NCBI RefSeq assembly: GCF_000007145.1
Contig: NC_003902.1
Span: forward strand, 4,316,497-4,348,496
Source: Xanthomonas campestris pv. campestris str. ATCC 33913
GTDB lineage: Bacteria > Pseudomonadota > Gammaproteobacteria > Xanthomonadales > Xanthomonadaceae
Length of the DNA stretch: 32,000 nucleotides
Reading direction: 5' to 3'
Positions 1-32,000 of this stretch are shown here, one piece after another. A program made the position numbers and the translations under genes. Under the pieces are notes generated by a model, which saw only the letters and a list, made by a program, of their open reading frames with translations, was not told where the DNA came from and searched no databases. Positions within the stretch are counted from its first letter, which is position 1. Every line of letters starts with the position of its first letter.

Positions 1-897
1 GGTATGCGAAAACGAAATCGGCTGGCCGGCGGCCACGGCCTTGAGCAACGGCGCCAGATCCGGCCGCGAACGGGCTACGTAGGATGCCAGCGAGCGGCGC
101 AGGTTGAGCGCCGGGTCCGGGCTGAACACCAGCATGCCTTCCGGCGACAACAGCATCGGCTGGATGCCGATATCGCGCGGTAGCTGGTCGATGATCTCGC
201 GCAGATGCCGCAGCGGCAGATCCACACTCACCATGCCCACTGGCGCGGCATCGGGCGCATCGCCGGGCCGGCGCAACGGCAGGTTGTAGCTGGTGTACAA
301 CTCGCCGCCACCGGCGCTGTTGACGGACGGCTCGGACCACCACGCATGCCCCTCACGCTGGGTGCGCAGGTACCACGGCATGCGTCGGTAGTCGTAGCCC
401 AGCTCTTGCGCGGAATGCTCGACCATGCGCGTGCCATCGCGGCGCACGTACCAGACAAATCCGGTGTCGTTGGCCTTCTGCGTGCCGGGCGCAATGATCA
501 GGCGCGCCGCACCGGTATCCGGGTCGCCGCTGAGCGTGGCCAGCAACAACGCCCGCAGGTTGAACGGCTGCAGCCCCACCGCGCTGCTGCTCGCCGCCAG
601 CGTGCGCCCGCTCACCTGCACCGAATCCAGCATCGCCGCCAGGCTGCGCGCGGTCTGCTCGGTCAGCCCGTCCACCTCGTTGCGTGCGGCATCCACCAGC
701 TCTGCGCGGGCGCCCAGATAAAACAGCGTGCCCAGCACCGCCAGCAACACCACCAGCACGCCGGTGGCCGCCAGCAGCACACGCATGCGCAGGCTGCGCT
801 GCCAGCGCACGCGCGGGGTGATGACCGCAGCCCGATCAACAGGTGGAATGGGGCCGGTGGTGATGGCATGCGCTCCCTGGCAGATGCCCAGGATCAT
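1..897 (-). CDS. N-terminal part of a membrane sensor protein (TM helix plus periplasmic Cache-like domain); the 3' end lies beyond the window start
   Basis: The minus-strand frame is open from ATG 897 (alternative ATG 786) to the window edge. It is absent from the ORF track because no stop falls in the window. Hand translation gives RWQRSLRMRVLLAATGVLVVLLAVLGTLFYLGA (TM helix), then YDYRRMPWYLRTQREGHAWWSEPSVNSAGGGELYTSYNLPL, a Cache-type signature. Third codon positions are G/C-rich. Confidence 0.6.
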   Translation of the reverse strand, partial: MILGICQGAHAITTGPIPPVDRAAVITPRVRWQRSLRMRVLLAATGVLVVLLAVLGTLFYLGARAELVDAARNEVDGLTEQTARSLAAMLDSVQVSGRTLAASSSAVGLQPFNLRALLLATLSGDPDTGAARLIIAPGTQKANDTGFVWYVRRDGTRMVEHSAQELGYDYRRMPWYLRTQREGHAWWSEPSVNSAGGGELYTSYNLPLRRPGDAPDAAPVGMVSVDLPLRHLREIIDQLPRDIGIQPMLLSPEGMLVFSPDPALNLRRSLASYVARSRPDLAPLLKAVAAGQPISFSHT

Positions 898-1157
898 CGC
901 AGCTTTGCGGCCCCCCACAATGGCCTCACGTCGGGCGCAGGCTTAGAGCAGCTATCAAAACGACTGCGCAGCCGCCAGGCGGGCGCGGCCGGTGCTCGGA
1001 ATCGGCATGTACCCACGTACACTCCGGTTCCTCCGCGCCGCCCGCACCCACCTGACGGCTGCTCGCTACGTTTTGTTAGCCGCTCTTAGCTGCCGTAAAT
1101 TGACCTCGCGGGCTCAAGCGGACTAGATTGGCCCCCCTACCGCCATGGAGGCCGGCC

Positions 1158-1826
1158 TTGCGCCAGATTCTTACCCCGAGCCTGCTGGCCCTTTTGCTTT
1201 CGGCCTGTAGCGCCCCGGAGACCAGCATGACCCAGACCCAATCCCCCGCCACCGAGGCCGCCGCAGAAGCTGACGTCGAAGCGGGCGGCCGCGGCCTTGC
1301 CAAGTTGAATCCCAACCCGCGCAAGGCCGTCGAAGTCACGCTTACCCTGAAAAATGCCCCAGGCGCCTTCGGCCTTGTCCAGGGTGCGGCGCAATACGAC
1401 GTCAGCAACGAAGACGCGTGCGGAAAGATCCAGCCGGAAACCGGGACCGCCGGGCGCATCACCAGCCAGGAAGATTTCGCGCTGAAGAAGGTGTCCGACA
1501 CCGAATACCGCGGCACGGTGTACCTGGACCTGATGCAAGACGAAGACTATTACGGTCGTGGCGTCTGCCATTGGGAATTCAGTGGCGCCAGCGTGATGCT
1601 CAAGGCGACTGGTGCGGAAGAAGAGACGCGGTTCCTTTCGTTTATCGAAGCCAAGACGGTGATGGCGCAGCAGGCGTCGACGGAGTATTACTGGAGCGAG
1701 CGCTATCCGCGTTCTGAGATGAGTAACTTTCCGGACATGGGCAAGCCTAACGCTGAAGAATTCAAGCCGGAAATTCGCGACAAGCTCTTTACTATCACGT
1801 TGGCCGCCAAGGAAGTTGCGCCATGA
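1158..1826 (+). CDS. Lipoprotein; putative immunity protein (X-Tfi-like) for the downstream lipase effector
   Basis: ORF 1128..1826. The best start is TTG 1158, preceded by GGAGG (1147-1151) at 6-nt spacing, giving MRQILTPSLLALLLSAC with a lipobox (LSAC). Its stop TGA (1824-1826) overlaps the ATG (1823) of the next gene. Confidence 0.7.
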   Translation: MRQILTPSLLALLLSACSAPETSMTQTQSPATEAAAEADVEAGGRGLAKLNPNPRKAVEVTLTLKNAPGAFGLVQGAAQYDVSNEDACGKIQPETGTAGRITSQEDFALKKVSDTEYRGTVYLDLMQDEDYYGRGVCHWEFSGASVMLKATGAEEETRFLSFIEAKTVMAQQASTEYYWSERYPRSEMSNFPDMGKPNAEEFKPEIRDKLFTITLAAKEVAP

Positions 1827-3136
1827 CCATCCCGTCTCCGCAATATGCCGGCCTTTCCGATGACGTCTACAAGGACCGTGCAGTAGGTCGGCGCGCACCT
1901 GGGCAAGAAGAGATCGTCACGATCGAAGGACAGCGCTACGCTGTTCTCGAGCATGTCAATAACAAGGCGAATGGCTACCAGGGCACGATCTATCGCCGCG
2001 AAGGCAGCGGCGAGATAGTGGTGGCGCACCGCGGCACCGAGGGCGCGGTCAATGACATCCTCACTGATGCAACCATGGTTACCTCGCGGACCAATCCGCA
2101 GGCAGCCGATGCGTTGGCGTTGACCAAGCATGCCTTGAGTTATGCAAAGGAAATCGGGAAAGAAGAAGGGCGCGCACCTGAAGTGACCGTCACCGGTCAT
2201 TCGCTCGGCGGCGCGCTCGCACAGATCTCCGCGCACCACTACGGGCTCAAGGGAGAGACCTTTAATGCGTACGGCGCTGCCAGCCTCAACTATCGCATTC
2301 CAGAAGGTGGCCACAGCGTCGTGAATCATGTGATGGCGGCAGACCCCGTGAGCGCCGCCTCACCACACTTCGGCGAAGTGCGTGTTTATGCAAAGCCGAG
2401 CGAAATTACGTTGCTAGCTGGTACTGGCTATAGCAACAGTAGGGCCAGCTTTCTGATCCCGGATGACCCGCTCGCCGCCGCTGTCGTATCTGTCGGGTCG
2501 CATAAGCTTGGAAATTTTCTTGGCGAAGGTTCTGCGCTGAAGGATCCCAATGCGCGTCCGCTTGCAGAACAAAACAAGCGCATGATTGATGATTATCGCA
2601 GTGACTTGAATACTATTCGAGCAACTACGGGAGTGCTTACGGGAGGCCCGGAAGGACTTGCTAAGGATGCAATCAACGCCGTCCGCGGCCCGCTAGCCCC
2701 GGGCGAGCCCGCCAAGCGCGATCACAGCAACGACCACACCTCGCTGCGCATCGATCAGCCCGGCCACACCGGCAACCCGTTGTTCCAGGACGCCCAGCGC
2801 GGCGTGCATGCGCAGGACCTGCGTGCCGGCCGTGCGCCGGATCACCAAAGCGCGCAGCTCTCGGGCGTGCTCGCCTCGGAGATGCATGCCGCTGGCGGCC
2901 AGCGTATCGATTCGGTGGCGATGAGTCCGGATGCGGCGCGCACGTTCGCGGTGCAGGGCCGTGCCGATGATCCGGCGCAGCTGCGCGTCAGCGTCGACAC
3001 CATGACCGCAATGAACACCCCGCTGGAGCAGAGCAGCCAGCGCGTGGCAGAAAACTCCGCGCGTCAGGCCGTGGCGCTGGAACAGCAGCAGACGCAGACC
3101 CAGCAACAGCAGCAGGGCACGCGCGCCATGGGCTGA
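1823..3136 (+). CDS. Class-3 lipase / phospholipase-like toxin with a C-terminal XVIPCD-like domain (putative X-T4SS effector, X-Tfe)
   Basis: 437-aa ORF. It carries the GHSLGG nucleophile elbow (Ser codon 2201-2203) in a lipase_3-like context (VVAHRGTE...VTVTGHSLGGALAQ). The C-terminal region of about 130 aa (HTGNPLFQDAQRGVHAQD...IDSVAMSPDAARTFAVQGRADDPAQLRVSVD...PLEQSS) ends in the Gln-rich tail ALEQQQTQTQQQQQG. An RBS AAGGAAG lies at 1809-1815. Confidence 0.8.
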   Translation: MTIPSPQYAGLSDDVYKDRAVGRRAPGQEEIVTIEGQRYAVLEHVNNKANGYQGTIYRREGSGEIVVAHRGTEGAVNDILTDATMVTSRTNPQAADALALTKHALSYAKEIGKEEGRAPEVTVTGHSLGGALAQISAHHYGLKGETFNAYGAASLNYRIPEGGHSVVNHVMAADPVSAASPHFGEVRVYAKPSEITLLAGTGYSNSRASFLIPDDPLAAAVVSVGSHKLGNFLGEGSALKDPNARPLAEQNKRMIDDYRSDLNTIRATTGVLTGGPEGLAKDAINAVRGPLAPGEPAKRDHSNDHTSLRIDQPGHTGNPLFQDAQRGVHAQDLRAGRAPDHQSAQLSGVLASEMHAAGGQRIDSVAMSPDAARTFAVQGRADDPAQLRVSVDTMTAMNTPLEQSSQRVAENSARQAVALEQQQTQTQQQQQGTRAMG

Positions 3137-3206
3137 GTGCGCTACGCGGTTGCAATTGGTGCGGCGTGGCCTGCTCCGCATCGCGCAGCCTCCAGCACCT
3201 CGACAC

Positions 3207-3230
3207 AACGCCGGCTTGCCGGCGTTTTTG
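3207..3230 (+). terminator. Rho-independent terminator after the lipase gene
   Basis: An 8-bp stem aacgccgg / ccggcgtt with loop cttg, followed by a T-run (tttttgttg). Confidence 0.6.
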
Positions 3231-3523
3231 TTGCCTGTTTGCGCACGGATGCACCGGTTTTGTGCTGCACACGCACAACAGGACCGCCCGCAACCAATGC
3301 GCAGGTGCGCCAATGCGGTGTTTTCTCGCGCTGAGATATTCCGCAATCACAGTTCGCCTATAGCGACCTCGACCGCGCTGGATCGCCATGCTTGAATCGC
3401 CAGCGGTTCGTCGTGGCACCTGGCCAGCTGGAAACAGCAGTACGTGCGCGCGACGCAGTGCACATCGGGGGGATCCGGTACAGCGCCACCTGGCGCGTCA
3501 TCCATCGATCAAGGGAGCGTTTC

Positions 3524-4525
3524 ATGAGGATGTTTTCTACGCGTCACACCCGTCTGCTGCTGATCCTGGTGCTGTGCATGGTCAGCGCTGGTGCTGGCGC
3601 GCAAGGGCTGGCCAAGGGCGCCGATGTCAGCTGGATCAATCAGCAGGCCGCCGCCAACCCGCCGCAGGTATTTCAGGATGCATCGGGCAAGACCACCGAC
3701 TTCATCAAGCTGTTCAAGGACGTGGGCGGCAACGCCATCCGCCTGCGCGTGTGGGTGAACCCGCAAGGCGGCTGGAACGATGGCCGCGACACCCTCGACA
3801 AGGCCAAGCGCGCCGCCGCGCAGGGCATGCGCATCATGATCGACTTCCACTACAGCGATAGCTGGGCCGACCCGGGCAAGCAGACCAAACCGGCCGCCTG
3901 GGCCAGTCATTCGGTGGCCCAGCTCAACACCGACGTCTACAACCACACCCAGGGCATCCTCAAGTATCTCAAGGACAACGGCATCACCGTCACCTGGGTG
4001 CAGGTGGGCAACGAGATCAACAGCGGCATGCTGTGGGACCAGGGCAAGACGCCCAACTTTGCCAACCTCGGCCAGTTCATCAACAGCGGCTACAACGCCA
4101 CCAAGGCGGTGTATCCCAACGCCAAGGTCATCGTGCATCTGGCCAACGGCTACGACAACGCCAACTTCCGCTGGTTCTTCGACAACCTGCGTTCGGCCGG
4201 CGGCAAGTGGGACGTCATCGGCATGTCGCATTACCCGCCGGTCGGCAGCTGGCAGGATTACAACGCCCGGCTGGACACCAACCTGCGCGACATGATCTCC
4301 CGCTACGGCAGCGACGTGATCGTGGCCGAAGTCGGCATGGACTGGCAGCAGGCCGCCACCACCCGCGCCATGCTCGGCAACCTGATCACCCGCAGCAACG
4401 CCATCGGCTCACGCATGCTCGGCATCTTCTATTGGGAACCCAACGCCTACCCAGGCTGGCAGGGCTACACGATGGGCGCCGTCGACAACAACGGCCGGCT
4501 CACCGAAGCACTGCAGGCGTTCTGA
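3524..4525 (+). CDS. galA: Arabinogalactan endo-beta-1,4-galactanase (glycoside hydrolase family 53), secreted
   Basis: ORF 3392..4525. The likely start is ATG 3524, after AAGGGA (3511-3516), giving the signal peptide MRMFSTRHTRLLLILVLCMVSAGAGAQG. GH53 hallmarks are present: GADVSW, NAIRLRVWVNP, DFHYSDSWADPGKQ, VQVGNEINSGMLW, GMSHYP, VAEVG. Confidence 0.9.
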   Translation: MRMFSTRHTRLLLILVLCMVSAGAGAQGLAKGADVSWINQQAAANPPQVFQDASGKTTDFIKLFKDVGGNAIRLRVWVNPQGGWNDGRDTLDKAKRAAAQGMRIMIDFHYSDSWADPGKQTKPAAWASHSVAQLNTDVYNHTQGILKYLKDNGITVTWVQVGNEINSGMLWDQGKTPNFANLGQFINSGYNATKAVYPNAKVIVHLANGYDNANFRWFFDNLRSAGGKWDVIGMSHYPPVGSWQDYNARLDTNLRDMISRYGSDVIVAEVGMDWQQAATTRAMLGNLITRSNAIGSRMLGIFYWEPNAYPGWQGYTMGAVDNNGRLTEALQAF

Positions 4526-4544
4526 TCGGCCTCGTTTGCTTGCC

Positions 4545-4770
4545 CACTCGCCGCCCCTCTCCCCTCGGGGCAAGAAGGCACGGCTTGCGCGCCACTGGCG
4601 CGCGTGCCTTGGAGCGCCCGCGCCGCAAGCGCGGGCCGGGGCGCGCAGCGGGGGGTTGGGGTGAGGGTACGGGGTGAAGCCCTCGTGTAATTACAACTGC
4701 ACGAGGCTTCGCCCGTACCCTCATCCGCCCCTGCGGGGCACCTTCTCCCGATGGGAGAAGGGGGGGGGCA
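4545..4770. repeat. Cluster of GC-rich palindromic intergenic (REP-like) repeats
   Basis: There is a nested hairpin at 4575-4610 (aaggcacg...cgtgcctt enclosing gcgcgcc-act-ggcgcgc). An imperfect palindrome of about 65 bp lies at 4660-4725 (ggtgagggtacggggtgaagccctcgtg ... cacgaggcttcgcccgtaccctcatc). A 9-bp hairpin ccttctccc-gat-gggagaagg lies at 4741-4761. Confidence 0.6.
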
Positions 4771-4986
4771 TGCGGCGACTCCGCCGCCAGCGGCCCTTAT
4801 CCTTTGGTCGTCCACCAGTAGCGGCCGCATGCGTGGCATCCGCCACCAACGCATTCACCGCACAACACCGTCCCATTCCATACGCACCCGTAGCGAGGAA
4901 TGGCAACAGGTGCGTGCGGTACACTTGGGGGTTCACGAATTCACGATGTCGACACACCCGCGGGGTGTGTCCCCCCGGGAGCGCTA

Positions 4987-7674
4987 ATGAACTGGTTGAA
5001 CGAAGTGCTGCACAACGATCCGAACCCGCTCGAGACCCAGGAGTGGCTCGAATCGATCAAGGCCGTCATCGACGTCGAAGGCCCGGAGCGCGCCCATCAG
5101 CTGCTGGAAGGCATGGTCGAACAGACCCGCCGCGCCGGCGCTTACCTGCCGTTCTCGCCCACCACCGAGTACGTCAACACCATCTCTCCGGCCAACGAGG
5201 CCAAGAACCCCGGCGACTCCGCGCTGGAGTGGAAGATCCGCTCGATCATCCGCTGGAACGCCATGGCCACCGTCGTGCGGGCCAACCGCAAGCCGGGCGA
5301 CCTGGGCGGCCACATTGCCTCGTTCGCGTCCAGCGCCACGCTCTACGACGTGGGCTTCAACCACTTCTGGCGTGCGCCCAGCGACCAGCACCCGGGCGAC
5401 CTGCTGTTCATCCAGGGCCATAGCGCGCCGGGCATCTACGCCCGCGCCTTCCTGGAAGGCCGCATCAACGAAGCCCAGCTGGACAACTTCCGCATGGAAG
5501 TGGACGGCCAGGGCATCTCGTCCTACCCGCACCCGTGGCTGATGCCCGAGTTCTGGCAGACCCCCACCGTGTCGATGGGCCTGGGCCCGCTGGCCGCCAT
5601 CTACCAGGCGCAGTTCATGCGCTACCTGGAAAACCGCGGGCTCATCGAGAAGTCCGACCGCAAGGTGTGGTGCTTCATCGGCGACGGCGAGTCGGATGAG
5701 CCCGAAACCCTCGGCGCCATCGCACTGGCCGGCCGCGAAGGCCTGGACAACCTCATCTTCGTGGTCAACTGCAACCTGCAGCGCCTGGACGGTCCGGTGC
5801 GCGGCAACGGCAAGATCATCCAGGAACTGGAAGGCGTGTTCCGTGGCGGCGGCTGGAATGTCATCAAGCTGCTGTGGGGCGGTTACTGGGATGCCCTGCT
5901 GGCCAAGGACACCGACGGCGTTCTGCGCAAGCTGATGATGGAAACCGTCGACGGCGAATACCAGAACTGCAAGGCCTTCGGTGGCGCCTACACGCGCGCC
6001 AACTTCTTCGGCAAATACCCGGAGACCGCGGCCATGGTCGCCGGCCTGTCCGACGACGACATCTGGCGGCTGAACCGTGGCGGCCACGACCCGCACAAGG
6101 TGTACGCCGCCTACAACCAGGCCGTGAACACCAAGGGCATGCCCACCGTGATCCTGGCCAAGACCGTCAAGGGCTACGGCATGGGCTCGGCCGGTGAGGC
6201 GCTCAACCCCACCCACCAGACCAAGAAGCTGGACGACGCAGCGGTCAAGCACTTCCGCGACCGCTTCAACATTCCGGTCACCGACGCGCAGCTGGAAGAC
6301 GGCAAGGTGCCGTTCTACCACCCCGGCGAAGACTCCCCGGAAGTGCAGTACCTCAAAGAGCGCCGCAACGTGCTGGGCGGCTTCCTGCCGTCGCGCCGTC
6401 CCAAGGCCAGCAAGTCGTTTGTCGCGCCCACGCTCGACAAGTTCGAGCGCCTGCTCAAGGACAGCGGCGAGCGCAGCTATTCCACCACCATGTCGTTTGT
6501 GCAGAGCCTCAACATCGCCCTGCGCGACAAGGAACTGGGCCCGCGCATCGTGCCGATCGTGGCCGATGAAGCGCGCACCTTCGGCATGGAAGGCATGTTC
6601 CGCCAGATCGGCATCTATGCCCCGTTCGGCCAGAAGTACAAGCCGGTCGATGCCGACCAGCTGATGTACTACCGCGAAGACCAGACCGGCCAGGTGCTGC
6701 AGCAGGGCATCAGCGAGCCGGGCGCCATCGCCTCGTGGATGGCCGCCGGCACCAGCTACTCGGTCTCCGACGTGCCGATGCTGCCGTTCTACATCTACTA
6801 CTCCATGTTCGGCTTCCAGCGCGTGGGCGACATCGCCTGGCAGGCCGCGGACATGCGCACGCGTGGCTTCCTGCTCGGCGGCACTGCCGGCCGCACCACG
6901 CTCAATGGCGAAGGCCTGCAGCACGAAGACGGCTTCAGCCAGGTCATCGCCGGCTCCATCCCGAATGTGCGTAGCTACGACCCGACCTTCGGTTTCGAAG
7001 TCACCGTCATCATGCAGCACGGCATGAAGGCGATGATGGAAGACCAGATCGACGAGTACTACTACATCACCCTGATGAACGAGAACTACGCACACCCCGG
7101 CATGCCGGACGGTGCGCAGGAAGGCATCATCAAGGGCATGTACCTGCTCAAGGACGCCGGCAAGCCCAAGAAGGGCGAGCTGCGCGTGCAGCTGCTGGGC
7201 AGTGGCACCATCCTGCGTGAGGCCATTGCCGCAGCCGAGCTGCTGGACAAGGACTTCGGCGTCACCGCCGACATCTGGTCCTGCCCCAGCTTTAACGAAT
7301 TGCGCCGCGACGGCTTCGACGCCGAACGTTGGAACCGCCTGCACCCGGAAGCCGAACAGCGCAAGCCGTACGTCACCCAACTGCTGGAAGGCCGCCAGGG
7401 CCCGGCGATTGCCGCAACGGATTACGTGCGCCTGTTCGCCGACCAGATCCGCGCCTTCGTCCCGATGACCTACAGCGTGCTTGGCACGGATGGGTTCGGT
7501 CGTTCGGACACGCGTGCCAACCTGCGTCGCTTCTTCGAGGTCGACCGTTACTACATCGCGCATGCGGCGATTGCCGCGCTGGCGAAGGACGGCAAGATGA
7601 CGGGCAAGGATGTGTCCCGGGCGATCAAGCAGTACAAGATTGATCCTGAGAAGGCGAATCCTGTTGGGGTTTGA
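4987..7674 (+). CDS. aceE: Pyruvate dehydrogenase E1 component (homodimeric type)
   Basis: ORF 4900..7674. The start ATG 4987 gives MNWLNEVLHNDPNPLETQEWLESI, which is colinear with AceE over about 895 aa, including the ThDP-binding region (GDGESDEPE...NCNLQRLDG). Confidence 0.97.
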   Translation: MNWLNEVLHNDPNPLETQEWLESIKAVIDVEGPERAHQLLEGMVEQTRRAGAYLPFSPTTEYVNTISPANEAKNPGDSALEWKIRSIIRWNAMATVVRANRKPGDLGGHIASFASSATLYDVGFNHFWRAPSDQHPGDLLFIQGHSAPGIYARAFLEGRINEAQLDNFRMEVDGQGISSYPHPWLMPEFWQTPTVSMGLGPLAAIYQAQFMRYLENRGLIEKSDRKVWCFIGDGESDEPETLGAIALAGREGLDNLIFVVNCNLQRLDGPVRGNGKIIQELEGVFRGGGWNVIKLLWGGYWDALLAKDTDGVLRKLMMETVDGEYQNCKAFGGAYTRANFFGKYPETAAMVAGLSDDDIWRLNRGGHDPHKVYAAYNQAVNTKGMPTVILAKTVKGYGMGSAGEALNPTHQTKKLDDAAVKHFRDRFNIPVTDAQLEDGKVPFYHPGEDSPEVQYLKERRNVLGGFLPSRRPKASKSFVAPTLDKFERLLKDSGERSYSTTMSFVQSLNIALRDKELGPRIVPIVADEARTFGMEGMFRQIGIYAPFGQKYKPVDADQLMYYREDQTGQVLQQGISEPGAIASWMAAGTSYSVSDVPMLPFYIYYSMFGFQRVGDIAWQAADMRTRGFLLGGTAGRTTLNGEGLQHEDGFSQVIAGSIPNVRSYDPTFGFEVTVIMQHGMKAMMEDQIDEYYYITLMNENYAHPGMPDGAQEGIIKGMYLLKDAGKPKKGELRVQLLGSGTILREAIAAAELLDKDFGVTADIWSCPSFNELRRDGFDAERWNRLHPEAEQRKPYVTQLLEGRQGPAIAATDYVRLFADQIRAFVPMTYSVLGTDGFGRSDTRANLRRFFEVDRYYIAHAAIAALAKDGKMTGKDVSRAIKQYKIDPEKANPVGV

Positions 7675-7682
7675 TCGCTACC

Positions 7683-7711
7683 AAAAAAAACGGCCGCAAG
7701 GCCGTTTTTTT
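7683..7711 (+). terminator. Rho-independent (bidirectional-looking) terminator of aceE
   Basis: An A8 run, stem cggcc / ggccg with loop gcaa, then a T7 run, starting 9 nt after the aceE stop. Confidence 0.85.
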
Positions 7712-7713
7712 AC

Positions 7714-7742
7714 TTGGAAAATTTTTATATTTGATTAATAAT
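7714..7742 (+). promoter_or_regulatory. Candidate sigma70-type promoter for the retron transcript
   Basis: TTGGAA (7714-7719), a 17-nt spacer, then AATAAT/TAATAA (7736-7742). The predicted start near 7749 coincides with the first base of the 5' inverted-repeat arm. Confidence 0.4.
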
Positions 7743-7748
7743 CGCCAA

Positions 7749-7907
7749 CGGGGGTATGGTTCATGTCGTTCGTCGTCGTATTCGTCGACCAGAAAAGGAC
7801 TTGTGGAGTCAAGAGCATCGCCGCTCAACGTTCCATGATGTCGCTAAATGTAACTGTCAGTCACTCTCAGTAACCTATAAGCGTTAAGTTGATGAGCCAT
7901 GCCCCCG
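7749..7907 (+). ncRNA. Putative retron msr-msd non-coding RNA (template and primer for msDNA)
   Basis: It lies directly upstream of, and overlaps, the start of a retron-type RT. Region 7749-7764 (cgggggtatggttcat) pairs with 7892-7907 (atgagccatgcccccg) over 16 contiguous positions (14 Watson-Crick plus 2 G-U). G7765 sits immediately after the 5' arm, where the branching guanosine lies in known retrons. Imperfect internal hairpins are at 7801-7838 and 7842-7883. No credible ORF is present. Confidence 0.55.
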
Positions 7908-9593
7908 CTCCCCGATTATGCATCTACTGAGTTATTGCTGGGCCTCAAGACCCGAAAGGATCTCGCGTCCTGGTTGGGTGTATCAGATAGAGCTCTACGA
8001 TATATGCTGTATCGGCTTGGTGATGGGGATAAGTACAGCACCTTCTCGATTCGAAAGCGGAATGGTGGTTTGCGAGAAATTCATGCGCCTAAAAAGGCGC
8101 TAAAATATCTCCAGAATAAAGTTGCACATGCCCTTGCGGGCGTTGTTCCTGTCCGTCAAATAGCGAAAGGCTATGTGCCTGGTCGAAGCATCTACGACCA
8201 TGCAAAAATGCATCGATCCAAGAAGTGGGTCGTTCTTGTTGATCTGAAAAGTTTTTTCCCTTCAATAAATTTTGGACGAGTTCTCGGACTTCTGCGTGCG
8301 CCTCCATTTTCTTTGGAAAATGAAGTGGCGGTCGCTGTTGCTCAGCTGTGTACAAGAGCGGGTGAGCTACCACAAGGGGCGCCTTCGTCACCGGTTATTT
8401 CCAATTTGATTTGCAGAAAACTTGATCGTCAGCTGCTTGAGCTGGCGAAGCAGGCGGGCTGTGGGGTCAGCAGGTATGCTGATGACATTTGCTTTTCCAC
8501 GAACCGTAAGCGTGTTTCAGTCGAAATTTGCGATTTCGTCAATGAGCATGGATGGGTTCCTGGCGCTGGTTTGAAGCAGCTTATTTGCTCCAATGGCTTT
8601 GAAATTAATTTTTCGAAATTTCGTGTTCACGAGGGGCGCGACAGGAAATTGGTTACTGGGCTCGTGGTTAATAAGGGTGTGTCGACGCCAAGCAGATGGA
8701 GGGATCAACTAAGATCTTCACTTCATGTTATTGATAAGTATGGCGAAGCTGCTGGAGTAGAAATAATTTCTGGCTGGACTTCTGGATTTTTTCGTAAAGA
8801 GCCTGGGGATGTGCTTCGCACTATTAGAGGGAAGCTTGGCTATCTTAAATGGATTGATAAAGTGGCTAATCATTTGGCTACTGATGCGTTGCGCAGAAAC
8901 TTTCCATCTCTTGCATCATTAATGCCGATTTCAAATGATGGTGTTTCATTTAGAATTATGGCAGAAGGTCCGACGGACCTTCTGCATTTGGAGGCTGCGC
9001 TCGATTATCTTCGGAAAAGTGGAGGTTTTCTAGATGTTCGCCCTAGGTTTCAAAATTTCCTCGGAGATGTGGGTGATTCAGAGTTGTGGGAAACTTTGTT
9101 GCGTATTGCGAAAGCTGATGTTAATGAATTGACTATAGGTGTTTTTGATTGCGATAGCCCGGCATTCATGAAGAAGACGTCGCTGGTCCCCGGCGGGAAC
9201 ATCCAATTGGGGCCGCGGGTCTACGCATTTTGTTTGGCGCCGCCTGGCACGAGCATTTCAAATAATTTTTGCATCGAGTCGCTATATTCGCGATCAGATG
9301 CAACTTTAGTTGATGGTTCCGGTAGGCGATTATTTTTTGGTGATGAATTCGATAGTGCCAGTGGTTTTTCGCATGACGGGTTGTATAAGTGCTTGCATCC
9401 TAAGAAGAAGGCGATCGTTGTGAGTGATCAGGTTGCCCGGGTTCACGATGGCGCTTCCGTTCTTTTATCTAAAGCCGGGTTTGCCAGTCAGGTGAAAGAC
9501 AAGGCTCCGCCATTCGATGTGGTGTCTTTTGATGGGTTTAGACCAACCTGGCTTGGGATTCGCGCGTTGGCGATCGCAGCCGTTAGAAAGTAA
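7899..9593 (+). CDS. Retron-type reverse transcriptase fused to a C-terminal Toprim-like domain (Ec67-like architecture)
   Basis: 564-aa ORF in AT-rich DNA. RT motifs: GLREIHAPKKALKYLQ, GYVPGRSIYDHAKMH (NAxxH-like), VLVDLKSFFPSI, LPQGAPSSPVISNL, SRYADDICFS (YADD codons 8475-8486) and RKLVTGLVVN (VTG codons 8652-8660, a retron hallmark). The C-terminal region has FRIMAEGPTD (Glu 8964-8966) and IGVFDCDS (DxD 9147-9155), matching the Toprim E...DxD pattern. By my recollection it is colinear with the Ec67 RT (TIITEGKTD ... VLDNDTG). Confidence 0.9.
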   Translation: MPPLPDYASTELLLGLKTRKDLASWLGVSDRALRYMLYRLGDGDKYSTFSIRKRNGGLREIHAPKKALKYLQNKVAHALAGVVPVRQIAKGYVPGRSIYDHAKMHRSKKWVVLVDLKSFFPSINFGRVLGLLRAPPFSLENEVAVAVAQLCTRAGELPQGAPSSPVISNLICRKLDRQLLELAKQAGCGVSRYADDICFSTNRKRVSVEICDFVNEHGWVPGAGLKQLICSNGFEINFSKFRVHEGRDRKLVTGLVVNKGVSTPSRWRDQLRSSLHVIDKYGEAAGVEIISGWTSGFFRKEPGDVLRTIRGKLGYLKWIDKVANHLATDALRRNFPSLASLMPISNDGVSFRIMAEGPTDLLHLEAALDYLRKSGGFLDVRPRFQNFLGDVGDSELWETLLRIAKADVNELTIGVFDCDSPAFMKKTSLVPGGNIQLGPRVYAFCLAPPGTSISNNFCIESLYSRSDATLVDGSGRRLFFGDEFDSASGFSHDGLYKCLHPKKKAIVVSDQVARVHDGASVLLSKAGFASQVKDKAPPFDVVSFDGFRPTWLGIRALAIAAVRK

Positions 9594-9748
9594 AGGCGCC
9601 ACTAACTGGGTTGGAGTAGCGGAATCAGGTTAACTTATCAGGCGATGGCGCTCGGCTTGCGTGGCCGGTGAGCGGGCCTGCCCCCCGAGCAAAGCAGCGG
9701 GTCTTGGCTTCGATCATCGCGCGGAAGGCAGCGTGGCCCAGAGTAAAT

Positions 9749-11256
9749 AGTCGCCCCTGAAAAACCCCCAATCACCCAACGCCCGCAAGGCCTTGATGTC
9801 TGCAGTGGCGTGCCAGAACTACCAGTTTTCGCTACGCTGAAGGCTGGTTTCTGGCAATTTCCACTCATGCATACACGCCGTCCTGCTGCCGAGCACATGC
9901 CTGCCGAGGAGTTGTTTCGTTCGCGCCTGGAGAACCAGATCGATCTGCGGCATCCGCTGGCGCAGCTGAGCCAACGGATGCCGTGGACGGCGTTGGAGCA
10001 AGCACTTTCATCGCGCTTGCCGGCCACCCAGGCTGGTGGCGGTCGGCCGGCATTGCCGGTGCGGCTGATCGCCGGTTTGCTCTACCTCAAACACGCCTAC
10101 GACCTGTCCGATGAGGCGGTGTGCGAGCGTTGGCTGGAAAATCCGTATTGGCAGTTTTTCACTGGCGAGGTCGTGTTCCAGACGCGCTTGCCGTGCGATG
10201 CCAGCTCGCTGACGCGCTGGCGTCAGCGGCTTGACGAAGCGGGGATGGAAGAGTTGCTGGCACACACCATCAACGCTGCACATGCCATGCAGGCGGTGGA
10301 CGCACGCGAGTTGTCGCGGGTGATCGTGGACACCACGGTGCAGGAAAAGGCGATTGCCTATCCGACCGATAGTCGGTTGCTGGAGGTGGCACGCAAGAAA
10401 CTGGTGCTGCTGGCCAAGCGTTACGGCATCGGGTTGCGGCAGAGCTACGCACGGCAAGGTCCGGCCCTGAGCCGCAAGGCGGGCCGCTATGCGCATGCAC
10501 GCCAGTTCAAGCGCATGCAGCGCGTGCTGCGACGTCAACGCACGGTCTTGGGGCGGGTGTTGCGCGATATCGCGCGCAAGCTGGACCAGGTGGAACCCGG
10601 CGTGCGCGAGCGCATCGCGGTCTGGCTGGAACGTGCGCAACGGCTGTACACGCAGCGTCCGAAGGACAAACAAAAACTGTACGCATTGCATGCCCCGGAA
10701 GTGGAATGCATCGGTAAGGGCAAGGCGCGTCAAGCGTACGAATTCGGCGTCAAGGTCGGCATTGCGGTCACCGCCTGCAAGGGATTGGTCGTGGGTGCGC
10801 GTAGCTTCCCGGGCAACCCGTACGACGGCGACACCTTGGCCGAGCAGCTGGAGCAGACACGCGGGTTGCTGCAGGATCTGAGCGTAGAACCGACGGTGGC
10901 GATCGTGGACCTGGGCTATCGCGGGCGCGAGGTCGATGGCGTGCAGGTGCTCCATCGTGGCAAGGCCAAGACGCTGACGCGACGGCAATGGCGCTGGATC
11001 AAACGACGGCAGGCGGTGGAACCGGTGATCGGACATCTGAAAGACGACTGCAGGTTGCGTCGCTGCAGGCTGAAAGGTGCACAAGGCGATGCGCTGCACG
11101 TACTCGGCTGCGCCGCCGGCTACAACCTGCGCTGGCTGCTGCGCTGGATCGCGTTTTTGCGTGCCTGGATGCGGGCGATGGGATGGCCATCCTTTAGCGC
11201 CGTGCCGCTGTCGCCGATGACACTTGGTGCTTGAAGGGGGTTTTTCAGGGGCGACT
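9749..11256 (+). mobile_element. IS5-family insertion sequence (1508 bp)
   Basis: Perfect 21-bp terminal inverted repeats: agtcgcccctgaaaaaccccc (9749-9769) and gggggtttttcaggggcgact (11236-11256). They enclose a single DDE transposase ORF. The flanks (aaat / ggtt) show no direct duplication. Confidence 0.85.
9810..11234 (+). CDS. IS5-family DDE transposase (InsH-like N-terminal domain plus DDE_Tnp_1)
   Basis: 474-aa maximal ORF with a GTG start at 9810; ATG 9867 or 9897 are more likely true starts. Motifs include RMPWTALEQAL...GGRPALPVRLIAGLLYLKHAYDLSDEAV...WLENPYWQFFTG, VIVDTTVQEKAIAYPTDSRLL, YEFGVKVGIAV and DLGYRG. Confidence 0.9.
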   Translation: MPELPVFATLKAGFWQFPLMHTRRPAAEHMPAEELFRSRLENQIDLRHPLAQLSQRMPWTALEQALSSRLPATQAGGGRPALPVRLIAGLLYLKHAYDLSDEAVCERWLENPYWQFFTGEVVFQTRLPCDASSLTRWRQRLDEAGMEELLAHTINAAHAMQAVDARELSRVIVDTTVQEKAIAYPTDSRLLEVARKKLVLLAKRYGIGLRQSYARQGPALSRKAGRYAHARQFKRMQRVLRRQRTVLGRVLRDIARKLDQVEPGVRERIAVWLERAQRLYTQRPKDKQKLYALHAPEVECIGKGKARQAYEFGVKVGIAVTACKGLVVGARSFPGNPYDGDTLAEQLEQTRGLLQDLSVEPTVAIVDLGYRGREVDGVQVLHRGKAKTLTRRQWRWIKRRQAVEPVIGHLKDDCRLRRCRLKGAQGDALHVLGCAAGYNLRWLLRWIAFLRAWMRAMGWPSFSAVPLSPMTLGA

Positions 11257-11393
11257 GGTTAGCAAAACGTCGCGGGCGCACGTCAGGCGTACGTGGACGG
11301 CGCGCTCAGAACCGCAGTGCACGAGTGATATGTGCCGCGACGGGTAACAATCGTACCCGCCTGGCCACTGCATAGCCGTTTTGATGGCGGCTC

Positions 11394-12194
11394 TTAAAAC
11401 GCCGGCAGCACCGCGCCCTTGTACTTCTGCTCGATGAAAGCCTTCACTTCCGGGCTGGTCAGTGCCTTGGCGAGCTTCTGCACGCGCGGATCGTCCTTGT
11501 TGTCGGCGCGTGCGACCAGGAAGTTCACGTACGGCGAGTCCTTGCTTTCGATCGCCAGAGCATCGCGGGTGGGATTGAGCCCGGCGTCGAGCGCGTAATT
11601 GGTGTTGATCAGGGCCAGATCCACCTGGTCCAGCACGCGCGGCAGCATCGCCGAATCGAGCTCGCGGAATTTCAGCTGCTTGGGGTTGTCCACGATGTCG
11701 CGCTGCGACGACAACGCGTTGCTGGGATCCTTGAGTTTGATCACGCCGGCCTTGTCGAGCAGGATCAGCGCGCGGCTGTTGTTGCTCGGGTCGTTGGGAA
11801 TGACCACGTCCGCGCCGCTGGGCAGGTCGGCCAGCGACTTGAAGCGCCGCGAGTACGCGCCGAACGGTTCGATATGCACGCCCACCACGGTCACCAGCTG
11901 GCTCTTGCGGTCGCGGTTGTAGGCGTCCAGGTAGGGCTCGGTCTGGAAGTAGTTGACGTCGATCTGCTTCTGCACGACCTGGTCATTGGGCTGCACATAG
12001 TCGTTGAACACGCGCACGTCCAGCTTCACGCCGTCCTTGGCCAGCAGCGGTTCGACCACTTCCAGGATTTCGGCATGCGGGACCGCGGTGGCGGCCACGG
12101 TGAGGGTGTCACCGCCACTGCTGCCACCGCCGCCGCAGGACGCCAGCGCCAGCGTGGCGGCAGCCAGAAGGGAACGAAACGCAAATGTGCTCAT
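11394..12194 (-). CDS. metQ: D-methionine ABC transporter substrate-binding lipoprotein (MetQ/NlpA family)
   Basis: 266 aa with lipoprotein signal LALASCGGGG. NlpA-family motifs are FNDYVQPN, NYFQTEPYL, IPNDPSNNSRALILL and YVNFLVAR. It is adjacent to metI and metN. Confidence 0.9.
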   Translation of the reverse strand: MSTFAFRSLLAAATLALASCGGGGSSGGDTLTVAATAVPHAEILEVVEPLLAKDGVKLDVRVFNDYVQPNDQVVQKQIDVNYFQTEPYLDAYNRDRKSQLVTVVGVHIEPFGAYSRRFKSLADLPSGADVVIPNDPSNNSRALILLDKAGVIKLKDPSNALSSQRDIVDNPKQLKFRELDSAMLPRVLDQVDLALINTNYALDAGLNPTRDALAIESKDSPYVNFLVARADNKDDPRVQKLAKALTSPEVKAFIEQKYKGAVLPAF

Positions 12195-12395
12195 GTAGGG
12201 ATCCGTGGGAGGAGGAGGACCGCGGCGCCGCCGCAGACGACAAACCTAGCAGACCGCCCGCGCCGGGGCGATGCAGGCGCGGGCCTGCCGGACTGCGGCA
12301 GCGCACGCGCCCACTGGCTGCGGTGGCGCACGCTGCCCCGTGCGGGCCAGCGATGGCCCCGAGGGCATCGGCCACCGCCCCGCAGGCCATGTACT

Positions 12396-13094
12396 TCAAC
12401 GGCGGCTGTAACGCGCCACCAGGCGGTCGCCGAGCATCTGCAGCAACTGCACCAGCACCAGCAGCGCGATGACGGTGATCAGCGCGACATCCGAATGCGA
12501 GCGCAGATAGCCTTCGCGGTAGGCCACATCACCCAGGCCGCCGGAGCCGATTGCGCCGCCCATGGCGGTGAAGCCGATCAGCGCGATGGTGGTGACGGTG
12601 GCGCCAGCGATCAGGCCGGGCCGCGCTTCGGGCAGCAGCACGCGCCAGACCAGTTGGCGGGTGGTCGCGCCCATTGCCTGGCTGGCCTCGATGATGCCGC
12701 GGTCCACTTCGCGCAGGGCGGTTTCCACCAGCCGCGCATAGAACGGCGCGGCGCCCACCACCAACGGCAGGATCGCGCCGCGCACGCCCAGCGAGGTGCC
12801 CATCAGCATCAGCGTGAGCGGGATCATCGCGATCATCAGGATGATGAAGGGCACCGAGCGCAGCAGGTTGATCACCGCGGCCAGCGCGCCGTACAGCACC
12901 GGCCGGCGGCGCAGTTGCGGCGCCCCGCACAGGAACAGCGCCACGCCCAGCGGCAGCCCGATCAGCAAGGTCAACGGCAGCGCGCCGGCCAGCATCAGCA
13001 AGGTGTCCAGCGTGGCCTGGCCGATGTCACCCCACTTGGCGGCATCGAGATTCCGGAAGAAGCCGGGCGCGGCGGCGATCGGCAGCAGGTTCAT
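12396..13094 (-). CDS. metI: D-methionine ABC transporter permease
   Basis: The track ORF 12396..13610 carries a spurious N-terminal extension. The true ATG at 13094 overlaps the metN stop (ATGA) and gives [16 protein letters not shown], a 232-aa polytopic permease with an EAA-like loop ([26 protein letters not shown]). Confidence 0.9.
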
Positions 13095-14098
13095 ACGCGC
13101 AGGTCCTCGACATGCACACCGGCGGCCACGAACCCGGCACGTGCCGCGTTCTGGTCGCCACCGGTCAGGGCAACGGTGAGCTGCCCGTAGGGCGTGTCCT
13201 TGATGCGGTCCACGCGCCCGGACAGGATGTTGTAGTCCACACCGGTTTCGCGGGCGATGCGGCCCAGGACCGGCTCGTAGGTGCCGTTGCCCAGGAAGGT
13301 CAGCCGCACGATGCGCCCGCCCACCGCTTCGAAATCGCGGTGCAGCTCGGCTTCGTCCACATGCTCGGCTTCGGACACGAAGCGCCGGGTGGTGGGGTGC
13401 TGCGGATGCAGGAACACCTCCGTCACCGGGCCGGTTTCGACCAGCTTGCCGGCGTCCAGCACCGCAACGCGGTCGCAGACGCGGCGGATCACCTCCATCT
13501 CGTGAGTGATCAGCACGATGGTCAGGCCCAGCTCGCGGTTGATCTGCGCCAGCAGCTGCAGCACCGAGGCCGTGGTCTGCGGGTCCAGCGCGCTGGTGGC
13601 TTCGTCGCACAACAGGATCTGCGGGCGGGTGGCCAGCGCCCGCGCAATACCCACGCGCTGCTTCTGCCCACCGGACAGCTGCGCCGGGTACTTGGTGGCG
13701 TGCTGCTCCAGGCCCACCCGCGCCAGCAGTTCGGCCACGCGCGCATCGATCTCTGCGCGCGGCGTGCCGGCCAGCTCCAGCGGGAACGCCACGTTGCCGG
13801 CTACCGTGCGCGAAGACAGCAGGTTGAAGTGCTGGAAGATCATCCCGACCCGGCGCCGCAGCGCGCGCAAGCCGGTGCTGTTCAGCGCGGTGACGTCTTC
13901 GTCGCCAATCAACAGGCGCCCGCCGGTGGGCTCTTCCAGCCGGTTGATCAGCCGGATCAGCGTGGACTTGCCGGCGCCGGAATGGCCGATGATGCCGAAC
14001 ACCTCACCGGGGCCGATCCGCAGGTCGAGCGGATGCAGCGCCACGATCTGGCGACCGTCGACGGTGTAGGACTTGTGCAGGCGCTGGAACTGGATCAC
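13091..14098 (-). CDS. metN: D-methionine ABC transporter ATP-binding protein
   Basis: 335 aa with a GTG start. It has Walker [10 protein letters not shown], signature [15 protein letters not shown], Walker [12 protein letters not shown] and a C-terminal NIL-type domain, and is colinear with E. coli MetN. Confidence 0.92.
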
Positions 14099-14150
14099 CG
14101 CGCGGGACCGATTGGGGGGTCGTGAAGCCTACCAGTCAATGTTCACAACC

Positions 14151-14255
14151 GGGAGTCGGGATTGGGGATTGGGGAATCGCAAGGACAACGGCAGTCCTGC
14201 TGTTGCCAGTCCCGAATGCCGAATCCCGAATGCCGAATCCCGAATCCCCAATCAC
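14151..14255. repeat. Heptanucleotide tandem repeat array with an inverted partner
   Basis: Six heptamers at 14211-14252 (cccgaat gccgaat cccgaat gccgaat cccgaat ccccaat). The complementary motif attgggg appears twice at 14161-14174. The array lies between the EamA stop and the metN start. Confidence 0.85.
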
Positions 14256-15160
14256 GGCCTATCCAACGGCGGCGGCCTGTCGGCCTGCCGGATCCGCTCC
14301 CGGCGCAACAAATACAGGCCGCTGGCGACGATGATGCCGGCGCCGGTCCAGGTCCACGCGTCGGGCAGGGTCTGCCACAGCAGCCAGTCCCAGCCGATCA
14401 CCCAGACCAGCCCGGTGTATTCGAGCGGGGCGATCATCGAGGCCTCGCCCCGCATGAAGGCCTGGGTCAGCGCCACCTGCCCCAACGCCCCGGCCAGGCC
14501 CATGCCGGCGATCAGCCAGGCGTGCTCGGCGCGCAACGGCACCCAATCCGGGACGGCCAGCAGGCCGGCGCCGATCGCCATGAACAGCAGGAACCACACC
14601 ACCATCGCCTGCGGGGTGTCGGTACGGGTCAACAAGCTCACGGTGATCGCGGCGATGGCATAGGCGGTGGCCGCCAGCAGCACCATCAGGCCGGGCAAGG
14701 AGATCAGCCCGTTCACGCCCGGCCGCAGCACCACGATCACGCCGACCAGGCCGATGGCAATGGCCGTCCAGCGCCGCGGCCCGACGTGTTCGCCCAGCAG
14801 CGGCACCGATAGCGCGGCCACCAGCAACGGCGCGACGAAATACAGCGTGTAGGCGGTGGACAGCGGCATGCGCTTCAGCCCGTAGACGAAGCAGCCGATC
14901 ATCACCATGCCCAGCACCCCGCGCAGCAGATGCAGGCCCCAGCGCACCGGGATGATGGCGCGTGGCCCGGCGGTGGCGAACACCCACACCAGCACGAACG
15001 GCAACGACGCCGCGCCACGCAACAAGGTCACCTGCAAGGGCGGGTAGCTGGCCGACAACAGCTTCATGCCGGCATCCATCAGCGAAAAGCACGCCACTGC
15101 CGCCACCATCCAGGCGATGGCAGGCAACGGGGAGCGGGGAGCGGGCGCGGTCAAAGACAT
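14252..15160 (-). CDS. DMT-superfamily (EamA-like) transporter
   Basis: 302 aa with about 10 predicted TM segments and two EamA-type halves. It is very hydrophobic with high GC3. Confidence 0.85.
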   Translation of the reverse strand: MSLTAPAPRSPLPAIAWMVAAVACFSLMDAGMKLLSASYPPLQVTLLRGAASLPFVLVWVFATAGPRAIIPVRWGLHLLRGVLGMVMIGCFVYGLKRMPLSTAYTLYFVAPLLVAALSVPLLGEHVGPRRWTAIAIGLVGVIVVLRPGVNGLISLPGLMVLLAATAYAIAAITVSLLTRTDTPQAMVVWFLLFMAIGAGLLAVPDWVPLRAEHAWLIAGMGLAGALGQVALTQAFMRGEASMIAPLEYTGLVWVIGWDWLLWQTLPDAWTWTGAGIIVASGLYLLRRERIRQADRPPPLDRP

Positions 15161-15417
15161 GCGGCATTATCGCCGGGGCAGACGGTGGTTCGCGACCGCT
15201 GCGGTGCATGCAGCGCCTGCGCTGCCCGGCGTCGCGCAGGGTCTGGGCGCGCGTAATCGCGTGCAGGTGCGCGGGCTGCATCGTCGATGTACGTGCTTGG
15301 CATTCGCGCGCACGCCCATCCCTGCCAGCCGCAACCGGTGCACGCGCCACCGCTGCCCCTGTCATCGCATGCGGGTGGGTCTTAAACTGGCTGCCGATCT
15401 TTTGAAGAGGAATTGCC

Positions 15418-15903
15418 ATGCCGTCCTTCGACGTGATTTCCGAAGTCGACAAGCACGAACTGACCAATGCGGTGGATCAGGCCAACCGCGAGCTGGACAC
15501 CCGCTTCGACTTCAAGGGCGTGGAAGCCAAGTTCGAACTGGAAGACGGCAAGGTGATCAACCAGTCCGCGCCCAGCGATTTCCAGGTCAAGCAGATGACC
15601 GACATCCTGCGCGCGCGCCTGCTGGCCCGTGGCATCGATGTGCGCTGCCTGGAGTTTGGCGATGTGGAGACCAACCTGGCCGGTGCGCGGCAGAAGGTCA
15701 CCGTCAAGCAGGGCATCGAGCAGAAGCAGGCCAAGCAGCTGGTGGCCAAGTTGAAGGAAGCCAAGCTCAAGGTCGAAGCGCAGATCAACGGCGACAAGCT
15801 GCGCGTCACCGGCAAGAAGCGCGACGACCTGCAGGACGCGATCGCAGTATTGAAGAAGGCCGACTTCGAGCTGCCGCTGCAGTTCGACAATTTCCGCGAT
15901 TGA
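15418..15903 (+). CDS. yajQ: YajQ-family nucleotide / cyclic-di-GMP-binding protein
   Basis: 161 aa. MPSFDVISEVDKHELTNAVDQANRELDTRFDFKG...LPLQFDNFRD is full-length colinear with YajQ/UPF0234. Confidence 0.9.
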   Translation: MPSFDVISEVDKHELTNAVDQANRELDTRFDFKGVEAKFELEDGKVINQSAPSDFQVKQMTDILRARLLARGIDVRCLEFGDVETNLAGARQKVTVKQGIEQKQAKQLVAKLKEAKLKVEAQINGDKLRVTGKKRDDLQDAIAVLKKADFELPLQFDNFRD

Positions 15904-16072
15904 TGCGGCGTTGAGTGCCTGACTGACGCATCGATGGTGAGTGGGCGGCTGGCGCGCCATGGCCGTCGCCCGCTCCGCTGGCAACAGCAGAGCGAACCGT
16001 CATCCGCGCCCGCAGCGCGTGCCCAAAGCCCGATCGCATACACTGGCGCGCCATCACGCTGCTGCCGCCACG

Positions 16073-16633
16073 ATGACCTCCACACTCGACCCCACCGATC
16101 CCCTGATCGCCACCCGCCAGTGGATCGAGCGCGCGGTGATCGGCCTGAACCTGTGCCCGTTCGCCAAGGCGGTCTACGTCAAGGAACAGGTGCGGCTGGT
16201 GCTCAGCGATGCGAGCACGCCCGAGGCGCTGCTGGAACAGCTGGCCGAGGAACTGGTGCTGCTGCGCGACACGCCGGCCGAGCAGATCGACACCACGCTG
16301 ATCGTGCACCCGGACGTGCTCACCGATTTCCTGGACTACAACGACTTCCTCGACAATGCCGACGCGGCGGTGGAGGCGCTGGATCTGCAGGGCGTGCTGC
16401 AGGTGGCCAGTTTTCATCCGGACTATCAGTTTGCCGGCGCCGCAGCCGATGACGTGGCCAACTTCACCAACCGCTCGCCCTTCCCCACCCTGCACCTGTT
16501 GCGCGAAGACAGCGTGGAACGCGCGGTGGCCGCCTTCCCGGACCCGGATGTGATCGTGGAGCGCAATATCGAAACGCTCGAACGCCTCGGCCGCGATGGC
16601 TGGGAGCGGGTGTTGCACGGCGCCGCGCATTGA
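16073..16633 (+). CDS. DUF1415-family protein
   Basis: ORF 15941..16633. The likely start ATG 16073 gives MTSTLDPTDPLIATRQWIERAVIGLNLCPFAK...FHPDYQF...NRSPFPTLHLLRE, which I recognise as the DUF1415 pattern. Confidence 0.72.
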   Translation: MTSTLDPTDPLIATRQWIERAVIGLNLCPFAKAVYVKEQVRLVLSDASTPEALLEQLAEELVLLRDTPAEQIDTTLIVHPDVLTDFLDYNDFLDNADAAVEALDLQGVLQVASFHPDYQFAGAAADDVANFTNRSPFPTLHLLREDSVERAVAAFPDPDVIVERNIETLERLGRDGWERVLHGAAH

Positions 16634-16760
16634 GGCACCGCGCATTACCACGTCGCCTGCATGCGGGCGGCGTGGGCCTCACGTCCGCGTGCTGACACGC
16701 GCCGATCACGCCTGGTCACAGCTGCGCGCCCGCAAGGGCCAGATCGCCACGCGCCGCAGC

Positions 16761-18194
16761 TCACCGCGCCGGCGTGACGAACACCGGGTTGGAATAGAAC
16801 CACAGATCCTGCCAGGGATCTTCGCCGGCGCCATCTGGCTGCGGGGTGGGTTCGTCCGTGTTGCTGCCGCGCACGCGCACGAAGCCACCACCGGCCAACT
16901 CCGGCACGTCCACCTGCGCGCTCAGCCAACCGTCCTGCGACAGCAACGCCGCGCGCGCAATGCGATGCACCTGCGTGCGCACACCGCCGCCACGCTGCGT
17001 GCCACCGGTGATGACCTCCAGCTGCGCCACCTGCGGACGCTGGCCGTGGCGGTTGGGCTGCTGCGGTTCGTGCATGCGCACGCGCACTTGCAGCGTCGTG
17101 CCTGCCACAGCCTGCAGCGTGCCGCCCATCCCGGCGTGCGCGCGGGCGCGGCCATCGGCCGCAACCGACTCCACACGCAGCTCCAGTGCATCGATCAGAT
17201 CGCCGGTCACCGCAAAACTCTGCCCGGCCCGCAACGCGCGCAGGATGTCGGCCGGATCGCGGTGCGCCCACACATAGGTCTTGCTGTATTCGCCCGGGTC
17301 GAATTCCGCCCCGCCATCACGCCAGTTGCGGTGCGAATCGGAGGTGGCGGTGATCCAGAAATGGCGGCCTTCGGCCAGCAGGCTGTCCCACACGCCGCCC
17401 ACCTGTGCGGTCATCTGGTCGAAGCCCCCCAACGTCGGCGCGCCGGCATTGCGATACAGCCCACGATGCGCGGTGTCGGCCTGGTGCCCGGGTGCGCCTT
17501 CCATGCCGATCACCACCTGCGGCGCAGCGTCCTGCCATGCACGCAACTCCGCCGGAGTGACCTTGCCCCAGACCCCGGGCGCTGTTGCTGTGCGCGAAGG
17601 ATGGTTGACGATCAGCAGCGGCTGCGGCTGCATCGCCTGCATGGCGTGCAGCGCCGCCAGCATCGCCGGCTCGGTATCGCGGAGGCTGCCGTCCAGCAGT
17701 TCGGCGCGGTTGTAGTCGCGCTCCAGCCGCTCCAGCTGCGCTTGCTCGTCGGCACCCGGTGCGATGATCAGCGACGCATGCTCGGCCGCCGGCACATCGA
17801 ATTCCATCCCATGGAACTGGATCAGCGCCGGCACCGCGCGCCTGGCCTGCTGCAGCGCTGGCCAGGCCTGGGTGCGGGTCACCCGCGAATGGCCCGGGCC
17901 GCCATGATCGGTATGCACCATCCACGCAAGCCCGTTGGCGGCGGCCTGCTGCGCATTGCGGCTGCGCGTGTACGGCGAATCACCGCCGCGGATCGGCGTG
18001 GGCGGCGTCGTGGACCGGTCCCAGGTCACGCTCCATTCGCTATGCACATGATGGTCGCCGGCCAGCCACTGGCGTGGCGCGGCGTCCTGGTCTGTGGCAG
18101 CCGGCGGCGCGGTATCAACCTCCACCTGCGCCGCCGGCGCCGCGCTGCTCAGCAACAGGCACACGGCCGCCGCGAGGGTCTGCAGCGTGCGCAT
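16761..18194 (-). CDS. Secreted PHP-like (CehA/McbA-type) metal-dependent hydrolase
   Basis: 477 aa with signal peptide MRTLQTLAAAVCLLLSSAAPAAQ. His-rich metal motifs are GDHHVHSEWS, MVHTDHGGPG, VNHPSR and TATSDSH. Its ATG overlaps the stop of the upstream TonB-dependent receptor (TGATG at 18192-18196). Confidence 0.7.
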   Translation of the reverse strand: MRTLQTLAAAVCLLLSSAAPAAQVEVDTAPPAATDQDAAPRQWLAGDHHVHSEWSVTWDRSTTPPTPIRGGDSPYTRSRNAQQAAANGLAWMVHTDHGGPGHSRVTRTQAWPALQQARRAVPALIQFHGMEFDVPAAEHASLIIAPGADEQAQLERLERDYNRAELLDGSLRDTEPAMLAALHAMQAMQPQPLLIVNHPSRTATAPGVWGKVTPAELRAWQDAAPQVVIGMEGAPGHQADTAHRGLYRNAGAPTLGGFDQMTAQVGGVWDSLLAEGRHFWITATSDSHRNWRDGGAEFDPGEYSKTYVWAHRDPADILRALRAGQSFAVTGDLIDALELRVESVAADGRARAHAGMGGTLQAVAGTTLQVRVRMHEPQQPNRHGQRPQVAQLEVITGGTQRGGGVRTQVHRIARAALLSQDGWLSAQVDVPELAGGGFVRVRGSNTDEPTPQPDGAGEDPWQDLWFYSNPVFVTPAR

Positions 18195-20848
18195 CAGAAG
18201 TTCGCCCGCAGGCCGAGCGAGTAGGTGCGCCCGTAGTCGGTATAGCCGGAGAACAGGTGGTCGCCGACATACATGTTCTGCACCTCACCGGTCAGGTTGA
18301 TGGCATTGGCGAACACGGCCAGCGCCGGGGTGATCTGCCAGGAAATATTGCCGTCCAGCGTGCCGTAGGCGCGGGTGTTGTTGGTGGCGATATCGGCGGT
18401 GCCCACCGAGTTGACGATGTCGTCGCGCCAGCTGTAACTCAGCCGCACCGACAGCGGCCCCTTCTCGTAGAAACCGACCAGGTTGTAGCTGTTCTTGGCC
18501 ACAACTTCCAACGCATCCTGGAAGGTGGTGTCTCCGTCCACGTAGTTGGCTTCGCTGTCGGTCCAGGTGTAGTTGGCCTGCATGCCCAGGCCATCGAACG
18601 GCGCCGGCAAGCCGGTGAAGACCTGCTGCCAGGCCAGCTCCACGCCCTGTACCTTGGCTTTGCCACCGTTGACCTTGGACGAGAGCAGATAGCGGCGGCC
18701 CTGGTAGTCCAGGTTGGAGAATTGGGTCTGCACGAACCGGCTGATGTCCTTGTAGAACACGCCGGCCACCAGCGCCGACGACGGCGAGGTGTACCACTCG
18801 AAGGTGAGGTCGTACTGCAGTGCCTCGAACGGCTCCAGGTTCGGGTTGCCGCCGCTGGCGGTGAGCACTTCGCCGCTGGAATTGAAGGTGAGCTTGGAAG
18901 ACAGATCAGTGAGATCCGGGCGGGTGATCACCTTGGCCGCGGCGCCGCGCAGCACCATGGTCGGGCGCAGGTCGTAGGCCACGTTCAAGGACGGCAGCAC
19001 ATCGTTGTAGCTGCGCTCGAACACCACCGGTTGTGCGGCGCCGTCGAGATTGGCATGGCCTTCGGTGCGTTGTTGAGTATGCACGCCGCGGACACCGACA
19101 TTGCCGCGCACATCGCGCCCGCCCAGTGGCGTGGAGAATTCCAGCATCGCATACGCCGAGCTAATGTCTTCGAGCACGCGGTAGGAATTTTGCAGGTCTT
19201 CGCTGGTGGGGCTGTTGGCCAGATCCGCCGCAGTCGGCCAGTCACCCCAGAACGGCGCTTCGCTCGGTGCCAGCCACTGCCGCGGCAGTTGCCCGTTACC
19301 ACCGTCCAGCATGTCGCTCACCGGCAATGAGGGGTAGAAATAGCTGGCATCAAAGCGCCGGCCGGCAATGCTGTTGTTGACCAGGTCGGTGCGGTCATAG
19401 CGGCGCTCGCGGGTGCGGTATTTGGCGCCCAGCTTGAGCGCACTGAACACGCCGCCTTCCAGCATGCGGTCGGCATCGAACTGCAGCGCGCGCTCGTGGT
19501 CTACCGCGTCGATGATGCGCCACTCCAGCCGGCGGCCTGGCGTCTGCGCCGGATCGGTCGGGTCATAGCCATCGGTGAAGGACCACTGCGGCAGATTGTT
19601 GCCGGAGGCGGTGGGGAACACCACGCGCTGATCGACGGTGGTGCCGGTGCGCAGACGGGTGCGGCGGATCGGTGCATCGTTCCAGCTGTGCGCACGCGAC
19701 ACAAAGCCGGTGCCCTGCAGCTTCCACGCATTGCCCTGCCAGGCACCGCTGAAACGCACGCTGCGGTTTTCGTCGGTCATGCCGGAGGTTTCGCGCGAGA
19801 GCTGCACCTGGCCGTTCTGGTAATCGAACGCGGTGACCGCATTGCCGGCGATGCTGAGATTGCGCATGTTGCGCGGCTCCCAGCCGGTGCCGATCGCGAA
19901 CTCGTCGTAGTCCACCTGCTGGCGCGCGTAGAACAGGTCAAGGTTGAATTCCAGCGCCTCGCTGGGCGCGAACTGGATCGAGCTGGCCACGCCGATCCGC
20001 TTGCGCTGCTCCAGTTCCAGTGTCGGGCGGATGGCCGAGGGCGCGTAGATGGCGCCGGTATCGGCAATGCCATCGCCGTTGCCGTCGATACCATCGGCGT
20101 AGTGCTCCCAGTAGGTTTCGTTGACACGATCCTGGCGCAGACTGCGCTCGGCGTAGGCAGCGGCGAACAGCACACCCAGGCTCTTGTCGGCATTGACCCA
20201 GTTGTACAGGCCGGACACGCGCGGGTCGTTCTCATCGGCCAGCTGCGGGTGGCTGAGTTCGGCCGACAGATGCGTTTCTGCATTGCCCAATTGCAGCGGA
20301 CGAAAGGTCTTGACGTTGACCACGCCGCCGATGGCGCCTTCATCCAGCGCGGCGGTCGGGCTCTTGATCACTTCCAGGCCCGACACCAGTTCGGCCGGCA
20401 AGGTGTCGAAGCGGAACTGGCGGCCGGTCTGCCCGGAATTGCGCACGTTCTCGTTCACCGCCATGGTCTGCCCATTGAGCGTGGTGACCTGAAAATTCGG
20501 CCCCAGGCCGCGCACGCGCACATACACGCCTTCGCCGCGATCACGTTCGATCGTCACACCCGGCAGGCGTTGCAGTGCTTCGGCCACGTTCTGCGCAGGC
20601 AACTTGCCGATGTCTTCGGCTTCGATCGAATCGATCACGCTGGGCGCATAGCGTTTGTCGTTGAGCGCACGCTCCAGGCTGGACGCATAGCTGCCCAATA
20701 CCTGCACGCGATCCAGCTCGGTGGTCTGCGTGAACGTAGCGCCGGCCTGTTGTGCCTGCACGGTGGCGGAGGTGAGCGCGGCAGTGACGGCGAGCATCAG
20801 CACGGCATGGCGAGGACGACGCGCAGGATGCACGGGAGCAAAGGTCAT
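18194..20848 (-). CDS. TonB-dependent outer-membrane receptor
   Basis: The track ORF 18194..21685 is over-extended. ATG 20848 gives MTFAPVHPARRPRHAVLMLAVTAALTSATVQAQ (signal peptide). A plug domain follows (DSIEAEDIGKLPAQNVAEALQRLPGVTIERDRGEG...RVRGLG), then a long beta-barrel ending YSLGLRANF (terminal Phe). Confidence 0.92.
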   Translation of the reverse strand: MTFAPVHPARRPRHAVLMLAVTAALTSATVQAQQAGATFTQTTELDRVQVLGSYASSLERALNDKRYAPSVIDSIEAEDIGKLPAQNVAEALQRLPGVTIERDRGEGVYVRVRGLGPNFQVTTLNGQTMAVNENVRNSGQTGRQFRFDTLPAELVSGLEVIKSPTAALDEGAIGGVVNVKTFRPLQLGNAETHLSAELSHPQLADENDPRVSGLYNWVNADKSLGVLFAAAYAERSLRQDRVNETYWEHYADGIDGNGDGIADTGAIYAPSAIRPTLELEQRKRIGVASSIQFAPSEALEFNLDLFYARQQVDYDEFAIGTGWEPRNMRNLSIAGNAVTAFDYQNGQVQLSRETSGMTDENRSVRFSGAWQGNAWKLQGTGFVSRAHSWNDAPIRRTRLRTGTTVDQRVVFPTASGNNLPQWSFTDGYDPTDPAQTPGRRLEWRIIDAVDHERALQFDADRMLEGGVFSALKLGAKYRTRERRYDRTDLVNNSIAGRRFDASYFYPSLPVSDMLDGGNGQLPRQWLAPSEAPFWGDWPTAADLANSPTSEDLQNSYRVLEDISSAYAMLEFSTPLGGRDVRGNVGVRGVHTQQRTEGHANLDGAAQPVVFERSYNDVLPSLNVAYDLRPTMVLRGAAAKVITRPDLTDLSSKLTFNSSGEVLTASGGNPNLEPFEALQYDLTFEWYTSPSSALVAGVFYKDISRFVQTQFSNLDYQGRRYLLSSKVNGGKAKVQGVELAWQQVFTGLPAPFDGLGMQANYTWTDSEANYVDGDTTFQDALEVVAKNSYNLVGFYEKGPLSVRLSYSWRDDIVNSVGTADIATNNTRAYGTLDGNISWQITPALAVFANAINLTGEVQNMYVGDHLFSGYTDYGRTYSLGLRANF

Positions 20849-21044
20849 GAGGTTTTCCGATGGGGGAGGAGCCGGACCGCTCCCTGGCGGCCATGTCGGC
20901 GCGCGCCATGAAAAGAAATTCGTATGAAATGCTGATGACATGCGCGAGGTGTGCGAAGCGGCCACAAGCGCACCGCATCTTGCTGTGGCGCTGACATCAC
21001 AACGGTTACAGTGGAATTCCCGTTCGCTGACGCAGTCGCACGCC

Positions 21045-21851
21045 ATGGCTCTGGTTCCCGCTGTTTCCGACTGGAATCCCGCACCGTTGCAGGACCGCGT
21101 GGTGATCATCACCGGTGGTGCGCAAGGCATTGGCCGCGGCATTGCGCAGGCCGTGCTCGGTGCCGGCGGCAGCGTGGTGATTGGCGACCTGGATGCCGAT
21201 GCGGGCAAGGCCTGCCTGCAGGACTGGGCACTGCCGCGCCGCAGCGCCTTCGTGCGTGCCGACGCCGCGCGCGAACCACATGCCGCGCGCCTGGTCGCCA
21301 CCGCGCTCGAACGTTTCGGGCGGCTCGACGGCCTGGTCAACAACGCCGGCGTTCCCGACCCGCATATCGCCGCGCTGGCGCAACTGGAATGGCAGGAATG
21401 GCAGCGCCGGCTCTCGAGCCTGCATGGCGCGTTTCTGTGCAGCAAGCATGCCCTGCCCGCGCTCGCAAAGGCCGCCGATGGCGGCGCCATCGTCAACATC
21501 GCCTCCACGCGCGCCTGGCAATCCGAACCCCATAGCGAAGCGTATGCCGCCGCCAAAGGTGGCCTGGTGGCGATGACGCATGCGCTGGCGCTGAGCGAAG
21601 GCCCGCAGGTGCGCGTCAACAGCATCAGCCCTGGCTGGATCAGTACCGATGCCTGGCGTGCACCGGCGCGCCGACGCGCACCCAAGCTCTCGCGGCGCGA
21701 TCATGCCCAGCATCCGGTTGGCCGCGTCGGCACGCCGGAGGACATCGCGCAATTGGCGGTATATCTGCTGGCGCCGCAGCTGTCGGGCTTTGTGACCGGG
21801 CAGGACTTCATTGTCGACGGCGGCATGTCGCGCAAGATGCAGTACGTCTGA
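21045..21851 (+). CDS. Short-chain dehydrogenase/reductase (SDR) family oxidoreductase
   Basis: ORF 20940..21851 with likely start ATG 21045. Motifs: TGGAQGIGRGIA (cofactor binding), NNAG and the catalytic YAAAKGG (YxxxK). Confidence 0.88.
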   Translation: MALVPAVSDWNPAPLQDRVVIITGGAQGIGRGIAQAVLGAGGSVVIGDLDADAGKACLQDWALPRRSAFVRADAAREPHAARLVATALERFGRLDGLVNNAGVPDPHIAALAQLEWQEWQRRLSSLHGAFLCSKHALPALAKAADGGAIVNIASTRAWQSEPHSEAYAAAKGGLVAMTHALALSEGPQVRVNSISPGWISTDAWRAPARRRAPKLSRRDHAQHPVGRVGTPEDIAQLAVYLLAPQLSGFVTGQDFIVDGGMSRKMQYV

Positions 21852-22055
21852 GGCGGCATCGTCTGTGCGGCGAGTTTTATCTAGACACAGGTTGGTTGCG
21901 TATCCGCTGCAGCGCACGCAGCGGTGACTAGGCATTGCGAATCAACCAATCGCTGCGACATATCACCACCTGCACTAGAGCAAACATCGCGCGCGCAACT
22001 ACGCAGCGATGACGAACGTTGAGGCCATGGCGCGATTGCCACCACCCGTACCATC

Positions 22056-22733
22056 TCAGGCCAGCCGCGCTTCCAGCAACGTTTGCGCATCCATCAACGA
22101 GGCAACGATGCGATGGCCGAGCGCACGCACCTCGGCATCGGGCGCGAGCAGGTCCGGCACCTGGATCGGGGCCATGCCCGCAGCGAGTGCAGCACGCACG
22201 CCGGTGGGTGAATCTTCCAGCACCAGGCACTGCGCAGGGTCCACGCCCAGCGTGCGCGCGGCCAGCAGGTAGATATCCGGCGCCGGCTTGGGGTGCGCGA
22301 CATCGCTGGCGGTGCACACCGCATCGAAACGCCACAACAGATCGGAGGCAGCCAGCTTGCGCAACGCGAGCGGGCGCTGGGTGGAGGTGGCCACCGCACG
22401 CGGCATGCCGTGCGCGCCGAGGAACTCCAGCAGCGCAATGATGCCGGGTCGATGCGCAATGCCCGCGCTGACCGCGGCGTCGTACAAGCCTTGGCAGCGC
22501 GCCAGCACGTGCTCCATGGCCGTGGTGCCGATGCGCTCGCCAAGCAGGCGCCGGCACGCGGCATCACCGGTGCCGACCATGCGCAACCAGAATGCGGGCT
22601 CGATCTGCAGCCCATGCTCGTCGGCGGCCTGTGCCAGGCAGGCGGTAATGGCGCGCTCGCTGTCGAGCATCAGGCCATCCATGTCGAAGATCACCGCTTG
22701 CGGCCAGAACGGCAGCGGCGTGGTGGCGCTCAT
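22056..22733 (-). CDS. HAD-IA family hydrolase (phosphatase / beta-phosphoglucomutase-like)
   Basis: 225 aa. Motif I is VIFDMDGLMLDSE. Later motifs are ATST, KPAPDIY and LVLEDSPTGVRAALAAGM. Its start overlaps the rsuA stop (ATGA). Confidence 0.88.
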   Translation of the reverse strand: MSATTPLPFWPQAVIFDMDGLMLDSERAITACLAQAADEHGLQIEPAFWLRMVGTGDAACRRLLGERIGTTAMEHVLARCQGLYDAAVSAGIAHRPGIIALLEFLGAHGMPRAVATSTQRPLALRKLAASDLLWRFDAVCTASDVAHPKPAPDIYLLAARTLGVDPAQCLVLEDSPTGVRAALAAGMAPIQVPDLLAPDAEVRALGHRIVASLMDAQTLLEARLA

Positions 22734-23443
22734 GCGGCGTCACCGCGCCCGAACAACACTTCCAGATCGTCCGGCCCCAACGGGCGCCAATGCCCGGCGT
22801 CCAGCCCATCCAGCGACAGCCCGCCGATGCGGCTGCGGTGCAGCGCCACCACGTGGTTGCCGGCGGCGGCGAACATGCGGCGTACCTGGTGGTAGCGGCC
22901 TTCATGCAGGGTCAGCCGCGCCTGACGCGCGCCCAGCACCTCCAGCTCGGCCGGCAGCAGCGGCTTGGTTTCGCCTTCCAGCAGCAGCGTCCCGCTGGCG
23001 AACAAGGCCGCCTCATCGCCGCGCAGGTCCTCGGCCAGGGTGACGTCGTAGACCTTGTCCAACGCGGATTTGGGCGAAATGATCCGGTGCAGCAGCGCGC
23101 CGTCGTCGGTCATCAGCAACATGCCGCTGGTCTCGCGGTCCAGCCGCCCCACCGGCGCCAGCACCGGCGCACGCAGGCGAAAGCGCGGTGGCAGCAGCTC
23201 ATAGATGAGCCGGCCGGTGTCCTTGGTCGAGCAGGTGTAGCCGCTGGGTTTGTGCAGCAGCACGCTGAAGCCGGGCGGCGGATCCAGTGGCTCGCCATCG
23301 ATGCGGATCGCGGCGTGGTCCACCTGATCGTCGGCGTACAACACCTCGCCGGCCGCATCGGTGATGGCGCCCTGCCGGAACAGCTGCGTCACCTGCTTGC
23401 GGCTGCCATAGCCGAGATTGGCAATGTGCTTGACCAGCTTCAT
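22730..23443 (-). CDS. rsuA: 16S rRNA pseudouridine synthase (RsuA family)
   Basis: 237 aa with an N-terminal S4-like segment (MKLVKHIANLGYGSRKQV). The catalytic motif is VGRLDRETSGMLLMTDDG, followed by GRYHQVRRMF. Confidence 0.8.
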   Translation of the reverse strand: MKLVKHIANLGYGSRKQVTQLFRQGAITDAAGEVLYADDQVDHAAIRIDGEPLDPPPGFSVLLHKPSGYTCSTKDTGRLIYELLPPRFRLRAPVLAPVGRLDRETSGMLLMTDDGALLHRIISPKSALDKVYDVTLAEDLRGDEAALFASGTLLLEGETKPLLPAELEVLGARQARLTLHEGRYHQVRRMFAAAGNHVVALHRSRIGGLSLDGLDAGHWRPLGPDDLEVLFGRGDAA

Positions 23444-24507
23444 GCGCGCGCTCCTCGCCCGCGCACGGCGGCGATAAGCTTGAAGCCATCGCGCTCGGCC
23501 GCCACGCGGACCTGGCCGAAGCTGTCGTTGAGCACCTGCTCATAGGGCAGATGTCGGTTGGCCACCAGCAACAGTTGCCCGCCCGGGCGCAACGCCTGCG
23601 CGGCCACCGCGATGAAGCGTTGCCCGATGTCCGGCCGGTCGGCGCGCGAGGGCGTGTGGAACGGCGGGTTGCTGACAATGAAGTCGTATTGCGCGACCAG
23701 CCCGGCGGTGACATCGCGCCAGTGGTAGTGCAGCTGCGCCGGATGCGCGCTGCCTTGCAGGTTGCGCCGCGCCAGGTTCAGCGCACGCGCTTCGGCTTCG
23801 TAGACATCCAGTGCGGTGACCTTGGGGCACCGCGCCAGCACTTCGGCGGAGAGATAGCCGAAGCCGGCACCCAGATCGGCGCCATGGCCGGCCAGGGTGG
23901 TTGGCAGATGCTCGACCAGCAACGCCGACGCCGGGTCGATGCGGTCCCAGGCGAACACGCCCGGGCGGCTGACGAAGCGCCCGTCCAGGATCTTGCGCGG
24001 CGCATCCAGTGCCGCCCAGCGCGCCTGCAAGGCCGCATCGGTACTGCCCGGCAGCGGGCCGCTCCAGTACGTGCGGCAGTGATGCTTGGTGAGGCTGCCG
24101 GCCAGGCCGGTGAGCTGGCGCAAATCGGCCTCGCCCGAGCGCGCACCCTCGTTGTTGGATTGGCAGGCCACCACGCAGCCGCCGCGGGCGGTCAGCGCCA
24201 CCGCACGCGCAAACAGGGCGCGGGCCTCTTCGCGCTGGCGGGGCGGCAGCACCAGCACCATCGCATAGCGGGTGGTGTCGGCCTCGATCTCGGTTTCCTC
24301 GCGCACCTGCCAGCCGCTGCGCTCCAGCGCCTCGGCGAACGGGCGGAAGCTTTGTTCGCAGGTCAGCGCCTCGGCCACGGCATGCTCGCGCAGCGGCCAG
24401 CCATCGCGCGCGCGCAGGAACAGCACCGGGCCTTGTGGCCAGGACAGCACCCCTTGCGCGAACGGCAGGAACAGGGCTTGAAGCGGAGCATCGTGCGGGC
24501 CAGCCAT
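23440..24507 (-). CDS. rsmC: Class I SAM-dependent rRNA (guanine-N2) methyltransferase, RsmC-like
   Basis: 355 aa. It has the SAM-binding motif DLGAGFGYLS and the NPPFH catalytic motif, and its size matches the two-domain RsmC/RlmG family. Its stop overlaps the rsuA start (ATGA). Confidence 0.7.
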   Translation of the reverse strand: MAGPHDAPLQALFLPFAQGVLSWPQGPVLFLRARDGWPLREHAVAEALTCEQSFRPFAEALERSGWQVREETEIEADTTRYAMVLVLPPRQREEARALFARAVALTARGGCVVACQSNNEGARSGEADLRQLTGLAGSLTKHHCRTYWSGPLPGSTDAALQARWAALDAPRKILDGRFVSRPGVFAWDRIDPASALLVEHLPTTLAGHGADLGAGFGYLSAEVLARCPKVTALDVYEAEARALNLARRNLQGSAHPAQLHYHWRDVTAGLVAQYDFIVSNPPFHTPSRADRPDIGQRFIAVAAQALRPGGQLLLVANRHLPYEQVLNDSFGQVRVAAERDGFKLIAAVRGRGARA

Positions 24508-24654
24508 CGGATCATCGGGTCAGGAACAGGCCCCCATTGTAAGGGACCGGTGCGGGCTGCCTGCCGCGCTCGTTGCGGCGCCTATACGGGGTATTGATGC
24601 GCACGCAACATCCACCGACCTAGGCTGCAATTACGCCCACACTGGAGATACGCA

Positions 24655-24915
24655 ATGCGAGCCCTGTTCGTAGGTGGAGTTGTAGACAACAGCGAGATGG
24701 ACCTGGATGACACCCCGCCACCGCTGCATTACCCGGAAAACACCGGCGCCGGGCGGCCCCGCTACCGGCTGCATCAGGTCGGTGAACGCGACGACGGCAG
24801 CGTGGCCTACGCGGTGTATGGCGCGCCGGAAATGGCCGATGAGGAAGTCACCCGGATCAGCGAAGAACGCGACTACGCTCGCCGCTTCAATGCCTCTCCG
24901 GAAGCGCCGCGCTAG
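24655..24915 (+). CDS. Small acidic hypothetical protein (86 aa)
   Basis: GGAGA RBS 7 nt upstream of the ATG, G/C-rich third positions, and a strong terminator downstream. I recognise no family. Confidence 0.55.
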   Translation: MRALFVGGVVDNSEMDLDDTPPPLHYPENTGAGRPRYRLHQVGERDDGSVAYAVYGAPEMADEEVTRISEERDYARRFNASPEAPR

Positions 24916-24935
24916 CGGCCCACCGCACGCGCAGC

Positions 24936-24963
24936 AAAAAACCGGGCACTGCCCGGTTTTTTT
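24936..24963. terminator. Bidirectional Rho-independent terminator between convergent genes
   Basis: An A6 run, stem ccgggc / gcccgg with loop act, then a T7 run. Confidence 0.8.
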
Positions 24964-24977
24964 GTGCCGCGCCAGCC

Positions 24978-26312
<1,335 letters not shown>

Positions 26313-26400
26313 TGCGGGCGGAATCCTGAACAGTTGCGACAGTCGGGCATGATGCCGGTGACGCGCCTGCGAGAAGTAAACACCCTGTAAAGGCCGCCTG

Positions 26401-26706
26401 TCAGGGCATGACTTGCGGGGCGCCCAGCGGCATCGGATGCACCGCCACGATGCGATCCATCCAGATCCATTGCGGCTCCTGCGAGGCATCCAGATGGTCG
26501 ATGCGCAGCTGGCCATTGCTGCCTTCGCGCTCCTGTTCGTCGCGATAGGTCTGGATGGTGGGACGCACCGCCACGGTGCCGGCGATCATGCTGCCGTCGT
26601 CCAGCTCGATGCGCACGCGTTCCTGCCCGTCGAGCAGCTTCACCCAATGCTCCAGCGTGGCGATCTGCGCCTGTTCGGTATAGACATGGGGGGCGTATTT
26701 GGGCAT
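26401..26706 (-). CDS. Small conserved hypothetical protein (101 aa; possibly DUF3247-like)
   Basis: Clean ORF with high GC3 and a balanced composition (MPKYAPHVYTEQAQIATLEHWVKLLDGQERVRIELDDGS...). The family call comes from memory only. Confidence 0.6.
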   Translation of the reverse strand: MPKYAPHVYTEQAQIATLEHWVKLLDGQERVRIELDDGSMIAGTVAVRPTIQTYRDEQEREGSNGQLRIDHLDASQEPQWIWMDRIVAVHPMPLGAPQVMP

Positions 26707-26845
26707 CGCGCGATCTCCGAAAGTGGAGCCCGCACGCTAGGCCATCGGCCGTGAACGATGCAGCAAACACACCGAGTTGCCTGGTCGCCGAAATGCGATG
26801 CAATGCGGCAACCCGGCCGCATCGCATCGCATCATGCGCGTTGCA

Positions 26846-28789
26846 TCATTCGGCCGGTTCGCGTGCGGCGCGCACCGCGGTCACCAACTGCGCCACGCTG
26901 TAGGGCTTGGCCAAATGTTCCTGAAAGCCGGAGGCCAGCGCGCGCTGGCGATCGTCGTCGCGTGCCAACGCAGTGACCGCCACCGCCGGCAATGCGGTCG
27001 CATCCAGGCCCATGTTCTCGCGCACGGTGCGGATCAGCCCGTAGCCGTCCATGCCCGGCATGCCGATGTCGGTGAGCATCAGATCGAAGCGTGCATAGCC
27101 CCGGTGGTCGATCAGGGCCAACGCATCGGTGGCGCTGCCGGCGGTCACCACTTCGGCACCCTGCTCTTCCAGCAGGCGGCGCAGATAGTCGAGCATGTCC
27201 GGCTGGTCTTCCACCGCCAGCAAGCGCAGGCCATTGAGCGCGCGCGCTTCCACGATCTGCTCGGACATCAGCCGCCGACGCAGCTCAAGCCGCGGCCGCT
27301 TGGCCTGGTCGGGCTGATGCTCGGGCAGGCGCACGGTGAAGGTGGCTCCCTTGCCGCGCCCGCCGCTGGTGGCACCGACCTGGCCGCCATGCATTTCCAC
27401 CAGCTGCTGCACGATGGCCAGGCCCAGGCCCAGGCCGCCGTGCTGACGGGTGGTGGTGGCGTCGGCCTGGCGGAACCGGCCGAACAGATGCGGCAGGAAT
27501 TCCGAAGCGATGCCGTCGCCGGAATCGCGCACCGAAACGATGAAGTGGCCGTCGTCGTGCTCCACGGTCACATCGATGCGGCCGTGCGCGGGCGTGAACT
27601 TGATCGCGTTGGACAACAGATTCCAGAACACCTGCTGCAGCCGAGTGGCATCGCCCAGCACCAGACACGGTGTGGGCGGCACATGCAGCTGCAGGACCTG
27701 ATCCTTGCCCTCGGCCACCGGCTCCTGCGCGCCCAGGGCTTCGCGCACCTGCTCGGCCAGATCCAGCGATTCCACTTCCAGCTGCACCTTGCCCAGCAGC
27801 ATGCTGCTGAGGTCGAGCATGTCGGAGATCAGGCGTTTTTGCGCGCGGGCGCTGCTGGCGATGACCGACAGGCCCTTGTAGTTCGGGTGGCCCTCTTCGA
27901 CCCGCTGCAACAGCAGCTCGCTCCAGCCCAGGATGGTGGTGAGCGGCGTGCGCAGCTCGTGCGACAAGGTGGCCAGGAACTCGTCCTTGAGCCGCGCCAT
28001 GCTTTCGGCCTCGTTGCGGGCACTGCGCTCGGATTCGAGCAGTTGCTCACGCGCCAGGGCGATTTCGCGCTGTTCGGTCACGTCCGGGCTGCTGCCCGCC
28101 AGGCCAATGAAACGGCCGTCTGCGGAATAACGCGGAGTGGCGGTCATTTCGATCCAACGCCACTGGCCGTCGTGGCGGCGCGCGCGCACCAGCGCGTGCA
28201 GGCCGCGCTGTTCTTCCAGCGAGGCCGCCAACTCAAACTGGAACACCGGCACGTCTTCTGGATGCAGCAGTTCGCTCCAGGCCGACACGGTACCGCTGGA
28301 AATATCCACGCCGAAAAATTCGCCATAGGCGCTATTGACGAAACGCACCACACCTTGCGCATCGAGCACCCAGACCGGCATCGGCAGGCCGTCGGCCAGC
28401 GCGCTGAAGCGCGCCTCGCTTTCGGCCAGCTCGCGCTCCACGCGCTTGCGCTCGGTGATGTCCATGAACAGCACGGCCACCCGCTTGAGCTCCGGCGGCC
28501 CCACCCGAAACGCGTCCACCGAGTACCAGCGGTTCAGCGCCTTGGCCTGCATTTCAAAGTGGATGCGGTTGCCGGTTAGCGCCACATGCCCGTAGCGGTC
28601 GAACCATTCCTGCTCATGATCGGCGCGCAGGCTGCGCATCGAGACATTGGCGACCTCGGACAGGCCGGTGTAGCGCTGGAATGCCTCGTTGGTGACGCGG
28701 AAGATGTAATCGGTGGGCCGGTCGCCTTCAAACACCATGTCGATGATGCAGAAGCCGGCGTCCACGTTGTCGAAGATTTCGCGGTACAT
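26846..28789 (-). CDS. Hybrid sensor histidine kinase (PAS-PAS-HisKA-HATPase_c-REC)
   Basis: ORF 26846..29062. I placed the start at ATG 28789 (MYREIFDNVDAGF), but it could be an upstream GTG/TTG below 28984. The protein has two PAS regions, the H-box FLATLSHELRTPL, the N/G boxes NLLSNAIKFT, DSGDGI and GGLGLGLAIV, and a receiver domain (LLAVEDQPD...MLTDIGMPGMDG...AKP). Confidence 0.9.
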   Translation of the reverse strand: MYREIFDNVDAGFCIIDMVFEGDRPTDYIFRVTNEAFQRYTGLSEVANVSMRSLRADHEQEWFDRYGHVALTGNRIHFEMQAKALNRWYSVDAFRVGPPELKRVAVLFMDITERKRVERELAESEARFSALADGLPMPVWVLDAQGVVRFVNSAYGEFFGVDISSGTVSAWSELLHPEDVPVFQFELAASLEEQRGLHALVRARRHDGQWRWIEMTATPRYSADGRFIGLAGSSPDVTEQREIALAREQLLESERSARNEAESMARLKDEFLATLSHELRTPLTTILGWSELLLQRVEEGHPNYKGLSVIASSARAQKRLISDMLDLSSMLLGKVQLEVESLDLAEQVREALGAQEPVAEGKDQVLQLHVPPTPCLVLGDATRLQQVFWNLLSNAIKFTPAHGRIDVTVEHDDGHFIVSVRDSGDGIASEFLPHLFGRFRQADATTTRQHGGLGLGLAIVQQLVEMHGGQVGATSGGRGKGATFTVRLPEHQPDQAKRPRLELRRRLMSEQIVEARALNGLRLLAVEDQPDMLDYLRRLLEEQGAEVVTAGSATDALALIDHRGYARFDLMLTDIGMPGMDGYGLIRTVRENMGLDATALPAVAVTALARDDDRQRALASGFQEHLAKPYSVAQLVTAVRAAREPAE

Positions 28790-28983
28790 GCCCGAATCCA
28801 GCGTCGGCTCTGCGACGGGCGCCGATGCGGCGACGATCGATTCGGGGCTGAGGGCTGAAGTGCTCAAATCAGGGTCCACGGGTGATGCCAGGGCGGATGA
28901 CGAGCGGATGAAACCATGTCCGATGTCGTCGGCGGGTGCACATCGCGCTCGCACGCCGCAGGATCGCCCAACCTGCCGCCCTG

Positions 28984-29274
28984 CTACCAGAGCAGCGCGG
29001 CCACCGCCACGATGCCTGCGCTCAGCAGCATGATGCCGGCCACCAGCCCGCGAAATGCCCATTCACCTTCGCGCCGCAGTTGCTCGTCCACCCAACGCTG
29101 CGCCTCTTCGCGCCACAGGCCCGAACGCGCGTAGTCGACGTCCAGCAGCAGCAGGCGCACCCGCGACAGACCGAGCCGGGCGCATTCATCGCGGCATTGC
29201 TGGCTGAAGCTGTCGTCCGCATCGGCGACATGCGCTCCTTGCGGCAGGATGAGTTCCAGATCAGGACTGGACAT
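28984..29274 (-). CDS. Hypothetical 96-aa protein with a C-terminal TM anchor
   Basis: Strongly G/C-biased third positions on hand inspection. The C-terminal segment GLVAGIMLLSAGIVAVAALLW is hydrophobic. It overlaps the upstream ORF by 14 nt. Confidence 0.55.
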   Translation of the reverse strand: MSSPDLELILPQGAHVADADDSFSQQCRDECARLGLSRVRLLLLDVDYARSGLWREEAQRWVDEQLRREGEWAFRGLVAGIMLLSAGIVAVAALLW

Positions 29275-29755
29275 AACGCGGCCGCTCCTGGTCGAGTTCG
29301 CGCTCCAGCGCCATGCGTGCGAGCTGGGTGTAGTTGGCGCGCGGGCCCTGGCCGCGGCCGGTCAGCATTCCCTGGTAGTCCAGGCCCTGCCAGACGCGCC
29401 CGGTCCACTCCACACAATCCTCGGCGATGACCAGCATCAGCGAGTAGCGGTACTCCGCGCCGGTGGCCGAGGTGTAGGCGTACACGGGTGGAAACTGCAC
29501 GGCCACATCGACCTGGCGCGCCAGCGCGGCCAGATGCTCGCGCAGTGCTTCGCGGGCGTCGGCACCCGGTTCCAACGGCATGCTGCGGGTGGCCATGTCC
29601 AGGTCGAGATCGCTCTGCAGGGCCACGAAGGCGGCAGCGCCGGTGGCCGGATTGTGGCCGTGCTGCTTTGCCCAATCGATGAACTGCAGTCGCACGTCCG
29701 ACGGCATGTGTGCCGGCGCCGAGGGGGCTGATTTTGTGCGGGGGTAGGTGTCCAT
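29261..29755 (-). CDS. Hypothetical 164-aa protein
   Basis: The track ORF 29261..30151 is over-extended. ATG 29755 is preceded by GGAAGA and gives MDTYPRTKSAPSAP.... The product is non-repetitive and balanced in composition. I recognise no family. Confidence 0.55.
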   Translation of the reverse strand: MDTYPRTKSAPSAPAHMPSDVRLQFIDWAKQHGHNPATGAAAFVALQSDLDLDMATRSMPLEPGADAREALREHLAALARQVDVAVQFPPVYAYTSATGAEYRYSLMLVIAEDCVEWTGRVWQGLDYQGMLTGRGQGPRANYTQLARMALERELDQERPRYVQS

Positions 29756-29952
29756 GGCAGCGATCTTCCGGGCTGGGCCGTGAAGCGGAAGCGCAGGCCT
29801 GGTGAACCCTCCGTCAGCACCGCGGCCACCTGCATTAACCGGGCGGCAACGCGATGCCAGCCCCAGGCGCAGCGTGCGTTGCGGGGCGTGCAGGGCGGCC
29901 CCACACTGATCCTGTGCCCGGCGTTGCCGGCCATCTCTTCTGGAGGCTTTCC

Positions 29953-30534
29953 ATGAAACGTTTGCTTGTGTCCAGCGCGACCCTGCTGCTCGCCGGCCTG
30001 CTTGCCAGCACCGGGGCCACCGCCGGGGTGCGCAACGTGACCGATCCGGAGGCCCCGCGCGCCCTGTCCAGCGATGGCCCGGTGCAAGTGCGCTGGACCG
30101 ACCCGGCGCAGTTCTCCGATATCCGCTACAGCGGCAACCGCTGGGAAGCACAGCGCGGCGATTGGGTGACGCAGCTGGCCACCTATTTCCAGCGCAGCGC
30201 CGAGCGGCAGCTGCCGGACGGCCAACTCCTCAGCGTGGCCATCACCGATATCCGCCGCGCCGGCCAGTACGAGCCATGGCATGGCCCACGCATGCAGGAC
30301 GTGCGCGTGGTCAAGGACATCTACCCGCCGCGCATGAGCTTCGAATACACGTTGACCGATGCCAGTGGCGCGGTGATCGACCAGGGCGAACGCAAGCTGG
30401 TGGATTCGGCGTTCCTGACGAGCGGCCCGCGCGTGAACGACACCGACCCGATGCGCTTTGAAAAAGCGATGATCGACGACTGGGTGCGCAAGCAGTTCCG
30501 CGGCGATCGTGATCGAAATACCGCGCAGCGCTGA
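29953..30534 (+). CDS. Secreted DUF3016-like protein
   Basis: ORF 29854..30534. ATG 29953 follows TGGAGG (29941-29946) and gives the signal peptide MKRLLVSSATLLLAGLLASTGATAG. The pattern FSDIRYSG...LSVAITDIRRAGQYEPW...PPRMSFEYTL resembles DUF3016 (from memory). Confidence 0.65.
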   Translation: MKRLLVSSATLLLAGLLASTGATAGVRNVTDPEAPRALSSDGPVQVRWTDPAQFSDIRYSGNRWEAQRGDWVTQLATYFQRSAERQLPDGQLLSVAITDIRRAGQYEPWHGPRMQDVRVVKDIYPPRMSFEYTLTDASGAVIDQGERKLVDSAFLTSGPRVNDTDPMRFEKAMIDDWVRKQFRGDRDRNTAQR

Positions 30535-30577
30535 TGCAGCACGCGCAAAGCGCGACACGCACGCCATGCTGGAACAG

Positions 30578-30603
30578 ACAACGGCGCCTCAGGGCGCCGT
30601 TGT
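30578..30603. terminator. Stem-loop terminator between convergent genes
   Basis: A perfect 11-bp stem acaacggcgcc / ggcgccgttgt with loop tcag, followed by T-rich sequence. Confidence 0.7.
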
Positions 30604-30686
30604 TGCGTTCGTGTTGATCTGGGCATCCACTGCGCCACGCCCTACAGCTCAAGCCTGCGAAGCAGTGTTGTTAGCGCGCAGCGGCG

Positions 30687-31768
<1,082 letters not shown>

Positions 31769-31769
<1 letters not shown>

Positions 31770-32000
31770 TACGCGGCCTCCCGGTGCGGGCGCGTGCTGC
31801 GCGTGGACAGATAACGGAACACGTCCAGGCCTTCGGTATCGATCTCGGGCGTGCGGCCCTGCATCAGGTCGGCCAGGTAGCGGCCGGAGCCGCAGGCCAT
31901 GGTCCAGCCCAGCGTGCCGTGGCCGGTGTTGAGGAACAGGTTGGCGTACGGCGTGGCGCCCACCACCGGGGTGCCGTCCGGCGTGGCCGGGCGCAGGCCG
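31769..32000 (-). CDS. dadA: D-amino-acid dehydrogenase, C-terminal part (5' end beyond the window)
   Basis: The frame is open to the window edge. The C-terminus ...[54 protein letters not shown] matches the conserved DadA end. Confidence 0.85.

What the first reader, a model, noticed from the sequence alone, without database searches (positions are those of the whole stretch)
7712..9640. Self-contained AT-rich retron cassette (promoter, msr/msd, RT-Toprim fusion) inserted right behind the aceE terminator
Base composition changes abruptly after the aceE terminator. Hand-counted 60-nt lines inside the cassette give about 37-50% GC, against about 65% in aceE, and composition returns to host-like near 9637. 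The cassette holds a candidate promoter, a structured non-coding region of about 160 nt, and one 564-aa ORF. That ORF has all retron-RT hallmarks (YADD, an NAxxH-like motif and the retron-specific VTG) plus an extra C-terminal Toprim-like domain. Retrons are tripartite anti-phage systems (ncRNA, RT and effector), and here the effector appears to be fused to the RT, as in Ec67. The closest well-studied retrons I can recall are enterobacterial, myxobacterial and vibrio examples, so this Xanthomonas copy may not have been characterised. It is the strongest candidate for a horizontally acquired defence system in the window.
Basis: partly seen in the sequence, partly recalled or inferred. Interest (0 to 1): 0.85.

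Follow-up and report, generated by a model that had tools for sequence, protein, structure and literature searches.

The report
Single-gene RT-Toprim retron in Xanthomonas
This is a real, intact single-gene retron (a bacterial anti-phage element made of a small structured RNA plus a reverse transcriptase fused to a nuclease domain) sitting in a variable spot just after the aceE gene of Xanthomonas campestris; it is an uncharacterised member of an already known class, not a new kind of system.

Summary
A low-GC segment (0.42-0.53 against about 0.65) follows aceE. It carries a promoter-like site, a 159-nt non-coding RNA and one 564-aa ORF (7899-9593). The ORF is a retron reverse transcriptase (YADD, VTG, HAxxH) fused to a C-terminal Toprim domain (EGPTD, DCD). 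The full-length model aligns over both domains to the Eco2/Ec67 structures (E about 1e-35). The RNA is supported by covariation in eight loci. It has a 16-bp a1/a2 stem (7749-7764 / 7892-7907) with the two opposing G residues typical of retrons, and a conserved msr hairpin. PADLOC's top label, "RT-TIR type XII", is misleading: there is no TIR, and the domain matches an Ec67-like Toprim (hhalign 94.8%). The literature already notes that some I-C sequences are mislabelled as XII. The organism is X. campestris pv. campestris; strain 8004 has the same cassette. Strains with an identical AceE protein carry either this retron or a DUF6119 gene, and homology breaks one base after the aceE stop. So the left boundary is 7676, not 7712. 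The shared segment ends at about 9747, where an IS5-family element begins. The Eco2-like mechanism is inferred, not shown. Verdict: a new member of a known kind, of moderate-to-low interest.

The parts
7676..9747 (+). Whole variable retron cassette as shared by RT-carrying X. campestris strains
   Evidence: RT-less strains with an identical AceE (L097, L101), and loci of another species with 89%-identical aceE, lose homology at 7675. L001 and L099 share sequence up to 9750/9785. IS copies start at 9744-9748. Low GC.
7684..7711 (.). Perfect 12-bp hairpin flanked by A and T runs (bidirectional terminator for aceE), carried by the cassette allele
   Evidence: I2. The alternative DUF6119 allele has a different hairpin at the same place, as do L092/L094.
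7714..7742 (+). Promoter-like site, -35 TTGGAA / 17 nt / -10 AATAAT; predicted start about 7749
   Evidence: Both boxes are conserved in L092/L094. A -10-like hexamer ends 6-9 nt upstream of a1 in all 8 loci. Consensus match only; transcription was not measured.
7749..7764 (+). a1 arm of the retron ncRNA (CGGGGGTATGGTTCAT)
   Evidence: 15 aligned pairs with a2, 8 of them with changes on both sides across 8 loci.
7765..7765 (+). Candidate branching (priming) guanosine, first base after a1, in the invariant CAT-G-TYGT block
   Evidence: Invariant column in A5. Lies opposite invariant G7891; 'two opposing G residues' is the canonical retron feature (PMC7736814, Fig. 2 legend). Assignment inferred, not shown.
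7772..7789 (+). msr hairpin GTCGTCG-TATT-CGTCGAC (7 aligned pairs)
   Evidence: helix 2, 94.6% of cells paired, 2 pairs with compensatory changes.
7797..7816 (+). Second small conserved msr hairpin (GGACTTGTGGA...GAGC block)
   Evidence: helix 3, 91.7% paired, 2 pairs with changes on both sides.
7819..7891 (+). Presumed msd (template for msDNA): invariant CGC (7819-7821) / GCG (7881-7883) clamp around a variable core, then the conserved GCGTTAAGTTG up to G7891
   Evidence: The core varies between loci and folds only weakly (z from -1.65 to +0.32). The extent of reverse transcription is not predictable from sequence.
7892..7907 (+). a2 arm (ATGAGCCATGCCCCCG); overlaps the RT start codon at 7899
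   Evidence: Seven of the 8 loci show this geometry (a2 begins 6-7 nt before the RT ATG and runs 8-15 nt past it); in L187 the detected arm lies 11-20 nt downstream of the ATG.
7899..9593 (+). RT-Toprim fusion gene, 564 aa
   Evidence: PADLOC retron clade-8 models. Foldseek top hits are Eco2, 627-640 aligned columns, E 2.4e-35.
7941..8858 (+). Retron reverse-transcriptase domain (aa about 15-320) with HAKMH (aa 101-105), YADD (aa 193-196, nt 8475-8486) and VTG (aa 252-254, nt 8652-8660)
   Evidence: Pfam RVT_1 6e-18. Ec67 9i2f 3e-48 over aa 13-285. Motifs invariant in A2.
8931..9590 (+). C-terminal Toprim effector domain (aa about 345-564): E356-G357-x-x-D360 (nt 8964-8978), D417-x-D419 (nt 9147-9155), and further invariant E460 (nt 9276-9278) and K525
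   Evidence: Alignment A1. The profile hits only the Ec67 Toprim in the PDB. hhalign 94.8% to an Ec67-like Toprim, 0.2% to a retron TIR. AF2 model pLDDT 93.5, with Glu at the end of beta1 and DxD at the end of beta3.

Best explanation
The segment 7676 to about 9747 is a single-gene retron of the RT-Toprim (type I-C-like) class in a variable site just after aceE of Xanthomonas campestris pv. campestris. A promoter at 7714-7742 would drive one transcript that starts near 7749. Its 5' part folds into the retron ncRNA: the a1/a2 stem, two msr hairpins and the msd template. Its 3' part encodes the fusion protein. By analogy with other retrons, the RT would bind the msr and prime DNA synthesis from the 2'-OH of G7765. 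It would copy the msd starting opposite G7891, giving a branched msDNA. By analogy with Eco2/Ec67, the msDNA would hold the RT-Toprim oligomer together and cage the Toprim nuclease. A phage nuclease that degrades the msDNA would free the Toprim. The Toprim would then cut cellular RNA (tRNA acceptor stems in Eco2), stop translation and abort the infection. Shown here: gene and domain identity, catalytic residues intact, ncRNA structure conserved by covariation, strain-variable presence. Inferred from homologues: msDNA synthesis, branch point, oligomer, trigger, target and anti-phage role.
For: Retron RT: the best PADLOC matches are all retron clade-8 fusion models at 303-498 bits. The closest PDB sequences are Ec67, Ec86 and Ec78. 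Both domains: the full-length AF2 model (pLDDT 89.5) aligns to Eco2 chains over 627-640 columns (E 2.4e-35 to 5.9e-32), against about 350 columns for RT-only retrons. Toprim: EGxxD and DxD, the motifs that define type I-C in PMC7736814, are invariant in 31 sequences except the Glu, present in 30 of 31. The profile finds only Ec67 in the PDB. hhalign gives 94.8%, E 4.9e-8, over 174 columns to an Ec67-like Toprim. ncRNA: a1/a2 arms were found independently in 8 loci; in 7 of them they show the same geometry (127-136 nt apart, a2 across the RT ATG) but different sequences, while in L187 they are 151 nt apart with a2 downstream of the ATG. 91.9% of cells are paired against 82.4 +/- 1.4 in shuffles (0/500) and 31-55% when slid; 12 pairs change on both sides. 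The non-coding stretch is better conserved (89% mean column identity) than the 72%-identical proteins. Self-contained: no neighbouring gene is shared across the 8 family loci. Horizontal or variable: among the 23 contigs read that encode an identical AceE, 18 carry the RT and 5 carry a DUF6119 gene instead. GC is about 0.15-0.2 lower than the host. Mechanism of the closest system: PMC12916289.
Against: There is no experimental evidence for msDNA or phage defence in this lineage, and no paper on a Xanthomonas retron was found. The protein is only 24-25% identical to Eco2 and falls below NCBIfam's curated cutoff for the Ec67 family (308 against 450 bits, aligned only to aa 373). The isolated C-terminal model finds no significant structural match. 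The ncRNA is not more stable than shuffles, and the msd core folds weakly. Rfam has no match. The ncRNA model built here does not detect Ec67-like loci, so the trigger and target could differ from Eco2.
Confidence: 0.82

Rival explanations
1. It is a type XII retron (RT fused to a TIR domain) that kills by NAD+ depletion, as the top PADLOC label 'RT-TIR_XII' would have it.
For: PADLOC PDLC02961/02962 are the best hits (498/495 bits), also for the C-terminal part alone (78/71 bits against 52 for the I-C models).
Against: No Pfam TIR or TIR_2 hit even at E <= 10, whereas genuine RT-TIR proteins give TIR_2 at 67-75 bits. NCBIfam's Retron_TIR model aligns only to the RT part and is far below its cutoff (280 against 600). 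hhalign against a true retron TIR domain gives 0.2% probability. The domain has the EGxxD/DxD Toprim motifs. True TIR and this Toprim score alike on the same model positions, so the PADLOC models appear to be built from a mixed set. PMC12916289 states that some I-C sequences are mislabelled as type XII.
Confidence: 0.02
2. The RT belongs to a non-retron class (group II intron, DGR, Abi, DRT/UG), and the upstream 'ncRNA' is just a leader.
For: Weak similarity to group II intron RT and Drt2/Drt3 models exists, as for any prokaryotic RT. Group II and DRT structures appear far down the Foldseek list.
Against: Group II 44 bits (cutoff 300), Drt2 28.6 bits, Drt3a 24.1 bits. Retron models score 150-498 bits. 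No intron RNA domains are found in Rfam. The upstream RNA has the a1/a2 stem with opposing G residues and covaries.
Confidence: 0.01
3. The cassette is a retron, but an incomplete or non-defensive one. The true effector was a downstream gene lost to the IS insertion at about 9748, with the Toprim acting only as an RNase-H-like maturation domain. Or the element has another cellular role.
For: In this genome an IS abuts the cassette. The 72%-identity relatives always have a 297-aa gene of unknown function 120 nt downstream. Other Xcc alleles have Mrr-like or HTH-M78 genes there.
Against: No downstream gene is shared across the family's 8 loci. All RT-carrying Xcc alleles share the same sequence up to about 9747 regardless of what follows. 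The Toprim catalytic residues are invariant or nearly so across the family. In Eco2 the Toprim is the effector and is not needed for msDNA biogenesis (PMC12916289).
Confidence: 0.1

Closest known systems
Retron-Eco2 (Ec67), type I-C1, E. coli (PDB 9I2F, 9I2G, 9S1F, 9LM3)
   Same: A single-gene retron. An N-terminal retron RT is fused to a C-terminal Toprim with EGxxD and DxD. The ncRNA lies directly upstream, with a1/a2 arms and a G after a1. The whole-length structural alignment spans 627-640 columns, and the Toprim domains are homologous by profile.
   Different: Only 24-25% identical. Below the NCBIfam Ec67-family cutoff. A separate clade in a rough RT tree. Toprim motif flavour EGxTDxxH with DxD about 60 residues later, against EGKTDN[IV]Y with DND about 83 residues later in Ec67-like proteins. 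The ncRNA sequence family is not shared. The a2 arm overlaps the RT start codon. Chromosomal hotspot rather than a prophage; host is Xanthomonas.
Type I-C3 RT-Toprim retrons of Mestre et al. 2020 (PMC7736814)
   Same: RT clade 8, a C-terminal Toprim with EGxxD and DxD, and no associated gene. The window family's best Toprim-type PADLOC models (PDLC02965/02968, full-length alignment, 333-447 bits) differ from the Ec67-type models.
   Different: I could not see which sequences define I-C3 because the supplement is not held, so the assignment is by elimination. Mestre's table lists the I-C3 ncRNA as not determined, whereas here a covariation-supported ncRNA is defined.
Type XII RT-TIR retrons (for example loci L017, L023)
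   Same: RT clade 8, a single fused gene, a1/a2 arms abutting the RT start. The RT domains are 38% identical to the window's. They share top-scoring PADLOC models.
   Different: The effector domain is a TIR (Pfam TIR_2) with no detectable relationship to the window's Toprim.
Retron-Eco8 (type I-B2) and OLD-family nucleases
   Same: They use a Toprim nuclease as the retron effector, held in check by msDNA (PMC12916289 introduction). Two of 31 family members give weak OLD-like_TOPRIM Pfam hits.
   Different: There the Toprim is in a separate ATPase-Toprim protein. The RT belongs to another clade and matches the window protein only weakly (2e-09).

Membership tests
Retron (general) | Reverse transcriptase of the retron clades with YADD, the retron-specific VTG and the NAxxH region | tested here: met
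   PADLOC retron models 150-498 bits. PDB best hits are all retron RTs. YADD aa 193-196, VTG aa 252-254 and HAKMH aa 101-105 are invariant in A2; the first residue of NAxxH is H here.
Retron (general) | ncRNA directly upstream of the RT, with inverted repeats a1/a2 enclosing msr and msd and two opposing G residues at the inner end of the stem | tested here: met
   a1 7749-7764 / a2 7892-7907, with G7765 and G7891 invariant. Covariation 0/500 shuffles; slid controls 31-55% against 91.9% paired.
Retron (general) | Production of branched msDNA (2'-5' linkage) by the RT | not testable with these tools
   Needs nucleic-acid extraction, RNase/DNase treatment and debranching.
Retron (general) | Effector protein or domain linked to the RT (tripartite system) | tested here: met
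   Fused Toprim domain with conserved catalytic residues.
Retron type I-C (Mestre et al. 2020) | Clade-8 RT fused at its C-terminus to a Toprim domain with motif IV EGxxD and motif V DxD (DxE in I-C2) | tested here: met
   EGPTD aa 356-360 and DCD aa 417-419; G, both motif-V Asp and D360 are invariant and the Glu nearly so (30 of 31) in A1. Definition read in PMC7736814. Homology to an Ec67-like Toprim at 94.8%.
Retron type I-C (Mestre et al. 2020) | Single protein-coding gene, no conserved accessory gene | tested here: met
   Neighbours differ in all 8 family loci.
Retron type I-C1 (Eco2/Ec67 family proper) | Reaches the curated score of NCBIfam NF038237 (retron_Ec67_fus) / groups with Ec67 in the RT tree | tested here: not met
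   308 bits against a cutoff of 450, aligned only to aa 16-373. Ec67-like proteins score 677-741 bits on PDLC02966/02963 while the window protein scores 302-308. Separate clade in the NJ tree (no support values).
Retron type I-C1 (Eco2/Ec67 family proper) | Shares the Ec67-type ncRNA family | tested here: inconclusive
   The covariance model of the window family finds nothing in Ec67-like loci. But no Ec67 ncRNA model was available, and Rfam holds none that matched.
Retron type XII (RT-TIR) | C-terminal TIR_2 domain | tested here: not met
   No TIR hit at E <= 10. hhalign gives 0.2% to a true retron TIR. NF042941 scores 280 against a cutoff of 600, RT part only.
Anti-phage abortive-infection system | Protects a population from phage; depends on the RT and effector active sites | not testable with these tools
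   Only context supports it: a variable site shared with Mrr-like restriction, SymE and HD-domain genes.

The most novel reading that the evidence does not exclude
The Xanthomonadaceae/Lysobacter family is a separate RT-Toprim retron branch, currently mislabelled as type XII by automated tools, with properties of its own. Its ncRNA was not previously defined. In that ncRNA the a2 arm buries the RT start codon, which could couple folding of the msr/msd to translation of the toxic RT-Toprim. Its Toprim is divergent, with about 100 extra residues and additional invariant Glu460/Lys525, and may recognise a trigger or cut a target different from Eco2's tRNA acceptor stems. It also marks the aceE 3' end as a defence-gene hotspot across Xanthomonas.
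Probability: 0.2. Interest if true: 0.5.

Novelty: new member of a known kind. Interest (0 to 1): 0.33.

Why it matters
It gives a clean, fully delimited retron (promoter, ncRNA with a proposed branching G, RT-Toprim) in an important plant pathogen, where no retron has been studied. The element is small enough (about 2.1 kb) to clone and test directly.

It also shows a practical annotation trap. PADLOC's type XII "RT-TIR" models call this Toprim fusion a TIR retron, so automated censuses of Xanthomonas defence systems will misreport the effector.

The covariation-supported ncRNA for this lineage, and the finding that the site after aceE alternates between a retron and other cargo in otherwise identical backgrounds, are useful for comparing strains in phage-biocontrol work.

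None of this changes the current picture of how retrons work.

Tried and rejected
(1) Rfam, at gathering and at permissive thresholds, finds nothing in the cassette except terminator look-alikes.

(2) The single-sequence RNA fold of 7712-7900 is no better than shuffles. I relied on covariation instead.

(3) Foldseek with the C-terminal model alone gave no significant hit. The full-length model was informative.

(4) The search for related loci with the single protein in species-representative genomes found nothing. Close relatives had to be fetched one at a time by exact-protein look-up; one of these (P0008) had no DNA available.

(5) Using MetQ as an anchor for presence/absence failed, because the window's aceE-metQ adjacency is an IS-mediated junction. 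AceE worked as an anchor.

(6) The covariance model R1 did not extend the ncRNA family beyond the seed lineage, apart from one weak hit in L080.

(7) The alignment-free a1/a2 scan in distant clade-8 loci gave scores that mostly overlap shuffled controls, so I make no general claim from it.

(8) Mestre's supplementary table, needed to see the official type of Xanthomonas entries, is not held.

(9) Phage and plasmid collections hold no close relative, so no vehicle was identified.

(10) Considered and rejected: a type XII/TIR reading, a group II intron or DRT reading, and a minus-strand ORF 9638-10027 that crosses the IS boundary and is spurious.
Full report
OBSERVATION. The window shows a sharp compositional break after aceE. 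GC is 0.63-0.70 in 5000-7500, falls to 0.42-0.53 over 7600-9500, and is back near 0.6 by 9600. One long ORF lies inside, 7899-9593 on the + strand, 564 aa. A perfect 12-bp hairpin flanked by A and T runs (7684-7711) follows the aceE stop. A sigma-70-like site, TTGGAA-17-AATAAT, lies at 7714-7742.

THE PROTEIN. Pfam sees only RVT_1 (aa 51-216), with nothing in the C-terminal 244 residues. Against the PDB by sequence, the best match is retron Ec67/Eco2 (3e-48, aa 13-285), followed by Ec86, Ec78, Ec83 and Eco8. NCBIfam gives retron_Ec67_fus at 308 bits (cutoff 450) and Retron_TIR at 280 bits (cutoff 600, RT part only). Group II intron scores 44 bits (cutoff 300) and Drt2/Drt3a score 29 bits or less. 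YADD (aa 193-196), VTG (aa 252-254) and HAKMH (aa 101-105, the NAxxH region) are present, and all but the variable x positions of HAxxH are conserved in at least 90% of 32 relatives.

THE C-TERMINAL DOMAIN. PADLOC's best models were "RT-TIR_XII" (498 bits), ahead of "RT-Toprim_I-C" (335 bits). This also held for the C-terminal part alone, 78 against 52 bits. I treated this as a conflict to resolve.
- An alignment of 31 C-terminal domains has G357, D360, D417, D419, E460 and K525 invariant and E356 nearly so. These are the EGxxD and DxD motifs by which Mestre et al. define the type I-C Toprim (PMC7736814).
- The profile finds only the Ec67 Toprim in the PDB, E 2.7e-5, at TEGKTD and the C-terminal helix.
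- The AlphaFold model of the domain (pLDDT 93.5) has alternating beta-alpha units, with the Glu at the end of beta1 and DxD at the end of beta3, as in Toprim.
- On its own that model found no significant Foldseek hit.
- The full-length model (pLDDT 89.5) has the Eco2 structures as top hits, with 627-640 aligned columns covering both domains (E 2.4e-35 to 5.9e-32). RT-only retrons follow at about 350 columns.

To test the TIR label directly, I took genuine RT-TIR proteins from fetched loci (L017, L023; Pfam TIR_2 at 67-75 bits).
- hhalign of the window family's profile against a true retron TIR gives 0.2% probability. Against an Ec67-like Toprim it gives 94.8%, E 4.9e-8, over 174 columns.
- In PADLOC a true TIR C-terminus (72-88 bits) and the window's Toprim (70-78 bits) score alike on the same model positions 344-477. 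Those two HMMs therefore appear to derive from a mixed set.

Conclusion: this is an RT-Toprim fusion. It is not Ec67's own subtype. It is below the NCBIfam cutoff, has a different motif flavour and spacing, and forms a separate clade in a rough neighbour-joining tree without support values. It is closest to the PADLOC Toprim models PDLC02965/02968, probably Mestre's I-C3. I could not verify that because the supplement is not held.

THE NON-CODING RNA. A 16-nt inverted repeat, 7749-7764 / 7892-7907, encloses 127 nt, and its 3' arm overlaps the RT start codon. The fold of the single sequence is not unusually stable (z +0.24), and Rfam has no match. I therefore collected relatives: two 72%-identity proteins (loci L092-L095), and 43-50% relatives from Lysobacter, X. 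graminis, X. translucens and metagenomes (L105, L185, L187, L188, L190).
- An alignment-free scan finds in every one of the 8 loci an arm pair with unrelated arm sequences. In 7 of the 8 the geometry is the same: a1 ends in CAT, a2 begins with ATG and runs across the RT ATG, and the separation is 127-136 nt. In L187 the detected arms are 151 nt apart, a1 ends in GGG, and a2 lies 11-20 nt downstream of the ATG.
- In the alignment (A5), RNAalifold gives the a1/a2 stem (15 pairs), a 7-bp msr hairpin, a second small hairpin, and an invariant CGC/GCG clamp around a variable core.
- On that structure 91.9% of cells pair, against 82.4 +/- 1.4 in column shuffles (0/500) and 31-55% when partners are slid by 1-3 columns. 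Twelve pairs change on both sides (2/500).
- The bases just inside the stem, G7765 and G7891, are invariant. They correspond to the "two opposing G residues" of canonical retron ncRNAs (PMC7736814). G7765 is the candidate branching G.
- The non-coding region is better conserved (89% mean column identity) between the window and the 72%-identity relatives than the proteins are, and both promoter boxes align. A -10-like hexamer ends 6-9 nt before a1 in all 8 loci.
- The msd core is variable and folds weakly, so the msDNA ends cannot be predicted.
- A covariance model of this RNA (R1) finds only this lineage among 169 sources searched (the window and 168 fetched loci), plus one weak hit.

CONTEXT AND ACQUISITION. 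Contigs encoding exactly the window's AceE protein identify the organism as X. campestris pv. campestris. CP000050.1, which I recognise as strain 8004 (my own knowledge of the accession), carries the same aceE-RT-IS arrangement at 99.98% identity.
- Of the 23 contigs read, 18 have the RT after aceE. Five (represented by L097 and L101) have a DUF6119 gene instead.
- Homology between the two alleles ends at 7675, one base after the aceE stop. Each allele has its own terminator hairpin. The same break is seen against loci of another species with 89%-identical aceE, which carry the 72% variant of the retron.
- On the right, all RT-carrying alleles share sequence to about 9747. After that the contents differ: an IS5-family element in the window and in 8004; an Mrr-like restriction gene plus SymE in L099; an HTH-Peptidase_M78 gene in L001.
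- The window's IS (about 9748-11256) is joined to metQ exactly as in L090, whereas strain 8004 has other genes there. So the aceE-metQ adjacency is a rearrangement specific to this genome.
- No integrase, direct repeats or phage genes were seen. No close relative exists on sequenced phages or plasmids.
- The cassette is best described as cargo of a recombination hotspot at the aceE 3' end, of foreign composition and strain-variable.

MECHANISM. The best-supported model is that of Eco2, the only RT-effector fusion retron with a known mechanism. There, three RT-Toprim subunits are tied together by their msDNAs, which cage the Toprim sites. Phage nucleases (DenB, A1) start msDNA decay. The freed Toprim nicks tRNA acceptor stems and translation stops (PMC12916289). 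For the window's retron, the components and catalytic residues needed for this scheme are all present and conserved. msDNA synthesis, oligomeric state, trigger and target are inferences from a homologue that is 24-25% identical. In 7 of the 8 family loci a2 overlaps the RT start codon; I did not establish whether that holds for Eco2, and its significance is unknown.

COMPARISON AND NOVELTY. It works like, and has the architecture of, a type I-C retron. It meets the I-C definition (clade-8 RT, C-terminal Toprim with EGxxD/DxD, single gene). It fails membership of the Ec67 family proper (I-C1) and of type XII. No publication on a Xanthomonas retron was found. The class, its classification problem and the mechanism of its best-studied member are all published. 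I rate it a new member of a known kind, with interest about 0.33. It is a sound and well-delimited finding, useful for annotation and for work on Xanthomonas phages, but not surprising to a specialist.

Noticed in passing
window 1007-1081 (+): Xanthomonas sRNA sX9 (Rfam RF02228, 94.7 bits; gathering score 44), the only Rfam match at gathering threshold in the window.
   Followed up: no
window about 9748-11256 (transposase ORF 9810-11234, +): IS5-family element (DUF772 + DDE_Tnp_1). Its junction with the metQ side is identical to that in L090, whereas in strain 8004 (L096) the same IS next to the retron is followed by GFA and DJ-1 genes. This window's genome therefore carries an IS-mediated rearrangement joining the aceE-retron region to metQ.
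   Followed up: partly
window 7675/7676; loci L097, L101, L099, L001, L092-L095, L187: The position one base after the aceE stop codon is a cargo-exchange site in Xanthomonas. Cargo seen there: the retron; a DUF6119 gene; an Mrr-like restriction gene plus SymE toxin; an HTH-Peptidase_M78 gene; a 297-aa unknown gene; and in X. graminis an HD/dGTPase-like gene with an RT. Each allele brings its own aceE terminator hairpin.
   Followed up: partly
PADLOC models PDLC02961/PDLC02962 (not a window feature): The 'RT-TIR_XII' HMMs score a Toprim C-terminus and a true TIR C-terminus about equally on the same model positions. PADLOC-style annotation will therefore call this and related RT-Toprim retrons type XII.
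   Followed up: yes
L017 4799-4912 and L023 4882-4999: Genuine RT-TIR (type XII) loci have a1/a2-like arms (GGCATCCTGCCCTTC / GAGGGGCGGGATGTC), 84-88 nt apart, with one compensatory change between the two loci. The 3' arm lies at the RT start. This would be an ncRNA for a type listed as 'not determined' in Mestre's table.
   Followed up: no
window 7892-7907 against 7899: The a2 arm of the ncRNA overlaps the RT start codon in 7 of the 8 family loci (in L187 the detected arm lies just downstream of the ATG). An out-of-frame ATG at 7892 is conserved because it pairs with the CAT at the end of a1. This could link RNA folding to RT translation; untested.
   Followed up: no
window 9594-9747: A stretch of about 150 nt with host-like GC after the RT stop is shared by all RT-carrying Xcc alleles, whatever follows it. 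No terminator, ORF or RNA family was identified in it.
   Followed up: no
window 4900-4986: The mechanical aceE ORF (924 aa from 4900) is 29 codons longer than the gene as called in public genomes (895 aa, starting at 4987). The shorter form is the one found as an exact protein in 233 blocks of the collection.
   Followed up: yes
L080 4747-4912: Weak match (18.6 bits, E 0.016) of the window family's ncRNA model just upstream of a retron RT in Metabacillus idriensis. It is the only hit outside the family.
   Followed up: no

Follow-up and report, generated by a model that had tools for sequence, protein, structure and literature searches.

The window analyzed here is a stretch of 32,000 nucleotides from Xanthomonas campestris pv. 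campestris str. ATCC 33913 (NC_003902.1, positions 4,316,497 to 4,348,496 of the forward strand), and all coordinates below refer to it. The cassette under study lies downstream of aceE (4900-7674), which was recognized by its PDH_E1_M, Transketolase_C_1, and Transketolase_N domains. aceE is followed by its intrinsic terminator (7684-7711, + strand), in which a T-run accompanies a perfect inverted repeat of 12 nt; this terminator forms the left boundary of a low-GC island and falls outside the retron. GC content drops from ~65% to ~47% between 7.7 and 9.6 kb. Using a consensus scan, we found a promoter-like site on the + strand at 7714-7742 (TTGGAA, a 17-nt spacer, and AATAAT) that would place the transcription start at ~7749, the first base of the repeat arm a1. 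This site is not enriched over shuffles and is weak by itself; in most homologs, a -10-like TAnnnT hexamer stands 6-12 nt upstream of a1. From these sequence features we infer that 7714-7742 acts as a promoter.

The protein-coding gene of the cassette (7899-9593, + strand) specifies a fusion protein of 564 aa, with a retron reverse transcriptase (RT) in front and a Toprim-like nuclease domain behind it. After a gap of 150 nt comes an IS element (transposase 9810-11234, terminal repeats 9744-9769 and 11236-11261), followed farther on by an operon for a methionine-type ABC transporter, which is encoded on the - strand. Given the low GC content and these surroundings, we consider the cassette to be a one-gene, horizontally acquired island. 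A search of viral contigs returned no relative.

An in-frame TGA at 7893-7895, upstream of the RT ATG, excludes an earlier start, and no strong Shine-Dalgarno sequence for the RT is visible in the sequence. Residues 51-216 match Pfam RVT_1 (6e-18) and include the YADD motif (193-196). We searched the protein against PADLOC, where 51 models matched at E <= 0.001 and the best 25 of the 51 were all retron RT models; the two best, both nearly full length, were RT-TIR_XII (5.5e-150) and RT-Toprim_I-C (2.9e-100). The closest solved protein by sequence in the PDB was Ec67/Eco2 (3.1e-48, residues 13-285). A full-length AlphaFold (AF2) model (pLDDT 89.8) likewise matched Eco2 in Foldseek (4.5e-36), with both domains covered over ~640 alignment columns. 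The RT motif RYADD (192-196) is present, as are the retron-typical motifs VTG, in the form LVTG (251-254), and xAxxH, in the form HAKMH (101-105); A102, H105, and G254 are invariant, and V252 and T253 nearly so. The Eco2 residues that contact the RNA have counterparts in the window protein: F49 for F46, R59 for R56, and H276 for H281. In alignment A1, F49 is nearly invariant, R59 is invariant, and H276 is the majority residue of the consensus. The downstream ORF is a retron-clade RT. The RT-nuclease falls outside the NCBIfam Ec67 family (NF038237): it scored 308.3 bits, over residues 16-373 alone, against a cut-off of 450, whereas the control loci L023 and L060 scored 641.6 and 748.9 bits, respectively.

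Closing stem and conserved anatomy of the RNA

Directly upstream of the RT gene, a repeat finder located two 16-nt arms on the + strand, a1 (7749-7764, CGGGGGTATGGTTCAT) and a2 (7892-7907, ATGAGCCATGCCCCCG), which lie 127 nt apart. As read from the sequence, the arms form 14 Watson-Crick pairs and two T-G wobbles (7755/7901 and 7760/7896), exactly as given in the original prediction, which had likened them to the a1/a2 stem that closes a retron msr-msd transcript. The base right after a1 is G7765, again as predicted. The a2 arm contains the RT start codon (7899-7901), and the same overlap was seen in 14/14 homologs, the window included. We folded 7745-7912 and found that the minimum free energy structure is closed by a1/a2, in keeping with the prediction (-59.4 kcal/mol, z = -4.79, 0/200 shuffles equal). 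Of the two strands, the + strand has the better fold (z of -4.74 vs -2.87 for the - strand). Dinucleotide shuffles of the surrounding 360 nt produced an uninterrupted repeat of 16 pairs or more (G-U allowed, arms 60-260 nt apart) in 2/300 cases (~1%); as a chance product, a1/a2 alone is therefore only moderately unlikely, and it is context and comparison that carry the argument.

Other identities for the region were considered as well. A terminator formed by a1/a2 was rejected on account of the 127-nt spacing, and MITE ends on account of the covariation of the arms and their linkage to the RT. Two small ORFs that overlap the region (7671-7838 on the + strand and 7625-7828 on the - strand) were set aside, as the region shows RNA-type conservation.

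To compare the stem across relatives, we collected RT homologs (676 proteins at E <= 1e-20); those named by organism were mostly from Lysobacter, Xanthomonas, and Stenotrophomonas. Loci were gathered by a metagenome scan and exact-protein look-ups, and the window and 13 homologous loci were aligned with MAFFT (alignment A4, 14 sequences). A scan of genome contigs with the single RT protein found no relative; a scan with the RT alignment, whose patterns were generic retron RT motifs, contributed at least 7 full-length, distant loci that were usable. Every full-length homolog examined carried a repeat of like geometry, though differing in sequence, upstream of the RT, and the genomic contexts were unrelated. 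In close relatives, a simple scan found arm 2 overlapping the start codon, with arm 1 located ~140-160 nt ahead of that codon. The sequence of arm 1 is CGGGGGTATGGTTCAT in the window, CGGGGGTATAGCTCAT in L096 and L097 (RT 72% identical, same aceE site), GCATAGAACAT in L099, TCATAGAGCAT in L082, and TCGAGGAATTCATGGTGCAT in L106, where the repeat is 20 bp long; in each of these the bases from the junction onwards are GTC. Repeats of 9-18 bp also occur at similar positions ahead of the RT gene in more distant relatives, among them actinobacterial and cyanobacterial ones (L001-L006, L008, and L094).

On A4, RNAalifold retained the 16-pair a1/a2 stem and a 7-pair hairpin, SL1. Across these two helices, 91.0% of cells were paired, compared with 31-50% in slid controls in which the partner was moved by 1-3 columns. 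Their covariation score was 0.508 (<=0.203 in the slid versions), a value reached by 0/500 shuffles. For a1/a2 alone, 88.4% of cells were paired and 11/16 pairs showed compensatory changes over the 14 loci, and a1/a2 closed the individual folds of 14/14 sequences. The stem changes among homologs include G-U pairs, which are workable only in + strand RNA. The arms covary among homologs, as the original prediction required of a genuine stem, and the compensatory changes in the 13 homologous loci, together with the retron-clade RT downstream, uphold the proposal that a1/a2 closes an msr-msd transcript.

The comparison with known retron RNA models went the other way for the original prediction: Rfam returned no retron family at the gathering score or at E values up to 10, and the matches were terminator look-alikes only. 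Because retron ncRNAs are very diverse in sequence, this miss carries little weight. We also searched with a covariance model, R1, which found no copies of the repeat elsewhere in the window. With default filters, R1 recovered the close family alone. With filters off, it gave weak full-length matches that were rightly placed in L004 (E 0.022), L023 (0.073), and L060 (1.1), amid many short chance matches; these weak matches are suggestive only.

The interior of the RNA, all on the + strand, begins with G7765, the putative branching guanosine whose 2'-OH would prime cDNA synthesis. This position is G in 13/14 homologs (L083 has U), and the surrounding motif in homologs always reads CAU before the junction and GU(C/U)GUU after it. 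G7765 faces G7891, which lies directly 5' of a2 and is G in 14/14. Canonical retron ncRNAs have “two opposing Gs” (Mestre 2020, PMC7736814). These two Gs also support the msr-msd reading, and G7765 is the likely branch point. It is followed by a conserved linker, UCGUUC (7766-7771), which is unpaired in all folds and is the counterpart of Eco2 ssRa. Next comes SL1 (7772-7789, GUCGUCG-UAUU-CGUCGAC), a msr stem-loop with 7 stem positions and a U-U mismatch in the window copy. SL1 was paired in 96.9% of cells with compensatory changes in 3/7 pairs (A4), and it is the sole interior helix with family-wide covariation; the original prediction, which described a two-hairpin interior, had missed it. 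Actinobacterial relatives have the SL1 apex G-(Y)AUU-CG as well, and L023, an Ec67-family locus, has G-UAU-CG. SL1 is likely the RT recognition hairpin.

A second, single-stranded linker, CAGAAAA (7790-7796), is the counterpart of Eco2 ssRb and ends in A-A-N. Its family consensus is ..GAA(C/U) and then an invariant GGAC; the window copy has A at the C/U position. The GGAC opens a conserved block, GGACUUGUGG..CAAGAGCAUCGC (7797-7826), in which the A4 columns G54, G55, A56, C57, T59, G60, C67, A68, A71, G72, C73, and C76 are invariant or nearly so. A predicted hairpin, SL2 (7798-7842), uses this conserved 5' block. Individual folds predicted a hairpin of this type in most homologs, with a register that differs between them; on the MAFFT alignment, 53% of SL2 cells were paired, no better than in slid controls, and its 3' arm falls in a poorly alignable zone. 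The variable zone as a whole spans 7827-7880. Its later part, a variable region at 7843-7880 that would belong to the msd template, differs in sequence and length between homologs and carries a weak predicted hairpin (to 7883 in the fold), for which 52% of cells were paired vs 30-48% in slid controls, in a badly aligned zone. The two interior hairpins proposed earlier (7801-7838 and 7842-7883) reappear at roughly the same places in the fold of the window sequence, as 7798-7842 and 7843-7883; on A4, whose variable zone is aligned unreliably, their pairing is no better than in controls and does not support them as conserved elements. The interior ends with a conserved template start, GCGUUAAGUUG (7881-7891), which covers the invariant A4 columns 139-148. 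Hairpins inside the template were predicted in every homolog, without a common register. When the putative cDNA was folded as DNA, no long hairpin common to the homologs appeared, and the window cDNA folded weakly (-9.1 kcal/mol).

Predicted msDNA and effector domain

In Ec86, the branching G right after a1 faces a G that is not copied, and the first templated base lies just 5' of that uncopied G. The Eco2 msDNA is primed at rG15, also right after a1, and its first DNA base is dT1; at the other end, rA49 and rA50 are stacked, rU51 is flipped onto F46, and rG52 is the last templated base, followed by rG53 (PMC12405507). By analogy, we propose U7890 as the first templated base (dA1), which would give an msDNA beginning 5'-AACTTAACGC and leave G7891 uncopied. 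In the Ec67-family loci L023 and L060, which have GC(G/A)UAAGAG where the window has GCGUUAAGUUG, an A stands before the opposing G. This fits both dT1 of Eco2 and the rule that the opposing G stays uncopied. For the stop, we propose G7797 as the last templated base, because the Eco2 signature of A-A-N and then G-G recurs in this family at the GGAC 7 nt past SL1 and because F49 is conserved. The segment 7797-7807 is proposed to be the RNA half of a terminal RNA-DNA duplex.

Copying from 7890 down to 7797 would yield an msDNA of ~94 nt with GTCC at its 3' end, a length that we put forward tentatively. The original prediction had given 60-80 nt, which on the Eco2 analogy appears less likely than ~94 nt. 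Alternatively, the length may be ~50 nt if SL2 belongs to the msr, or ~70 nt if synthesis ends near the SL2 apex. We applied the same start and stop rule to the bona fide Ec67-family loci, and it gave 72 nt for L060 and 71 nt for L023, with dT1 in both; the measured msDNA of Eco2 is 67 nt and starts with dT1.

The C-terminal part of the protein, residues ~345-564 (nt 8931-9590, + strand), was assigned as a Toprim-like domain by motif and fold. Across 36 homologs, E356-G357-x2-D360, D417-x-D419, E460, and K525 do not vary, a set that parallels E374/D378, D460/D462, E515, and K562 of Eco2 (PMC12405507). In the AlphaFold model, the motif residues of the window protein sit at strand ends, as in Toprim. 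We modeled the C-terminal domain separately (pLDDT 91.9), and Foldseek with this domain alone gave a sole match below E = 0.001, Eco2 (9lm3_A, 2.2e-5, TM 0.57); no TIR structure was among the 50 Foldseek matches listed. Pfam matched nothing on the C-terminal 220 residues at E values up to 10, neither TIR nor Toprim; NCBIfam gave no match to the domain, Toprim included; and a profile of the domain against PDB sequences found chance matches alone, with Eco2 not detected. Since there is no Pfam Toprim match, the assignment rests on motif and fold. We consider it probable that the effector is Toprim and not TIR.

Proposed mechanism and alternative explanations

Retrons are bacterial anti-phage elements that make small single-stranded DNA. 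We conclude that 7749-7907 is very probably the msr-msd ncRNA gene of a single-protein retron, whose RT is fused to a Toprim-type nuclease. In the proposed mechanism, transcription from the promoter at ~7714-7742 would begin at a1 and continue into the RT gene as a single RNA. Pairing of a1 with a2 would bring G7765 face to face with G7891; of this step, both the pairing and the conserved Gs are observed. The RT would bind the hairpin at 7772-7789 and the flanking single strands, prime from the 2'-OH of G7765, and copy leftwards from U7890. Synthesis would stop at G7797 after A-A-N, on the Eco2 analogy, and leave a branched msDNA of ~94 nt with its 3' end still paired to 7797-7807. The resulting particle of msDNA, RT, and Toprim may cage the nuclease until a phage nuclease degrades the msDNA; the freed Toprim would then cut cellular RNA and abort the infection. 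The mode of action of Eco2 is the likeliest one for the window cassette as well. In Eco2, phage DenB degrades the msDNA, and the Toprim released in this way halts translation by cutting tRNA (PMC12916289, PMC12405507).

The position of the start codon inside a2 suggests a further layer of control. A given transcript should be able either to form a1/a2 or to be translated into the RT-nuclease, not both. It is conceivable, though on balance unlikely, that a1/a2 doubles as a translational gate that fixes the ratio of nuclease to msDNA, and that this branch is a distinct Toprim subtype with an unusually long msDNA (~94 nt) that lacks a hairpin. If so, each transcript would either fold as the msDNA template, providing an antitoxin-like cage, or open for translation of the toxic RT-Toprim protein.

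We weighed three other explanations against the retron reading. The a1/a2 stem could be a 5'-UTR element that only controls translation of the RT mRNA, sequestering the start codon at 7899, with no msDNA made. The start codon inside a2 throughout the homologs and the lack of a visible strong Shine-Dalgarno sequence would suit such an element, and a bioRxiv preprint describes non-canonical type VI retrons that make little msDNA (10.1101/2025.10.22.683967). However, the RT is in one clade with Eco2, an abundant msDNA maker, and keeps both YADD and the Eco2 RNA-contact residues. A pure occlusion stem would also have no use for the opposing Gs, for SL1, or for the motif at the template start that recurs in Ec67-family loci. 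Occlusion and msDNA production are also not mutually exclusive, and we regard pure translational control as quite improbable. It is extremely unlikely that the arms are unrelated to the RT, whether as terminal inverted repeats of a small mobile element (a MITE or IS remnant) or as a product of chance. The nearby IS element and the 2/300 shuffles with a comparable repeat speak for such an origin, but the repeat accompanies the RT gene across unrelated contexts, at a constant distance and overlapping the start codon. Its sequence changes with pairing kept, in part through G-U pairs workable only in + strand RNA; the + strand folds better, and the window has no further copies.

The remaining explanation accepts a retron ncRNA and takes the effector to be a TIR NADase, as in a true type XII retron, that kills by NAD+ depletion. 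RT-TIR_XII is the best PADLOC model for the whole protein and also matches the C-terminal domain alone (2.4e-22), and type XII is given as an RT fused to TIR_2 (Mestre 2020). In contrast, the NCBIfam Retron_TIR model (NF042941) covers residues 20-319 alone, which is the RT part, with 280 bits against a cut-off of 600, and Pfam finds no TIR at E values up to 10. RT-Toprim_I-C models also cover the C-terminal domain (1.4e-14). Below E = 0.001, Foldseek linked this domain to the Toprim of Eco2 and to no other structure, and its invariant residues (E-G-x2-D, D-x-D, E, and K) are arranged as in Toprim. Some I-C sequences have been mislabelled as type XII (PMC12916289). Only the PADLOC model name says TIR; this label is probably wrong for the window protein, and a TIR NADase is an improbable effector here.

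Significance and relation to known retrons

Retrons of RT-Toprim architecture are already well known, and the general understanding of how retrons work is unchanged by this finding. What the analysis supplies is an ncRNA supported by covariation for an RT branch classed as type XII, for which the ncRNA is listed as “nd” (not determined), along with a corrected effector assignment for the window protein, Toprim-like in place of TIR. It also yields a testable start and stop rule derived from Eco2 structures. These results may be of use in the annotation of defence systems and in the choice of new retrons for DNA-writing tools.

Type XII corresponds to the Retron-TIR of Gao et al. 2020 and is a class of Mestre et al. 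2020, represented in NCBIfam by NF042941; its ncRNA structure is the one marked “nd” in the table of Mestre 2020. RT clade 8 holds types I-C, XI, and XII and has large sub-branches without any structure found (Mestre 2020). The window cassette resembles type XII in that the PADLOC type XII models score best and its RT also falls in clade 8. It differs in that it has no TIR by NF042941, Pfam, or fold, and in that it has a canonical a1/a2 ncRNA. With Retron-Eco1 (Ec86), the cassette shares the a1/a2 stem, the putative branching G right after a1 with its opposing G, and an RT fold match (4.2e-19). In Ec86, by contrast, the msr includes one more stem-loop, the msd hairpin is long and perfect, and the effector is encoded by a gene of its own, the RT having no fused nuclease.

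The closest known system is Retron-Eco2 (Ec67), a type I-C1 retron consisting of a single RT-Toprim protein and an ncRNA (PDB 9LM3, 9I2F; PMC12405507, PMC12916289). Identity to Eco2 is ~24% in the structural alignment. The linker before GGAC is 7 nt in the window and 9 nt in Eco2, and the 127 nt between the window arms compare with ~104 nt in Eco2, as reckoned from published coordinates; the predicted msDNA (~94 nt) would likewise be longer than the 67 nt of Eco2. Unlike Eco2, the window cassette has no prophage context. Relative to the Ec67-family locus L023, where a2 ends 13 nt before the ATG, the window a2 overlaps the RT start codon; with both L023 and L060, the window shares the UAAG template-start motif and the opposing Gs. 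Eco2 and the window cassette both have a one-gene layout in which the ncRNA immediately precedes the gene in the same orientation, and the RNA elements follow the same order of a1, branching G, short linker, single msr stem-loop, linker ending in A-A-N, and G-G, with G7765 placed directly after a1 as is rG15 (PMC12405507). The Toprim catalytic pattern is conserved between them, and Eco2 is the best solved match to the window protein both by sequence and by fold.

Genomic setting of the retron

The retron island (7700-9600) has a GC content of about 47% versus 65%, and is flanked by aceE on one side and by a metQ/metI/metN-like operon (11394-14098, minus strand) on the other. At the homologous loci L096 and L097, the same site downstream of aceE holds a retron variant that is 72% identical, which suggests that this site is a hotspot at which variant cassettes are swapped.

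Directly downstream of the retron lies an IS element (9744-11261), bounded by 26-nt terminal inverted repeats (9744-9769 and 11236-11261; 92% complementary) and carrying a transposase gene (9810-11234) with DUF772 and DDE_Tnp_1 domains. Locus L095 matches window 4972-9750 at 98.9% identity; the two sequences diverge exactly at ~9750, beyond which L095 has an HTH/Peptidase_M78 gene in place of the IS element. A metagenome contig (L081) of 100% identity stops at 9802, within the IS element. Elsewhere in the window, the Xanthomonas sRNA sX9 (RF02228) gave a full-length match at 1007-1081 (94.7 bits, E = 2.7e-16), a hit indicative of a Xanthomonas-like host.

Neighboring genes and domain names

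Five homologous loci carry a small gene encoding PF26642 (XAC0095_dom) within ~0.1-2 kb of the RT gene: L096 (6610-6882), L097 (4632-4904), L103 (5350-5592), L105 (1264-1863), and L106 (4837-5079). In L096 and L097, a SymE_toxin gene adjoins it. The XAC0095_dom gene may be retron-associated, or it may merely be common in the variable islands of Xanthomonadaceae.

The Toprim-like domain of the RT protein (window 8931-9590, residues 345-564) scored higher with the PADLOC RT-TIR_XII models (77.5 bits) than with the RT-Toprim_I-C models (51.9 bits); because of this ranking, we consider that Toprim-type proteins may be among the sequences underlying the PADLOC "TIR" models. If so, this would be a naming problem for automatic annotation of defence systems.

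Closing stem and RT start codon

Flanking a1/a2 is a second, weaker inverted repeat of 12 nt (7733-7744 and 7913-7924; 83% complementary), which, in this copy, could lengthen the closing stem by pairing beyond an internal loop. The 3' arm, a2 (7892-7907), contains the RT start codon in 14/14 homologs. In some of them this codon is the first ATG of a2, in others an ATG/GTG 6-8 nt further on, and no clear Shine-Dalgarno sequence was found upstream of it. By contrast, at L023, an Ec67-family control locus, 13 nt separate the end of a2 from the start codon.
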